Positions 1 through 53,856 of a stretch of 53,856 bases of DNA are shown here, piece by piece. The stretch is from a virus (taxonomy: Duplodnaviria > Caudoviricetes), in the IMG/VR virus record IMGVR_UViG_3300025110_000018, positions 1 to 53,856 of that record; one strand, 5' to 3'. A program made the position numbers and the translations under genes. How positions within the stretch are numbered: the first letter of the stretch is position 1; every line of letters starts with the position of its first letter. A model generated the notes under the pieces. That model was not told the origin of the DNA and did no database searches. It worked only from the letters and a program-made list of their open reading frames with translations.

Positions 1-344
1 ATAAACAATTCGTCTGTCATATTAGCTAATCTAAACTTACCTTGATTACGATACTCTTTAAAATCATTAAGCATCGTATCTCTCATAGAGTCTGGATACG
101 TAGGAGCGACTCCTTTTTCAAATCCGTCCCATGTGCGTTCTGCTTGATCATCACAATGTTGATAAACTAAATCAGCATATGGATCTATACCTATGTGCAT
201 GTAGTTATTAACTACATTGTCCATAATAATTTTTGAACCAAGTCCTTCTCTAACTCCAATCTCACATGAGTAATGTCCTTCGCAATCAAAGTTTTTAGCC
301 CACTTTTGAAGTAGGTTATATTCTGCACTATCTCCCTTTATCAT
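1..344 (-). CDS. Class I SAM-dependent methyltransferase (Methyltransf_24-like), truncated by the window edge
   Basis: Not in the ORF track. Hand translation MIKGDSAEYNLLQKWAKNFDCEGHYSCEIGVREGLGSKII...HIGIDPY has the EIGxxxGxS motif I and GIDPY motif II; the frame stays open to base 1. Confidence 0.75.
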   Translation of the reverse strand, partial: MIKGDSAEYNLLQKWAKNFDCEGHYSCEIGVREGLGSKIIMDNVVNNYMHIGIDPYADLVYQHCDDQAERTWDGFEKGVAPTYPDSMRDTMLNDFKEYRNQGKFRLANMTDELF

Positions 345-403
345 ACCAACTAGTATCTCTCCCTTCTTTTTTGCACCACAAATAATGGTTATGTAAAATT
401 GTA

Positions 404-721
404 CTAGTCTCCTTGCTTACTGCTCGTTTGGTCCTTGCCACCTGTAGCCTCCCTTAGTTTAGATTGCAGAAATTGTTTTTGCTTTGTTAGCATGTCAACT
501 TCATCATTTAATTTCTTTATGATTCCATTTAGTTCTTTAACTAAAACAGATTCTAAAGTTAGTCTTTGTGTTACAATTGATTTGCTTCTTTGTTCATCCA
601 TCATTATTTCTCCTTGTGAGTTACATAGCGGACACTGGTATATGGTTTCCGTCTGACTCTCGATAGATTCCTTTACTTTGATATAACCGTTTCCACGGCA
701 TCGAGGGCATATCTTCATCAT
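404..721 (-). CDS. Hypothetical protein with DnaJ-type zinc finger and C-terminal coiled coil
   Basis: CPRCRGNG and CPLCNSQG (CxxCxGxG-like) repeats; heptad-like C-terminus. Confidence 0.6.
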   Translation of the reverse strand: MMKICPRCRGNGYIKVKESIESQTETIYQCPLCNSQGEIMMDEQRSKSIVTQRLTLESVLVKELNGIIKKLNDEVDMLTKQKQFLQSKLREATGGKDQTSSKQGD

Positions 722-998
722 CTTTCTCCATCCTTTCCAGTACTTGATTAACTTTTTTTCTAACTAAGTTTCCATCTAACTCTGCCATTGAACAAACAGA
801 ATCAAAGTCTCTGTTTGGTAATGATACATAATCTATTTCATGAAATCTTCGTTTCGCATAAAGTTCTTTGTATTTCACAATTTGTTTTTTTATTTTGATT
901 GCATCTTCAATTGATACTATCAAAACATTTCTCCAAAGATTACGTAATGGATTAAATGTATCGTGTATGTTAACTGCTTTTAGACCCAAGTCTGCCAT
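621..998 (-). CDS. Hypothetical phage protein
   Basis: 125-aa ORF in operon orientation, overlapping both neighbours. Confidence 0.6.
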   Translation of the reverse strand: MADLGLKAVNIHDTFNPLRNLWRNVLIVSIEDAIKIKKQIVKYKELYAKRRFHEIDYVSLPNRDFDSVCSMAELDGNLVRKKVNQVLERMEKDDEDMPSMPWKRLYQSKGIYRESDGNHIPVSAM

Positions 999-1149
999 TT
1001 AATTTCCTCGCTTTCTCGTTGATTAATATGTCTAAAGCTTTTGCTCTAGATACTTCTGCGTCAGGTACAATCACTTTTCTGATTTTATCTAACTTGTTGC
1101 AACTACCGTGTGATAATGCAACTGATTTATATTTACTTATATCTGTCAT
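970..1149 (-). CDS. Small ribbon-helix-helix-like DNA-binding protein (candidate regulator)
   Basis: MTDISKYKSVALS (beta-strand) followed by two helices (...SRAKALDILINE); AAGGA upstream of ATG 1149; has its own promoter. Confidence 0.55.
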   Translation of the reverse strand: MTDISKYKSVALSHGSCNKLDKIRKVIVPDAEVSRAKALDILINEKARKLNGRLGSKSS

Positions 1150-1174
1150 AATATTCATTCCTTTGTTAAGTCAC

Positions 1175-1204
1175 AATATATAGGATAATTATATCGTTTG
1201 TCAA
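1175..1204 (-). promoter_or_regulatory. Sigma70-type promoter with operator-like site
   Basis: Minus strand TTGACA (1204-1199), 18-nt spacer, TATATT (1180-1175); TAGGATAATTATA lies in the spacer. Confidence 0.6.
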
Positions 1205-1211
1205 TAGGTAT

Positions 1212-1349
1212 TTAGCGGCCTGATCTGCCTTGTCGGTTATATTTTTTAAAATCACGTTTCTCATTTTTGTTCTTTCTTTTTTTATGAATTCCTGGTCTCT
1301 TCTTAGGCTTTGCTCTAGGTATGAAGTGTGTAAATTTTTGTTTAGCCAT
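1212..1349 (-). CDS. 45-aa highly basic peptide
   Basis: Hand translation MAKQKFTHFIPRAKPKKRPGIHKKRKNKNEKRDFKKYNRQGRSGR; start overlaps the end of the upstream gene. Confidence 0.6.
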   Translation of the reverse strand: MAKQKFTHFIPRAKPKKRPGIHKKRKNKNEKRDFKKYNRQGRSGR

Positions 1350-1584
1350 TACTTTTATTTAATTTAACATTACCACAAAAATAAGAAACATACAATCTCT
1401 CCTCACTCATGTTTATTTCTATTTGATCTACAAATTCTACAATTAATTCACCGCCCCTTTTAATACATGAGGACCAATCTTCAAATTGATAATCATAATC
1501 CATAGGAGGTCCACAAGTTTTAGAAATAGAAGAGCATATAAACATAACTAAGAAAAATTTCATTATTTTACCAAAATGTTGCAA
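1342..1584 (-). CDS. Small Cys-containing protein with hydrophobic N-terminus (start probably at MKFFLVMF)
   Basis: Signal-like N-terminus followed by four spaced Cys. Confidence 0.55.
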   Translation of the reverse strand: MQHFGKIMKFFLVMFICSSISKTCGPPMDYDYQFEDWSSCIKRGGELIVEFVDQIEINMSEERLYVSYFCGNVKLNKSNG

Positions 1585-2114
1585 GTTACTCTTTGCCAGT
1601 TATATGTTTCTGACAAAGGTGATTCTCCTTTGTGAAATTCGTTTGAGTCAAATATTATAGCACTACCCGGTTTAAATTCAAATTTTTCTCCATCAACATA
1701 AAATGACCCCCTCCAATCAGGTTGCCAAATGGGAGTCATAAACAATAAAATAGATTTTGTACCAGTATCTTCATCATCATCTCTGTGTAACCAGTGTTGA
1801 GTTTTTTTACCACTATAAGTAGCATTAAACCACATTCTAAATACAGAAGTTGGAATACCTATATTTTTTTCCTCTAGTAAAGCATGTATTCTATGAACTA
1901 AAGTTTGACCCCACATAAAAAAAACATTATTTTTTATTATTTCATTATTATCTTTTACTTGTAATACGGGACCTGAGTTAAATTCAAATCTACTGTTTTC
2001 ATTTTTAAAACTAGATATAGCATTAATGTTCCAACCATCACTACCAATTAAATTGCTATATAAAAAATGTAATTCTTTTTGGGAAAGAACATTATCCAAT
2101 ACTATTGTTTTCAT
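1563..2114 (-). CDS. 2OG-Fe(II) oxygenase
   Basis: HRD...H facial triad, WQPDWRGSF, FKPGSAIIFDS, terminal R (WQRVT). Confidence 0.85.
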   Translation of the reverse strand: MKTIVLDNVLSQKELHFLYSNLIGSDGWNINAISSFKNENSRFEFNSGPVLQVKDNNEIIKNNVFFMWGQTLVHRIHALLEEKNIGIPTSVFRMWFNATYSGKKTQHWLHRDDDEDTGTKSILLFMTPIWQPDWRGSFYVDGEKFEFKPGSAIIFDSNEFHKGESPLSETYNWQRVTCNILVK

Positions 2115-2626
2115 AATTTCTGTATTCTTCTACCATAAAAACCAATTGATGCAATAATTCTAGGTGTAAGTCCAATTACTTTATGTTTTAAATCTTTTGG
2201 TATAAAAATCATGTCACCTTTTTCAATGGTGTAGTCTTCATTTATATTACTATAAACTCTGTAAATAGTTTTACCTTCAAGACCTATTATAAAAACATCT
2301 TCTATGTCTACATGAGTATTACCTATTTGAGAAACAAAACTAAAAAATAAATCCACTGCATCTTTTTCATTCCTTTCATATTTTAAAAGTCTACGTAAAA
2401 AATCACTAAAAGTTTTAAATTCTTCTAAACAATTATTTACTGCAAACATTTGAAACACATCTTTTAAATTTCCACCATTTGTTTTGTTAACAATTTCTAA
2501 AGAGTTTTCTTCCATTAATTGACTTAATAAATTAAAATCATATTTTCTTTCTAACAAAGCAAAATTTTTTATTAATGTTACTTTGTTTTCTTTTATAGAA
2601 ACTAACTCAGGTTGTTTTATTAACAT
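2111..2626 (-). CDS. Cupin / JmjC-like oxygenase
   Basis: HVD...GDMIFIPKDLKHKV...R motif typical of JmjC/cupin-4 proteins. Confidence 0.75.
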   Translation of the reverse strand: MLIKQPELVSIKENKVTLIKNFALLERKYDFNLLSQLMEENSLEIVNKTNGGNLKDVFQMFAVNNCLEEFKTFSDFLRRLLKYERNEKDAVDLFFSFVSQIGNTHVDIEDVFIIGLEGKTIYRVYSNINEDYTIEKGDMIFIPKDLKHKVIGLTPRIIASIGFYGRRIQKL

Positions 2627-2853
2627 TACTTTATATTATTTTCTTTTATCCATTTTTTATCAGATTCATCTAATTTTAAATATCTAATACGTCCATTAAT
2701 ATGTTGTTTAGTATCGTGGCCACAGTTAGTGCATCTATAAAATTCAGATACGATAGCCACCAAGATAGCTTCCTCTTCACATTCTTCACACAGTCCATGC
2801 ACTGTGTCTATTTTTCTAAACATTTCTATTGATTTTTTATCTATCTTACTCAT
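2626..2853 (-). CDS. Zinc-ribbon protein
   Basis: CEEC...CTNC pairs. Confidence 0.7.
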   Translation of the reverse strand: MSKIDKKSIEMFRKIDTVHGLCEECEEEAILVAIVSEFYRCTNCGHDTKQHINGRIRYLKLDESDKKWIKENNIK

Positions 2854-3340
2854 TTCTATAAAATATATTTAGCGTGTATCTTGGAGAACTTTCACCTAAA
2901 GCTTGTAGATTTGTATGACGAATATTTGAATCAAAAAACAAAACCCTGTTTTTTTCAAAACCAACATATCTATCTATGTCTCCTTCATTGTTATAAAAAC
3001 CTGTTCCATTATGTAATAAAGATTTTCCTTTTAAATAGCATAAAAAATTATATTCTGTTTCAGAATCAATGTGGGGTAAAACTTTTGTAAAACTATGTCT
3101 TAATCTAAAGGAACATTCAACTGCTTTTAATTCTATATCTTTAAAAAATGTTTTTTTTATTTTATCAAATAACCATTTATTTTCTTTATCCGGATTAAAA
3201 TTGTGAGAAAAAAATCCTAAAGCTGTTCCAGAATCATTCTTACCATGTTTTAATTGAATTCTATTTAAGTTACTAACTAAAATATTTAACTCTTTTTCGT
3301 TAAAAAAATCGTCAACAACAGCAATATCTATTTTACTCAT
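2846..3340 (-). CDS. 2OG-Fe(II) oxygenase-like protein (paralogue A)
   Basis: VVDDFF, PHID, GTGFY, NRVLFFDS..RH, terminal R. Confidence 0.8.
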   Translation of the reverse strand: MSKIDIAVVDDFFNEKELNILVSNLNRIQLKHGKNDSGTALGFFSHNFNPDKENKWLFDKIKKTFFKDIELKAVECSFRLRHSFTKVLPHIDSETEYNFLCYLKGKSLLHNGTGFYNNEGDIDRYVGFEKNRVLFFDSNIRHTNLQALGESSPRYTLNIFYRNE

Positions 3341-3825
3341 TTTTTATAAAATATATTTAATGTGTATCTAGGAGAACTTTCTCCTAAAGATTGAAGATCA
3401 GAATGAAAAATAAGTGAGTTATAAAATATGATTCTATTTTCTTTAAATCCAACATACCTATCTAAATTTGTATCGTCATTATAAAATCCAGTTCCATTGT
3501 ACATTAATTCTTTTCCTTTTAAATAAGCTAAAAATGCATAATCTGAAAAATCATCTTGATGAGGCAACATTTTTTCAGAATTATGTCTTAGTCTAAAAGC
3601 ACACTCATTAGAAATTGGTTTTAAATTTATATTTTTAAAAAGGTTTTTTTTAATTTTATCAAACAACCATATATTTTCTTTGTTTTCTTCAAAACCATGA
3701 CCAAAACCATATTTGTCACCTTTTTTATTTTGTTGATGTTCAAAATTTATTTTGTTTAAATTACTAACTAAAATATTTAACTCTTTCTCGTTAAAGAAAT
3801 CGTCAACAACAGTAATATCTTTCAT
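3337..3825 (-). CDS. 2OG-Fe(II) oxygenase-like protein (paralogue B)
   Basis: PHQD, GTGFY, NRIIFYNS..FH; clearly homologous to 2846..3340. Confidence 0.8.
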   Translation of the reverse strand: MKDITVVDDFFNEKELNILVSNLNKINFEHQQNKKGDKYGFGHGFEENKENIWLFDKIKKNLFKNINLKPISNECAFRLRHNSEKMLPHQDDFSDYAFLAYLKGKELMYNGTGFYNDDTNLDRYVGFKENRIIFYNSLIFHSDLQSLGESSPRYTLNIFYKK

Positions 3826-3827
3826 AG

Positions 3828-4304
3828 TTATACTATATCTTTCGCTTTTCCAATTATTGGTTTGTATTTTGTTTTACCTTCTGATTTATACGCGTGCATA
3901 AACTGCTCACGTCTTCCTTCTGGAATCCAACTACAATGTATCCACCCACTGTTAGGTTCACCTGGAGTATAGAACTCAAGGATGAGCTGATCTGTTTCTA
4001 GGTTCTGTTTAATCCAATCAGCGACTTCAGCGTTGTCAACTCCAACACATTCGAAGTCCGCCGCTTCAGCTTTTGCATGTTGGCTGTTCTGACTTGATCC
4101 TATGGCAAGGCACAGCTCTATACTACGGAACCCGCTAGTCACCTTGACTCTACCAAAATGGTCCCGGACGGGCTGTAATATATTTTCACACAAGTCTTTT
4201 AATTTCTCTATTTGACCTGCGTTTGGATTATTATTAATCCCTTTACGAACAGCTGTGTCCGATTTAATTAATTCTAAAAGGGTAAAATTACGTGAAAGAT
4301 TCAT
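3828..4304 (-). CDS. Peptidase M15A family protein (probable endolysin)
   Basis: MNLSRNFTL N-terminus, SGFRS, SQHxxxxAAD and WIH zinc ligands. Confidence 0.88.
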   Translation of the reverse strand: MNLSRNFTLLELIKSDTAVRKGINNNPNAGQIEKLKDLCENILQPVRDHFGRVKVTSGFRSIELCLAIGSSQNSQHAKAEAADFECVGVDNAEVADWIKQNLETDQLILEFYTPGEPNSGWIHCSWIPEGRREQFMHAYKSEGKTKYKPIIGKAKDIV

Positions 4305-4789
4305 TATAAATATATATCTGCAACAATATTAATTCTAAGTTTATTTACATATTTTTTTACTGGTCTATGTTCAATGTTTGATTTCCAAACATACCATGTA
4401 TTTATATCTGGTTCAATAGTAAAACCATCTTTAAATTCAGTCCCAACTGAATCATTTAAATAACAAATAGCGCTAAATTTATTTTTATCATTTCCGTGAC
4501 TGTGCCATTCAGAGTTTATATTACTTTCTGGAAAAGTAATAAAGCACCACATTTTATCAATTTCACTAACTTTAAATGTAGATTTTAAAGATTCTTGAAA
4601 GATAGGAAAATAATTATGTAGGTTAGAATCACTTTGATATTTAGGGTGATCACAAGTTTTAAATTGCTGACAACATGGGTTACCTTTTAAATATAATATA
4701 AGTGCATTTTTAATAGAATCATTATTTATTTTTTTAAGAATAGGACAGGGTTTCATTATCATAAAATAATTCCATTTTGCCATTTCCAC
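4304..4789 (-). CDS. Putative 2OG-Fe(II) oxygenase (HxH type)
   Basis: WHSH...SAICYL...SNIEHRP...RINI. Confidence 0.7.
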   Translation of the reverse strand: MEMAKWNYFMIMKPCPILKKINNDSIKNALILYLKGNPCCQQFKTCDHPKYQSDSNLHNYFPIFQESLKSTFKVSEIDKMWCFITFPESNINSEWHSHGNDKNKFSAICYLNDSVGTEFKDGFTIEPDINTWYVWKSNIEHRPVKKYVNKLRINIVADIYL

Positions 4790-5301
4790 AAAAAAGAAGA
4801 ATTTTTTATACTGTTATATACGTAATAATCTAGTTGTAGATGTTTCATTACTTCTTCTTTATCAATATCTAATTCAATATTTTTTTTACCAACACTTTCA
4901 TATTCAATTTTATTAAAATGCATTTTTAAAAAAAGTGAAAGATCTTTTATATCAACATACCAATCTATGTGTGTATTAATTAAATAAGGCACTTGTGACC
5001 CAGTGTGATTTATTCTACCTTCATCTCTTTTTTTTATATTAATTAAAGATTGATATAAATCTTCTTTATCTATATCTTTTAGTTCTAAATTTTGAAGAGC
5101 TAAATCATATTTTAAACCTGATATAAATCTTTCATAAGGATCTCTTATAACAGTCCACCTAACTTTATCTAAATTAATATCAAATGTTGGAGTATAATCT
5201 AAACTTTCCATACATTTTAAAACACTGGTAGAACCATTTTTATGTATTAATAAATATTGAAACTTATCTGTTTCAAAAAATTCAACGTTTTGAAAAAACA
5301 C
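4759..5301 (-). CDS. Sulfotransferase family protein
   Basis: IHKNGSTS (5'-PSB loop) and VIRDPYERFIS (3'-PB motif). Confidence 0.8.
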   Translation of the reverse strand: MFFQNVEFFETDKFQYLLIHKNGSTSVLKCMESLDYTPTFDINLDKVRWTVIRDPYERFISGLKYDLALQNLELKDIDKEDLYQSLINIKKRDEGRINHTGSQVPYLINTHIDWYVDIKDLSLFLKMHFNKIEYESVGKKNIELDIDKEEVMKHLQLDYYVYNSIKNSSFLWKWQNGIIL

Positions 5302-5313
5302 TTTTACTTTCTA

Positions 5314-5535
5314 TTATTTTGATTCAATAACTATCTTATCAATTGTTTCGCTTCCGTCAATATTAATAGAGATATAAGCTTCTACCTCTCCACACATTAA
5401 TTGCTTGTTTTTCATGTCCATGTTTCTCTGAGCTTCTCTTTTCATCTTGAGGCAAGTCCCCATCGATTCCTGAATACGGTGCTCTACTAATTGACCATTT
5501 AAAAATAAACAAAGTGCTATAACAAATTTAGTCAT
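5314..5535 (-). CDS. Small protein with hydrophobic N-terminus
   Basis: 73-aa ORF, TAATG-coupled to the upstream gene. Confidence 0.6.
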   Translation of the reverse strand: MTKFVIALCLFLNGQLVEHRIQESMGTCLKMKREAQRNMDMKNKQLMCGEVEAYISINIDGSETIDKIVIESK

Positions 5536-5921
5536 TAATGGTCCCCATTTCCATTTGCAAATTTAATATCTCTTGTTGCATCTTTTAATTTTTCTATATC
5601 TGCTTTTAGTTTTTCAATTTCTTTTTCATGTGCTTTTAACATTACACCTGTGTGAACATTGTCTTCTAATTGTTTCTGCATCTTCTCTATTTGGGTCGCC
5701 TGCCATTCCAGGATCATGAATTGCTCCTGGTCTATAGGCTTTTGAACTGATGCTTCTAATAAATCTTTTTCAAATAATTGATTCTTTGTTTCTAACCGGT
5801 TGAGTCTTTCAATCACACCGAATGCAAACCAGGCGCCAATGGCTACGGCTCCGACCAATGAAATTAAGTTCCTTAACGGGAGACCGATTGAAGTGTTCTC
5901 TGAAATTTTGATGTTAGACAT
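5535..5921 (-). CDS. Membrane-anchored coiled-coil protein
   Basis: One transmembrane segment (LISLVGAVAIGAWFAFGV) then coiled coil; GGAGG before ATG 5921. Confidence 0.7.
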   Translation of the reverse strand: MSNIKISENTSIGLPLRNLISLVGAVAIGAWFAFGVIERLNRLETKNQLFEKDLLEASVQKPIDQEQFMILEWQATQIEKMQKQLEDNVHTGVMLKAHEKEIEKLKADIEKLKDATRDIKFANGNGDH

Positions 5922-5988
5922 TAGGTCCTCCACACAAAGCCAAAACAACTAACATAATAATTAATAAACCTGTTGCATAATAATTCAT
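5914..5988 (-). CDS. 24-aa hydrophobic peptide
   Basis: Hand translation MNYYATGLLIIMLVVLALCGGPNV; fills the gap and overlaps the next start. Confidence 0.45.
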   Translation of the reverse strand: MNYYATGLLIIMLVVLALCGGPNV

Positions 5989-6013
5989 CGTAGCTATCTC
6001 TAACATTTTAAAT

Positions 6014-6658
6014 TTATTTTTTATCCTCGATATCATAAAACATTTTATCAGAATCTTCAGTTACCCAGTCGTCTCCTTCTACGTCCCAGTATGTTGTTTG
6101 CACCTTATAGTCTGGCCAATCGTTTTCTGTTGTGTAGCTGTTAACATGCCAAATGATTCTGTTATTTGGCTGAGCTGCATAATTACCATTTTTCAACGCT
6201 AATATGTGTGCACACTTGTGCTCTTGCGGTATTTCAGAATGTTCCGTATTAAGTATATTAGTCTCTGGATGCGCCCAGTCAATAGTAAATAAGTATTGAC
6301 CTTTGTAAAATTTTTTATCTTTACCTAGATATTTTCCATCTATACCAGCCAACCAATCAAAACAATGCACGCTAGGATAATAACTAAAACAATTCCACAG
6401 CTGTAATTGGTCTGCCGACATATCCGGCACATCGGCTCTAGAAAACTCTTTTTGAAAAAACGCTGATATAGGCAAACGCCAAAAGCACGCACCGTTGGGT
6501 AGCATGATGTTAAATAAGAGTGCACGACCTGATATAGAGCTAATACCAAAGATAACGCATTCACGACTGTCTTTCTTATATTTTTCATCCATGTCATAGA
6601 GATACTCCCTTCTTATTTTACAATAAATTGGCGGTATATTAGCATTTAAGTAAGACAT
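6014..6658 (-). CDS. Hypothetical phage protein
   Basis: 214-aa Trp/Cys/His-rich ORF (MSYLNANIPPIYC...EHKCAH); no function recognised. Confidence 0.75.
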   Translation of the reverse strand: MSYLNANIPPIYCKIRREYLYDMDEKYKKDSRECVIFGISSISGRALLFNIMLPNGACFWRLPISAFFQKEFSRADVPDMSADQLQLWNCFSYYPSVHCFDWLAGIDGKYLGKDKKFYKGQYLFTIDWAHPETNILNTEHSEIPQEHKCAHILALKNGNYAAQPNNRIIWHVNSYTTENDWPDYKVQTTYWDVEGDDWVTEDSDKMFYDIEDKK

Positions 6659-6667
6659 AGTACATAA

Positions 6668-7183
6668 TTATTTTTTATCAAAAAATATACTTGTTGTAAA
6701 TCTATAACTTGTTCCTAATATGTTTTGAGATTTAATTGTGTGAGGTATTTCTCCATCAAAAATTATTAATCTATTTGGAGTATAAGGACTAGAAAATAAA
6801 ATATCTTTTTTATTATCTTTATAGAATACAGTTTCTCCACCCCATTCTGGATTCCATGTTATATTAGAATAATGCAAAGCAACAACTTGATTAGGATGAA
6901 CATGGACAAAATTGACATCCATTGGTTTTGTTAAATTTACTATACATTTATTATTATAATTATTTATTCCTATATTTTTATCTTTTAATTTATCTAACAC
7001 AGGTTCTAATAGTTTAGTTTTCTGTATATCTAAAAGATTATATTCAGCGTGTATATTAGGAAAAGCTCTATGTTGTAATTCATCGCTATCTTCCCAACCT
7101 ATTTTAAAATTAGAATTCATAATTAAATTAAATAAATTACTAGATTCATGAGCGGTTAAAAGATTATCATAAGTTTCTATCAT
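6668..7183 (-). CDS. 2OG-Fe(II) oxygenase (HxH type)
   Basis: HVH...WNPEWGGET...NRLIIFDGEIPH...R. Confidence 0.82.
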   Translation of the reverse strand: MIETYDNLLTAHESSNLFNLIMNSNFKIGWEDSDELQHRAFPNIHAEYNLLDIQKTKLLEPVLDKLKDKNIGINNYNNKCIVNLTKPMDVNFVHVHPNQVVALHYSNITWNPEWGGETVFYKDNKKDILFSSPYTPNRLIIFDGEIPHTIKSQNILGTSYRFTTSIFFDKK

Positions 7184-9120
7184 TATTTTATTTCACCCCA
7201 ATTAGGACCAGACTCATAATCAACTTTGTTAGGTACTTCCAAGTCAACCGCATTTTCCATTATGTCTTTTATTTTATTAGCTTGTTCTTCTGATTCAATA
7301 GAAAAATCTAATTCATCATGTATTTGTATATGACCTATTAAACCTTCCTTATATAGTTCTACCATTGCTTTCTTAGTCATGTCAGCTGCGCTACCTTGAA
7401 TTAATTTATTTAAAGCTTTGTATGTAAAAGCTCTACGTGTAGCGTTTTGATGCCAGTAGTTTCGTTTTGGTTTACCATCTTTATCTTTTACAACATTACC
7501 TTCAAAGTCTTTTATGTGTGGTCCCATCTCTTGAAGTTCTAACATACGTTCATGATCTTCAGGTGGTACGTATGTTCCCCAGTCTGCTCCACGTAATACT
7601 GGTTCGTATTTAGGAAATCTGCAACGTCTACCTAATAAAGTTTTGATCTGTCCTCTAGCTTCTGAAGCTTTCATAACTTTGTTCATTAACTGTTTAACGA
7701 AAGGTGCTTCACTGTGATATTTTGTAAATAGTTCTTCTGATTTTTCTTTTGATACTCCAAGTTCTCCTTGTAGTTTTGCTTTACCCATACCATAAAACAA
7801 ACCTAAGTTAATTGTCTTTGCTTGTGATCTTGGAATCTTAGCCATCTCTGCAACAATTTTGTGAAAGTCTGTTGATGGATCTGTCTCGTATGAATCTGCA
7901 ATTTTATTTACAGATGGTAAAGAAAATTTTAAAGCATAGTGTGCAACAAGTCTTGGTTCCTGTTGCGAGTAATCAAATGTTCCCCACTTACAACCTTCTT
8001 CAGGTATAAATAAACTTCTAAGTAAAGGCCCTGTTTCCGGATCCCTGGCAGGTATTTGCTGTAGGTTTGGATTCGAATAACTAAATCGTCCTGTAACTGT
8101 ACCACCATCATCAGATCTTATTTGGTTTATATCTGCATGGATTCTACCATTGTGTTCGTGTTTTAAAATAGTATCTATGAATGTAGTTCTAACCTTGTTT
8201 ATTTTTCTTGCTTCTGCTATCATGTTAACTACAGGATTAGCATGATTAGAAATAAAATTTTTAGTAAATGAAGGAGAGTTTGTCTTTTCAGTTCGGGTAT
8301 AAGGTAGCTTCAGTTTGTCAAAAACTTTCGCAATACTTGCTGCAGCCCATATCTGAGTATCTACTCCTGTTTCTATTTTTACTTGTTGCAATAAGTTTTC
8401 TTCTTTTACTGCCAGTGCTGTTTTCAATTGATTGGCTTTCTCGATATCTACCCGAACACCTAGGTGGCGCATATCAACTAAACAAGGAAAGAGATCAGTC
8501 TCAAGATTAAATATATCCTGTAGGTTATCTTCTATAATTACTTTTTTTAATTTGTGCCAAAGTCTTAAAGTTAGTTCAGCATCTTTTTCAGCATAACCCC
8601 CAACTTCCATTGCAGGCATTCTCCACATATCTGCTTTTGGATCGAGTCCTCTTTCTTTTGCAGCTTGATTTAATCTTGCTTCACTCTTACCTTCACCAAG
8701 GTGATGCCAAGACAAAGTATTCAATGTATATGAAAATCTATTTTCATCAATTAATGATGATGCAATCATGGTATCTATAATTAAACCATTGATTTTTATA
8801 CCTAAATTACGTATCCAACATACGTCATACATAGCGTTATGAAATATTTTTGTAGCAGGTGACTCACAAATATCTTTGAACCATTCGATAGTTTTTTTTC
8901 TATCCATATTAGGTCCTTGTTCATGTGCAATAGGAAAATAATTTTTATAACCATCTACTGCTACAGCAAAACCTACAATCTCACCGTTACCTGATATAGC
9001 TCCAGAGCCTGTTGATTTTAAATCTGGATCACGTGTTTCTAAGTCAATTGCAATTTCATCAGCTGATCTTAGATCAGGATATTCTTTTGGTATAACCCAT
9101 TCTGTATGTGGTACTATCAT
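7183..9120 (-). CDS. polA: Family A DNA polymerase with 3'-5' exonuclease domain
   Basis: ExoI DLET, ExoII FHNAMYD, TGRFS..NPNLQQIP, motif A DYSQQEPR, motif B KTINLGLFYG, motif C IHDEL. Confidence 0.96.
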   Translation of the reverse strand: MIVPHTEWVIPKEYPDLRSADEIAIDLETRDPDLKSTGSGAISGNGEIVGFAVAVDGYKNYFPIAHEQGPNMDRKKTIEWFKDICESPATKIFHNAMYDVCWIRNLGIKINGLIIDTMIASSLIDENRFSYTLNTLSWHHLGEGKSEARLNQAAKERGLDPKADMWRMPAMEVGGYAEKDAELTLRLWHKLKKVIIEDNLQDIFNLETDLFPCLVDMRHLGVRVDIEKANQLKTALAVKEENLLQQVKIETGVDTQIWAAASIAKVFDKLKLPYTRTEKTNSPSFTKNFISNHANPVVNMIAEARKINKVRTTFIDTILKHEHNGRIHADINQIRSDDGGTVTGRFSYSNPNLQQIPARDPETGPLLRSLFIPEEGCKWGTFDYSQQEPRLVAHYALKFSLPSVNKIADSYETDPSTDFHKIVAEMAKIPRSQAKTINLGLFYGMGKAKLQGELGVSKEKSEELFTKYHSEAPFVKQLMNKVMKASEARGQIKTLLGRRCRFPKYEPVLRGADWGTYVPPEDHERMLELQEMGPHIKDFEGNVVKDKDGKPKRNYWHQNATRRAFTYKALNKLIQGSAADMTKKAMVELYKEGLIGHIQIHDELDFSIESEEQANKIKDIMENAVDLEVPNKVDYESGPNWGEIK

Positions 9121-9191
9121 ATTAATCTACTCCAAAAATAAATAGTCATTAATGTATAAAAAAATAAATCATGCACTGCAAATTGATTCAC
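9117..9191 (-). CDS. 24-aa hydrophobic bridging ORF
   Basis: GTG start overlaps the upstream stop (GTGA) and its TGA overlaps the polA ATG (ATGA); VNQFAVHDLFFYTLMTIYFWSRLI. Confidence 0.5.
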   Translation of the reverse strand: MNQFAVHDLFFYTLMTIYFWSRLI

Positions 9192-9436
9192 TTCTTTTTG
9201 ACCATGTCTTTCATCTTCTTTATTTCTAATTCACAATAATGAATTACCTTTTCTAAGTCTTGTATACCATTTTTATTTTTATAACGGCACACATACTTTA
9301 TAACGTTTCCTTGAAAAAAAGAAAGTTCATTCTTAGAAATAAATTCATAAGGTTGAATGTGAAACGATTTATAGTGACTCCCCCCTATCTGCTTGTCTTG
9401 AGGAAATGCATCTTTAAATATATCTTTATTTGTCAT
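9188..9436 (-). CDS. DUF3310 family protein
   Basis: QIGGSHY...GNVIKYVCR...KNGIQDLEK. Confidence 0.88.
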   Translation of the reverse strand: MTNKDIFKDAFPQDKQIGGSHYKSFHIQPYEFISKNELSFFQGNVIKYVCRYKNKNGIQDLEKVIHYCELEIKKMKDMVKKK

Positions 9437-10887
9437 ATTATTGGATAAGCCTTTCTGGTTTTATTTGCTAGTTTAAATGTATAGAGATTATTTCTTGCAC
9501 GTGTATATGCAACATACCAAACTCTATGTTCTTCATCTGCTTTATCATTGCTTTGATTCATTGCTTTGATTATCTTGTCACCAAGATCTGTACAGAGAAT
9601 TACGTTATCTTGTTCACCACCTTTAATAGCGTGAATAGTAGAAATCCAAATTCTTGCTTCTTTGTCTAAGTCTTCTTTGTTTTCAAAAAGACGTACTAAA
9701 TATTCTTTTTGTTCTTGTTCATCTTTGTCTGCTAATACAAATGCATCAAACCAGTTTTCATTCTTGTTCCATACAACATTTCCAGTGTATTCTTTAATGT
9801 CTTTTATCTGTTCTTCTATTAGCTCTTCTCCTTTACGCCAACGTTCATAGTTTTTTACAGCCTTATATAAAGATACTTTAATACTTTTTCTTTTAGTGCT
9901 TTCAAAAAACAAACCTTTTTCAATAAGTATTTTTTCTATTTTTAATAGTTTTGATACAGTCCTTGCAAGAATTAACCATTTACCTTTTGTTAAATCTATT
10001 TCATCTAAATTATATATCTCTTCACAAAGACCTTCGTGATCTCTTGGATAATATTTTTTATTTTTCTTAATTCCAGATATATTTCCAATCGCTATCCTAG
10101 ATTGTTGCTGTACAGTTTTAGATATTCTTTTTGAATATATTAAAACTTTTTCTTTTGCAGGTTCTTTTATAAATCTACTAACATCTGCTCCAGCCCATGC
10201 AAATATAGCTTGATCATCATCTCCTGCAAGATACATATCTTTAGTTTTAGTTTTTAAAATATCAAATAGTTTCCATTGCAATGGTGAAAGATCTTGAGCT
10301 TCATCTATAAAGATAACATCAAACTCTGGAATCTTATCTGGTTCTTTTGTTAATTGATCTATCATATCGTTAAACTCAAATATTTTTTTCTTGTTTTTGT
10401 AGTTAATTAAATTTTTATTGATGTGATCTAGTGTTATCCAGTTAACGTCTTTTGGATCATGTTCTTCTAAATTAAATTCATCTTTGAGATTAATACATTT
10501 ATTAAATGCTCTTTGTATAATTTGAAAGTATGGGTTTTCAAAACCTAAATAAAAAGATTCATCTTTATTATATCTATCGTAAAATTTTACTTGTAAATTT
10601 AATTCTCTACCAAGTTCTTCGTAATGATATGGTTGCATTACATCTTCTTGAACCATGTTTAAACATTCAAATGCTAGTGAATGAAGTGTCTTAAAATATC
10701 TTAACTTTTTATTTTCAAAAGGCATTCTACCTTTTGCTTCGTCTGCAGCTTTCTTAGTAAACGCAAAATAACCTATACGATGTAAAGGTATATTATATTT
10801 TCTAACATATGCTCTTGCTCTAGTAATTAATCTATGTGTCTTACCTGTTCCAGGTGGACCATAATATTTATACAACATTGTCTTCAC
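9433..10887 (-). CDS. UvrD/Rep-like superfamily 1 helicase
   Basis: GPPGTGKT, DEAQD, GDDDQAIF, STIHAIKGGE, YVAYTRAR. Confidence 0.93.
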   Translation of the reverse strand: MKTMLYKYYGPPGTGKTHRLITRARAYVRKYNIPLHRIGYFAFTKKAADEAKGRMPFENKKLRYFKTLHSLAFECLNMVQEDVMQPYHYEELGRELNLQVKFYDRYNKDESFYLGFENPYFQIIQRAFNKCINLKDEFNLEEHDPKDVNWITLDHINKNLINYKNKKKIFEFNDMIDQLTKEPDKIPEFDVIFIDEAQDLSPLQWKLFDILKTKTKDMYLAGDDDQAIFAWAGADVSRFIKEPAKEKVLIYSKRISKTVQQQSRIAIGNISGIKKNKKYYPRDHEGLCEEIYNLDEIDLTKGKWLILARTVSKLLKIEKILIEKGLFFESTKRKSIKVSLYKAVKNYERWRKGEELIEEQIKDIKEYTGNVVWNKNENWFDAFVLADKDEQEQKEYLVRLFENKEDLDKEARIWISTIHAIKGGEQDNVILCTDLGDKIIKAMNQSNDKADEEHRVWYVAYTRARNNLYTFKLANKTRKAYPII

Positions 10888-12508
10888 TCTCTATGTCAAT
10901 AGTTTCTTCTACTTCCTCTGGTTTTTCAAAAAGATAAAGAGGAATCCTAGCTGCTCTTATAGGTTTAAAAGGTTTATCATTATCGTCCTTACCTGGATAT
11001 CTCTTCTGATGACCAAATAATACTCTTCTTTCTTCATCTTTATCTTCATGATTATATAATTGTCTTTCAATCATGTAAGATGTTTTTTGTGGTTCGTATT
11101 TCCATTCTTCGTTTTTTAACTTGTCATAGAATTTATCAAACACAAACCATGCAAACTTATTATCAACTAAAGGTCGACCACTTGCAAAAGACATGAAGCT
11201 TGTTGCCTGAGCCCCGTATATGTGCTTCTCTAATAATTTCTTCAACACTTCTAAAGGACTTGTGCCTGCTGCAGGTTCTATTATTTCTATTTTATCTTTA
11301 CCGCTTATTGATTTTAAAATTAAATCAAACTGCTCTTGTTTTATTGGTGGTGCTACAATCAAAGCTTGCTCAAATAAAACTGTTTTAAATTCATGAACTT
11401 GAGTTAATTTATATGTATTTTTTAAATGTAGCTGCATATTTTCTCTTTCATCAGGATGCTCTACTGTAACTCTCCATTCTGGATTTGGTTGTAAATTTAT
11501 TTTTTGTAAGTTACTTAACGTAGGATAATTTTCTTTTTCACCAGATAAAACACCATATTTTCTTTTAGTACATAAAGCTTTCATGCAGTGTGGTTCTAAT
11601 AATGGATCACTACATGTAAAACCTTTTTTCTGTTTTTCCCAACTTTTTATTTTTGATTTTATATGATCGTCTGTCCAATGTTCATCAAATGAAAAATACT
11701 TTCTACCTGCTTGTACAATCATTTTTTTCCAAGTATCATCTCCCGGATATTTTTTCTTAGCAAATACCATGTAGTTATATAGAAATCTATCTCTACCATC
11801 TGTAAATGTCATCTGTTCTTTAGTTAATTTTTGTAGACATGGTGGACCATCTTCAAACTCTTCACCACCACCTTTTAATTCTGCATAAATTAAATCTTCT
11901 TTTATTTTTTTAAATTGACTTGGATCAACTAAATTTAAACCAACTGTTTGCACAAACTTTTCAAATGACATTGTTGTTCCATCAACATCTAATGCTTTTC
12001 TATCATCACCGTTGTATGGTAAATTTATAAAATTACCATTTGATATGGTGCCGTCACTTGATATGAGTTGCGTTTGCTTTGGAAATATTTCTGTTGCCGC
12101 AGATAATTTAAAAACAAATAATAAATCTTCTAAAAAATTTCTTATTTCTTTTGCCTTGACCCACCTAGTGGTGAATACATATAAATGTAATCCACCACTT
12201 TTGGATAGAATAGGTATAATTGGCAGGTCTTTATCCTGGATGACATCAAGATAAAATTTTTTATCAATAGGGTATTTATCTACATCTATTGCACCAAACC
12301 TTGCCATACCATCGTCAGTGCAAGGTTGTATTCCTATTGATCTAATTCCTTTTATATGATCTTCGTAGTCTTGATCAGTAACGGGACTCTTAGCCCATTC
12401 ATGTTTCCATTTCTTTTTGCCTGTTACTTCGTCGATGTATCCATCATCAACTTTACAGACACCATAACTTCTTTGTAAACCCGTAAAATATTCTATGTAT
12501 TCTTTCAT
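10868..12508 (-). CDS. Archaeo-eukaryotic primase (AEP) superfamily primase
   Basis: GAIDVD, SKSGGLHLY, GNFINLPY, followed by a PPC...GRDRFL helical accessory region; lies in the replication module. Confidence 0.8.
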   Translation of the reverse strand: MKEYIEYFTGLQRSYGVCKVDDGYIDEVTGKKKWKHEWAKSPVTDQDYEDHIKGIRSIGIQPCTDDGMARFGAIDVDKYPIDKKFYLDVIQDKDLPIIPILSKSGGLHLYVFTTRWVKAKEIRNFLEDLLFVFKLSAATEIFPKQTQLISSDGTISNGNFINLPYNGDDRKALDVDGTTMSFEKFVQTVGLNLVDPSQFKKIKEDLIYAELKGGGEEFEDGPPCLQKLTKEQMTFTDGRDRFLYNYMVFAKKKYPGDDTWKKMIVQAGRKYFSFDEHWTDDHIKSKIKSWEKQKKGFTCSDPLLEPHCMKALCTKRKYGVLSGEKENYPTLSNLQKINLQPNPEWRVTVEHPDERENMQLHLKNTYKLTQVHEFKTVLFEQALIVAPPIKQEQFDLILKSISGKDKIEIIEPAAGTSPLEVLKKLLEKHIYGAQATSFMSFASGRPLVDNKFAWFVFDKFYDKLKNEEWKYEPQKTSYMIERQLYNHEDKDEERRVLFGHQKRYPGKDDNDKPFKPIRAARIPLYLFEKPEEVEETIDIESEDNVV

Positions 12509-12530
12509 TTGTCATCCTGTTTATTTTGTT

Positions 12531-12560
12531 GAGGCGACTCCAGTCTCCCTTTGTCGCCTC
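12531..12560 (-). promoter_or_regulatory. GC-rich stem-loop upstream of the primase gene
   Basis: GAGGCGAC-N14-GTCGCCTC perfect 8-bp stem, no following U-tract. Confidence 0.5.
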
Positions 12561-12587
12561 TGTAGCTACTATTGTTCCGTCAAACAA

Positions 12588-13367
12588 TTAGATAATTTCT
12601 TCTTGTTTAGTTTCACTGCCCTTATCATAGTCAGGTTTTGTAGCACCTGATGATACTTGCTTATGAAACTCTTGACCCATCATATAAATTGCAGCGTCTT
12701 TTTCATTAGAGACATCTAACATTCTAACCATTGATGGTTTGTAAACATGCCAAGTTTTATCTCCTGCACTTTTTTCTGCAGTCTGTAATTTAAACATTGC
12801 AGAATATGCTGCCGGTTGAAAAGAACCTTTATCATCTGTTATTCTAAGATTAGAAATAAGATCATTTAGTTTTCTTGCCGGTGTAAGATTAGATGATCTC
12901 ATTGTGATCACCGCTTTTCTTGGCGCACCATCTACCATTACAATTATGAAAAAGTACATAGTTTTTTCAATATAGTTACCGTTTTGTAATCTATATTTAA
13001 TACCACGCATTTCTTCTTTTGCATTAGCAGGTGGAGTTAAGTGTGTTCCAACAGGTGCTGATGGACTATCTCCCATCTCTTGCCACTCTGGCCATCTAGT
13101 CTGTGTATGTGCTACAATGACTTCGATACCTTTGTTGCCATCAATAGGTTGTCCAAAACTATTGGAATATATCATACCAGGTTCAGCTCCTTCTACATGC
13201 TTTGCACTTCTAGAGTTACACTCTGGTGATAGTTGATGTAAGATTTTCAGAATCGGTGTTGATACGTCATCTGATTTGATTTCCTCTGCACCTTTACCAG
13301 AATCGGCTCTAAGGTTTACAGCGGCTAGTGCACCTGCACTATTCTTTTTTACGACTTGTTTGTCCAT
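12588..13367 (-). CDS. Putative single-stranded DNA-binding protein
   Basis: Position in the replication module, PILKILHQLSP..GAEPG N-terminal motif, acidic C-terminus; GGAG SD. Confidence 0.55.
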   Translation of the reverse strand: MDKQVVKKNSAGALAAVNLRADSGKGAEEIKSDDVSTPILKILHQLSPECNSRSAKHVEGAEPGMIYSNSFGQPIDGNKGIEVIVAHTQTRWPEWQEMGDSPSAPVGTHLTPPANAKEEMRGIKYRLQNGNYIEKTMYFFIIVMVDGAPRKAVITMRSSNLTPARKLNDLISNLRITDDKGSFQPAAYSAMFKLQTAEKSAGDKTWHVYKPSMVRMLDVSNEKDAAIYMMGQEFHKQVSSGATKPDYDKGSETKQEEII

Positions 13368-13404
13368 ACTATTTACTCCTTTATTAGTTTAGTATTTTAG
13401 TTGT

Positions 13405-13953
13405 TTATTTTTTATTAGTTACACTAGTTCTTTTACCTTCTAGTGTATTAAACAGATCAGCAGGAACTTCATTACCATTTGTTTTCCATTCCTTCATCAC
13501 TGCAGAGAGTCGAGCGTGGTGAACTTTCTCTTGTTGAGTTGGTTCATAGCCACGCTCCCTCGCAAGGCTAGCGTATTCGACAGCCTTGTTATCTTCGCCT
13601 TGGCCAAATGTTACTGTAATATTATTATCTACAATATCACCTAAGCCATTGTCTCGAAGCCATTTGATACCTTCATTCTTTTTGTCTGCTTTGAATGAAG
13701 CAAAAAACCTATCACCTACAGATAGTTCAGAACCATCTTTTAGTTTTACAGTTTTTAAATTTTGTTTGTCCATAATTTCTGGAATTACAAATTCAGAAAT
13801 ATATTTTTCTTGAGCTTTAAACTCTTTTAGTTTTTGTTCTGTAGCCAATACTTGTGCGCTAACAGTTTTAAATTGTTCTATTGCTTCTGATAATTCATTG
13901 ACATCAACGTTATCAGTTTGATCAGGTGCATCCTGTCTTAAATTTATATTCAT
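13405..13953 (-). CDS. Replication-module hypothetical protein
   Basis: N-terminal coiled coil, IPEIMD..LKDGS..WLRDNGLGDI; function not assignable. Confidence 0.7.
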   Translation of the reverse strand: MNINLRQDAPDQTDNVDVNELSEAIEQFKTVSAQVLATEQKLKEFKAQEKYISEFVIPEIMDKQNLKTVKLKDGSELSVGDRFFASFKADKKNEGIKWLRDNGLGDIVDNNITVTFGQGEDNKAVEYASLARERGYEPTQQEKVHHARLSAVMKEWKTNGNEVPADLFNTLEGKRTSVTNKK

Positions 13954-13970
13954 AATTTTGCCTTTCGTAA

Positions 13971-14002
13971 AATGTATATATAGGATAATTCTAGTTTGTC
14001 AA
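13971..14002 (-). promoter_or_regulatory. Sigma70-type promoter of the replication operon with operator-like site
   Basis: TTGACA (14002-13997) followed by TATATATACATT; TAGGATAATTCTA at 13981-13993. Confidence 0.55.
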
Positions 14003-14341
14003 CTAGTTCTGAAAAATATTTATTTCGATTGGGTAGTATGTTTTTTCCTGTCTGTCCCATTTTAACAACTTGTATTTGCCGTTAGTCATATCAGAAACTA
14101 TTGAACATGTCACTCCAATAATTGCAGGATCACCAGATAATAATAAATAATCTTCTTCTGTAAAACTTTTTAATTTATCTCTTATTTGAAAAATCAAAGG
14201 TCCTGGTGAAAAAATCATTTGTGCTCTTGCAGGAAGCATAACCGTAATCTCGCCATATTTTTGTGCACCCATTATATTATATTTGGGTTGACCGGTTTCT
14301 CTATCGACAGGGATGTCTTGTACTAAATACACTTTTGGCAT
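14003..14341 (-). CDS. Hypothetical phage protein
   Basis: 112 aa, KVYLVQ...DYLLLSGDP...LLKWDRQ. Confidence 0.75.
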   Translation of the reverse strand: MPKVYLVQDIPVDRETGQPKYNIMGAQKYGEITVMLPARAQMIFSPGPLIFQIRDKLKSFTEEDYLLLSGDPAIIGVTCSIVSDMTNGKYKLLKWDRQEKTYYPIEINIFQN

Positions 14342-14369
14342 TGACTTTTTCCTTTTGTAATAATATATA
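14341..14369 (+). promoter_or_regulatory. Sigma70-type promoter for the SNF2 helicase
   Basis: TTGACT, 17-nt spacer, TATATA, 25 nt upstream of ATG 14395. Confidence 0.5.
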
Positions 14370-14394
14370 CACTTTTAGAAAGAAAAAGCAAATT

Positions 14395-15828
14395 ATGAAC
14401 TATAAATTTAAAACTAAGCCGTATGGCCATCAATTAGATGCATTAGAAGCATCGTGGGACAAAGAAAATTTTGCGTACTTTATGGAAATGGGTACAGGTA
14501 AATCAAAAGTATTATTAGATAATGCAGCTGTATTATATGACAAAGGTCTTATAAATGGACTGTTATTAATTGCACCAAAAGGTGTATATAAAAATTGGTA
14601 TGACTCTGAAATACCAACTCACTTACCAGATCACATACAGAAAAAAGTTGTGCTTTGGAAAACATCTGACAAATCTAAAAAACAAAGAGATATCTTAAAT
14701 ACTTTATTTAAATCAGAAACAGATTTTCATATTTTAATTATGAACGTAGAAGCTTTTTCATCTGGTACTGGAACACAGTTTGCTAAAAAATTTTTATCAT
14801 GTCACAAATCAATGATTGCAATTGATGAATCAACTACAATTAAAACACCTACATCAAATAGAACTAAAAATATTTTATCACTTAGAAAAGATTGTAAGTA
14901 TAGAAGAATACTAACAGGTTCTCCTGTAACTAAATCACCGCTAGATTTATTTAGTCAATGTCAGTTTCTTGATCCCTGGCTCCTGGACCATCAATCTTAC
15001 TACACATTTCGTGCTAGATATTCTATCTGTAAAAAGATTCAAGTTAATGGTCGTCAAGTAGAAATAGTTGTAGGCTACAGAAATCTTGGTGAGTTATCCG
15101 ATAAGATAAAACCTTTTTCTAAAAGAATATTGAAAGATGATTGTTTAGATTTACCTGAAAAAAGTTATGTCAAGCATTATGTTGAACTTACAAAAGAACA
15201 AAAGAAAGTATATGAACAAATGAAAAAAGAAGCAATAGCTTTTTTAGATGGTAAGATGCAATCTTCAGCAACTGTTATGACACAATTAATGAGACTACAT
15301 CAAATTACTTGTGGACATTTTACTGCTGATGATGGTACGATAAAAGATTTACCTTGTAGTAGGCTTGGTGAATTAATGAACATCTTAGAAAATGTAGAAG
15401 GTAAAACTATTATATGGTCCCACTACACCCATGATGTAAGAAGAATTATTGCAGAGATTAAAAAAGTATATGGTGATGATTCTGTTGTAGATTATTATGG
15501 TGCAACAGATACAGATGCTAGATCAGCTAACATTAAAAAATTTCAAAACAATGATAACTGTAGATTCTTTGTAGGAACCACTCACACTGGTGGTTACGGT
15601 ATTACATTAACTGCAGGTAGTAATATGATTTATTTTTCTAATGGTTACGATCTTGAAAAAAGACAACAGTCAGAAGCACGTATTGATCGTATAGGTCAAA
15701 CAAGAAAAATGACTTATATAGATATAATGAGTCAAGATACTATTGATGAAAGAATTGTAAAAGCTTTACGTAATAAAGTTAACATTGCTAATACAATTAT
15801 GGATGAAGATTTTAGAGAGTGGATCTAG
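14395..15828 (+). CDS. SNF2-family (superfamily 2) helicase
   Basis: MEMGTGKS, DEST, LTGSP, GGYGITL, QSEARIDRIGQ; start moved to MNYKFKTKPYGHQ. Confidence 0.92.
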   Translation: MNYKFKTKPYGHQLDALEASWDKENFAYFMEMGTGKSKVLLDNAAVLYDKGLINGLLLIAPKGVYKNWYDSEIPTHLPDHIQKKVVLWKTSDKSKKQRDILNTLFKSETDFHILIMNVEAFSSGTGTQFAKKFLSCHKSMIAIDESTTIKTPTSNRTKNILSLRKDCKYRRILTGSPVTKSPLDLFSQCQFLDPWLLDHQSYYTFRARYSICKKIQVNGRQVEIVVGYRNLGELSDKIKPFSKRILKDDCLDLPEKSYVKHYVELTKEQKKVYEQMKKEAIAFLDGKMQSSATVMTQLMRLHQITCGHFTADDGTIKDLPCSRLGELMNILENVEGKTIIWSHYTHDVRRIIAEIKKVYGDDSVVDYYGATDTDARSANIKKFQNNDNCRFFVGTTHTGGYGITLTAGSNMIYFSNGYDLEKRQQSEARIDRIGQTRKMTYIDIMSQDTIDERIVKALRNKVNIANTIMDEDFREWI

Positions 15829-16043
15829 AACCAACCTTTATCTATAACTTTCTCTAATAATAAAAGTGCGACAGCCCCCACCGTCGCTAATAATGCCCAA
15901 TAGATTTTATCTATCTTACCGCCCAAATCGTGAATACCATTATGCATGTGTTTCATGTCTTTTTTCATACCCGTTATATATCCGTAGATAGCAAGTAAAT
16001 GTTCTCTTGTAGTTTTAGGTCTTAATTTATCACCGTTAGGCAT
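15825..16043 (-). CDS. Small protein with C-terminal transmembrane helix
   Basis: IYWALLATVGAVALLLL; TAATG coupling to the upstream gene. Confidence 0.65.
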   Translation of the reverse strand: MPNGDKLRPKTTREHLLAIYGYITGMKKDMKHMHNGIHDLGGKIDKIYWALLATVGAVALLLLEKVIDKGWF

Positions 16044-19000
16044 TATGCTAATCCTCTTTGTCTTAGTCTAATTTGTTTTTCTTCTTCAGATAGTAAAGCG
16101 TTTTCTATTTGTGTCAAACCCTGATTCATGGGACCTGGATCCTTAATCTCTACTGTCTGTACCACTTCTTGACTAGGCATTGGTAGGTCAGGTAATGAAC
16201 CTACTGTTGGGTCTTTAAATTGTATTTCTTCATCTACTTCTTCTAGTCCAAAATCTGATGGTTTAAATTTCCATGATTCAGATAAATCAGCTCCAGAAAA
16301 TTCTTGAATCATTTCTATAATTGTAGGTAAAGCTTCTTGAAAAGGGTCGCTGTACTCCGGATTAGCTTCTCTAAACTCTTCTGCTTTTCTAGCAAATTTT
16401 TCTACAATATTTTGTGAAGGTGTGTAAGGTCTAAAATCACCACCAAACAAAGCTCCGTATTCTTTTTTAGATATACCCCTATCTTCAAACACTGCCGCTA
16501 GTTCAGAGTCATCTACATCAAATTGGTTGGCTGCTTTTAAATCTAAATGCATTTTTTGCTGTGAATTAAATATAGATCTATTAGCAATAAAAAATTGTCT
16601 TATAACTTCTTTTGCAGTACTTGGTGAAGATAATAATCTTGTGTCACCACCTGTAAATTCTCTTACACCATTTCTAGATGATTTATCTAATTCAGTTATT
16701 TTAAAATTAAGACCTTTAACAGGATCTATTTTAATTAATCTCCATCCTAATAAACCTGGTAATTCTTTTTCTAAATCGTATATTTCTCCTTTTGGATCAG
16801 GTAGTCCTCTTGCTGCATAATATATTCTAGATAACTGTGATTTAGAAAATGGAACTTGTGTTTCTAGTAAATGTTCCATAATTATTCTTGCTTTGTCTGG
16901 AATAGGTGTTTCCTCAGTATATAATTTTTTACCTGAATCAGTTACACCGCCCCTTGCAATAATATCTATAATCGCTTCAGGTGCAATTGACTCTGATGTA
17001 AAAGGTTCAATTGATCTACTAAATGCATCAGATATACCTTGAATAAATCCATTTATAAGTTGATCATCTTTTTCAATACCTTCTTGAACTGATCTTAACA
17101 TTGTTCTAAATGGTTGCTCCAAATAATCGTAAGCGTTGTTATTACTCCAGTTCTGATAATAATATGTTCGTTTTCCATTTTCATCTTCTTCATAAGAAAT
17201 AAATTTCTTGTCACCAACTTCATACGGTGCAACCCATCTTTCAAGAGCTGCTTCTTGATCATCTGTTGTACCATTGACAGCTTTAAATCCTGCACCTAAA
17301 CCAACTCCTATTGATCCAAAAGCAGTTGCAGATCCAACTAATCTCTTCATACCAATTCCATATAAAGGATTGTCATTTTTAACAAAACCTTTACCTATTT
17401 CAAAAACCATAGGTGTCATATTTGATCCTTTTGTAGGTTTAGAATGTTTCATTTCTCTTGTTATTCTACTACCTATACCAACAGCGCTGTTCATAATTGC
17501 AGTTGGGAAAGATGCAAAGTTACCAAAAGGTGTTGACCTTAAACCTTTTACAATATCAGATACATATGCATAGTTGGGTACAGTGTTTCTTACAATGTTA
17601 GCTGCTTCTTCTTCTAATTGTTGATTAGTTTTTTTAATACCAGCTTTTAAATATGCATCACCTAATCTTTCTTTTTCTACCCAATAGTTATAAATTTTAT
17701 AAACATCATCTTCAGCTGTGTATAAATCTGTTGCAGGTTTAGTTGCTCTAGATAATTTTTGTAGCATTCTTTTAAATGCATTAGTTGAGAAACCACCATC
17801 AGGATTTAATTCAATATCTTTTAACAAAGCTTGATAGTCTCCCATTTTTGTTTGGGTATTCACAACACCTAACTCTAACAATCTTCTATATTCATCCATC
17901 GCCTCAGGTGATCTAACACCTAACTGAACAGACTTACGTGCTTTGTTCATTGCTCTTACAATCAATGAAGGATTTGTAAATAATGTACCGTTAGCAACAG
18001 AGAAAGCAGATGCAGATAAAAAGTTTCTTATGTGTGTTGTAGGTGATAGAACTGTTTTTGCAATCTGTGCTCCTGCCTTTGGATATAAAAATATATACTT
18101 ATATGCATCAGCTACTTTACCTTCTCGTATAAAAAAATTACTAAGTTTGTTTACTGCTTCAAAAGAATCGGCTATCTCTTGTGTTGTGTGTAATCCTTTT
18201 AGTCTGTTTACAAGAACTCCATTCTTAAACATACCTTCCAGTGTTTCATCTAAAGATACAATTTTATTTAGACCACCGGCTCCAAGTTGTTTAATTGCTT
18301 CATTTTTATCTGCATAAAAAAGTTTTCTAGTCTGTTTTTCTAGAGCTTCATCATTTGCTTTTAATACATCATCAATAAACTCTGATCTTCTTGCAAGATT
18401 AGATAATAATCCAATTCCACTATAAATAGATTCTCTTGCATCATCTACTTCTCCAAATAATTCTCTAAATGCCTTACTTCCTTTACCAATAATCTCAGTA
18501 GCAGGATCACCATTTTTATTTTTTTTGCTCATCATTTGTACAAAGTTTTTTCTAACATCTGGAGTCTTTGCACCTATGGTTAAATCAGTCATTTTAAATG
18601 ATGGTAATTGTGTTTTAGGTGTAAACTTAATTGCACTATCTAATATTTCATTTACTCTGTATGATAATTCATCATCAGATAATTCTCTTCCATGTTTTTG
18701 ACCGTGTCTTTTTAATATTTCTTTTACATTATTTATAGATTGATCCGTTGGTTTATAACCTGTTAATGCATCTACATATGGGTTTTGAAATATTTTATAT
18801 GTGCCGCCCAACATAATTTTTAATCTATCACCCATTAGTCCCGATAGTTTTCTTACATCTTTTGGTAATGTTACAGCAGCTGTGCTACCTTCTTTAATAG
18901 TTTCAACTAAATTTACAAACTTTTGTCTAGAATTATATATAGCATCAAAAACTATTTTTCTTGATTCTGAATTTAAACCACCATCAGTCATTGTTTTTTG

Positions 19001-20065
19001 TAATTTTTTAGCGATAGGTGTATCACCTAATTTTTTAGACATATCACCTTCAAACATTAAAGTTTTTAGATCTTTGTAAAACTCTGCTTGTTGTTTTTGA
19101 TAATCTTCTCTTAGACCTTTATTAAATAAAGTTTTAATACTTGGAAACATTTTACCAACTTCATTATCTATTCTTTTTACTTGTTCCATTGCAAAGTTAG
19201 CGTCAGCAGATTTACGAGCATTCTCTTGATTCTTTGCTAAAAACATAGCCTCTGGTTTATTTGATGTTGGCCTTACGGCTCCTGCTATTTGATCTATTCT
19301 TTTATTTATTTTAGAAGAACTAAATGCTAAATCTTTTCCAAACTTACCAACCTTACCTACTATTTTAGTTGCACCATATACAAATGGAAAATATAATACT
19401 GAATCTGCACCAAATTTAACTCTGTTTAAAAGCTTTCTTGCTGCATCTTCTTTTGGATCAGCTGATTCTTCTGTATCTAATTGTGTTGGTCCAATTTGAA
19501 ATGCATCTCCAAATGTTCCTATCTTTTCTGCATCACCTACAAATACTTCACCGGTTGCACCTCCAACCACTGCAGCTCCAAATCTTGTAGCTCTTGCTTT
19601 ATCATTTAATTTATAAACTTGTTGCATACCTTTACGTACGTTTTTACCTTTTAGATTTACATACGTTCCAGCTTTTCTTGCTTGTAATGCTTTGGTTGCT
19701 AATTTAGATGCAATTTTTGCACCAATACTTGCGGGCACACCCATTTGTATTAATGCTTCTACAATTTTACCTGCAGCTTTTTGCTCTGCTATTTCTTCAA
19801 ATGGATTTATTTTGTCAAAAACTTGTTCTACTTTTGCCGCTGCATTTTGTGATAAACCTGTTGCATCCATAAGTTCAGCACCTAAAGATACAAAGCCTTC
19901 AGGTATTTTTAAAATACCTGATGCAACACCTGCAAGTCCAGCTTCAAATTGTGATATCTCGTTATCTTCTTCAGCTTCAGGAGTAAGATCAATATAATCT
20001 TCTATTTCACCTTTTGCTAACTTCTTTTTTGTGGGGAAGTTTTTTGTTGGGTCATATGTCGCCAT
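16043..20065 (-). CDS. Large internal virion / ejection protein
   Basis: 1340 aa, helical, G/A-rich hydrophobic patches; last large gene of the structural operon. Confidence 0.65.
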   Translation of the reverse strand: MATYDPTKNFPTKKKLAKGEIEDYIDLTPEAEEDNEISQFEAGLAGVASGILKIPEGFVSLGAELMDATGLSQNAAAKVEQVFDKINPFEEIAEQKAAGKIVEALIQMGVPASIGAKIASKLATKALQARKAGTYVNLKGKNVRKGMQQVYKLNDKARATRFGAAVVGGATGEVFVGDAEKIGTFGDAFQIGPTQLDTEESADPKEDAARKLLNRVKFGADSVLYFPFVYGATKIVGKVGKFGKDLAFSSSKINKRIDQIAGAVRPTSNKPEAMFLAKNQENARKSADANFAMEQVKRIDNEVGKMFPSIKTLFNKGLREDYQKQQAEFYKDLKTLMFEGDMSKKLGDTPIAKKLQKTMTDGGLNSESRKIVFDAIYNSRQKFVNLVETIKEGSTAAVTLPKDVRKLSGLMGDRLKIMLGGTYKIFQNPYVDALTGYKPTDQSINNVKEILKRHGQKHGRELSDDELSYRVNEILDSAIKFTPKTQLPSFKMTDLTIGAKTPDVRKNFVQMMSKKNKNGDPATEIIGKGSKAFRELFGEVDDARESIYSGIGLLSNLARRSEFIDDVLKANDEALEKQTRKLFYADKNEAIKQLGAGGLNKIVSLDETLEGMFKNGVLVNRLKGLHTTQEIADSFEAVNKLSNFFIREGKVADAYKYIFLYPKAGAQIAKTVLSPTTHIRNFLSASAFSVANGTLFTNPSLIVRAMNKARKSVQLGVRSPEAMDEYRRLLELGVVNTQTKMGDYQALLKDIELNPDGGFSTNAFKRMLQKLSRATKPATDLYTAEDDVYKIYNYWVEKERLGDAYLKAGIKKTNQQLEEEAANIVRNTVPNYAYVSDIVKGLRSTPFGNFASFPTAIMNSAVGIGSRITREMKHSKPTKGSNMTPMVFEIGKGFVKNDNPLYGIGMKRLVGSATAFGSIGVGLGAGFKAVNGTTDDQEAALERWVAPYEVGDKKFISYEEDENGKRTYYYQNWSNNNAYDYLEQPFRTMLRSVQEGIEKDDQLINGFIQGISDAFSRSIEPFTSESIAPEAIIDIIARGGVTDSGKKLYTEETPIPDKARIIMEHLLETQVPFSKSQLSRIYYAARGLPDPKGEIYDLEKELPGLLGWRLIKIDPVKGLNFKITELDKSSRNGVREFTGGDTRLLSSPSTAKEVIRQFFIANRSIFNSQQKMHLDLKAANQFDVDDSELAAVFEDRGISKKEYGALFGGDFRPYTPSQNIVEKFARKAEEFREANPEYSDPFQEALPTIIEMIQEFSGADLSESWKFKPSDFGLEEVDEEIQFKDPTVGSLPDLPMPSQEVVQTVEIKDPGPMNQGLTQIENALLSEEEKQIRLRQRGLA

Positions 20066-20074
20066 TTAACCCTC

Positions 20075-20926
20075 CTATTCTAATGGTATTTCTCTTAATT
20101 TTTTACCTGAATACGGATCATATTCAATTAATATGTTTTGTTCCGGATCTCTTTCATACAATCTTTTTGTGTCAGGTTTAAAATAAATAGCACCCGGAAT
20201 CATTTCATCAAATATATATTCTCTTGTTTTTCCTTTTTTTCTATTAGGTAAAGTTCCTATAAAACCACCTTTTAAATTTTCGTTTTTTCTAATCGATGGT
20301 CCAATATATGCAGCAAATTCTGCGAATGCTTCAGGGTATTCTTGTTGAATTGTAGTAATATAACCAGCAGCTTTTGGATCAGTATATTCTTTTAAAGTTT
20401 CATAATAAACTCTTTCTGGTGAATAATCTTTTTGTAAAGTAGAAGCTCCTGTTCCATACTGATCTTTTAATTCATATTCTCTCTCTAACTTTTTTATATC
20501 AGCTTTTGATTTAGTATCTATTTTACTTAAATCAAAATCTTGGTCTTCTTTTCTTTGTTTAGCTTCTCTTGCAAGATCTTCTATTCTTCTCTCTTCTCCA
20601 ATATCTATTTCTAAACCTGTTAGTGCAGCTTGTTTTGCTGCATCTCTTTGGCTTCCCATAGTTTGAAATGCTTGACCAACTGCAGGTTCAAAAGCTTTCG
20701 CTAAATTACCTAGTGTTGAACCGCCACCTGTTTCTGAAAAACCTCTTAGTCCACCTTGTATTAATAACTGTGCAATAGGATCAACAGCAGGTGCTGAATA
20801 ATCTTGCATAATTTTATCAAATCTTTCTCTGTATGAACCCTGACTAAAATTTGATCTCATACCAGAAGTGATGCCACCATCGACTTCACCTCCTCTTCTA
20901 AACATAGGTCTTCTTAAAGTTTTCAT
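20075..20926 (-). CDS. Putative internal virion / ejection protein
   Basis: Position; N-terminal RPMFRRGG tag; central coiled coil. Confidence 0.55.
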   Translation of the reverse strand: MKTLRRPMFRRGGEVDGGITSGMRSNFSQGSYRERFDKIMQDYSAPAVDPIAQLLIQGGLRGFSETGGGSTLGNLAKAFEPAVGQAFQTMGSQRDAAKQAALTGLEIDIGEERRIEDLAREAKQRKEDQDFDLSKIDTKSKADIKKLEREYELKDQYGTGASTLQKDYSPERVYYETLKEYTDPKAAGYITTIQQEYPEAFAEFAAYIGPSIRKNENLKGGFIGTLPNRKKGKTREYIFDEMIPGAIYFKPDTKRLYERDPEQNILIEYDPYSGKKLREIPLE

Positions 20927-21834
20927 TATGATTGTTTTCCTGGTGGGTTAAATAATCTATAGATACCAGCCAACGTTGCACCTGTGGTTAATCCAGTTTG
21001 TAATGCACTTGGTGAAGGAGAAACTTCTTGTACAGTTTTACCTGGGTATCCTGAAATTAAACTTGTAACTCCAGAACCATATTGTTGTGCAGCTGTTAAA
21101 GGTTGATTTAATTGTTGTTGAGCTAGCTGTTGACTTGCTTGTAACTCTGCTTGTTTCTGTGCTTGGTTTTGTGCACCTAAAGTTGATAAAGCTCCTACAT
21201 CTTGACCTAAGAATGATTGCTGTGCACTACCTAATCCTAATTGAGCTGCGGCAAGTTGTTGTTGTTGGTTTGCTAAAGCTTGTTGTTGACCAAAAGCTCT
21301 ACCCGATGCCTGTTGAGCTTGACCAAATGCTTGTCCTAATAATTGTGCTTGTAGTGCAGCTCTGTTTCTAGCTTGACCAGATAAAAATTCTGCTTCTTGA
21401 ACACCTTCTCTTGCTCCACCAAATGCACCGGCTTGAATCGCTTGATTTCTAAGTGATGGTAAACCTGCTTGTGTTTGTCTGTCAAATTCTGAAAGAGTTG
21501 TATCAATTATCTCCTGTTGATAAGGAGACATAAAATCTTTATATGCATCAGGTCCTACAAATTGACCTGCTGCTTGAGCAGCTTCTGCAGCTCGTGCTTG
21601 AGCAGCTTGTGAACTTTGTAAGAATGGTTGATAACCACCAATACCTGTTTCCGCTAATTCCTGCGCTCTTTTTTGTAATGCGTCTTGTTCTGCTATAAAC
21701 TGTGGACCAAATGTTTTAGTTAGATCTGCAGTTTTATATCCACCAATCGCTTTTTGTAAATCATCTAAATAAAGTTTTGCTTCCGCTTCTATAAACGGCG
21801 CTGGTAATACTCTACTCTCTTGGACTTCTGCCAT
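20926..21834 (-). CDS. Gln/Ala-rich putative ejection (pilot) protein
   Basis: FMSPYQQ, AGAFGGAR, Q/A-rich helices, hydrophobic C-terminus. Confidence 0.65.
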   Translation of the reverse strand: MAEVQESRVLPAPFIEAEAKLYLDDLQKAIGGYKTADLTKTFGPQFIAEQDALQKRAQELAETGIGGYQPFLQSSQAAQARAAEAAQAAGQFVGPDAYKDFMSPYQQEIIDTTLSEFDRQTQAGLPSLRNQAIQAGAFGGAREGVQEAEFLSGQARNRAALQAQLLGQAFGQAQQASGRAFGQQQALANQQQQLAAAQLGLGSAQQSFLGQDVGALSTLGAQNQAQKQAELQASQQLAQQQLNQPLTAAQQYGSGVTSLISGYPGKTVQEVSPSPSALQTGLTTGATLAGIYRLFNPPGKQS

Positions 21835-23114
21835 TATACTCTTCCTCCGTTTTCTAATGTTTTCATCATAGCGTACATACGTTCTGCACCCTTATCGACG
21901 TCACCGTCTCCAAATTCTCTTACAGCGTCTGCTGTCATTACAAATTCGTTATTTGATAACATTGCTGGAATGTCATCTGCCTTTTCTTTTACACCAACTG
22001 GAGGAATAAATCCACCTGTTTCTCTAAGGTCTAATTCAGTTACTCCTGCAGGGTTTTTATTTAATCGAAGACCCTCGATGCCTGCTGCCTGAATCGCGTT
22101 ATCTTCTGGACTACCCATAGCATAACCGATTCTACCTCCTTCTGCTACATTTGTTCTTACAAATTCAGCAACTTCTTCGTCTGACACACCTGGATTTAAA
22201 TTTCTGTATCCTTTTTCTAACAACATAGCTAGTTTTCCTGAATCTTGTTGAAGTTCCGGCATATCTTCTTCTTTAGCTCCTGCTGCAGCTAATACAGATG
22301 GAATAACTGTTGAAGCTATTGTACCTATATTTGAACCTACAAAATTTTTAAGTGCGCCAAAAATACCTGGTTTTGAAACTGCAGCACCTTTTACTGCAGG
22401 TCCTGGTAAAAATTTTGTACCTCCACCAAATAAAAATTGTTTTGCTCCAGTTTTAAAAGCTTGTGGTAAAAAACCTTTCATACCCAATGCTCCTCCAGGT
22501 AATCCAAAAGCAGTTACACCTAAAAGTGCTGCTTTACCTAAATCAGATTTAACAAATTTTTTAATCCCTTTACCAATTGATTTAACAAGGCTACCTAAGC
22601 CATAATTTTGTCTACCCATCATTCCACCATCTGCTGCCATGCCTCTCATAGCTCCTACTATTGGTGATTGAAATGGTGTTTGATTTGTTAAACCGGAACC
22701 AGGTAATGCCATTGATGGTCCACCAACTAAACCAGTTCCATATCTTTGATCTCCTAATCTAAATCCATCTGTATCAAACAAAGGTTGACCAAAAAAGGAT
22801 TCCCTACCTTGAGATACATTATTTGCAGTTGGTATTGTAGGACCTAACATACCACCAAGAGGAAGTTGCATAAGACCAACAGTTCTTCCATTAAAAGGAG
22901 TCGTTTGTGTTGGTTGTCCAATTGGTTGTTGCAAAGCGGGTTGTTGCATAGCACCACCTTCACCTAAAGTAGATTCAGCTGAATCTAATCTTTGATTAAT
23001 ACCTTGTAACATTTGTTCTGCAGAAGAAACACCACTACCTAATTGATTTAGTCTAGGCATGATGCTGCCATCCTGATACATTTGTCTCGGTTGTTGCATA
23101 CGTGATATTGTCAT
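21834..23114 (-). CDS. Modular virion protein with repeated R-x5-G tags and a C-terminal DDIPAMLSNNEFV domain
   Basis: Five tags, a Gly-rich amphipathic/hydrophobic middle segment, and a tape-measure-like C-terminal motif. Confidence 0.6.
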   Translation of the reverse strand: MTISRMQQPRQMYQDGSIMPRLNQLGSGVSSAEQMLQGINQRLDSAESTLGEGGAMQQPALQQPIGQPTQTTPFNGRTVGLMQLPLGGMLGPTIPTANNVSQGRESFFGQPLFDTDGFRLGDQRYGTGLVGGPSMALPGSGLTNQTPFQSPIVGAMRGMAADGGMMGRQNYGLGSLVKSIGKGIKKFVKSDLGKAALLGVTAFGLPGGALGMKGFLPQAFKTGAKQFLFGGGTKFLPGPAVKGAAVSKPGIFGALKNFVGSNIGTIASTVIPSVLAAAGAKEEDMPELQQDSGKLAMLLEKGYRNLNPGVSDEEVAEFVRTNVAEGGRIGYAMGSPEDNAIQAAGIEGLRLNKNPAGVTELDLRETGGFIPPVGVKEKADDIPAMLSNNEFVMTADAVREFGDGDVDKGAERMYAMMKTLENGGRV

Positions 23115-23166
23115 ATATATAAATTAAACTAGTTTAGAGCAGGTATAATTCCTGTAGTATCTCAGT

Positions 23167-24066
23167 TTATTTGATTTTTTCGCTATCGTCAACACGTTTT
23201 AAAGACTGTAATTCATCTAAGAAACGACCACAATAAGAGTGCTCTCCAACATGTGTTATATAGTCAGACACATAAGCAAATACTTTACCACCCATATCTG
23301 TCCATCTTTGACAAAAACCAAAGTCCTCGCCATAGTATCTCTTAGTATCTGGGTCATGTAAAGTATCAAATAAATTATAAAAATTAGGTTTCTTTACTTC
23401 TTTACCATTAATAATAGTTGGTTGAAATATCTCTAATTCAGGATATTTTTCTATCATTTTTGTAAGAACATGTCTTTTTATTAACATACATCCTGTAGGC
23501 ACATGCGTTGTTTCTATTATATCATTCTCCATAACAATTCTGTTTTTATCTGGTACCTTTATTGGATACATATATCCAGACTTGATAACATCGCTTTTCT
23601 TTCTTATCATTTCATACTTTTCTGTAAGTGCTAGCCACATTTTATCTTCATCGATAGTCTTCATTGGATATGGACATGCGATAACATCTTTATCTTTTTC
23701 AATCATTTTCATGATAGTAGAAAACTGAAAATCTATATCTGAATCTATAAACAATAAATATTCATAATCGTGTTCATGACTCAAGAAATCAGCTACACAT
23801 AGATTTCTACCTTGTGTAACTAAAGATGATTTTAGTAATGTAAAACTAACTAGTATATTATTTTTAATACACTCTTGTTGAAACTTTAACACTGCTTGTG
23901 TGTAATGCATAGATACATCAGAGTGACATGGTGTACATACCATAATTTTATACTTAGGTTTACCACCTACATTTATTTCGGTAACAACACTACCTGTTTT
24001 TATAGTTTGATAAGTGTCTTTATTTGGTTCTTGTTTATTAAACCATATTGGATCATTGTTTTGCAT
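23167..24066 (-). CDS. GT-A fold glycosyltransferase-like protein
   Basis: IMVCTP, RNLCV, LLFIDSDI (DxD), TGCMLIKR, GEDFGFCQRW. Confidence 0.8.
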   Translation of the reverse strand: MQNNDPIWFNKQEPNKDTYQTIKTGSVVTEINVGGKPKYKIMVCTPCHSDVSMHYTQAVLKFQQECIKNNILVSFTLLKSSLVTQGRNLCVADFLSHEHDYEYLLFIDSDIDFQFSTIMKMIEKDKDVIACPYPMKTIDEDKMWLALTEKYEMIRKKSDVIKSGYMYPIKVPDKNRIVMENDIIETTHVPTGCMLIKRHVLTKMIEKYPELEIFQPTIINGKEVKKPNFYNLFDTLHDPDTKRYYGEDFGFCQRWTDMGGKVFAYVSDYITHVGEHSYCGRFLDELQSLKRVDDSEKIK

Positions 24067-25000
24067 TGATTGCTCCTTGTAAAAATCGTGTCCAAGATAA
24101 ACCCTGTTTATCCCAATTATAATATTTATTTGTATATTTAATTTGAAATTTTAAATGTTCGTTTACTGCTTCACTTTCTAAAGATTGTGCAGCTGCTTCG
24201 ATAGCAGCAGCAAATTTAGTAGCCAATAATTTATAGTTATCTGTATATGGAATGTAGATAGGAAACTCTGCACCTGTTTCAAACAATGCACCCAGATCTG
24301 TTGTTATACAATACAAACCTGCTGACATACATTCTAATAAAGAGATACAAGATGTTTCTTCAAATGTACTTGGATATGCATACATTCTATAATTTTTTAA
24401 ATGTTCTCTAATATATTCATTTGATTTGTAACCGATGTAATTTACATTAGGTAATAAATCTGCTTGTTCATAAAGTGTTTTATAATATTTATCATTCTGT
24501 TCGTAAAAATCTTTTCCATATACTTCTGTAGAAGAATATACGTCTAATGTAATTAGTGGGTTCTTTATTAACTGCATCGCACCTAATAAAACATTCAATC
24601 CTCTCCAAGGTGTGTTTTGATGTATTATCTTAATTTGTTTTCCCTTCTGATATGTAGTTGCTACAGGTTCTATTTTCTCTACACCGTTTTTTATAACAAC
24701 ACATTTTTCAGTAGGTAATTTAAAGTATGTTCTAAACTTTTCATATGACCAATGACTATTAAATACATACCAATCGTACTTACTGTGATTAGTTGAATCA
24801 CTAAACCATGGTGCAAGATTCGGTTGATCGTAAGAATTTTTTTGCCAAAGTATATTTACTTTAGTTGGATGTAATGGAATCTTTTCAGGCACTGATGTAC
24901 ATATTTGTACCTGATTTAATATTTTAGAATCTACATGTTTTTGTAAAAACTCAAATTGTAATTCTGTTCCACCTCTAGGATTATTATTTGTGAATGACAT
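24053..25000 (-). CDS. GT-B fold (GT4-like) glycosyltransferase
   Basis: GGTE N-terminus, PWRGL, YPSTFEETSCISLLE (E-x7-E), YNW near the C-terminus. Confidence 0.88.
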   Translation of the reverse strand: MSFTNNNPRGGTELQFEFLQKHVDSKILNQVQICTSVPEKIPLHPTKVNILWQKNSYDQPNLAPWFSDSTNHSKYDWYVFNSHWSYEKFRTYFKLPTEKCVVIKNGVEKIEPVATTYQKGKQIKIIHQNTPWRGLNVLLGAMQLIKNPLITLDVYSSTEVYGKDFYEQNDKYYKTLYEQADLLPNVNYIGYKSNEYIREHLKNYRMYAYPSTFEETSCISLLECMSAGLYCITTDLGALFETGAEFPIYIPYTDNYKLLATKFAAAIEAAAQSLESEAVNEHLKFQIKYTNKYYNWDKQGLSWTRFLQGAINAKQ

Positions 25001-25508
25001 AACTAACTGATGTTCTCCAATATGGTATTTTTTTTATTGGTTGTGATGCATGTAGTTGGTTAGAGTCAAATAATATAAAATCACCTGGATTATATTTAAT
25101 AACTTTTCCTTCTATATTTAATTCTCCTCCCCAATCTTCGGCCCATTGCGGTGTTAAAAATCCTACAATACTATAACTAGTATCATTACTGTCTTGATGA
25201 AATTCTGTAAAATGATTATCATTTTGAGCATTCAAAGCTATTCTTTTTATTCTTCTTTGAATTTGAAAATTATGTTGTTTTCGTAATTCTGTATTTATTC
25301 TATCAAATAAACAATTAAAATATCCCAACCAATAAGAATCATTATATACTACTTCCTCATTATCCATAAATATAACTCCAGGAAAAGCACCACCTATTCC
25401 ATTTATTGTGCTATTTCTATTTAATGACCACATATTATTTGAAACCAAACCTGTATGCAGGGCAAACAACTCTTCTTTATTTAAGACGTTACTTATTATC
25501 TTTATCAT
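24984..25508 (-). CDS. 2OG-Fe(II) oxygenase
   Basis: FHQD...WAEDWGGEL...PGDFILFDSNQLH...R. Confidence 0.85.
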   Translation of the reverse strand: MIKIISNVLNKEELFALHTGLVSNNMWSLNRNSTINGIGGAFPGVIFMDNEEVVYNDSYWLGYFNCLFDRINTELRKQHNFQIQRRIKRIALNAQNDNHFTEFHQDSNDTSYSIVGFLTPQWAEDWGGELNIEGKVIKYNPGDFILFDSNQLHASQPIKKIPYWRTSVSYVIHK

Positions 25509-25752
25509 TTTTTTGATTCATTACTTTCTGAAATACTTCAAGACCTTTATTAGTAATTTGAACTGTAACATCTTGTACAATATCAGGTCCTTCTACTTTC
25601 TCTTTAAACACTTCTCCAGTTTTAGTATTTCTGTATGTTGTTGTACTAACACAATCTATTTTTGGTATATCATGTGTATGTGGAACATCACCACCTTCAT
25701 GAGAGTGAGTAACGCCATTATCGTGAGTGTGTTCTAATTTATCTTTATTCAT
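25489..25752 (-). CDS. Small protein with His-rich N-terminus
   Basis: HTHDNGVTHSHEGGDVPHTHD. Confidence 0.65.
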   Translation of the reverse strand: MNKDKLEHTHDNGVTHSHEGGDVPHTHDIPKIDCVSTTTYRNTKTGEVFKEKVEGPDIVQDVTVQITNKGLEVFQKVMNQKNDKDNK

Positions 25753-25770
25753 TCTGTTATTCTAATAACA

Positions 25771-26100
25771 CTAATCTTTATTAATTTCAAGTATAGATAC
25801 AATTACTATTAATCTATCAGCTACACTGGCTGTGCATTTTAACGCTTCACTTTCTTCAAGAATTAATGGCTCAGTCAATATTTGACTTGTTGATCTAGCA
25901 GTTGTTGAAAGTTGTGTAAATATAGGAAACTCTGCTGAAGAAGCATTAACAACTTTCATTGAAATATCAGCACCAGATCCTGAATCATTATGAAGTAAAA
26001 TAGATTTTATTATAGCTCTAGAGTTTGAAGGTGAAGTATATAAAGTTACTTCACTTGTAGAATCTAAATCTGCCTTTGCGTTTTTATATATGTTAGCCAT
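25771..26100 (-). CDS. Small beta-rich structural protein
   Basis: MANIYKNA..LYTSP..AIIKSI..PLILE; located in the tail module. Confidence 0.65.
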   Translation of the reverse strand: MANIYKNAKADLDSTSEVTLYTSPSNSRAIIKSILLHNDSGSGADISMKVVNASSAEFPIFTQLSTTARSTSQILTEPLILEESEALKCTASVADRLIVIVSILEINKD

Positions 26101-26260
26101 GCATTAACCAAGTAAATCTTTCTTGCTCCTGTTTTAAATCTTCTAAGAAAGATGTATTAAGTTCATTTTTGATTGTATCAATTGCACGAAGAATCTGTCT
26201 TTGGTTTTCAGCATCATATTCTTCCTTTGGTTCAGGTATGTATGAAGTTATTTTAGCCAC
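26093..26260 (-). CDS. 55-aa putative tail-associated protein
   Basis: GTG start (VAKITSYIPEPKEEY) overlapping the upstream stop; the longer track ORF overlaps 26253..26948 by about 180 nt. Confidence 0.55.
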   Translation of the reverse strand: MAKITSYIPEPKEEYDAENQRQILRAIDTIKNELNTSFLEDLKQEQERFTWLMHG

Positions 26261-26948
26261 CGTGAAAACTCTTTCCAAATGATGAACTGTCTCTACTGTA
26301 GCTGTGTCCTCTAGAAGAAGTAGAACGATTAGCTCCACCAGGTCTATCTCCTCTACCTCTATCTTGATCAGTTTGAACAGCTGATGATCTGTTTGCCATT
26401 TCAGTTTGTAGGTCTGCTGCTGAAGAATCATTTGTTCTAGTGTTTTTGTTTCTTATTCTATCTAAAAATTCCATATGAGTTTCTGATTGAGCAAAATCAG
26501 ATTGACCTAATCTTCTTAATCCGTCTAAACCACCTCGAGCCATATTTTTTAGTATACCATAACCAGGTATTGCTATGCCTGCAAATAAATCTAAAATGCC
26601 TCCTAATTTATTTGGTTCTTTTCTATAACCAAATTCATCAACTTCATATTCTTCTGTTTCTTCATCAGCCTGAGTAGCAACACCTAGATTTGGAGGTAGA
26701 CTACTAAAGGTTGTAGGAATGTTTTGAGCTAATTGTGGAGTAACTCCCATAGCTCCCATGTCTATTTTTGGTGTAAGAAATTGCTCATACGGTAATGTAG
26801 TATTCATTAAAAAACCTTCACCATATTCAGGTGCGTATGGTAGATCATCTTCCATAGGTGGAATTTGATTTAAAGTTTCTATACCTATAGCTGGAGTTCG
26901 TGGATATATAATTGAATTATAAAGTGGTACATCAAAAATGTTTGCCAT
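26253..26948 (-). CDS. Hypothetical protein with low-complexity S/R/G C-terminus
   Basis: 231-aa ORF, TAATG-coupled to the nozzle gene. Confidence 0.6.
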   Translation of the reverse strand: MANIFDVPLYNSIIYPRTPAIGIETLNQIPPMEDDLPYAPEYGEGFLMNTTLPYEQFLTPKIDMGAMGVTPQLAQNIPTTFSSLPPNLGVATQADEETEEYEVDEFGYRKEPNKLGGILDLFAGIAIPGYGILKNMARGGLDGLRRLGQSDFAQSETHMEFLDRIRNKNTRTNDSSAADLQTEMANRSSAVQTDQDRGRGDRPGGANRSTSSRGHSYSRDSSSFGKSFHGG

Positions 26949-28915
26949 TATCTTCTTCCGTCTGGTTGTGCATCAAGTCTTAGAGTTCCATATCTCCAAG
27001 TTTCACCTGTGCCATCGTTTTCTATCTTTAGTGCTACGAGTCTTCCTCTTGCACGGGTATCTACTTTATCAGTAGATGATGTAATTGTAAAGGGACCTAA
27101 CGGTGAGCTAGATGCTGTATTGTTCGGATAGTTATTTAATAGTAATGTGATTTTTGTATTACCTGTTTGTATAGCAAAATCAGGTATAAATCTTTTAACA
27201 GACATAAAGAACTCTCCATCTCCTTTGTAGTTTACCATTCCTGTGGCCTGACCCAGGGCGCTTTTACTTGATGTAATATCATAATCTCCAGATTTAATAA
27301 AAGCAGCAATCGCTGTTGTACCTGAACTGTTTACCTGATCAGTTCCTACTTCATGAGCATAATAAGTTGATGCTCCAAATCTATTTGTTATACCTTGAAT
27401 TTGAAAATTTGGAGTTGCAGTTTTATTATATTCTGTTGCATAGGGTGCATCAAATACACCTGTATCTATATAACTTGTTCTAGCTAGTGATCCTGTAGTC
27501 CAAACCTGTTCCCCATAATTATATGTAACCACTCTATCTATTTGCTCTGATCCTGATTTTGGATAAAACCAATTTACTTCATTATAAAGTGTATTATGCT
27601 CTGCATACACAAGTTCGCTTGCATTAAAGTTTATACCTAAATTATCACCATCAGTATTAAATACAAAGTCTTCAACTAAACAAGGTAATGATTTAACAGT
27701 ACCATCGTATGCAAAAAATCCACCTTCACCTGACATCCAGAATACAATACCATTAGAGTAACTCAAAGCTTTTTGACCAATCAATCCACAATTTGTACCA
27801 ACTTGTTTTACAGAAAAAGTAAATGGTGGACCAACAAATTGAATTACATACGCAGAGCTATCAGTTAAAACTAAAGTATAATCTTTACCAGATACAGCTC
27901 CTACAATTTTATTTCCTTTATCCAATCTAAAACTACCTGCAGTATTTGTAATATTTGATGCATACGTATTTAAATCTTCTTGATTAGAAAATCTTATAAA
28001 CATCGGATCAACAGTTAATGAATTACCAATTGTTGTTTCTGTTCCAAAATGAAACAAGTGTCTATCTCTATCTGACACTTGTGTTAATCTAGATGACGTT
28101 GGATTGTTTGTTGTTTCAAAATTTGTAGTTGTTGTTGACGCTCTAATTGTTCTTGCGCTTGCTGCACCTGCATTCCAAGTAAATGTTTTTCCTCCTGCAA
28201 TAGTTGCGACTAATACTTGTCCAAAATTATCAAGACTCCATTTTCCTGGTTCCAGAATTACGTCACTAGTTGTTCTCTCTGTGCCCCAAGTTGATGTGCT
28301 CCAAGTATCTGTGCCCCAACCATATCCTGCTGTTTGAAATGTAGGACCAACTTGAACGTAAGGATTAACAGTTGCAGAACCTGCAGCTGTCATTCCAGTT
28401 CCAGATTCATTTGATGCCATCGTAATTGTAAAACTATTTGTATCTGCTGTTACAACTTCATAAGGCGTGTCTTCAAAATCAGATGTTGTGTATCCTGTAG
28501 CACCGCCTCCAGGTAATGTTACAGAAGTAAATGTAAAAAATCTACCTGCAGTTAAACCATGAGATGTTTTATTAATTGTAACGGTTGCTGATCCAGTTGT
28601 AGATGTAAAAGTAAATCCAGTAATAGCAGTATCTAACGGAGATATATCGTAAAAGTCATTTCCATAATATAGAAATAAACCTTGTGATGTTCCTATCACT
28701 GCATATTTTTCTCCAGCGATACTTGTAAAACTGTGTTGAGCACGTGCTACTCCAGGTAAAGTTAGACTACCTGCTGTTAATTGATTCCAACCACCTATTT
28801 TTTCAGGTAGTCCATATCTAAATCTGACAAAATCACCATCAACCCATTGAGACTCGGCTCCGGATTCTGTTGTCATCTTATTAAAACCAGGCTTGAAATT
28901 TAATTTTTGTAGCAT
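26948..28915 (-). CDS. Tail nozzle / tail tubular protein (P22 gp10 / T7 gp12 analogue)
   Basis: 655 aa, beta-rich (IRFSNQED, VGTNCGLIG, VFWMS); podovirus tail position. Confidence 0.7.
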   Translation of the reverse strand: MLQKLNFKPGFNKMTTESGAESQWVDGDFVRFRYGLPEKIGGWNQLTAGSLTLPGVARAQHSFTSIAGEKYAVIGTSQGLFLYYGNDFYDISPLDTAITGFTFTSTTGSATVTINKTSHGLTAGRFFTFTSVTLPGGGATGYTTSDFEDTPYEVVTADTNSFTITMASNESGTGMTAAGSATVNPYVQVGPTFQTAGYGWGTDTWSTSTWGTERTTSDVILEPGKWSLDNFGQVLVATIAGGKTFTWNAGAASARTIRASTTTTNFETTNNPTSSRLTQVSDRDRHLFHFGTETTIGNSLTVDPMFIRFSNQEDLNTYASNITNTAGSFRLDKGNKIVGAVSGKDYTLVLTDSSAYVIQFVGPPFTFSVKQVGTNCGLIGQKALSYSNGIVFWMSGEGGFFAYDGTVKSLPCLVEDFVFNTDGDNLGINFNASELVYAEHNTLYNEVNWFYPKSGSEQIDRVVTYNYGEQVWTTGSLARTSYIDTGVFDAPYATEYNKTATPNFQIQGITNRFGASTYYAHEVGTDQVNSSGTTAIAAFIKSGDYDITSSKSALGQATGMVNYKGDGEFFMSVKRFIPDFAIQTGNTKITLLLNNYPNNTASSSPLGPFTITSSTDKVDTRARGRLVALKIENDGTGETWRYGTLRLDAQPDGRR

Positions 28916-28964
28916 ATAGTGCTTTATATCTTATAAATAAGGAAAATGAAAGTATCAATATAAT

Positions 28965-29468
28965 ATGGTAAAGTTTGATCCATTTGCTCATGAAAATCTA
29001 TTCTATGAATATATATTAAAAATTACCAATGAAGAAGTAAATCAAATTTTAATGATGGTAAAAAATTTAGATGCATATGGGTCCAAAGAAATCTCAGAGT
29101 GTAAAACTACTTTTACCACATTTAACATCTTGAATTTTCCTATATTAAAAAATTTAAAAAAACAAATCACTAATATTTTAGATAAACATAAATTGTTTCT
29201 AGATAACAATTGGGCTCAGTTATATAATACAGATCATGGTCACTCTATTCACTTTCATGAATCTTCTATATATTCTGGAATTATTTATATAAAAGGAAAC
29301 AATCCTAGCCCAACTGTTTTCTACAGTAAAAAGTTTAATCCATATGATCATAAATTTAAAGCTAATACATTATTATTGTTTCCTTCAATGATTCCTCATG
29401 AAGTTAAAACATTGAAAAAAGACGAGGAAAGATTAATAATATCTTTCAACGCTGGGAAAGTTTGTTAA
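28965..29468 (+). CDS. Putative 2OG-Fe(II) oxygenase (HxH type)
   Basis: HSIHFH..YSGIIY..LLLFPSMIPHEV..RLIISFN. Confidence 0.85.
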   Translation: MVKFDPFAHENLFYEYILKITNEEVNQILMMVKNLDAYGSKEISECKTTFTTFNILNFPILKNLKKQITNILDKHKLFLDNNWAQLYNTDHGHSIHFHESSIYSGIIYIKGNNPSPTVFYSKKFNPYDHKFKANTLLLFPSMIPHEVKTLKKDEERLIISFNAGKVC

Positions 29469-29475
29469 TAAAATT

Positions 29476-30021
29476 ATGGATCATTTAGAAGCAGTTGTTA
29501 AATTAGATAATATAATTGATAAAGATTTTATAAAAAAAATGATACCATTTATAGATCATAGAGCAAAAGAATATTTAACTACCACTGGAGGCTTACATAA
29601 AAATGTAAGAAATGTAAAAGGCTTTCATGTAAATAATGAAACTCCTACAAACATTTTTTATTGGAATTATATAAAGAAAGAAATAGAAAGATTATATAGT
29701 TTTTATAAAATTAAATTTCCAGCGATGGAAAGTTCTGAAATTAATCAAATAGATTTATTAAAATATGGGGTTGGTGGAAAATATGATTCACATACCGATC
29801 AAGGCACATCTGCACCAAGACATTTAAGTATTATTATGAATTTAAATAATAAGTATGAAGGTGGAGATTTAGTTTTTGCAGATCAAAAACAAAAAGAAAT
29901 AAAAAGATTAAAACTAAACACTGGATCAATAGTATTTTTTCCAAGTAATTTCATGTATCCACATGGTATTCAACCCATTACAAAAGGAACAAGGTATAGT
30001 ATAGTTGCATGGCTACAATAA
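29476..30021 (+). CDS. 2OG-Fe(II) oxygenase (prolyl-4-hydroxylase / PKHD-like)
   Basis: HTD..RHLS..YEGGDL..FPSNFMYPHGIQPITKGTRYSIVAW. Confidence 0.9.
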   Translation: MDHLEAVVKLDNIIDKDFIKKMIPFIDHRAKEYLTTTGGLHKNVRNVKGFHVNNETPTNIFYWNYIKKEIERLYSFYKIKFPAMESSEINQIDLLKYGVGGKYDSHTDQGTSAPRHLSIIMNLNNKYEGGDLVFADQKQKEIKRLKLNTGSIVFFPSNFMYPHGIQPITKGTRYSIVAWLQ

Positions 30022-30587
30022 AAAATAAATTAATTAAAAATTTTTTTAGTAAAGAAGAATTAAATATTCTTCAGAAATATTGTATTAATAAACTACATTC
30101 CACTACAGATTATTTTATTGATCCTCAATCTTTTTCTCCGGCGTGGTACAATGATTCTTTAATGGATACTTTGTTAGAAACTAAATTATCTTTTGTAGAG
30201 AAAGAATCTAAATTAAGTTTGTTTCCAACATATACATATTGGAGATATTATGTATACGGAGGATCGCTACGTAAACATAGAGATAGACCTTCTTGTGAAG
30301 TATCTATTACTGCATGTATTAAAAAAAATGATAACTGGCCTATTGTAATTGAAGGTAAAAAATTTGAATTGGATGAAGGTGATGGTATTATATATAATGG
30401 AGTTTTTCAAAAACATGAAAGACCAGGCATATATAAAGGTGAAGGTATGGCACAAGTTTTTTTTCACTATGTAGATAAAGCTGGACATTTCACAAGACAT
30501 CAATATGATAAGTATTTTAAAAATACAGGAAATAAAGCACACGAAGAGGATTTAAAATGGATGCGATTGAAAAAACCGTTAATATAA
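30009..30587 (+). CDS. 2OG-Fe(II) oxygenase-like protein
   Basis: LRKHRDRPSCEVS..GDGIIY..HER..QVFFHY. Confidence 0.85.
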   Translation: MATIKNKLIKNFFSKEELNILQKYCINKLHSTTDYFIDPQSFSPAWYNDSLMDTLLETKLSFVEKESKLSLFPTYTYWRYYVYGGSLRKHRDRPSCEVSITACIKKNDNWPIVIEGKKFELDEGDGIIYNGVFQKHERPGIYKGEGMAQVFFHYVDKAGHFTRHQYDKYFKNTGNKAHEEDLKWMRLKKPLI

Positions 30588-31156
30588 CTAACTTCATAGG
30601 TGTCTATGATAATTATATTAGACCAGAAGAATGCGATAAAGCTATTAAATTATTTGAAGATCAAAATAAATTTAATAATACATTAAATAGAATAGCTTTT
30701 GAAAAATCATCTATAACACATAAACAAGATCAACAATATTTTGCAGCACCTAATAATATAGATGTTTGGTGGGAATCATTAAAACCAATGATGTTAAATT
30801 TTGATATAGCTTGGAATCATTATGTAAAAAATACAGGTGCAGACCAAGCTTATGAAGAGTCTTTTTATTTTACAGATTTAAAAATACAAAAAACTTTACC
30901 TACAGAAGGTTATCATGTTTGGCATATAGAACATGGAAAAGGACATGAAAATGAACCTAGAGCTTTTGTTTATTCAATATATTTAAATGATGTTGAAGAA
31001 GGTGGAGAAACAGAATTCTTACATTTTTCAAAAAGAGTACAACCTAAAAAAGGTAGAATAGTTATTTGGCCTGCAGCATTTCCTTATTTACACAGAGGTA
31101 ACCCACCACTTTCTGGTGAAAAATATATTTTAACATCTTGGATGATGTTAAAATAA
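30557..31156 (+). CDS. 2OG-Fe(II) oxygenase (HxE type)
   Basis: GYHVWHIE..YLNDVEEGGETEF..WPAAFPYLHRGNPP..KYILTSW. Confidence 0.9.
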   Translation: MDAIEKTVNITNFIGVYDNYIRPEECDKAIKLFEDQNKFNNTLNRIAFEKSSITHKQDQQYFAAPNNIDVWWESLKPMMLNFDIAWNHYVKNTGADQAYEESFYFTDLKIQKTLPTEGYHVWHIEHGKGHENEPRAFVYSIYLNDVEEGGETEFLHFSKRVQPKKGRIVIWPAAFPYLHRGNPPLSGEKYILTSWMMLK

Positions 31157-31738
31157 TTAAGTTTTTATAAGATACATTACAGTTAGATAAGGCTGCACAA
31201 CCGAAGTAGCATCCCCAGAAAAATTGGCACTCATATTGTGGGAGTGACCACCACCTGAACCTGTATTACCTGAACCAGATGGACTGGCTGTAGGTCCTTG
31301 ATATGGGTGACTCATTGGTCTATTAGATCTATAAGCAGGATTAAAATTAGCGTATCCTTTGGGGTGACTATGAGAAGCAAGTTGTGGAGTTGATAAAGTT
31401 GCATTGGCTGTACTCCCCGCAACGTTTCCAGTTGTTGTTACAGTATTAGCACCACCTGTTGATGCTAAAGCTTTATTATTAGATTTTCCAATTGCTACAT
31501 TGTCAGACAAATTAGGAACAGCAAAAGTAGAGGAACCATCACCTGCACCATAAGTTGTCCCTACAATTGCAAATAATGCTGAATAAGTACTTCTTGAAAC
31601 TGTTTGGCCATTACATTCTAAATATCCAGACGGCACTGAAGAATCAGACCAAGGAATAATAGTTGCTGTAGGGATACCTTCAATGTCAGTAAGGTTTGCC
31701 CCATCGAAATCATATTTTGTTGCTTCGTAATTTGACAT
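31157..31738 (-). CDS. Tail-collar domain fibre-tip protein, paralogue 3
   Basis: PSGYLECNGQTVSRSTYSALFAIVGTTYGAGDGSSTF tail-collar signature; two HSH motifs; QPYL..YLIKT end. Confidence 0.88.
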   Translation of the reverse strand: MSNYEATKYDFDGANLTDIEGIPTATIIPWSDSSVPSGYLECNGQTVSRSTYSALFAIVGTTYGAGDGSSTFAVPNLSDNVAIGKSNNKALASTGGANTVTTTGNVAGSTANATLSTPQLASHSHPKGYANFNPAYRSNRPMSHPYQGPTASPSGSGNTGSGGGHSHNMSANFSGDATSVVQPYLTVMYLIKT

Positions 31739-32577
31739 AATTTATCCTAAGTTTTAATAATATATATTATAGTTAAATAAGGTTGTAAAACTGAAACAGC
31801 ATCACCACTAAAGTTTGCACTCATATTATGACTATGTGCACCTCCTGAACCAGCGTTACCTAAACTAGTATTTGTGTTACCGAATGCTGTATACTCTGGG
31901 TTATCTTGTCCAGGGTTGTTGTTTTTATTTGGAGGTCTAACATAAGTTGCAGCTCTTGGGTGACTATGAGAAGCAAGTTGTGGAGTTGATAAACTTGCAT
32001 TAGCTGTTGAACCACCTACGTTTCCAGTGGCTGCTACAGTATTAGCACCACCTGTTGAACCTACTGCTTTGTTATTTGATTTTCCAACCGGTACGTTATC
32101 TTGTAAGTCAGGTACATTAAAAGTACTTGAACCATCCCCAGCGCCATAAGTTGTACCTACAATTGCAAACAATGCAGAGTAAGTTGATCTTGAAACTGCT
32201 GCACCATTACATTCTAAAAAACCTGATGGGACTGAAGAATCAGACCAAGGCACAATAGTTGCTGTAGGAATTCCTTCAATACCTGTAAGGTTTGCTGCGT
32301 CGAAATCATATTTTGTTGCTTCGTAGTTTGACATAATTTATCCTAAGTTTTTATTACGTATATAATTGTTAAATAAGGTTGAATAACTGAAGTTGCATCC
32401 CCAGAAAAATTGGCGCTCATATTGTGAGAATGTCCACCACCTGAACCTGTATTTGGTGTAGCTGATCCATTTTTAGCTGCTGCTTGATATTGGGGTATAC
32501 TTATTTTTCTAAATCTACCTGGACCTGCAGCTACTCCTTGATTGTGATTATGAGAAGCAAGTTGTGGAGTTGATAAA
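31369..32577. repeat. Three identical 29-nt blocks TATGAGAAGCAAGTTGTGGAGTTGATAAA
   Basis: Copies at 31369-31397, 31965-31993 and 32549-32577, each next to the variable segment of a collar gene. Confidence 0.85.
31747..32334 (-). CDS. Tail-collar domain fibre-tip protein, paralogue 2
   Basis: Same signature as 31157..31738. Confidence 0.88.
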   Translation of the reverse strand: MSNYEATKYDFDAANLTGIEGIPTATIVPWSDSSVPSGFLECNGAAVSRSTYSALFAIVGTTYGAGDGSSTFNVPDLQDNVPVGKSNNKAVGSTGGANTVAATGNVGGSTANASLSTPQLASHSHPRAATYVRPPNKNNNPGQDNPEYTAFGNTNTSLGNAGSGGAHSHNMSANFSGDAVSVLQPYLTIIYIIKT

Positions 32578-32918
32578 GTTGCATTGGCTGTTGAACCACC
32601 TATATTTCCAGTTTTAGCTACAGTATTAGCACCACCTGTTGACGCTAAAGCTTTGTTGTTAGATTTACCTAATGCTATATTATCTTGAAGATCTGGAACA
32701 AGAAAAGTAGATGAACCATCACCTGCTCCGTAAGTTGTACCTATGATTGCAAATAAAGCAGCATACGTTGATCTTGAAACTGCTTGACCATTACATTCTA
32801 AATATCCTGATGGTACTGAAGAAGAAGACCATGGTATAATAGTTGCTGTAGGGATACCTTCAATACCAGTAAGGCTTGCACCTGAGTAATCATATTTAGT
32901 CGCTTCGTAATTTGCCAT
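32343..32918 (-). CDS. Tail-collar domain fibre-tip protein, paralogue 1
   Basis: Same signature as 31157..31738. Confidence 0.88.
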   Translation of the reverse strand: MANYEATKYDYSGASLTGIEGIPTATIIPWSSSSVPSGYLECNGQAVSRSTYAALFAIIGTTYGAGDGSSTFLVPDLQDNIALGKSNNKALASTGGANTVAKTGNIGGSTANATLSTPQLASHNHNQGVAAGPGRFRKISIPQYQAAAKNGSATPNTGSGGGHSHNMSANFSGDATSVIQPYLTIIYVIKT

Positions 32919-32926
32919 GTTTTCTC

Positions 32927-33334
32927 CTACGAAGAATATGATGTAGGTCTTGCGCCTAGTCTAGCAATTTTCTCCGATTCTGTTTCGTCTCTAAAAGTTT
33001 CTGATCCTTCTGGATCTTCAATTGATAAAGTATCTTCATCCCAATCTGACTGTAATTTAGATAAGTGAGCTGAGTCCCATCTATTACTAAATTGACTAAT
33101 GTCACCTAAATCTGCATCTGCATAACTACAATGAGGAGTTTCATCTCTGTGCTCTACTTCGTCAGAAGTATTAGAAGTGCCGTATTGAATAGCCCAAATA
33201 TTAGAAAATTTTGATTCATTCCAAAAAGCATCATCATCAATTCTGTATCCAACACCTTCATTAGCACCTTCTGCATAATTTTTAATGATTGCTTTATCTT
33301 CAAATACTATTGTCCAATTTCCTTTTGCTGCCAT
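32927..33334 (-). CDS. Acidic protein, possible fibre assembly chaperone
   Basis: Start MAAKGNWTIVFED after GGAG; IWAIQY..DEVE; lies between the fibre and tip genes. Confidence 0.55.
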   Translation of the reverse strand: MAAKGNWTIVFEDKAIIKNYAEGANEGVGYRIDDDAFWNESKFSNIWAIQYGTSNTSDEVEHRDETPHCSYADADLGDISQFSNRWDSAHLSKLQSDWDEDTLSIEDPEGSETFRDETESEKIARLGARPTSYSS

Positions 33335-33335
33335 A

Positions 33336-34037
33336 TTATTTCTCCGTGTAAGTCCATCCTGTTGTTGCATCACCTGAATAAACTAATTCAAGACCTGCAC
33401 CTTGTGTATTAACAACAAGGTCAGATGCTGCGTTTACTATATTAGAGCTGTTTCTGCCAATAGTCAACGCGTTAGTATTAAAATCGTATCCTTGATCTAC
33501 AAATGATACCGTGTCACCAGTGCTTGGTGATGCAGGTAGCGTAATTGTTACAGCTCCTCCATTTGTATTCACTAAGCATTTAGCACCTGCTTGAACTGTT
33601 TCAGATGCTGTAAATACTCTCCAATTTCTTTGTTCAGATAATTTTACAATGTTTGTACCATCAGAATATAATACATAGTTATTTCCTTCACATAAAAGAA
33701 CACCTGTACCTGATGATGTTTTAAAAGTTAAAGTGTTTCCTGCATGGTCACATGCATCTTGTACATTATAAACTTTTTCAATTCCATCCGGAATTGTTAC
33801 ATTTAAATTTCCCGCTAGAGTTCCTGTTAATTTAATAACATCATTTTTACCATTTGATATTGCACCATTAGTAAATGTTAGTGCTCTACTAGCATTAGTT
33901 ACGTTGAAAGTTGTAAAACCACCGATTGCTTGTTCTAAAATTAATAAGTTTGTATTTGTAATTTGTCCCCAAGTTCCCGAGTTTTCACCAGTAGCTTGAA
34001 CCGTTAATTTTAAATTAGCTGATGTTGAATTTGCCAT
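33336..34037 (-). CDS. Tail fibre proximal protein
   Basis: TGENSGTWG N-terminus; TITLPASPSTGDTVSFVD..LTIGRN..LVY..GW fibre domain. Confidence 0.75.
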   Translation of the reverse strand: MANSTSANLKLTVQATGENSGTWGQITNTNLLILEQAIGGFTTFNVTNASRALTFTNGAISNGKNDVIKLTGTLAGNLNVTIPDGIEKVYNVQDACDHAGNTLTFKTSSGTGVLLCEGNNYVLYSDGTNIVKLSEQRNWRVFTASETVQAGAKCLVNTNGGAVTITLPASPSTGDTVSFVDQGYDFNTNALTIGRNSSNIVNAASDLVVNTQGAGLELVYSGDATTGWTYTEK

Positions 34038-34059
34038 AATTTAAATTCCTTATTGTCGT

Positions 34060-34094
34060 TAATTTACTAAAAAATTGAGTTTGTGTCAAACTCA
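34060..34094 (-). promoter_or_regulatory. Sigma70 promoter whose -35 lies inside a terminator-like hairpin
   Basis: TTGACA, 17-nt spacer, TAAATT; inverted repeat TGAGTTTG-N3-CAAACTCA (34076-34094) followed by a T-run on the minus strand. Confidence 0.55.
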
Positions 34095-35054
34095 TTATGC
34101 AGCTCTCGTTGGTACTTCTTGCCAACCTGGTGGATCTATAGGTGCTGAACCTGTATTTACATTGTTCCAGATCAAAGCATTAGCAGAATTTAATGACATA
34201 GTCAAGGCGATTCCAGTGCATTGAGCAGTAGCATCTCCAACAACACTTTCTTCACTTAAAACTACTGTTATTGGTATTCCTGAAGGACTTGCAATAGTAT
34301 TTGCATTTCCAATTGCAGTTCCTAGATTAGCTGTCATAGCTATTCCAGTAATATCTGTTTCACCGGTACCTGTAACTACAGTTCCTGTGGCAACAGCCAT
34401 ACCAAATCCAATACCTGTAACTGTTGCATCTGGAGAAGGATCAACTGTTCCTTCATCAGCAGTCATACTAATACCAGTTAAAATTACACCACCGGTTCCT
34501 GCTGCTAATATTGTTCCAACATTTGAAGACATTGAAATGCCTGTTGGTGTTACAAATTCCCATTCACCTGAAACACCCCAATCAAATATACCCCAACCAT
34601 ATCTACCCCAACCTTCAGCGTTAAATGCATCAAGAGTTCCTACGTTAGCACTAAAACTAATTCCAGTTGCCATTGCATCAGGACCAGCATCAGCTGTTCC
34701 TAAATTTGTAGAAATAGATATACCTGTTACTGAACCTACACCAGTTGCATCTAAAACTGCTGTACCTAAATTTGATGTTGCAGAAACTCCGGTTGGAATT
34801 ACATTTGCATCTATAACAATTGATTCATTACCTAAAGAAGCAGAAGCAGTTACTCCAGTAACTCTAACGTCTCCTGAAATACCCCAAGCGTTTTCACCCC
34901 AAGCTAATCTCGACCAACCGAACTCTACAGTTCCGTCCGCTGTACTGCTTCCTGTAGAAGCAGACATAGCTATCCCGCTTATAGAGACAGTAGAATCAGT
35001 CTGACTGCCCCAATCTCCTACGCTCCATGCGAGTGAACCCCAAGTTTTAGACAT
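34095..35054 (-). CDS. G/S/T-rich tail or fibre protein with WG repeats
   Basis: WGxxxWG clusters and repeated TGIxMxxxxG units. Confidence 0.7.
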   Translation of the reverse strand: MSKTWGSLAWSVGDWGSQTDSTVSISGIAMSASTGSSTADGTVEFGWSRLAWGENAWGISGDVRVTGVTASASLGNESIVIDANVIPTGVSATSNLGTAVLDATGVGSVTGISISTNLGTADAGPDAMATGISFSANVGTLDAFNAEGWGRYGWGIFDWGVSGEWEFVTPTGISMSSNVGTILAAGTGGVILTGISMTADEGTVDPSPDATVTGIGFGMAVATGTVVTGTGETDITGIAMTANLGTAIGNANTIASPSGIPITVVLSEESVVGDATAQCTGIALTMSLNSANALIWNNVNTGSAPIDPPGWQEVPTRAA

Positions 35055-35073
35055 AGGAAGCTGCTCCTATGTA

Positions 35074-35514
35074 TTACCCAGAAATTCTTAGAATCGCTGC
35101 TGCTGTTGTAAAAGCTGGAAACTGTATCGTAAAAGTTCCTGATGTAGCTGTTTTATCTGCCCCAAAATCTAAAGCCGCAACAGCTGCATTAGTTGCAGTT
35201 GATGAAGTGTTATAGATTAAAGCTCCTCTAGCAGTCAATGTTACACCTGTGAAAGATCTATCAGCAAAATCTACAATCGCAACACCTGATGCAATTGAAG
35301 TGTTATTGCCTGTAAGTTTTCCGCCACCAGAAGTATATTGACCCGTGTTACTAACTTGATTACCTGCAGTAAAAGAAGTTGTAGCTGAGTTTAGAGTAGC
35401 TGAGGAAGTATAAAGAGCTATTTTAAAAACGTCACCACCCGAACTCGCGAACGAATGATCACCGTCTAACAGTTGCTTTTTGAACGAGTTTGCAAGTGCT
35501 TGTGTAATCGCCAT
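35074..35514 (-). CDS. Virion structural protein
   Basis: SFKKQLL..FKIALYTS..YTSGG..ARGALIYN..LDFG..GTFTIQFP. Confidence 0.75.
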   Translation of the reverse strand: MAITQALANSFKKQLLDGDHSFASSGGDVFKIALYTSSATLNSATTSFTAGNQVSNTGQYTSGGGKLTGNNTSIASGVAIVDFADRSFTGVTLTARGALIYNTSSTATNAAVAALDFGADKTATSGTFTIQFPAFTTAAAILRISG

Positions 35515-35529
35515 AGTTTTTTCTCCTTA

Positions 35530-36183
35530 TTATTTTCCACCGACTCGAGGAACACCACTTTGATATTCATCTCGTCTTCGTCTTCCCATTTGTTCTACTG
35601 AGAAGCCTTCAACAACTTGTTTATACTTTCCTTCGTATAATTGCAACAAATCATTTGGGCCCTTCAGAAAAGAAAATGCTTCAACTAAGCACGCATATAA
35701 TAAGCCATTGGGAAATTGTTGACTTAGATATGTAGTAGCATTTGTACTAGATAATCCGCTTGGTTTCAAGATATAATTTACCTGAATAGTATATGTAGCA
35801 TTAGGTGTAGGAGATACAACTATAGTATTTTCGTCCCAGTTGCTATAGTATTTTGGAACTCCTGTAGATTCAGTAGGATTAAATTCAGACATAAAACTAG
35901 TATCTCTATATTGTAAAAAATCTCTATTATTGGCTGCTCCCGTACCATCAGAATCTACAATCTGAGCTGATCTAATAGTTAATAAATTTTCTGGTGTAGT
36001 TATAAATCTTGTTCCAGAAACTAATTGAGCAGTTACATATCTTCTATTATTATCTGAATCTACATCTCTTAGTATTCTAAATTCTGCATCAGATATAATT
36101 CCATTTACAATAGTTGAAGTCAAAACATTTGCATCAACTTCTGTGTAATCCCTAATTTTTTGTACTAGTTCATCATACGTCAT
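35530..36183 (-). CDS. Head-tail adaptor-like protein
   Basis: MTYDELVQKIRDY, GVPKYY, PTPNATY, LLYACLVEA. Confidence 0.65.
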   Translation of the reverse strand: MTYDELVQKIRDYTEVDANVLTSTIVNGIISDAEFRILRDVDSDNNRRYVTAQLVSGTRFITTPENLLTIRSAQIVDSDGTGAANNRDFLQYRDTSFMSEFNPTESTGVPKYYSNWDENTIVVSPTPNATYTIQVNYILKPSGLSSTNATTYLSQQFPNGLLYACLVEAFSFLKGPNDLLQLYEGKYKQVVEGFSVEQMGRRRRDEYQSGVPRVGGK

Positions 36184-36953
36184 GATATATTAATTTGACC
36201 TCCCATTCCAGAGTGATTTGTACAATAGTAGTATAACGTACTAGGTGCACTTGCATCAACAGTTATTTCAGTATAAGCACCTGCTTGTCCAGCTATGCCA
36301 GATGTAGTAACACCTGTTGTATATTCTGTTCCACCAGAATGTGTTCCACCACTTGTTGTTGAAAATCTTAGTGGATGATTATCATTTGAAGCATCAGACT
36401 GATCAAATCTATATGTTGATCCTATTGTTAAAGATAAAGTATCTTGTTGAACTCCATCTATATAATACTTGTTTCCAGATCCAGGATTAGCAACTGTCAC
36501 TGCATAAACTGTAACTGAAGTAGTTGTAGTTGTAACACTATTTAAAGATAGACTTGATGATATAGCAGTAGGAATAACTAGAGTATTATTTACAACTCCG
36601 GTTATACTTACGTTACCTAAAGACATAAATGCTTGTCTTTTATTATTTACAGAAGATCCATCATCAGGAATCATACCACTTGACTGAAATGCAAAATCTC
36701 CTGGTAAATTTAAATCTACATTCATAAAACCACCATCACCTGATGCCTGAGTAAAGATTTGTGGTCTTGCGTTTCTTAAACCTTGACCATCTGCTGTGGT
36801 TGGTTTTGGTTCTAACTGTGGATGCTTTTCTTCAAATTCAGAAACATGTACTCTTGATCCATTCCATTCAATAACCATTTCTGAATATGGAAATGCTTGA
36901 CCAGAACGATCAGAAATAAATTGTGCATATTTTCCTCTAGATAAATTAGACAT
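36180..36953 (-). CDS. Structural protein with a C-terminal cupredoxin-like domain
   Basis: N-terminal ISDRSG..KHPQL; C-terminal NHPLRF...LYYYCTNHSGMGG. Confidence 0.65.
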   Translation of the reverse strand: MSNLSRGKYAQFISDRSGQAFPYSEMVIEWNGSRVHVSEFEEKHPQLEPKPTTADGQGLRNARPQIFTQASGDGGFMNVDLNLPGDFAFQSSGMIPDDGSSVNNKRQAFMSLGNVSITGVVNNTLVIPTAISSSLSLNSVTTTTTSVTVYAVTVANPGSGNKYYIDGVQQDTLSLTIGSTYRFDQSDASNDNHPLRFSTTSGGTHSGGTEYTTGVTTSGIAGQAGAYTEITVDASAPSTLYYYCTNHSGMGGQINIS

Positions 36954-37668
36954 TTGGATAATAAGTTTTTGGTGTTATGAAAGAACTTGAAGCAGAACCA
37001 TCTTCTTCTAGTGCTCTTTTTAATTCATCTTCATACAATAATTTCATTTGTTGTGTAAGTTGTGGATTTATTTTTTGTGATAGATAGTAAGATAAACCTG
37101 CAACCATACAAGGCACAAATCTATATGGTACATCTGCTTCGTTAGTATAGTTTCCGGCATCCTGTATTCTGCTTACATAATAGTAATTTAAAAAATTACC
37201 TGCTTCGCTTGCACCAGGCGTCAGGTACAAAGTAATTGTAATTTTATCAATAAATCTTTGAACATAGTATTGGGTAGGTACACCTGTTTGAGTTTTATTT
37301 GAAAGACCTTGATATGCTGATCTATTTATTTTTGTAAGAGGAAAATCAACTGAAGAAGAGTTTCTATACACAGCTTCTAGTATATCATCTACGCCATAAA
37401 CTGCAGTTGCATCAGAAGTTCCATCAGATGTTGATCTAAACATTGTATAAACTGATTGACCATTTACTAATGTGATTGAATTATTTTTTACTTGCCAATA
37501 ATGCAAACCTCTGTTCGCCCATTCTTGAAACATTATATTTAAAGAACGTCTTGCAGATCTTAAATCGTTTCCTGAATAATCAAAACGACCTAATCTTTCA
37601 TACGCTTCAGTAATAATATCATCAATACTAAACGTAGATTCAAATGTTGTTGTACCAGAAGTTGCCAT
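36946..37668 (-). CDS. Head-tail connector / tail tubular protein A-like
   Basis: IITEAYER..ARRSLN..EWANRG..GVPTQYY..VPYRF; neck position. Confidence 0.65.
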   Translation of the reverse strand: MATSGTTTFESTFSIDDIITEAYERLGRFDYSGNDLRSARRSLNIMFQEWANRGLHYWQVKNNSITLVNGQSVYTMFRSTSDGTSDATAVYGVDDILEAVYRNSSSVDFPLTKINRSAYQGLSNKTQTGVPTQYYVQRFIDKITITLYLTPGASEAGNFLNYYYVSRIQDAGNYTNEADVPYRFVPCMVAGLSYYLSQKINPQLTQQMKLLYEDELKRALEEDGSASSSFITPKTYYPNV

Positions 37669-37677
37669 TTAAACCTC

Positions 37678-37962
37678 TTATTTATCTATAAGTAATGTTG
37701 CACCTGCAATATTTGTGATAGTAGAAACTTTCATTCCTCCAGGAAATAATATTCCATCTTCTGGAATATTAAATGCAAAAACATCTCCTGTTGGACAGTC
37801 TCCTTGAAATAAAGTTGTACTATCAGTATTGTCTTGTAGAATTATTGAACCTGCACCGCCACCATCAGAAGCAAGAATAAGTCCTCTTAGTCTTGTTCTT
37901 CCAGCGAATACTGCGCCCGTTCCTGCAACTCTTACTGCTTTTACGTCACCTTTTGCCGCCAT
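37678..37962 (-). CDS. Small structural protein
   Basis: 94 aa, AGGAG SD, IPEDGILF motif. Confidence 0.65.
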   Translation of the reverse strand: MAAKGDVKAVRVAGTGAVFAGRTRLRGLILASDGGGAGSIILQDNTDSTTLFQGDCPTGDVFAFNIPEDGILFPGGMKVSTITNIAGATLLIDK

Positions 37963-37976
37963 AGTTTTCTCCTATT

Positions 37977-38003
37977 AAAATTGTGTGGGCCCGAAGGCCC
38001 ACA
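37977..38003 (-). terminator. Rho-independent terminator with C(UUCG)G tetraloop
   Basis: Minus strand TGTGGGCC-TTCG-GGCCCACA followed by CAATTTT. Confidence 0.75.
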
Positions 38004-38014
38004 TTAATTATTTA

Positions 38015-38293
38015 TTACGATGCAGATATGTTTGCTAACGTGTCTAATCTTTTCCAGTTTGTACCATCTGAAAAAGCATAAACAGCTGAGCCTGCTGCAC
38101 CATCTTGTACGTAAACTAATACACCTTCATTAGCAGATGCTTCAAGACTATTAGTTCCGTCTGTGATTGTGTTAGCGTCTGTAACTGTATAAGGAGTTTT
38201 TCCACCTTGTTGGGTGTCTCCTGCGTTAACGTTAGGTCCACCAATAAAACCATTTAATGATGTTACCGGTCCTGTAAATGTAGTGTTTGCCAT
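38015..38293 (-). CDS. Small virion protein (possible capsid fibre or decoration)
   Basis: MANTTFTGPV N-terminus, ..AFSDGTNWKR; AGGAGG SD. Confidence 0.7.
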   Translation of the reverse strand: MANTTFTGPVTSLNGFIGGPNVNAGDTQQGGKTPYTVTDANTITDGTNSLEASANEGVLVYVQDGAAGSAVYAFSDGTNWKRLDTLANISAS

Positions 38294-38299
38294 AATTGT

Positions 38300-38375
38300 A
38301 TCCTCCTAGTTTCCGAACATAGTCTCTAGGCCGTCGACTATACGCGTCTATGTTCTAATTTAATTGTATAGTAAA
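38300..38375 (-). ncRNA. Structured RNA element (double pseudoknot), possibly related to the Mu-gpT-DE motif
   Basis: Three interleaved perfect helices of 7, 8 and 5 bp in a GC-enriched intergenic stretch downstream of the capsid gene. Confidence 0.6.
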
Positions 38376-38378
38376 GTT

Positions 38379-38407
38379 TTTATATACTAGTTTTTAGTAG
38401 AGTGCAA
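38379..38407 (-). promoter_or_regulatory. Sigma70-type promoter preceding the structured RNA
   Basis: TTGCAC, 17-nt spacer, TATAAA; predicted start near 38372, at the first helix. Confidence 0.5.
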
Positions 38408-38455
38408 GAGAGCCTGTGATGTGGAGTGGATTTTTTCCAACGATGTAGCTTTTTA

Positions 38456-38680
38456 TTAAGTAGCTACAGAAACTTGTGGAGCAATGGCATCAACTTTATT
38501 TCTAAGGTGGGCTTCTTTGGCCTCAGCCTTTTTTATATGTTGAACGATCTTTTTAACTTGGTCGTCGATCCTTACCATATTCAAGGTATATCTACCTTGA
38601 TTAAGATGCTCTTGCTTCCATTTTAGGTCCAGTGTCTCCTTTTGTTTGTAGAGATCCTGGATGTGCGGTTGCATCGTCAT
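38456..38680 (-). CDS. Hypothetical protein
   Basis: 74-aa helical ORF; GAGG upstream. Confidence 0.6.
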   Translation of the reverse strand: MTMQPHIQDLYKQKETLDLKWKQEHLNQGRYTLNMVRIDDQVKKIVQHIKKAEAKEAHLRNKVDAIAPQVSVAT

Positions 38681-38873
38681 TTATAACCTCCTCATAGGTT
38701 ATTCTGTACTTGTTGGAGTCAAATACATTTTCTCCAACATATTCCCATTTTATATCATTTAGTCCTAGTTTGTCAACTATTGCTTGCTCGAGGGAAACTG
38801 CATCATCGTTAGATGATACTATAAATTTTGCATAATGACCGTACGCGTTTATGGTAACTGTAAATTTTTTCAT
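38601..38873 (-). CDS. Hypothetical protein
   Basis: 90-aa ORF following the capsid hairpin. Confidence 0.6.
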   Translation of the reverse strand: MKKFTVTINAYGHYAKFIVSSNDDAVSLEQAIVDKLGLNDIKWEYVGENVFDSNKYRITYEEVINDDATAHPGSLQTKGDTGPKMEARAS

Positions 38874-38895
38874 GAGTATTTCTTTTTACTTTCTA

Positions 38896-38924
38896 AATGA
38901 GGCGAGATTGTGTCTCGCCTCATT
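38896..38924 (-). terminator. Stem-loop after the major capsid gene (terminator or mRNA stabiliser)
   Basis: AATGAGGCGAGA-N5-TCTCGCCTCATT 12-bp stem; weak U-tail. Confidence 0.7.
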
Positions 38925-38935
38925 CAAATTAATTA

Positions 38936-39838
38936 TTATGCACCTGGTGATGCGAAAATACCTCTAAAGTCAGATACACCAAATGAGTATCTTTCTCTAG
39001 CTTTGTATCTCACGTTACCAGTATCGAAGTCGCCTTCCATAGCCGTTTTAATTGGGCTTCTGTCAAACATCTTCATACCGTTAGGCACGTCAGTTAAGAT
39101 GTAGAACGCATCTGGGTCTGTTAAGAAATTGTTCACTCTGTAACCTTGAGGAACCATTCCCATAGACACGATTGCGTTAACATCGTTGTCTGCTGTTCCG
39201 ACTCTACCTTGAGATTTCATTAATCTCTCAGCTGTGAATTGAAGCTCAGAAGGAATAATCATTTTTGTACCTCTTGCAGCAATTTTTAGACCTCTTTCGT
39301 CTGTCATTGCAGCAATGTCAATTAATGATTGCTCTAATGAAGTTTCATTTAAGTCAGCAGCCACTGCTAATGTGTTTGATACAGTTCCACTTACAGTTGG
39401 GTGGTTAGTTGCAAATAATGCAGAACCATCACCTGAAGTGAATGTACCGAAACCATTAATCAATGGATTAACAGCTTTAACTTGTTTAGTGTTCGCCATA
39501 GATCTAGCTAATGCTTTAGTATATCTACTAGCAAGTCTGTCATACAAGTTATCCTCAATTGCTTCTTCAGTTATAGAGAAGGCAAGAGCCACAGTTTCGT
39601 GTGTATATCTTGCAGTGAAAGTCTCTTGAGCATTGTCAAAAGTTACTCCACTTCCTTCTGGTTTAACTTGAGCTTGAGCGAAACCTGATAACATAACTTC
39701 TTCTTCAAACGCTCTGTCTGAAGATTCAGTAGTGTATATTTCAGCATGCTGATTCTCATAACGTTTATATTCCAGGCCGAATAAAGCATTCAAACCTGGC
39801 TCTAGTTCTTTAACTAGTTGTCCTCTTGATATCGCCAT
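38936..39838 (-). CDS. Major capsid protein (Mu gpT-like family)
   Basis: MAISRGQLVKELEPGLNALFG..ITEEAIEDNLY..RYKARERYSFG; AAGGAG SD; 3' hairpin; position after the scaffold gene. Confidence 0.9.
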   Translation of the reverse strand: MAISRGQLVKELEPGLNALFGLEYKRYENQHAEIYTTESSDRAFEEEVMLSGFAQAQVKPEGSGVTFDNAQETFTARYTHETVALAFSITEEAIEDNLYDRLASRYTKALARSMANTKQVKAVNPLINGFGTFTSGDGSALFATNHPTVSGTVSNTLAVAADLNETSLEQSLIDIAAMTDERGLKIAARGTKMIIPSELQFTAERLMKSQGRVGTADNDVNAIVSMGMVPQGYRVNNFLTDPDAFYILTDVPNGMKMFDRSPIKTAMEGDFDTGNVRYKARERYSFGVSDFRGIFASPGA

Positions 39839-39854
39839 AGTTATTTACTCCTTA

Positions 39855-40424
39855 TTAGATACCTGCTTCTTGTTTCAAGAAGTGTTCGTTAATTGTAACA
39901 ACAAAGTTTACGTTTGCAGAAGTAAGATCATTGTTGTCAGGGTCTTTAGAAACACCGATAACCTTTAATTGGCCATCAGTAGTTGCTAAATCTCCATCGT
40001 CTAGTTCTACTTTTGAAACGTAATCAGGTGAGCTTCCTGCTGCGTATGCAATATTAGCAACATTACCAATATCAGTTTGTGCAGAAGCGCCTGCGTTGTT
40101 TGATTGTACTTCAAACCTCTCATACGGGTCATCAGATATGAATCCAACAATGTCTGTTGCAGTGTTAGATGCATCTAAATGATTCGCAAAAGTAGGCTTG
40201 CTTGATGTTGCATCAGTAAAGAAAACACCGTTTAGTGATCCGATTAAAACATCGCCTGCTGCAGCTACTCCAATTGTTCCAGTTGCTAACATTTCAACTG
40301 GGTCTTGGAAATAGATAGCTGTTGCAGATGCTGCAATACTATATTCAGATAAACCACCGTTGTCTCTATTCTGACCAACTTTTCCGATCGGTTTTAAACC
40401 GAAAGCAGCGTCTTTATTTGCCAT
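39855..40424 (-). CDS. Capsid-associated (decoration / cement) protein
   Basis: MANKDAAFGLKP, D/A/G-rich, directly upstream of the capsid gene, AAGGAGG SD. Confidence 0.6.
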   Translation of the reverse strand: MANKDAAFGLKPIGKVGQNRDNGGLSEYSIAASATAIYFQDPVEMLATGTIGVAAAGDVLIGSLNGVFFTDATSSKPTFANHLDASNTATDIVGFISDDPYERFEVQSNNAGASAQTDIGNVANIAYAAGSSPDYVSKVELDDGDLATTDGQLKVIGVSKDPDNNDLTSANVNFVVTINEHFLKQEAGI

Positions 40425-40479
40425 AGTTGTGTCCTCCTTATAGACATTTAGTTTAGCTTACTTCAGTTGGTATAAAATC

Positions 40480-40944
40480 TTATGATTTCTTTGTACCACC
40501 AAAAGTTACACGAGTTTGTCTATCAATATTGATAGGCATACTTGGGTGCTGCTCCTTCATAAGATCGTTATCGACTGCTTCAACATTGTCTGCACCTTGT
40601 TTAACATAGTATTCAGAACGTTGTTGTGCGATCTCTTCCGGTACCCTTGCAAGCAAAAGGCCACCAACTCCGATCACTCCCTTGTATTTGCCGTCTTCAA
40701 CAATTGGAAAGTCTGAATCTGGATATTCATCAGATCTAACTAATTCGTATCCTGATCTTATTCTTCCAGCGATATTTTTTGTATCTTGGAAGCCTAAACT
40801 TTCAGCTCTTATCCATCTGTGCTGAAATCCTGTCGGCGCAGGGGGTGCATCTAAAGATGACGGTGGAGTCCAAACTTTTTTTCGAGATTCTTTTTCTCTA
40901 GTCTGACTCGCACGAGAAGTTCTTGTTTCATTTTCATTACTCAT
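40480..40944 (-). CDS. Head-module hypothetical protein
   Basis: WTPPSSLDAP..HRWIR..GGLLLARVP. Confidence 0.7.
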   Translation of the reverse strand: MSNENETRTSRASQTREKESRKKVWTPPSSLDAPPAPTGFQHRWIRAESLGFQDTKNIAGRIRSGYELVRSDEYPDSDFPIVEDGKYKGVIGVGGLLLARVPEEIAQQRSEYYVKQGADNVEAVDNDLMKEQHPSMPINIDRQTRVTFGGTKKS

Positions 40945-40948
40945 ATGC

Positions 40949-41899
40949 TTATACCTCCTTCGTGATTTTTAATTGTTTCGCATACTCTTCAAGTGGCACA
41001 CCTAATTTTTTAGCAATTGCGACTTGAGACGGTGTGAGTCTCACGGTTTTGCGACCAGTATTTGTACTTCGCTTCGCACTAGCTACTGTTTGTACGGGTT
41101 TGGTCGATCCTTCCCCTAAATTAGATCTATTTGTATCAAATTTGTGTGGGAATTCAAGTCTTATTCTTTTATCAATCTCTTGATAATATTCATCTGACTG
41201 TGGGTCAAAACCCTCTTGTTCCGTTAGGGTTTTATGTAGATCAAATGCCGTATAAGTCATAGCATTATCCTGACCAAACCATGTATTTCTGGCTGCCCAT
41301 TCTTCCGCTTTTGGATCTGGAGCTTGTTGTTGTCTAGGTGTTTGATCTAATTTGACCTCTGGTTGTTGTTTCTTTTTATTATTAAACTCTTCCTGAGCCA
41401 CTTTAGTTTCAGTAAGTTTAGCTTTTTTATAACCAAGTTCAGATATAGCAGTTAAAGCTTCTGCTTCAGCACCTAGATCATTTGCTTCTCTAGCTGCAGC
41501 AAGTTTAGCTTGTGCTGCTTGTAGACCTGAAGTGATACTATCTTCTGTAGATTGCAAGTATCCTGGTTCAAGCTTTGAGATTTTAGCTTCAGCTTCTTCT
41601 TTTAATTTAATTTGCGCTTTTGCAAATTGAGCAGCTTCCTCTTTTTGTCTCTCTGCTTCTCTCCACTTATGGGTTAGTTTAGCTATTCTTCTTTGTACAG
41701 ATTCACTGTACTGTTCTAATTCTTTTTCTTTCTCTTCTTTTGGTTCTTCTTTCTTTTCTACTTCTTCAGTTTTAGCTTCAACTTCTGGTGTTTCTACTTC
41801 TGGAGCTTCTGTCTCTTTAGAATCATTTTCTAATTCAATTTCAGCACCTGGACCAGATGTATCAATGTCAACTGTTTTGTTTTCTTCTACGTCAGGCAT
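40949..41899 (-). CDS. Putative capsid scaffolding protein
   Basis: Acidic N-terminus, long coiled coil, C-terminal LTPSQVAIAKKLGVPLEEYAK; lies between portal and capsid genes. Confidence 0.7.
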   Translation of the reverse strand: MPDVEENKTVDIDTSGPGAEIELENDSKETEAPEVETPEVEAKTEEVEKKEEPKEEKEKELEQYSESVQRRIAKLTHKWREAERQKEEAAQFAKAQIKLKEEAEAKISKLEPGYLQSTEDSITSGLQAAQAKLAAAREANDLGAEAEALTAISELGYKKAKLTETKVAQEEFNNKKKQQPEVKLDQTPRQQQAPDPKAEEWAARNTWFGQDNAMTYTAFDLHKTLTEQEGFDPQSDEYYQEIDKRIRLEFPHKFDTNRSNLGEGSTKPVQTVASAKRSTNTGRKTVRLTPSQVAIAKKLGVPLEEYAKQLKITKEV

Positions 41900-41914
41900 A
41901 GTTTCCTCCTATGA

Positions 41915-42385
41915 TTAATATTGATGAAGTATATCTTCAGGGTTTTCGATGGTTGCTAAAACTTCATCGTCATTTAGCAATCTTACTTCCCCACCATCGA
42001 TCTGAATTCTAGATCCAGCGTATCTTGCAAAAATTATCCAATCACCTTTTTTACACCAAGGACCTTCTGGAAATTTTTCTTTGTCATAACAATGTGGACC
42101 TTGTGCTAAGACAAGACCACAAGTAGAACCTACTTGTTGTCTTTCAAGTGTATCTTGTCCAAGATATAATCCACCTTTTGTTTTCTCTGGCATTTTAAAT
42201 GGAAGAACTAACATTCTCCATCCAGTAGGTGCGGGTAATTTGTTTGATTCTTTTTTCTTTAAACGTTCATAGCCATCAACTTCTTTTTGATTGGCTTCTG
42301 CATTTTGTTTTTCGTATTTATCTAATAGTGCAGATTTAGTCTTTGGGTCCGAATTGGACGACGTTGTCTGGTCTTTCAGTATCAT
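41915..42385 (-). CDS. groES: Co-chaperonin GroES (Cpn10) homologue
   Basis: PTGWRMLV, mobile loop EKTKGGLYL, GDWIIFARYAG, LLNDDEVLA. Confidence 0.9.
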   Translation of the reverse strand: MILKDQTTSSNSDPKTKSALLDKYEKQNAEANQKEVDGYERLKKKESNKLPAPTGWRMLVLPFKMPEKTKGGLYLGQDTLERQQVGSTCGLVLAQGPHCYDKEKFPEGPWCKKGDWIIFARYAGSRIQIDGGEVRLLNDDEVLATIENPEDILHQY

Positions 42386-42584
42386 TTTTTTTCTCCTCTT
42401 TAGGGTTTAGCAGGGATGATATCTCCTGTGATATTCTTAAATAGGCATGTGCCTGTCCCATCATATACTTGTATTTTTCCATATTGTCAACACCACCTGC
42501 GATCATGGTATCTCCAATATTTTGATAAGACTCTTTTAAGTGTTTTTGTAGTTTAGATAGTATAACTGTTTCTTCAGGTAACAT
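42336..42584 (-). CDS. Hypothetical protein
   Basis: 82 aa, GGVDNMEKYKYMMG; precedes groES. Confidence 0.65.
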   Translation of the reverse strand: MLPEETVILSKLQKHLKESYQNIGDTMIAGGVDNMEKYKYMMGQAHAYLRISQEISSLLNPKEEKKNDTERPDNVVQFGPKD

Positions 42585-42744
42585 ATGGTTTTTTTCCTTT
42601 ATTTATTCCTTCTTTAATTATGTAGTCTTGAGTGCCGTTCGCACCTATCTCTACTTCCTTTCTAAGATTCTTAAAAAGAATTTTTTGTCTATTTTCTTTT
42701 TCTTTTTGTTTTGAAAAAGCTTCTAATTTTTTCGTGTCCCGCAT
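42574..42744 (-). CDS. 56-aa basic hypothetical protein
   Basis: Hand translation MRDTKKLEAFSKQKEKENRQKILFKNLRKEVEIGANGTQDYIIKEGINKGKKPYVT. Confidence 0.55.
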   Translation of the reverse strand: MRDTKKLEAFSKQKEKENRQKILFKNLRKEVEIGANGTQDYIIKEGINKGKKPYVT

Positions 42745-42817
42745 AAAATATATTATCTATCTTTGTACAAAAATTGTCAACACCTACGAAGAATCTGTAA
42801 ATCCACTTATCTAGCAT
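42689..42817 (-). CDS. 42-aa hypothetical protein
   Basis: Hand translation MLDKWIYRFFVGVDNFCTKIDNIFYAGHEKIRSFFKTKRKRK; overlaps the upstream stop. Confidence 0.45.
   Translation of the reverse strand: MLDKWIYRFFVGVDNFCTKIDNIFYAGHEKIRSFFKTKRKRK
42752..42780 (-). promoter_or_regulatory. Sigma70-type promoter upstream of the groES-scaffold-capsid block
   Basis: TTGACA, 17-nt spacer, GATAAT; predicted start almost at ATG 42744. Confidence 0.5.
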
Positions 42818-43092
42818 TTCCATCTTCTTCTTGCTTGTCTTATTCTTGAATTAGGATCGTTTCTAGTTTTAGCTGATGATCTTTTAAGTTGACCCAATGA
42901 TCTTGCACAATATGACTTTCTACGTTTAGCAGCTTTTGATCCTGGTTTTACTTTACCAGTTACTGCTGTTTTTAATTTAGAACCTGGATTAGCACGTCTA
43001 TAAGCTCGAACTCCTTTAGCGGTCATACCAGCACCTGATTTAGTTGGTCTGTAATTTGCTCCTGGGCCTTTTGTTGTTTTTCTAATAGTCAT
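42811..43092 (-). CDS. Highly basic small protein
   Basis: GAGMTAKGV..NPGSKLK..RRKSYCARS..ARRRWKC. Confidence 0.75.
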   Translation of the reverse strand: MTIRKTTKGPGANYRPTKSGAGMTAKGVRAYRRANPGSKLKTAVTGKVKPGSKAAKRRKSYCARSLGQLKRSSAKTRNDPNSRIRQARRRWKC

Positions 43093-43352
43093 TATTTTTT
43101 CACAAATGTTTTTACGTTAGTTGGTTTTCCTCCAGGATTACCTGCAGCTCTTTTTCGTCTGACAGCAGAGGCCTTTTGCCCTTTTGTCATCCGTGTGGCT
43201 TTTGCAAGTGGTACGCATTTTGGATATTTTCTCTTTGAGCCTTTTGACCTCCCGCATGGTTGATACTTTCCATTCTTCTTCGGAGCTCCAATGTCTACCC
43301 ATTTTTCCGATACCCATTTTCTTAAACCACCTTCTGAATAATAACTACGCAC
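43092..43352 (-). CDS. Highly basic small protein
   Basis: Likely GTG start VRSYYSEGGLRKW..KWVDIG..YPKCVP. Confidence 0.7.
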   Translation of the reverse strand: MRSYYSEGGLRKWVSEKWVDIGAPKKNGKYQPCGRSKGSKRKYPKCVPLAKATRMTKGQKASAVRRKRAAGNPGGKPTNVKTFVKK

Positions 43353-43563
43353 AACCCATTCTCTTACGTCTAGCAAGACCTCCAACTCTATATGAGTCAC
43401 GCATCATTCCACCACCGGCTTTCTTTTTTCTACTTCCTTTTTTACCACCTGGTGTAATTTTACCAGAGCACACACCGGACGCGTACATGTTAGCGTACGC
43501 CGAAGGGTACACTTTGAATTTTCGCTTCGCTGCAGCTTTTCCTTTTGCACAAAGTTTAGCCAT
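43345..43563 (-). CDS. Highly basic small protein
   Basis: AKRKFKVYPSAYAN; two R-x5-GG tags at the C-terminus. Confidence 0.7.
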   Translation of the reverse strand: MAKLCAKGKAAAKRKFKVYPSAYANMYASGVCSGKITPGGKKGSRKKKAGGGMMRDSYRVGGLARRKRMGCA

Positions 43564-43727
43564 TATTTTTTACCCTTCATTGCAATCATCATCATAGATG
43601 GTTTTTTCTTAGTTTGTTTTTTATTTTTTTTAGCTTTTAATAATTTAAAATCATTTGCAGAAATTTTTCCATCACCGTCTGCATCTAGTTTAGCTTGACC
43701 ACCGGTTAAATATCTTTTTCTAAACAT
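43563..43727 (-). CDS. 54-aa basic protein with an EF-hand-like loop
   Basis: Hand translation MFRKRYLTGGQAKLDADGDGKISANDFKLLKAKKNKKQTKKKPSMMMIAMKGKK; TAATG-coupled at both ends. Confidence 0.7.
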   Translation of the reverse strand: MFRKRYLTGGQAKLDADGDGKISANDFKLLKAKKNKKQTKKKPSMMMIAMKGKK

Positions 43728-44110
43728 TATTTTTTTCCTCCCTTAAATATTTGTGTACCCTTTATACCATATATTGACGCCACTACAAGGATCCACAAAT
43801 TTGTGAACCATGACGGCAGCTGCTGGAACTGTTCAAAAAACATTTTTATCTTTTCTGATGCACCCGGATCGTCCGAGAAGACCCCCCAAGCGATCACCAA
43901 AATTGGCAGCGTGAGAATTACGAGAACCGCCTCGTCCTTCCAGTCCGATTGTCTAGCTTCTAATAATTTGCCAGAGTATTCTAACTCTCCAGAGGCCATT
44001 TTTTCTGCGTGCTTAGCCTGTGCATTGGCCATCATCATTTTAGTTTCTTGTTTCTTTTTATAAATGTGACTGCCAGCGTTTATAGCTAGTTTAATTGCAC
44101 TAAACCACAT
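43727..44110 (-). CDS. Membrane protein, possible holin
   Basis: Amphipathic N-terminus, SDWKDE, two transmembrane segments, basic tail. Confidence 0.55.
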   Translation of the reverse strand: MWFSAIKLAINAGSHIYKKKQETKMMMANAQAKHAEKMASGELEYSGKLLEARQSDWKDEAVLVILTLPILVIAWGVFSDDPGASEKIKMFFEQFQQLPSWFTNLWILVVASIYGIKGTQIFKGGKK

Positions 44111-44112
44111 AA

Positions 44113-44295
44113 TTAGTACGCTTTAGATTTTCTTTTCTTCTCTGATAACACTGCGCCTTGACCTTTTACTTCTTCTTCAGGTCCACCAGTGCCAATTAAG
44201 TTGTAAGATTTGTCTGCAGTAGTTTTTGATCTTGGATCGATCTCAGTTTGCTGCTCACCAACCTTAACATCTTGGATTTTATCTAATTTTTCCAT
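44113..44295 (-). CDS. Hypothetical protein
   Basis: 60 aa with AAGGAG SD. Confidence 0.65.
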   Translation of the reverse strand: MEKLDKIQDVKVGEQQTEIDPRSKTTADKSYNLIGTGGPEEEVKGQGAVLSEKKRKSKAY

Positions 44296-44320
44296 TTTTT
44301 ATCTCCTTATAAGTGTTAAT

Positions 44321-46825
44321 TTAGTTTCCTTTTCGTATTATGTCAACTTTAGGCATCATAGAATCTGCATTTGGTAACGTTTTACCTAAAATTGTTTTTT
44401 GAATTGACGTATCAGCTCTTAATTCTGCCAATTCTTCGTTCTGTTCTAGTTTTTCGTCTTGATTTTGCTGATTCATCATTGCTTTCATCTTATCAAGATT
44501 GATTCTGTCCTCACCTTCCCTCTCTTTTCTAGCATTTTCTTGTGCTCGAAGGTCTAATTCTCTTGCTCTTAGTTTAGCAATAGGGTCATTATCAAATTGT
44601 GATGTAATTTTCTTCTCTTCGTTCATAAAATCTTCCATCATTTCAGCAATTAATTGTGCTTTTCTTGCTTCTATCCTCTGAGTCACCTGCATAACCTGCA
44701 TTTGTATCTGTTGAGCCATCATTGGATTAGCTTGTGCTTGCATTTGCATAGCTTGTAGCTGTTGCATCTCATTTCTAAACTCTAATTCTACCTGTTCTTG
44801 TGACATTAAACTAATGTGTTCAAAAATATTTTTCTCCAAACTTGCCATAACCATTGGATTATTTCTAGCTATGTTAGTTGCCATAAAATTTAAATGAGCT
44901 GTGATGTGTGATCTATGATCTTGACCAGGAAACGCTTGAAACGGTGCACCACCTAATGCTTGAATGTGCTCTACAGCAGGATCCATCGGTTGTGGTGGTT
45001 GTGGTTTCACTAATATTTGATCAATGTTTTTTACACCTAACGCTTCATACATATTTCTGTATGCTTGATACATGTTATGCATTTGTGGATTAGATTGTGC
45101 CAGTTGCAGCTCTGACTGCGCGAGGGATATACGCTGTGTTTGTGAAAAAATGTTGGGGTCAGCAACTGGCAATATATCTACTCTATCATCAAAGTCTGAT
45201 TGTTTAATCATTCTTTGGCCCCCAACTACATCATACGGATACTCTTGAGGTAGATATAACTTGAATACTCTTGCTAAAATTCTGAATTCATTTTTTAAAG
45301 CAGAGTAAATTCTTTTGTGAATAGCAGACATAGTTCTAGAACCACGCTCAAGAAGAGCTACTGTAGTTCCAACTGCTGCTTGTTGATTGCCTTCTCCAAC
45401 TTGCATGTCAGCAATAGATGCAAATCTTTGACCTGCTGAAACAACCACACCCATTAATTGTAATAAAGTTTGTGATGGTTCTTTAAATGGTAACATCATA
45501 AATGAATCTCTTAAATTTCCACCTGGTGCATCTACATCTCTAAACTCACCTGGTTGAATTGATTGTGCATCATCTCTGATTCTAATACCACGCATCTTGA
45601 ATCCTGCAGGTAAGTTAGACAGGGTTCCGGCATCTAGTAATTGTCTTAATGCAGCGGTTGCTGTTCTTGATAATCCACCAATCATGTGAATTAAACCAAA
45701 ACCATAAAAACCTAAACCTGGTAAAAATTTGAAATGTACAAAATATTGTATTTTATTTTTGTTTGGATCACCTATTTCATAATTTCTTTTAATAGATAAT
45801 ATTTCTCTTGATGCTTCTTCAAGAGTTACAATGTAAGGGACTTTAATTCCGGATGGCTCACCAGTCTGTTGATTGACATCTTCAAAACCTTCAAGATCTA
45901 AATCAACATGACACTCTAACAAAGTGTAAACATCTTCGTTCGCAGTTTTACTTACACCTTCGAGTTCTCTTTCTTTTTGTTCAACTGCAGTTTCTTTATC
46001 TGCAGGTTTTCCAATATCTATGTCTCTGTAAAAACCAGCGACTTGTTGTTTTCTTAAATCGTTCTCTGAAATTTTTACACGATGAATAATTGCTTCCGCA
46101 TCATCCAATGAGGTAGCTGTGTACGGAACAATTAAATCATCTGCAGGAACAAATTTACTTACAGCTCTTTGTTCCATTTCATCGTAGTAAACTTTTTTAA
46201 ATGTACTACCTGAAAGTGGTAAGTGAAATAGCATAGAGTCAAACTCTGGTTCATATTCTTTCATCTTCTCCATGATTTCATAATTCATGTAATCTTCAAC
46301 ACGTTCTGCCTGACTTGTTTTTTCTGCAGAAGGTGCTCCTAAAATTTGTGTTCTTACTGGTCCATCTGCTGGCAATAATTCTTTGTATGCTAAAGCTTGA
46401 AACTGTGTGACTGCTTCTGCAAGAACTGGGTGAGTTGCACCTGATGCACCTGAGAAAGGTTCAGTTCTGTTGTCGTATTTAAAACCTAAAAGGTCTAAAC
46501 CTTTTGTGTAAGTTTGTTCCCAATCTTTTCTTGAAGAAGTGTAATCTTGATATTTTGCATTTAAGTCAGACGCTAATCTTCCTAATACTTCATCCGGTAA
46601 AAAATCTGCTAAGTTTGCATAATGTTCATCACCACCTTCTGGTGTTGCTGCAGCTGGATCAAGATTTATATCTACTGATCCATCTTCATTTTCTAGTACT
46701 TCTACAGGACCAGGAGACTCTTGTTGTTCTTCAGCTGTCTCTACTACCTGTTCTTGTATTTCTTCCTCACCTGGAACTTCAAATGTTTTTCTTGGTTCGT
46801 TTGGAAGTGATTTGTCTGTTGCCAT
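44321..46825 (-). CDS. Portal protein
   Basis: 834 aa, HPVLAEAVTQFQA, GSTFKKVYYD, GFYGFGL, Q/M-rich coiled C-terminus; lies between terL and the head genes. Confidence 0.88.
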   Translation of the reverse strand: MATDKSLPNEPRKTFEVPGEEEIQEQVVETAEEQQESPGPVEVLENEDGSVDINLDPAAATPEGGDEHYANLADFLPDEVLGRLASDLNAKYQDYTSSRKDWEQTYTKGLDLLGFKYDNRTEPFSGASGATHPVLAEAVTQFQALAYKELLPADGPVRTQILGAPSAEKTSQAERVEDYMNYEIMEKMKEYEPEFDSMLFHLPLSGSTFKKVYYDEMEQRAVSKFVPADDLIVPYTATSLDDAEAIIHRVKISENDLRKQQVAGFYRDIDIGKPADKETAVEQKERELEGVSKTANEDVYTLLECHVDLDLEGFEDVNQQTGEPSGIKVPYIVTLEEASREILSIKRNYEIGDPNKNKIQYFVHFKFLPGLGFYGFGLIHMIGGLSRTATAALRQLLDAGTLSNLPAGFKMRGIRIRDDAQSIQPGEFRDVDAPGGNLRDSFMMLPFKEPSQTLLQLMGVVVSAGQRFASIADMQVGEGNQQAAVGTTVALLERGSRTMSAIHKRIYSALKNEFRILARVFKLYLPQEYPYDVVGGQRMIKQSDFDDRVDILPVADPNIFSQTQRISLAQSELQLAQSNPQMHNMYQAYRNMYEALGVKNIDQILVKPQPPQPMDPAVEHIQALGGAPFQAFPGQDHRSHITAHLNFMATNIARNNPMVMASLEKNIFEHISLMSQEQVELEFRNEMQQLQAMQMQAQANPMMAQQIQMQVMQVTQRIEARKAQLIAEMMEDFMNEEKKITSQFDNDPIAKLRARELDLRAQENARKEREGEDRINLDKMKAMMNQQNQDEKLEQNEELAELRADTSIQKTILGKTLPNADSMMPKVDIIRKGN

Positions 46826-46940
46826 TTATTTTCTCCGTAAGTTTTACATCTTTAACAGTATTATATGATAATTTCAAGCCCTGAGGCAGGGGTCCGGACT
46901 CAGGAGGTAATAAGTGTTTCTTTGGGTACTTATTTGTCAT
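46779..46940 (-). CDS. Small hypothetical protein
   Basis: MTNKYPKKHLLPPESGPLPQGL; overlaps both neighbours. Confidence 0.5.
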   Translation of the reverse strand: MTNKYPKKHLLPPESGPLPQGLKLSYNTVKDVKLTEKINGNRQITSKRTKKNI

Positions 46941-49707
46941 TTTTTTTCTTTGGTTCAAAATCCATAAAATTATCTTCAAACTTAGTTCCATCCTGAATCA
47001 CGTCATCAGGTACACCATCAACAGTATCATAAATCTCACCTTTTTGTGGTCCACTTGTTCTTATATATGAAGTATCTTCTACGTATTCATCAGCAACTTT
47101 TCCTGTTGTTTCATCAGCTTGACCTATTCCAGGTTTATAATTCATGTATGTTTCTTCTGCTAAATTTTCATCGTAGTAATTAAAGTCACTATCTAGTTTA
47201 ACTCTTTGAATTGTTGTTTCTCCTGTTGTAACATCTTCTGTTAACCTGTAGTCTTCATATTCAGTAACAACTTCTCTTTCTTTAGTTGCAGATTTTTTTG
47301 TTACATCATCACCTAAATTTTTAATTTTTTTATATAAGTTTATAAAATGTGTTGGTGCTCCTTCAAAAGTTTTTTGTATAACCGGTGCTGCAGCTTCTGT
47401 AATTTTAGCTGCAGGTTTAAAAAATTTACCAAAAATAGGTATTGATGCAAGGCCACCCATGATTTTTATAAACGTTCTTTTACTTGGATCTGATGGTCCA
47501 TCTGCGAAACCCAATCTCATAATACCGCCATTCATCGCTCCACCTCTCATGATTGGGTCTTCGTAACCAAACGCTTTATCCATTTCTTCATACTCACCTG
47601 ATTGATATTGTCTTCGCATGTCAATAATATTTTGTGCATCAAGATTGTACATCTTCAAAGCTCTTTGTTCGTCATCTGTTAGCGTTGGCTCTTTAAACAT
47701 ACCTTCAACTCCACCTAATGTAGGTCTAGCTTGTTGAGCTACCGTTTGTTTTCTAAGTGCACTTTGTAATTCATCACCTAACCCTTTTGATTTTACGTAG
47801 TCCGCTTTTTCTTTTATGTCTTTAAAAATTGTACCTATACCTACTGTACCAATGTCTAATGCCATTTCTTTTGGAGAGAGACCTCGTTGTTGCATGTCAC
47901 CCATGAATAATCCTTCAACAGGAAAAACTGATCCTGCACCTTTTAAAGTTGTTTGTGCTATTTTACCTGCTGCAGGTCCATATAGTGTAATTGCTTTAGC
48001 TAATTTATCTGCACCTAATAATTTAGGATCTATGAATCCTTTTTGAGATTTACTTCCTATTTTTTTACGAGATTTACTCCCTATTTTTTTACGTAACTTT
48101 GATTCTAACCTTCTTTTAAAATCAATAGCTTCTTTTTCATCATATTTAGTCAAAGGTTTTTCAATTTCACCTGCTTGCTGTCCACCACCTATAGGTTCTA
48201 CTCTAACTTTATCATCTAAAGGAAAACCATATTCATTTGTTCTTGCATAGAATTTATTAAAACCAATATAGGGTTTGTATTTTTTAGGTAATGTTTCTAC
48301 TGCTTCATTTACAATGCTTTCCGCCTCTTTGTTTAATACATCAACTTTTTTTAAAAGATCTAAAGCTTCTCCTTCATTTTTATTTTCCATTGCTTTAAAT
48401 GATGCCGTAATGGTATCACTTATTTCATCTGCTATGTTGTTTAATTTTTTATTGTATGGAGATAACTTAGAGTTCATAGCTTTACTGATAAATGCAACAT
48501 CATTTTTTGTAAGAGGTACTTCTCCACCTATTTGTTTTATGTGATGAAAGGGGTACTCTGGAGTTCCTTTTTGGTATTTAAATTGTGGTCCAGTAACTTT
48601 TTCTACCCTGTCTAATCTTTTTTTATTAGTCGCCGCTGAATCAGCCGGAGGGTGTTGTAAATTCATATCTCTTATAAAAACACTATTAATTTTTTCAACA
48701 GAGTCTAAAGAAATATTATATTTTTTTGCTAAAAATTCATTTGTTCTAGCAGCTTTGGGTTTTGAAAATATTTCAACTAAATCATCTATATATTCTTGTT
48801 CCATTTCAGGATTTGGAAACCTTACCATTCCTCCATCCATCGTGCTATGAGTTGGTTTATCTATTTTTCTAGTTTTAAAATATTCTCTAGCTGCATCAAG
48901 TCCTTTTTGTCCAGCGCCCTCAAGAGATCTTCCTTCAGAAAAAGTAAAATCACCTATATTACGTTTAATTGTTTTTATCGGTCGACCTGACTCATTAACC
49001 ATTTCTGTCATAGTTGGATCTCTACCTAATTCTGTTTTTAAAGTATTGTAGATATTTGTTAGTTCTTCAGTCGTAGCTGCTTGATCAACTAATTTAATTC
49101 CTGCATCAGCCATAGCTCTTTTCATAGTTGATCTGCTGACTTTAAAGAACTCAGCTACCTCATTTATAGTTTTTCCATCATCTAAAAGGTCTTTTATTTC
49201 TTTTATGGTATCTGGTTCTGTTCCAAATTTAAACCCTTCTCTAGTCTCTAGTCCTGGTAAAGTCTCACCAGGATTTTGTTTTATAAATTCTCTTAGTTGT
49301 TTAGTTCTTTCGTTAATAAAATTAATTGCTTGTTCTTTACTAAAGGTCCCTGATTCCTGAACCTTGTCTAGTTGTTCTTGGAGCTTTGTGATCATCTCAT
49401 CTTTTGGAAAACCACCTAGTGCTCCTTTTATAAAACGATCTGCATTTTCTTTAAAAATTTCTTCTGTAAGGGGTTTTGGTTCAGGCACCATGGAGCCACC
49501 TTCAGATTTATTTTTTCTAGGATTTCTAAGTTCGAAATCTCTGATTGCTTTAATTAATTTTGGATTACTTGGTTTGTATTTATCACCAGTTACAATCTGA
49601 CCTGATTTTTTTAATTCTTCTACTGTAGTTGGTTTTTTACCGCTGCCGCCATTGAAACCTGGACGAGTCAGATAGGCCATCATCTGTTCATATTCGCCTA
49701 TCTTCAT
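46930..49707 (-). CDS. 925-aa modular protein (HTH-like, HNH-like and Tat-like segments separated by R-x5-G tags)
   Basis: Long ORF, TAATG-coupled; motifs detailed in the findings. Confidence 0.75.
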   Translation of the reverse strand: MKIGEYEQMMAYLTRPGFNGGSGKKPTTVEELKKSGQIVTGDKYKPSNPKLIKAIRDFELRNPRKNKSEGGSMVPEPKPLTEEIFKENADRFIKGALGGFPKDEMITKLQEQLDKVQESGTFSKEQAINFINERTKQLREFIKQNPGETLPGLETREGFKFGTEPDTIKEIKDLLDDGKTINEVAEFFKVSRSTMKRAMADAGIKLVDQAATTEELTNIYNTLKTELGRDPTMTEMVNESGRPIKTIKRNIGDFTFSEGRSLEGAGQKGLDAAREYFKTRKIDKPTHSTMDGGMVRFPNPEMEQEYIDDLVEIFSKPKAARTNEFLAKKYNISLDSVEKINSVFIRDMNLQHPPADSAATNKKRLDRVEKVTGPQFKYQKGTPEYPFHHIKQIGGEVPLTKNDVAFISKAMNSKLSPYNKKLNNIADEISDTITASFKAMENKNEGEALDLLKKVDVLNKEAESIVNEAVETLPKKYKPYIGFNKFYARTNEYGFPLDDKVRVEPIGGGQQAGEIEKPLTKYDEKEAIDFKRRLESKLRKKIGSKSRKKIGSKSQKGFIDPKLLGADKLAKAITLYGPAAGKIAQTTLKGAGSVFPVEGLFMGDMQQRGLSPKEMALDIGTVGIGTIFKDIKEKADYVKSKGLGDELQSALRKQTVAQQARPTLGGVEGMFKEPTLTDDEQRALKMYNLDAQNIIDMRRQYQSGEYEEMDKAFGYEDPIMRGGAMNGGIMRLGFADGPSDPSKRTFIKIMGGLASIPIFGKFFKPAAKITEAAAPVIQKTFEGAPTHFINLYKKIKNLGDDVTKKSATKEREVVTEYEDYRLTEDVTTGETTIQRVKLDSDFNYYDENLAEETYMNYKPGIGQADETTGKVADEYVEDTSYIRTSGPQKGEIYDTVDGVPDDVIQDGTKFEDNFMDFEPKKKNDK
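48045..48092. repeat. 24-nt tandem duplication (SKSRKKIG-phase peptide repeat)
   Basis: GAGATTTACT(T/C)CCTATTTTTTTAC twice, one mismatch. Confidence 0.85.
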
Positions 49708-51116
49708 TACATCCCCATCAAATAATTTAGACCACCTTCGGCGTTATCTTTTCTAGTTTTCTTACCTTGTTCAAGAATGTCTATAATTTCGTCTGGACCT
49801 TTACCTGTTTCCATTAATTTAAAAGTTTGATCTAATGTTGCTAGAACTTGTGCTTTATGCTGTGGATCTGGATCTGCAATAATGTTATCTAATAAATCAT
49901 CATCAATACCCGGATATTTTTGTTTAAGTTCAAGTCGTTCTACCATTTTAGGAGTAAGTTCTCTTGCTCTTTCTAGCTCTGATGTATCTGGTGCAAATTG
50001 TGAATCTCCAAAATTTTCAGAAGTAATTTCATCTCCTTGTTTTATTGGTTTTGATCCAGGTGTCTGGCCTCCAGGGACTTTACCACCTAATCCTCTTTTT
50101 TTTGTAATCATGCCATAAGCTTCACCATAAGCATTGATAATATCTTTTTGATCAAACAGCTCTCTGTCAACACCTAATTCTTCAAGCATCGAATCAAGTG
50201 CAGCGTCAGCATCATATTTAGAATCACCTGATTCAAAAATATTATCAACAGCTTTTTTAATTTCTTCTTTTAAATCTTTACCTTTAGATGCTAAGAACTT
50301 AGCTAATCTGATTCCAGATCCAATTTTATAGTTAGCTCTCATTATTCCACCCATTGCGTTTGGATCTCTATCTTCTGGATCAAAATCTTTTAAAATTTTT
50401 TCTTCTTTATCATCTCTTAGCATTTTTTCTAACTCATCGTCAGTCATTCCTTGCGGTGGATTTTTAGGTTGTTTTAAATCAAAGAATCCTTCGTCATCTA
50501 AAATCTTCGTAATTTCTGTAAATGATCCACCTCTGTTTTCTATTTCAATCAACTCATCACCAAGGCTAGAAAGATCATTTAATGTGTCTTGACCAAAAGT
50601 TTTCTTAAATACTTCTATTGGATCAACACCACCTTGATAACCTTCTATAATTGCTTTTGCTTCTCTTTCATCTGCAATATTAATTTTACCTTCTCTAGCT
50701 AGTTTTTGTAAAACTTGTCTTGCTGCAGTTCTAACAAGTCCCATTTTAGGATCTAATGGCCCACCTGATCTGTATGGATTATTTTTTAACATATTGAAAA
50801 GATCGTCTTTTTGTTTTTCTAGTCTTTGCATAATTCCTGATGCCTGACTCGGTGACTCTTCTACTCTCTTACCTCTTTTGTCTACACCGGGTTTAAATAC
50901 AGCTTCGATAACTTCGCCTTCTTTAGGTTTTTTAATTGAAGTAATACCGCCTTGAGGTTTTCTAAATACTTGTTCAATCTGTCTTTTTAATAAATCTGAA
51001 ACTTCACCAAACTCTCTTTTTGCAAAATCCATCGCTTCATCTGCAGATTTAACCACGCCTGATTCAGCTAGACGTCTAAGTGATTGTAAAAATTTTATTA
51101 TTGCGTTTGGGTTCAT
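49707..51116 (-). CDS. 469-aa acidic helical modular protein
   Basis: Long ORF coupled to terL; internal RDPNAMGG..RANYKIG and terminal RKDNAEGG tags. Confidence 0.75.
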   Translation of the reverse strand: MNPNAIIKFLQSLRRLAESGVVKSADEAMDFAKREFGEVSDLLKRQIEQVFRKPQGGITSIKKPKEGEVIEAVFKPGVDKRGKRVEESPSQASGIMQRLEKQKDDLFNMLKNNPYRSGGPLDPKMGLVRTAARQVLQKLAREGKINIADEREAKAIIEGYQGGVDPIEVFKKTFGQDTLNDLSSLGDELIEIENRGGSFTEITKILDDEGFFDLKQPKNPPQGMTDDELEKMLRDDKEEKILKDFDPEDRDPNAMGGIMRANYKIGSGIRLAKFLASKGKDLKEEIKKAVDNIFESGDSKYDADAALDSMLEELGVDRELFDQKDIINAYGEAYGMITKKRGLGGKVPGGQTPGSKPIKQGDEITSENFGDSQFAPDTSELERARELTPKMVERLELKQKYPGIDDDLLDNIIADPDPQHKAQVLATLDQTFKLMETGKGPDEIIDILEQGKKTRKDNAEGGLNYLMGM

Positions 51117-52594
51117 TAATAATAAGTCCTTTGTTTTTGAGGTAGCTCCTCGTCCTGATAGTCTTCAGGGTGTTCGATAAGTCCACCTTGTCTGAATCTC
51201 ATCACAGCTTGAGTCATAGAGTCAACCAAGTCATCATGGTCTCCATATGGAAATGCAGCACATTCTTCAATGACTTCCTGTGCAAACTCCATTTCTTTAG
51301 GCGCATAAATACGTCCTGACTCAAACAGTGGAGAAACACTGTTCACTCTTGTATGTTTATCATTTCCTTTGCTTGGTGTAAAGTTAATAACTGGGATTCC
51401 CATTTTTCTAAGTTCATATGTCAGAGGCAGCCCAGAGGCTTTAGATTCAATAATTACTGTCTCAGGATTCCAGTATCCGTATTGATCCATAGCAATTCTA
51501 CGTAATTCAGGAAACTCGTATCTACCTTTTAAGGAATCAACTAATATCAAACAAGGACCACTATCTTCACTGGGTGTAAAGACTCCCCATGTTGTTATCG
51601 CTGAAAAGTCAGCGGTAGATTTTTTCATAAACGCTGTATCGTAAGATTGTATAACATGTTCTAGTGGTGGTAAATCTCCTTCCCAATCTTGCCACCATTC
51701 TCTTTTGATCAAAGCTCCTTCTTCTCCGGTTGGATTCTGCATGTACTGTGCATTCCATTTTGAAAGGGGGATAGATGCTTTGACTCCTTCTAAATCTTTT
51801 ATGTTCCAATATTCAGGCCACAGAGGCTCACCGCTTGGCATGATGGCAGGAAATTCTATAACTTCCCATTGATCTGCTTTAGGTTCTTTTTGTGCAGAGA
51901 TTAATCTACCCGCCAAATCTTTTTGATTCCATCGTGTCATTACGATTACAATTGTTCCACCTGGTTGAAGACGTTGACGTGGACCAGATGTATACCATTC
52001 ATAAGTTCTTTCCAATGCTTGTGCATTCATTGCATCTTGTTCAGTATGTGGGTCATCAATAATTAATAGATCAGCACCACGACCTGTAATCGCTGATCCA
52101 ACACCGGCAGCATAATATTCACCACCTTGTTGTGTTTCCCATTTACCAGCAGCTTGAGAATCTTCTTTAAGTCTTGTTTGAAATACTTCTTTGTACTCAG
52201 GTGAATCCATAAGTTGTTTTGCTTTACGACCAAACCTTACAGATAATTCAGTTGTGTTTGTAGATTGAATAATTTTTAATTTAGGATTACGACCTACCAT
52301 CCAAGCAGGTAATAGGTATGATGCAAACTCAGACTTTGTATGTCTAGGTGCCATATTGATTATAACACGTTTAATCTTTCCACTTGCTATATCATTAAAT
52401 TTTTGTGCTACCTTTTTGTGATGAGAACCTTCTATAAAATCAGGCCATACATGTTTTACAAATGCCATGAAGTCATCTCTTATCTGAGACTCCTTTTTCT
52501 TCTCTTTCCACTTGTTCATATAAAGAGCTAATTGTCTTTTTACATCAGGTGGCAACTTTTCAAATTTTTTTAATTTTTCTTTGTCTAGGTTCAT
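51116..52594 (-). CDS. terL: Terminase large subunit
   Basis: Walker A MAPRHTKSE, Walker B LIIDDP, VMTRW, nuclease SYDTA..IESKASG..HDDLVDS. Confidence 0.95.
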   Translation of the reverse strand: MNLDKEKLKKFEKLPPDVKRQLALYMNKWKEKKKESQIRDDFMAFVKHVWPDFIEGSHHKKVAQKFNDIASGKIKRVIINMAPRHTKSEFASYLLPAWMVGRNPKLKIIQSTNTTELSVRFGRKAKQLMDSPEYKEVFQTRLKEDSQAAGKWETQQGGEYYAAGVGSAITGRGADLLIIDDPHTEQDAMNAQALERTYEWYTSGPRQRLQPGGTIVIVMTRWNQKDLAGRLISAQKEPKADQWEVIEFPAIMPSGEPLWPEYWNIKDLEGVKASIPLSKWNAQYMQNPTGEEGALIKREWWQDWEGDLPPLEHVIQSYDTAFMKKSTADFSAITTWGVFTPSEDSGPCLILVDSLKGRYEFPELRRIAMDQYGYWNPETVIIESKASGLPLTYELRKMGIPVINFTPSKGNDKHTRVNSVSPLFESGRIYAPKEMEFAQEVIEECAAFPYGDHDDLVDSMTQAVMRFRQGGLIEHPEDYQDEELPQKQRTYY

Positions 52595-52718
52595 AAACGT
52601 TTTGTAAAGTATTTCATGGATATCAATGTATAAAACTTAGCATATATGTCAAATATTGGGACCCCTTTTTTACAAAAGGTGATTAACTAATATAAAAAAT
52701 TGCAAATTTTGGAAGAGG

Positions 52719-52751
52719 CCTGGTACCTCTATCGTTGACAGAGGTACCAGG
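52719..52751 (-). terminator. 12-bp stem-loop separating the small early-type genes from terL
   Basis: CCTGGTACCTCT-N9-AGAGGTACCAGG, 8 nt after the stop of 52760..53035. Confidence 0.6.
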
Positions 52752-52759
52752 TAGAAAGG

Positions 52760-53035
52760 TTACGCCCAACGTTTGAGCGCCTGTTTCTTGATTAAGATTG
52801 CAGGGCCACTGACCCAGTCATCATAACCAAATGCATACTTATCTTTTGTAAATGTCTCACGCCATAACTTAGTTGCAGGTTCGTTAAGTTCTAAACCTTT
52901 AAGCTTGCCCTCTTCATTTACTATAAGATAATCACCGTTAGGGAATGAGATGCCTTCAACATATCCACCAACAAACTTTTGAGCCGACTCTAGCGTCGGC
53001 TCATCTTTAGTGTTTTCTATAATCTTTAGTTCCAT
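52760..53035 (-). CDS. DUF3846-like protein
   Basis: LESAQKFVGGYVE..IVNEEGKLKGLELNEPAT..GPAIL. Confidence 0.8.
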   Translation of the reverse strand: MELKIIENTKDEPTLESAQKFVGGYVEGISFPNGDYLIVNEEGKLKGLELNEPATKLWRETFTKDKYAFGYDDWVSGPAILIKKQALKRWA

Positions 53036-53271
53036 AAACCCTCCACAACGCCACCGTTTGTAGCTTTGTTAAGTGCTTCCAGGTACTCAGTTTCTGTCAT
53101 CATTAAAGTTGTTAAACAAAAATGATGTCTGTCAGCCTGGGTTTCCATTATTGGCGCTTTTAAATATTCAACCGCTTTATCTAAAAGTTCTTGTCTTCTA
53201 GATCCTCCTGGTTGCCACTCTGACTTAATAGTTTTTTTCTTTGCTTCTTCTGTGTTTATTGTTTTTGTCAT
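53026..53271 (-). CDS. Hypothetical protein
   Basis: 81 aa; AGAAAGG upstream; has its own promoter. Confidence 0.65.
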   Translation of the reverse strand: MTKTINTEEAKKKTIKSEWQPGGSRRQELLDKAVEYLKAPIMETQADRHHFCLTTLMMTETEYLEALNKATNGGVVEGLWN

Positions 53272-53288
53272 ATTATACCTTTCTTGTT

Positions 53289-53326
53289 AATAGGACTATC
53301 CTATTCTACAATCTGTCCATTGTCAA
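53289..53326 (-). promoter_or_regulatory. Sigma70-type promoter with a perfect palindromic operator
   Basis: TTGACA, 17-nt spacer, TAGGAT; AATAGGA-N3-TCCTATT (53289-53305) overlaps the -10. Confidence 0.6.
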
Positions 53327-53645
53327 CCCTTTCAATACTATATTCTGGACCCCACCTACGTTCTTCATTCTTAACTTTAGCATAGCCACCTGTTTCACGT
53401 CTATGTCTAATAAACTCAATCGGTCGACCTTGTTCAATGTTTTCCATATGCTCATTCAACCACTCGCCCTCACAACTTGTACTGCAAAAATATCTACTTC
53501 GTTTGTACCAAGTTGCTTCATGATCCCTTGTTAAGTTTGCATATCGTCCACGAATTACGCCACGCGATTTTAAAAACCTATCTGTTGTAACTCTAGTATG
53601 GCAATGTGGTCCTTGGCAAAAATGTTTATTTGGCATTATTCCCAC
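53301..53645 (-). CDS. Hypothetical protein with a putative zinc finger
   Basis: CQGPHC...YFCSTSC (TRASH/MYM-like spacing). Confidence 0.65.
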   Translation of the reverse strand: MGIMPNKHFCQGPHCHTRVTTDRFLKSRGVIRGRYANLTRDHEATWYKRSRYFCSTSCEGEWLNEHMENIEQGRPIEFIRHRRETGGYAKVKNEERRWGPEYSIERVDNGQIVE

Positions 53646-53809
53646 CCCCTTTTCATTCTTTTCATTTCGCTATAAAGTTCTCCCATTTGCAACTTATCGC
53701 AAGATTTAACCCAATCAATTAACTCTTGCCTCATTGCTTTTTGTTCTTCATGTGCTTTTGCTCTGTTATTGTCAATCACTTCAAAATGTGCTTCGTTCTG
53801 TTCAGCCAT
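53636..53809 (-). CDS. Hypothetical protein
   Basis: MAEQNEAHFEVID after GAGG. Confidence 0.6.
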   Translation of the reverse strand: MAEQNEAHFEVIDNNRAKAHEEQKAMRQELIDWVKSCDKLQMGELYSEMKRMKRGWE

Positions 53810-53856
53810 TAGTACCTCACTTTCCAACTGCCTGTTGCAGTTCTGTAACCTTTTTT

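Follow-up and report, generated by a model that had tools for sequence, protein, structure and literature searches.

What is encoded by the short stretch of minus-strand DNA that separates a putative promoter from the start codon of a small gene in the capsid region of this phage, and in which three segments are each followed, in interleaved order, by their exact complements? The DNA analysed here (the window) comprises the 53,856 bases of a virus record whose estimated completeness is 87%. Its capsid region is 74% identical to that of the Pelagibacter phage HTVC027P over 76% of a 2.9-kb query, and there are further matches to HTVC023P, to 023Pt_psg01 (a metagenomic phage) and to DSL-LC04 (a phage from a lake); the abundant SAR11 phages related to the window are described as including the single-virus genome vSAG 37-F6 (PMC9599517). 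The capsid gene itself (38936-39838) has Pfam matches to Phage_capsid_4 and to Mu-like_gpT (PF10124, 33.7 bits with a cut-off of 20.1). In the window the motif lies 564 nt downstream of the capsid gene with two small ORFs between them, and in DSL-LC04 and in one further related locus, L070, it is directly downstream of the capsid gene. The gene that follows the motif encodes a 92-residue protein, and further virion-type genes lie downstream of it on the same strand. The element is present in the cultured Pelagibacter phages HTVC027P, for which an infection RNA-seq dataset is reported (PMC12753301), and HTVC023P, and motif leaders are also kept in freshwater relatives of these pelagiphages.

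An initial annotation read three perfect, interleaved helices of 7, 8 and 5 bp at this position, and each of their arms is found on the minus strand exactly where it was placed (Table 1). The arms follow one another on the RNA as H1a, H2a, H1b, H3a, H2b and H3b, with H1 crossing H2 and H2 crossing H3; when a mini-helix recognised by alignment (Hx, see below) is included, the full order is H1a, H2a, Hxa, H1b, Hxb, H3a, H2b, H3b. H2 forms a hairpin whose large loop pairs with both of its flanks: the predicted first bases of the transcript pair with the loop of a mini-hairpin, Hx, that lies inside the H2 loop (forming H1), a second segment of the H2 loop pairs with the bases just before the ribosome-binding site (forming H3), and three conserved GAC-type junctions hold the core together. 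From the comparisons described below, the element is best described as a doubly pseudoknotted, four-helix, sense-strand RNA of about 68 nt (38372-38305, minus strand).

Table 1. Features of the leader and of the gene that follows it, by position in the window
Feature	Position	Strand	Remarks
-35-like hexamer TTGCAC	38402..38407	minus	Read by eye; putative
-10-like hexamer TATAAA	38379..38384	minus	17 nt after the -35-like hexamer, 6 nt before H1; read by eye
H1 5' arm ACUAUAC	38366..38372	minus	First base is the predicted transcript start
Loop L1	38356..38365	minus	A/U-rich; length varies, 4-13 nt in 186/188 leaders
H2 5' arm GAACAUAG	38348..38355	minus	Last G is the near-invariant closing base
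Junction J1, AC	38346..38347	minus	Reads GAC with the H2 closing G
Hx 5' side, G	38345	minus	Pairs with C 38336
H1 3' arm GUAUAGU	38337..38343	minus	Inside the loop closed by Hx
Hx 3' side, C	38336	minus	From the alignment of 60 leaders
Junction J2, GACGG	38331..38335	minus	GAC invariant in the main clade
H3 5' arm CCUAG	38326..38330	minus	One pair covaries: GC 53, AU 4, GU 1
Junction J3, AGA	38323..38325	minus	Reads AGAC with the first C of the H2 3' arm
H2 3' arm CUAUGUUC	38315..38322	minus	Pairs with GAACAUAG
Loop L3, GGAAA	38310..38314	minus	GGA may lengthen H2 beyond one mismatch
H3 3' arm CUAGG	38305..38309	minus	Pairs with CCUAG 38330-38326
Shine-Dalgarno AGGAGG	38302..38307	minus	First 3 nt within H3; ATG at 38293-38291
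Gene, 92-aa acidic protein, N-terminus MANTTFTGPV	38015..38293	minus	Probably a capsid-surface spike or decoration protein
Intrinsic terminator	37975..38003	minus	8-bp G+C-rich stem, UUCG loop (hairpin 38003-37984), A/U-rich tail

An arrangement of this kind is not expected by chance, since interleaved perfect Watson-Crick helices of at least 8, 7 and 5 bp arose in none of 3000 dinucleotide-preserving shuffles of the 90-nt stretch, and a summed helix length of 20 bp was reached by only one of 3000. The nested minimum free energy fold of 38290-38400 is no better than those of shuffled sequences (z = +0.55) and recovers H2 only, but a poor score in a nested fold is expected because the fold is a pseudoknot, and the evidence for structure is comparative. 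The duplex energies calculated for the window are -5.6 kcal/mol for H1, -9.4 for H2 and -4.7 for H3.

A search with the 92-residue protein identified 80 viral contigs with matches of 45-93% identity, and the element lies just upstream of the gene in almost all of them. We aligned 60 leaders of the main clade (58 distinct; alignment A1) and scored them for H1, H2, H3 and one extra pair, between 38345 and 38336. Standard pairs fill 97.8% of the 1338 cells, compared with 85.9% in shuffles, and none of 500 shuffles reaches the observed value; registers slid by 1-3 columns pair in only 25-45% of cells. Both sides change at 14 of the 24 pairs, including 4 of 7 in H1, 8 of 11 in H2 and 1 of 5 in H3, so that covariation across the leaders of relatives bears out the proposal of a real structured RNA leader with two pseudoknots. 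At the extra pair, 51 rows have GC, 4 have CG and 3 have UA, with no row unpaired; because it grows to 2-4 bp in other clades (UG/CA, AG/CU, AGG/CCU), we regard it as a real fourth helix, Hx.

More distant clades were sought in a second scan, with the 74-residue protein of L070 as the query, and this recovered 56 unique leaders in several sequence classes, which share the layout and differ in their helices. Among their helix sets are GGGC/GCCC, GCUUUGUAG/CUACAAAGC and UUGCAUA/UAUGCAA; CGGG/CCCG, GUGAAUCUG/CAGAUUCAC and ACAUGC/GCAUGU; and CUAGG/CCUAG with GUGCGUCGG/CAGGCGCAC, as well as others. The H3 5' arms in these clades read GUAUAG, UAGUAG, UUGCAUA, ACAUGC or ACAAGC, with matching partners. 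Named phages show the same replacement of helices: H1 is ACUGUAU/GUACAGU in HTVC027P (MN698241), whose leader lies at around 35,500-35,600 and belongs to gp62; HTVC023P has CCUAG/CUAGG as H1, UG/CA as Hx and GUAUAG/CUAUAC as H3; and DSL-LC04 has CUAGG/CCUAG as H1 and UAGUAG/CUACUA as H3, with a U-A rather than a G-C closing pair in H2. A clade of 15 leaders (A6) has 93.3% of its cells paired and six pairs that change on both sides, in H2, Hx and H3; in this alignment MAFFT moved four to five CUAGG-type rows by one column, and H1 is at 76% with no both-sided change. In a clade of 38 leaders 99.0% of the cells are paired and four pairs change on both sides, with H1 excluded as its 5' arm is unaligned (MAFFT left the H1 5' arm of clade B1 out of register, and H1 is therefore uncounted in alignment A5); the both-sided count of the 38 leaders is reached by 209 of 500 shuffles, and their cell count and covariation score by none.

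A parser anchored on the junctions resolves 188 of the 194 unique leaders into the same four-helix layout. Three of the six unparsed leaders have more than one mismatch in H2, and the other three (L142, L153 and L156) are truly without the motif. The parse contains 32 distinct arm pairs for H1, 112 for H2, 12 for Hx and 15 for H3, although we note that the parser takes the best complement and that a few of its H1 choices are doubtful. When arms are swapped between variants, full pairing is seen in only 5.6%, 2.8%, 11.1% and 8.3% of combinations for H1, H2, Hx and H3 respectively. The parsed helices hold 4223 Watson-Crick pairs, 237 G-U pairs and 4 A-C pairs, and this disparity between G-U and A-C shows that it is the sense RNA that folds, and not the DNA through which the element acts. 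In the window, a covariance model made from main-clade leaders (R1) finds a single copy, with a score of 93 bits; its next match there scores 19 bits and covers only the promoter and ribosome-binding-site flanks, and related loci likewise have one copy each. A second R1 match in the loci L002 and L003 (29.8 bits), considered as a further copy, is actually a terminator plus a ribosome-binding site. The distant clades are undetected by R1 and were found via the protein instead.

The unpaired junctions behave quite differently from the helices, being near-invariant across clades whose helices differ: G-AC, GACR and AGA-C, some 14 bases in all. The AC of J1 is present in all 188 parsed leaders (the parser requires it), is invariant in A1 and is kept in DSL-LC04. 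J2 is GACGG, GACG, GACA, GACAG or GACGA in 185 of 188 leaders, and J3, which is invariant in A1, is AGA in 148 and A in 38 of the 188. The phage 023Pt_psg01 keeps H1, H2 and H3 with its junctions changed to AAC, GAU and GUAAU.

The promoter call rests on the -10 box, because this is conserved in relatives: a TATAAT-like hexamer matching at no fewer than five of six positions lies 5-9 nt (mostly 6 nt) before H1 in 129 of 187 leaders, as against 3.6% of random positions taken from the same loci. TTGC or TTGA is found 27-48 nt upstream of H1 in 106 of 188 leaders, and in some clades a terminator and a TATAAT stand in place of the -35 region. A consensus promoter scan of the window does not list TTGCAC/TATAAA, as its rule demands a T at the last position of the -10 box, and the window has no excess of the pattern TTGC-N18-21-TATAWW (7 found, 6.3 expected). 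The conserved box agrees with the initial annotation in placing the element after a promoter and ahead of the ribosome-binding site that serves gene 38015-38293. With the -10 box about 6 nt before H1, the most likely transcript start is the first base of H1, which would put the beginning of the fold at +1.

Metatranscriptome contigs from four runs in four studies cover the motif and the first codons of the gene, with word depth peaking at 38228-38359, a peak that coincides with the best-conserved stretch and may stem from relatives. Word depths in the bins 38272-38315 and 38316-38359 are 467 and 351 in X1, 74 and 50 in X5, and 17.6 and 9.9 in X3; X2 differs, with 8.8 and 42.6 in these bins and higher values elsewhere (64.4 at 37964-38007). 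In the bin 38360-38403 the depth drops to 11 in X1, 2.8 in X5, 2.9 in X3 and 0 in X2. One contig starts exactly at 38372 and another extends 21 nt further upstream; as contigs are unable to show transcript ends, we give these data no weight as evidence.

At its other end the element lies at a rather constant distance from the gene, the end of H3 being 9-12 nt from the AUG in 171 of 188 leaders. The position of the SD-like tetramer relative to H3 varies: of the 188 leaders, 133 have its first base 3 nt within H3 and 28 have it 1-2 nt within, 22 have it at the end of H3 and 4 have it 1-3 nt past that end, and one has no such tetramer; six variants carry CUAGG, four A's and then GGAG, which puts the SD 4 nt past H3. 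What is conserved across the leaders is the placing of H3 against the SD; masking of the SD is not kept in all clades. The suggestion that the leader occludes the Shine-Dalgarno sequence survives in part, in that 3 nt are covered in the clade of the window, but H3 ends 0-4 nt upstream of the SD in other clades and variants. H3 alone (-4.7 kcal/mol) is also weak compared with the pairing of SD and anti-SD (-8.6 kcal/mol). A terminator with a UUCG loop had been proposed to close the unit, and the hairpin is indeed found, so that the gene has its own terminator.

We compared the element with known RNA families. It fits the general description of a structured cis-acting 5' leader, with conserved sense-strand pairing in the interval from a promoter to the start codon of a single gene. 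Rfam 15 contains no match to the element: nothing is found at gathering scores in the whole window, RF03012 included, or in 20 related loci, and at E <= 10 no family matches the 401 nt of 38150-38550, including the riboswitch, ribozyme and antiterminator classes. Searches of the distant clades against Rfam gave nothing relevant, the weak matches being terminator hairpins that resemble sRNA families. Mu-gpT-DE is a metagenomic RNA motif that occurs downstream of gpT-like capsid genes, and it had been put forward as a possible identity. Its genomic setting fits, as our element, also in phage DNA, follows a major capsid gene of the Mu-gpT-like type, but its covariance model (RF03012; gathering score 49 bits) gives no match at the element. 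There is none at E <= 10 in the whole record or in L070 2700-3100 and none at E <= 1 in seven loci, and in five related phage records the model has two chance-level matches (9.4 and 8.1 bits), both elsewhere. The RF03012 model also differs in having 53 positions, whereas the element is about 68 nt long and lies against the start of the next gene. In the literature searched, Mu-gpT-DE gets a single mention without description, and the main text of the paper from which it stems does not name it. Judging by the model score, the element does not match Mu-gpT-DE, and we do not file it there. The structured RNA class of the HTVC023P-type pelagiphages and their relatives that these alignments delineate is, we conclude, real and well supported, and it is absent from Rfam 15. 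Literature searches returned nothing that joins pelagiphage with pseudoknot, and among the matches listed none joins it with riboswitch, ncRNA or RNA motif.

Wherever it occurs, the element stands before a gene of one family, recognisable by the N-terminus MA.TTF.GP and sited after a Mu-gpT-like capsid gene. Among the first 80 viral contigs that contain an exact core 14-mer, 79 carry the whole motif (73 recognised by script and 6 by eye) and one is a chance match. In the 73 loci caught by the script, the ORF starts with MA or MG, followed by any residue, T or S, any residue, and F; it is 69-330 codons long, and while about 20 N-terminal residues are common, the C-terminal parts are unrelated. 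The encoded proteins are acidic, with a pI of 4.1-6.1 in 72 of the 73. The 92-residue form is predicted to be a small beta domain (pLDDT 82), and a Foldseek search of the PDB with this model gives nothing at E <= 0.001. A 172-residue relative (model pLDDT 69) has the capsid spike of Pseudomonas phage Pa223 as its best Foldseek match (E 1.8e-5, TM 0.43) and matches fibre- and spike-type proteins in a viral structure library. Pfam and PHROGs contain no family for the 92-residue protein or its longer relatives, phmmer finds nothing for the protein in the PDB, and tblastn with the 92-residue protein gives no match in phage records. In DSL-LC04, the gene that occupies this position carries the annotation cement protein, in a report whose methods name nr, CD-search and HHpred (PMC10611076). 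It is plausible that the gene product is a capsid-surface protein with a conserved anchor.

What, then, does the leader do? Our tentative preference, with a probability of roughly 0.4, is for a hard-wired cis-acting 5' leader that caps the end of the mRNA and tunes translation of the capsid-surface protein. A short mRNA would be transcribed separately with the knot as its 5' leader, and a start at the first base of H1 would leave the mRNA with no free 5' tail, a feature that slows 5'-end-dependent decay by RppH, RNase E and RNase J in well-studied bacteria. H3 would place a rigid knot against the SD, covering 3 nt of it in the window, and so fix the rate at which ribosomes load. Together, the two effects would keep a late protein that is required in many copies in stable and dosed supply, and such a many-copy virion role is suggested by the position of the gene after the capsid gene and by the spike-like fold of the 172-residue relative. 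A hard-wired rather than a sensing leader is favoured because 023Pt_psg01 keeps the helices without the GAC junctions, because three leaders use plain hairpins in place of the motif (one of which pairs CCUC with the SD), and because the motif is restricted to one gene family; moreover, the encoded proteins, being acidic, are poor candidates for binding their own RNA, which makes self-regulation unlikely. Several points stand against it. Protecting a 5' end would take no more than a simple hairpin, a need that the knot exceeds, and the elaborate knot with its conserved junction bases bears a closer resemblance to a binding pocket or to a precise tertiary device. The overlap with the SD is not, in these alignments, conserved across clades, and the metatranscriptome contigs hint only weakly at a start at 38372, one of them reaching 21 nt past it.

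The conservation of the junctions across very different helices points to a partner, be it a ligand, a protein or the ribosome, and this is an argument for a translational switch, in which a trans-acting factor (a small molecule, a protein from phage or host, or the 30S subunit) stabilises or opens H3 or the knot and thereby governs access to the SD. It is a possibility that we take seriously, although we rank it somewhat below the hard-wired leader. The helices diverge freely around junction bases that are near-invariant; H3 always lies against the SD, with the 3-nt overlap in 133 of 188 leaders; H3 is weak alone relative to the SD/anti-SD duplex, as are the ligand-stabilised helices of pseudoknots; and the SD is also partly paired in the unrelated leaders of three phages. 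Several riboswitches (SAM-II/V, preQ1-II/III and guanidine-III) are pseudoknots that hide the SD, and the element resembles them in having the 3' strand of a pseudoknot helix at the SD and conserved unpaired core bases. It differs from them in its four helices and two pseudoknots, in always preceding one structural gene and in an SD overlap that is not conserved, and none of the pseudoknot riboswitch models (SAM-II, SAM-V, preQ1-II, preQ1-III, guanidine-III, fluoride and others) matches it at E <= 10. The S4 site of the E. coli alpha operon, the S15 site of rpsO and the T4 gene 32 leader are protein-responsive pseudoknot leaders and, like the element, are pseudoknotted 5' leaders reaching the ribosome-binding site of one gene, but they have no sequence or model match to it, and the product here is acidic. 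That acidity counts against a switch operated by the gene's own protein, and the tie to a single structural gene family leaves a switch with no regulon. Nor do we see a conserved alternative fold, the pairing of H1b with H2b available in the window being impossible in other clades, and the SD overlap missing from several clades and the helices kept without conserved junctions in 023Pt_psg01 weigh further against it.

Alternatively, the knot may be a new type of phage RNA device, either a nuclease-resistant lock on the mRNA 5' end or a pocket for a metabolite or the ribosome, which we think unlikely though worth setting out. A precedent for the lock is xrRNA1 of Zika virus, in which pseudoknots 2-3/43-44 and 30-33/53-56 cross each other on a three-way junction, giving a fold that is described as blocking 5'-to-3' nucleases, RNase J1 included (PMC7603331). 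In both RNAs, on that description, the 5'-most bases are tied inside by one pseudoknot and a second latches 3' sequence, but H1 and H3 of the element do not cross and it has no three-way junction. The element was considered as a member of the flavivirus-type class and, lacking mutually crossing pseudoknots and a three-way junction as described for xrRNA1, was not assigned to it. A literature search joining exoribonuclease-resistant RNA with bacteriophage and RNase J returned nothing about a phage element.

It is quite improbable that the leader is a processive antitermination RNA, which, like put of phage HK022, would bind RNA polymerase and allow read-through of the hairpin at 38003-37984 into the virion genes. 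The element does lie directly after a promoter, a terminator follows the short gene, and more virion-type genes are found further on in the same strand; however, the fixed distance from H3 to the AUG has no role in such a scheme, the motif is at no other promoter in the window, and no Rfam antiterminator family matches. We give still less weight to a self-cleaving double-pseudoknot ribozyme that processes the mRNA 5' end, in spite of the complex pseudoknotted fold and highly conserved unpaired bases, because, with a conserved -10 box some 6 nt ahead of H1, there is nothing to be cleaved off; the ribozyme families of Rfam give no match at E <= 10, and metatranscriptome contigs run through the motif, although this is weak evidence. 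HDV-like ribozymes have a nested P1-P2-P3-P1.1-P4 arrangement in which the 3' strand of P1 follows the P3 hairpin, and they share with the element a double pseudoknot, a similar size and a first helix at the 5' edge; but the 3' arm of H1 lies inside the Hx loop, there is no P4 and there is an extra 3' pseudoknot, H3, and this helix order, together with the lack of an Rfam ribozyme match, rules out the HDV-like class. Lastly, although the helix arms are inverted repeats in DNA too and CTAG is palindromic, a protein-binding DNA element or a chance arrangement has almost nothing to recommend it, given that the ratio of G-U to A-C pairs allows only the sense RNA strand to pair, that no shuffle of 3000 gives such a helix set and that compensatory changes occur in all helices. 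The remaining probability we leave to functions that we have not thought of.

Comparable covarying folds have in the past proved to be a riboswitch, a ribozyme or a protein-binding operator. The element is short (about 68 nt), it has natural variants for every helix, and two cultured phage-host systems, HTVC027P and HTVC023P on HTCC1062, carry it, making it directly testable. Were it a nuclease lock, the triphosphate end of the mRNA would be held in a pseudoknot, a counterpart in the bacterial world of the nuclease-resistant RNAs of viruses, and the message could outlast the destruction of RNA during pelagiphage infection; as either a lock or a pocket, its three GAC junctions would build a tertiary core unlike that of any solved RNA. 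If instead the leader protects or doses a late mRNA, it would inform how virion genes are expressed in a slow-growing, streamlined host.

Two small ORFs lie between the Mu-gpT-like capsid gene and the double-pseudoknot leader, encoding products of 74 aa (phrog_36395) and 90 aa; both are kept in the relative L002, and they are missing from the distant L070 clade, where the leader comes straight after the capsid gene. The 94-aa gene beginning immediately past the UUCG-loop terminator is also kept in L002, as a 93-aa version. Among loci L165–L244, the leaders contain an identical 14-mer and the ORFs that follow have a common N-terminus of about 20 residues, with C-terminal domains that differ greatly in length and sequence (69–330 aa); as judged from these sequences, the products look like a conserved anchor carrying swappable surface modules.

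Features of the window and of related loci
Feature	Location	Strand	Remarks
Two small ORFs	window 38456-38680 and 38601-38873	minus	overlapping; between capsid gene and leader
Next gene, 94 aa	window 37678-37962	minus	own RBS
Second-best covariance-model match	window 9118-9158	minus	19 bits
HTVC023P leader	L082 3605-3699		compared with window 38305-38372
023Pt_psg01 leader variant	L163 2960-3052		
L142, L153, L156 leaders	~85 nt upstream of gene start at 1501		two ordinary hairpins in place of knot
ORFs downstream of leader	L165-L244		

The double pseudoknot is missing in three leaders (L142, L153, and L156) that precede the gene family otherwise found behind it. In its place each has two ordinary hairpins, with MFE z values of -2.5 to -3.0; the second hairpin has a GACA loop, with CCUC paired to part of the Shine-Dalgarno sequence. 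Within the window, the second-best match to the covariance model covers the flanks only (TATA, ACUAU about 8 nt on, then GGAG and AUG), and the structured insert is absent from it; this site may be another promoter of the leader's type with a similar start sequence.

Between the window and HTVC023P, helices H1 and H3 appear to trade arm sequences: the H1 arms are ACUAUAC/GUAUAGU in the window and CCUAG/CUAGG in HTVC023P, while the H3 arms are CCUAG/CUAGG and GUAUAG/CUAUAC respectively. Such a swap hints at either a pseudo-symmetric fold or an exchange of modules. The leader of phage 023Pt_psg01 retains H1, a 10-bp H2, and H3, with the junctions AAC, GAU, and GUAAU as opposed to the usual GAC, GAC, and AGAC; it is a core mutant found in nature, and would serve well in experiments.
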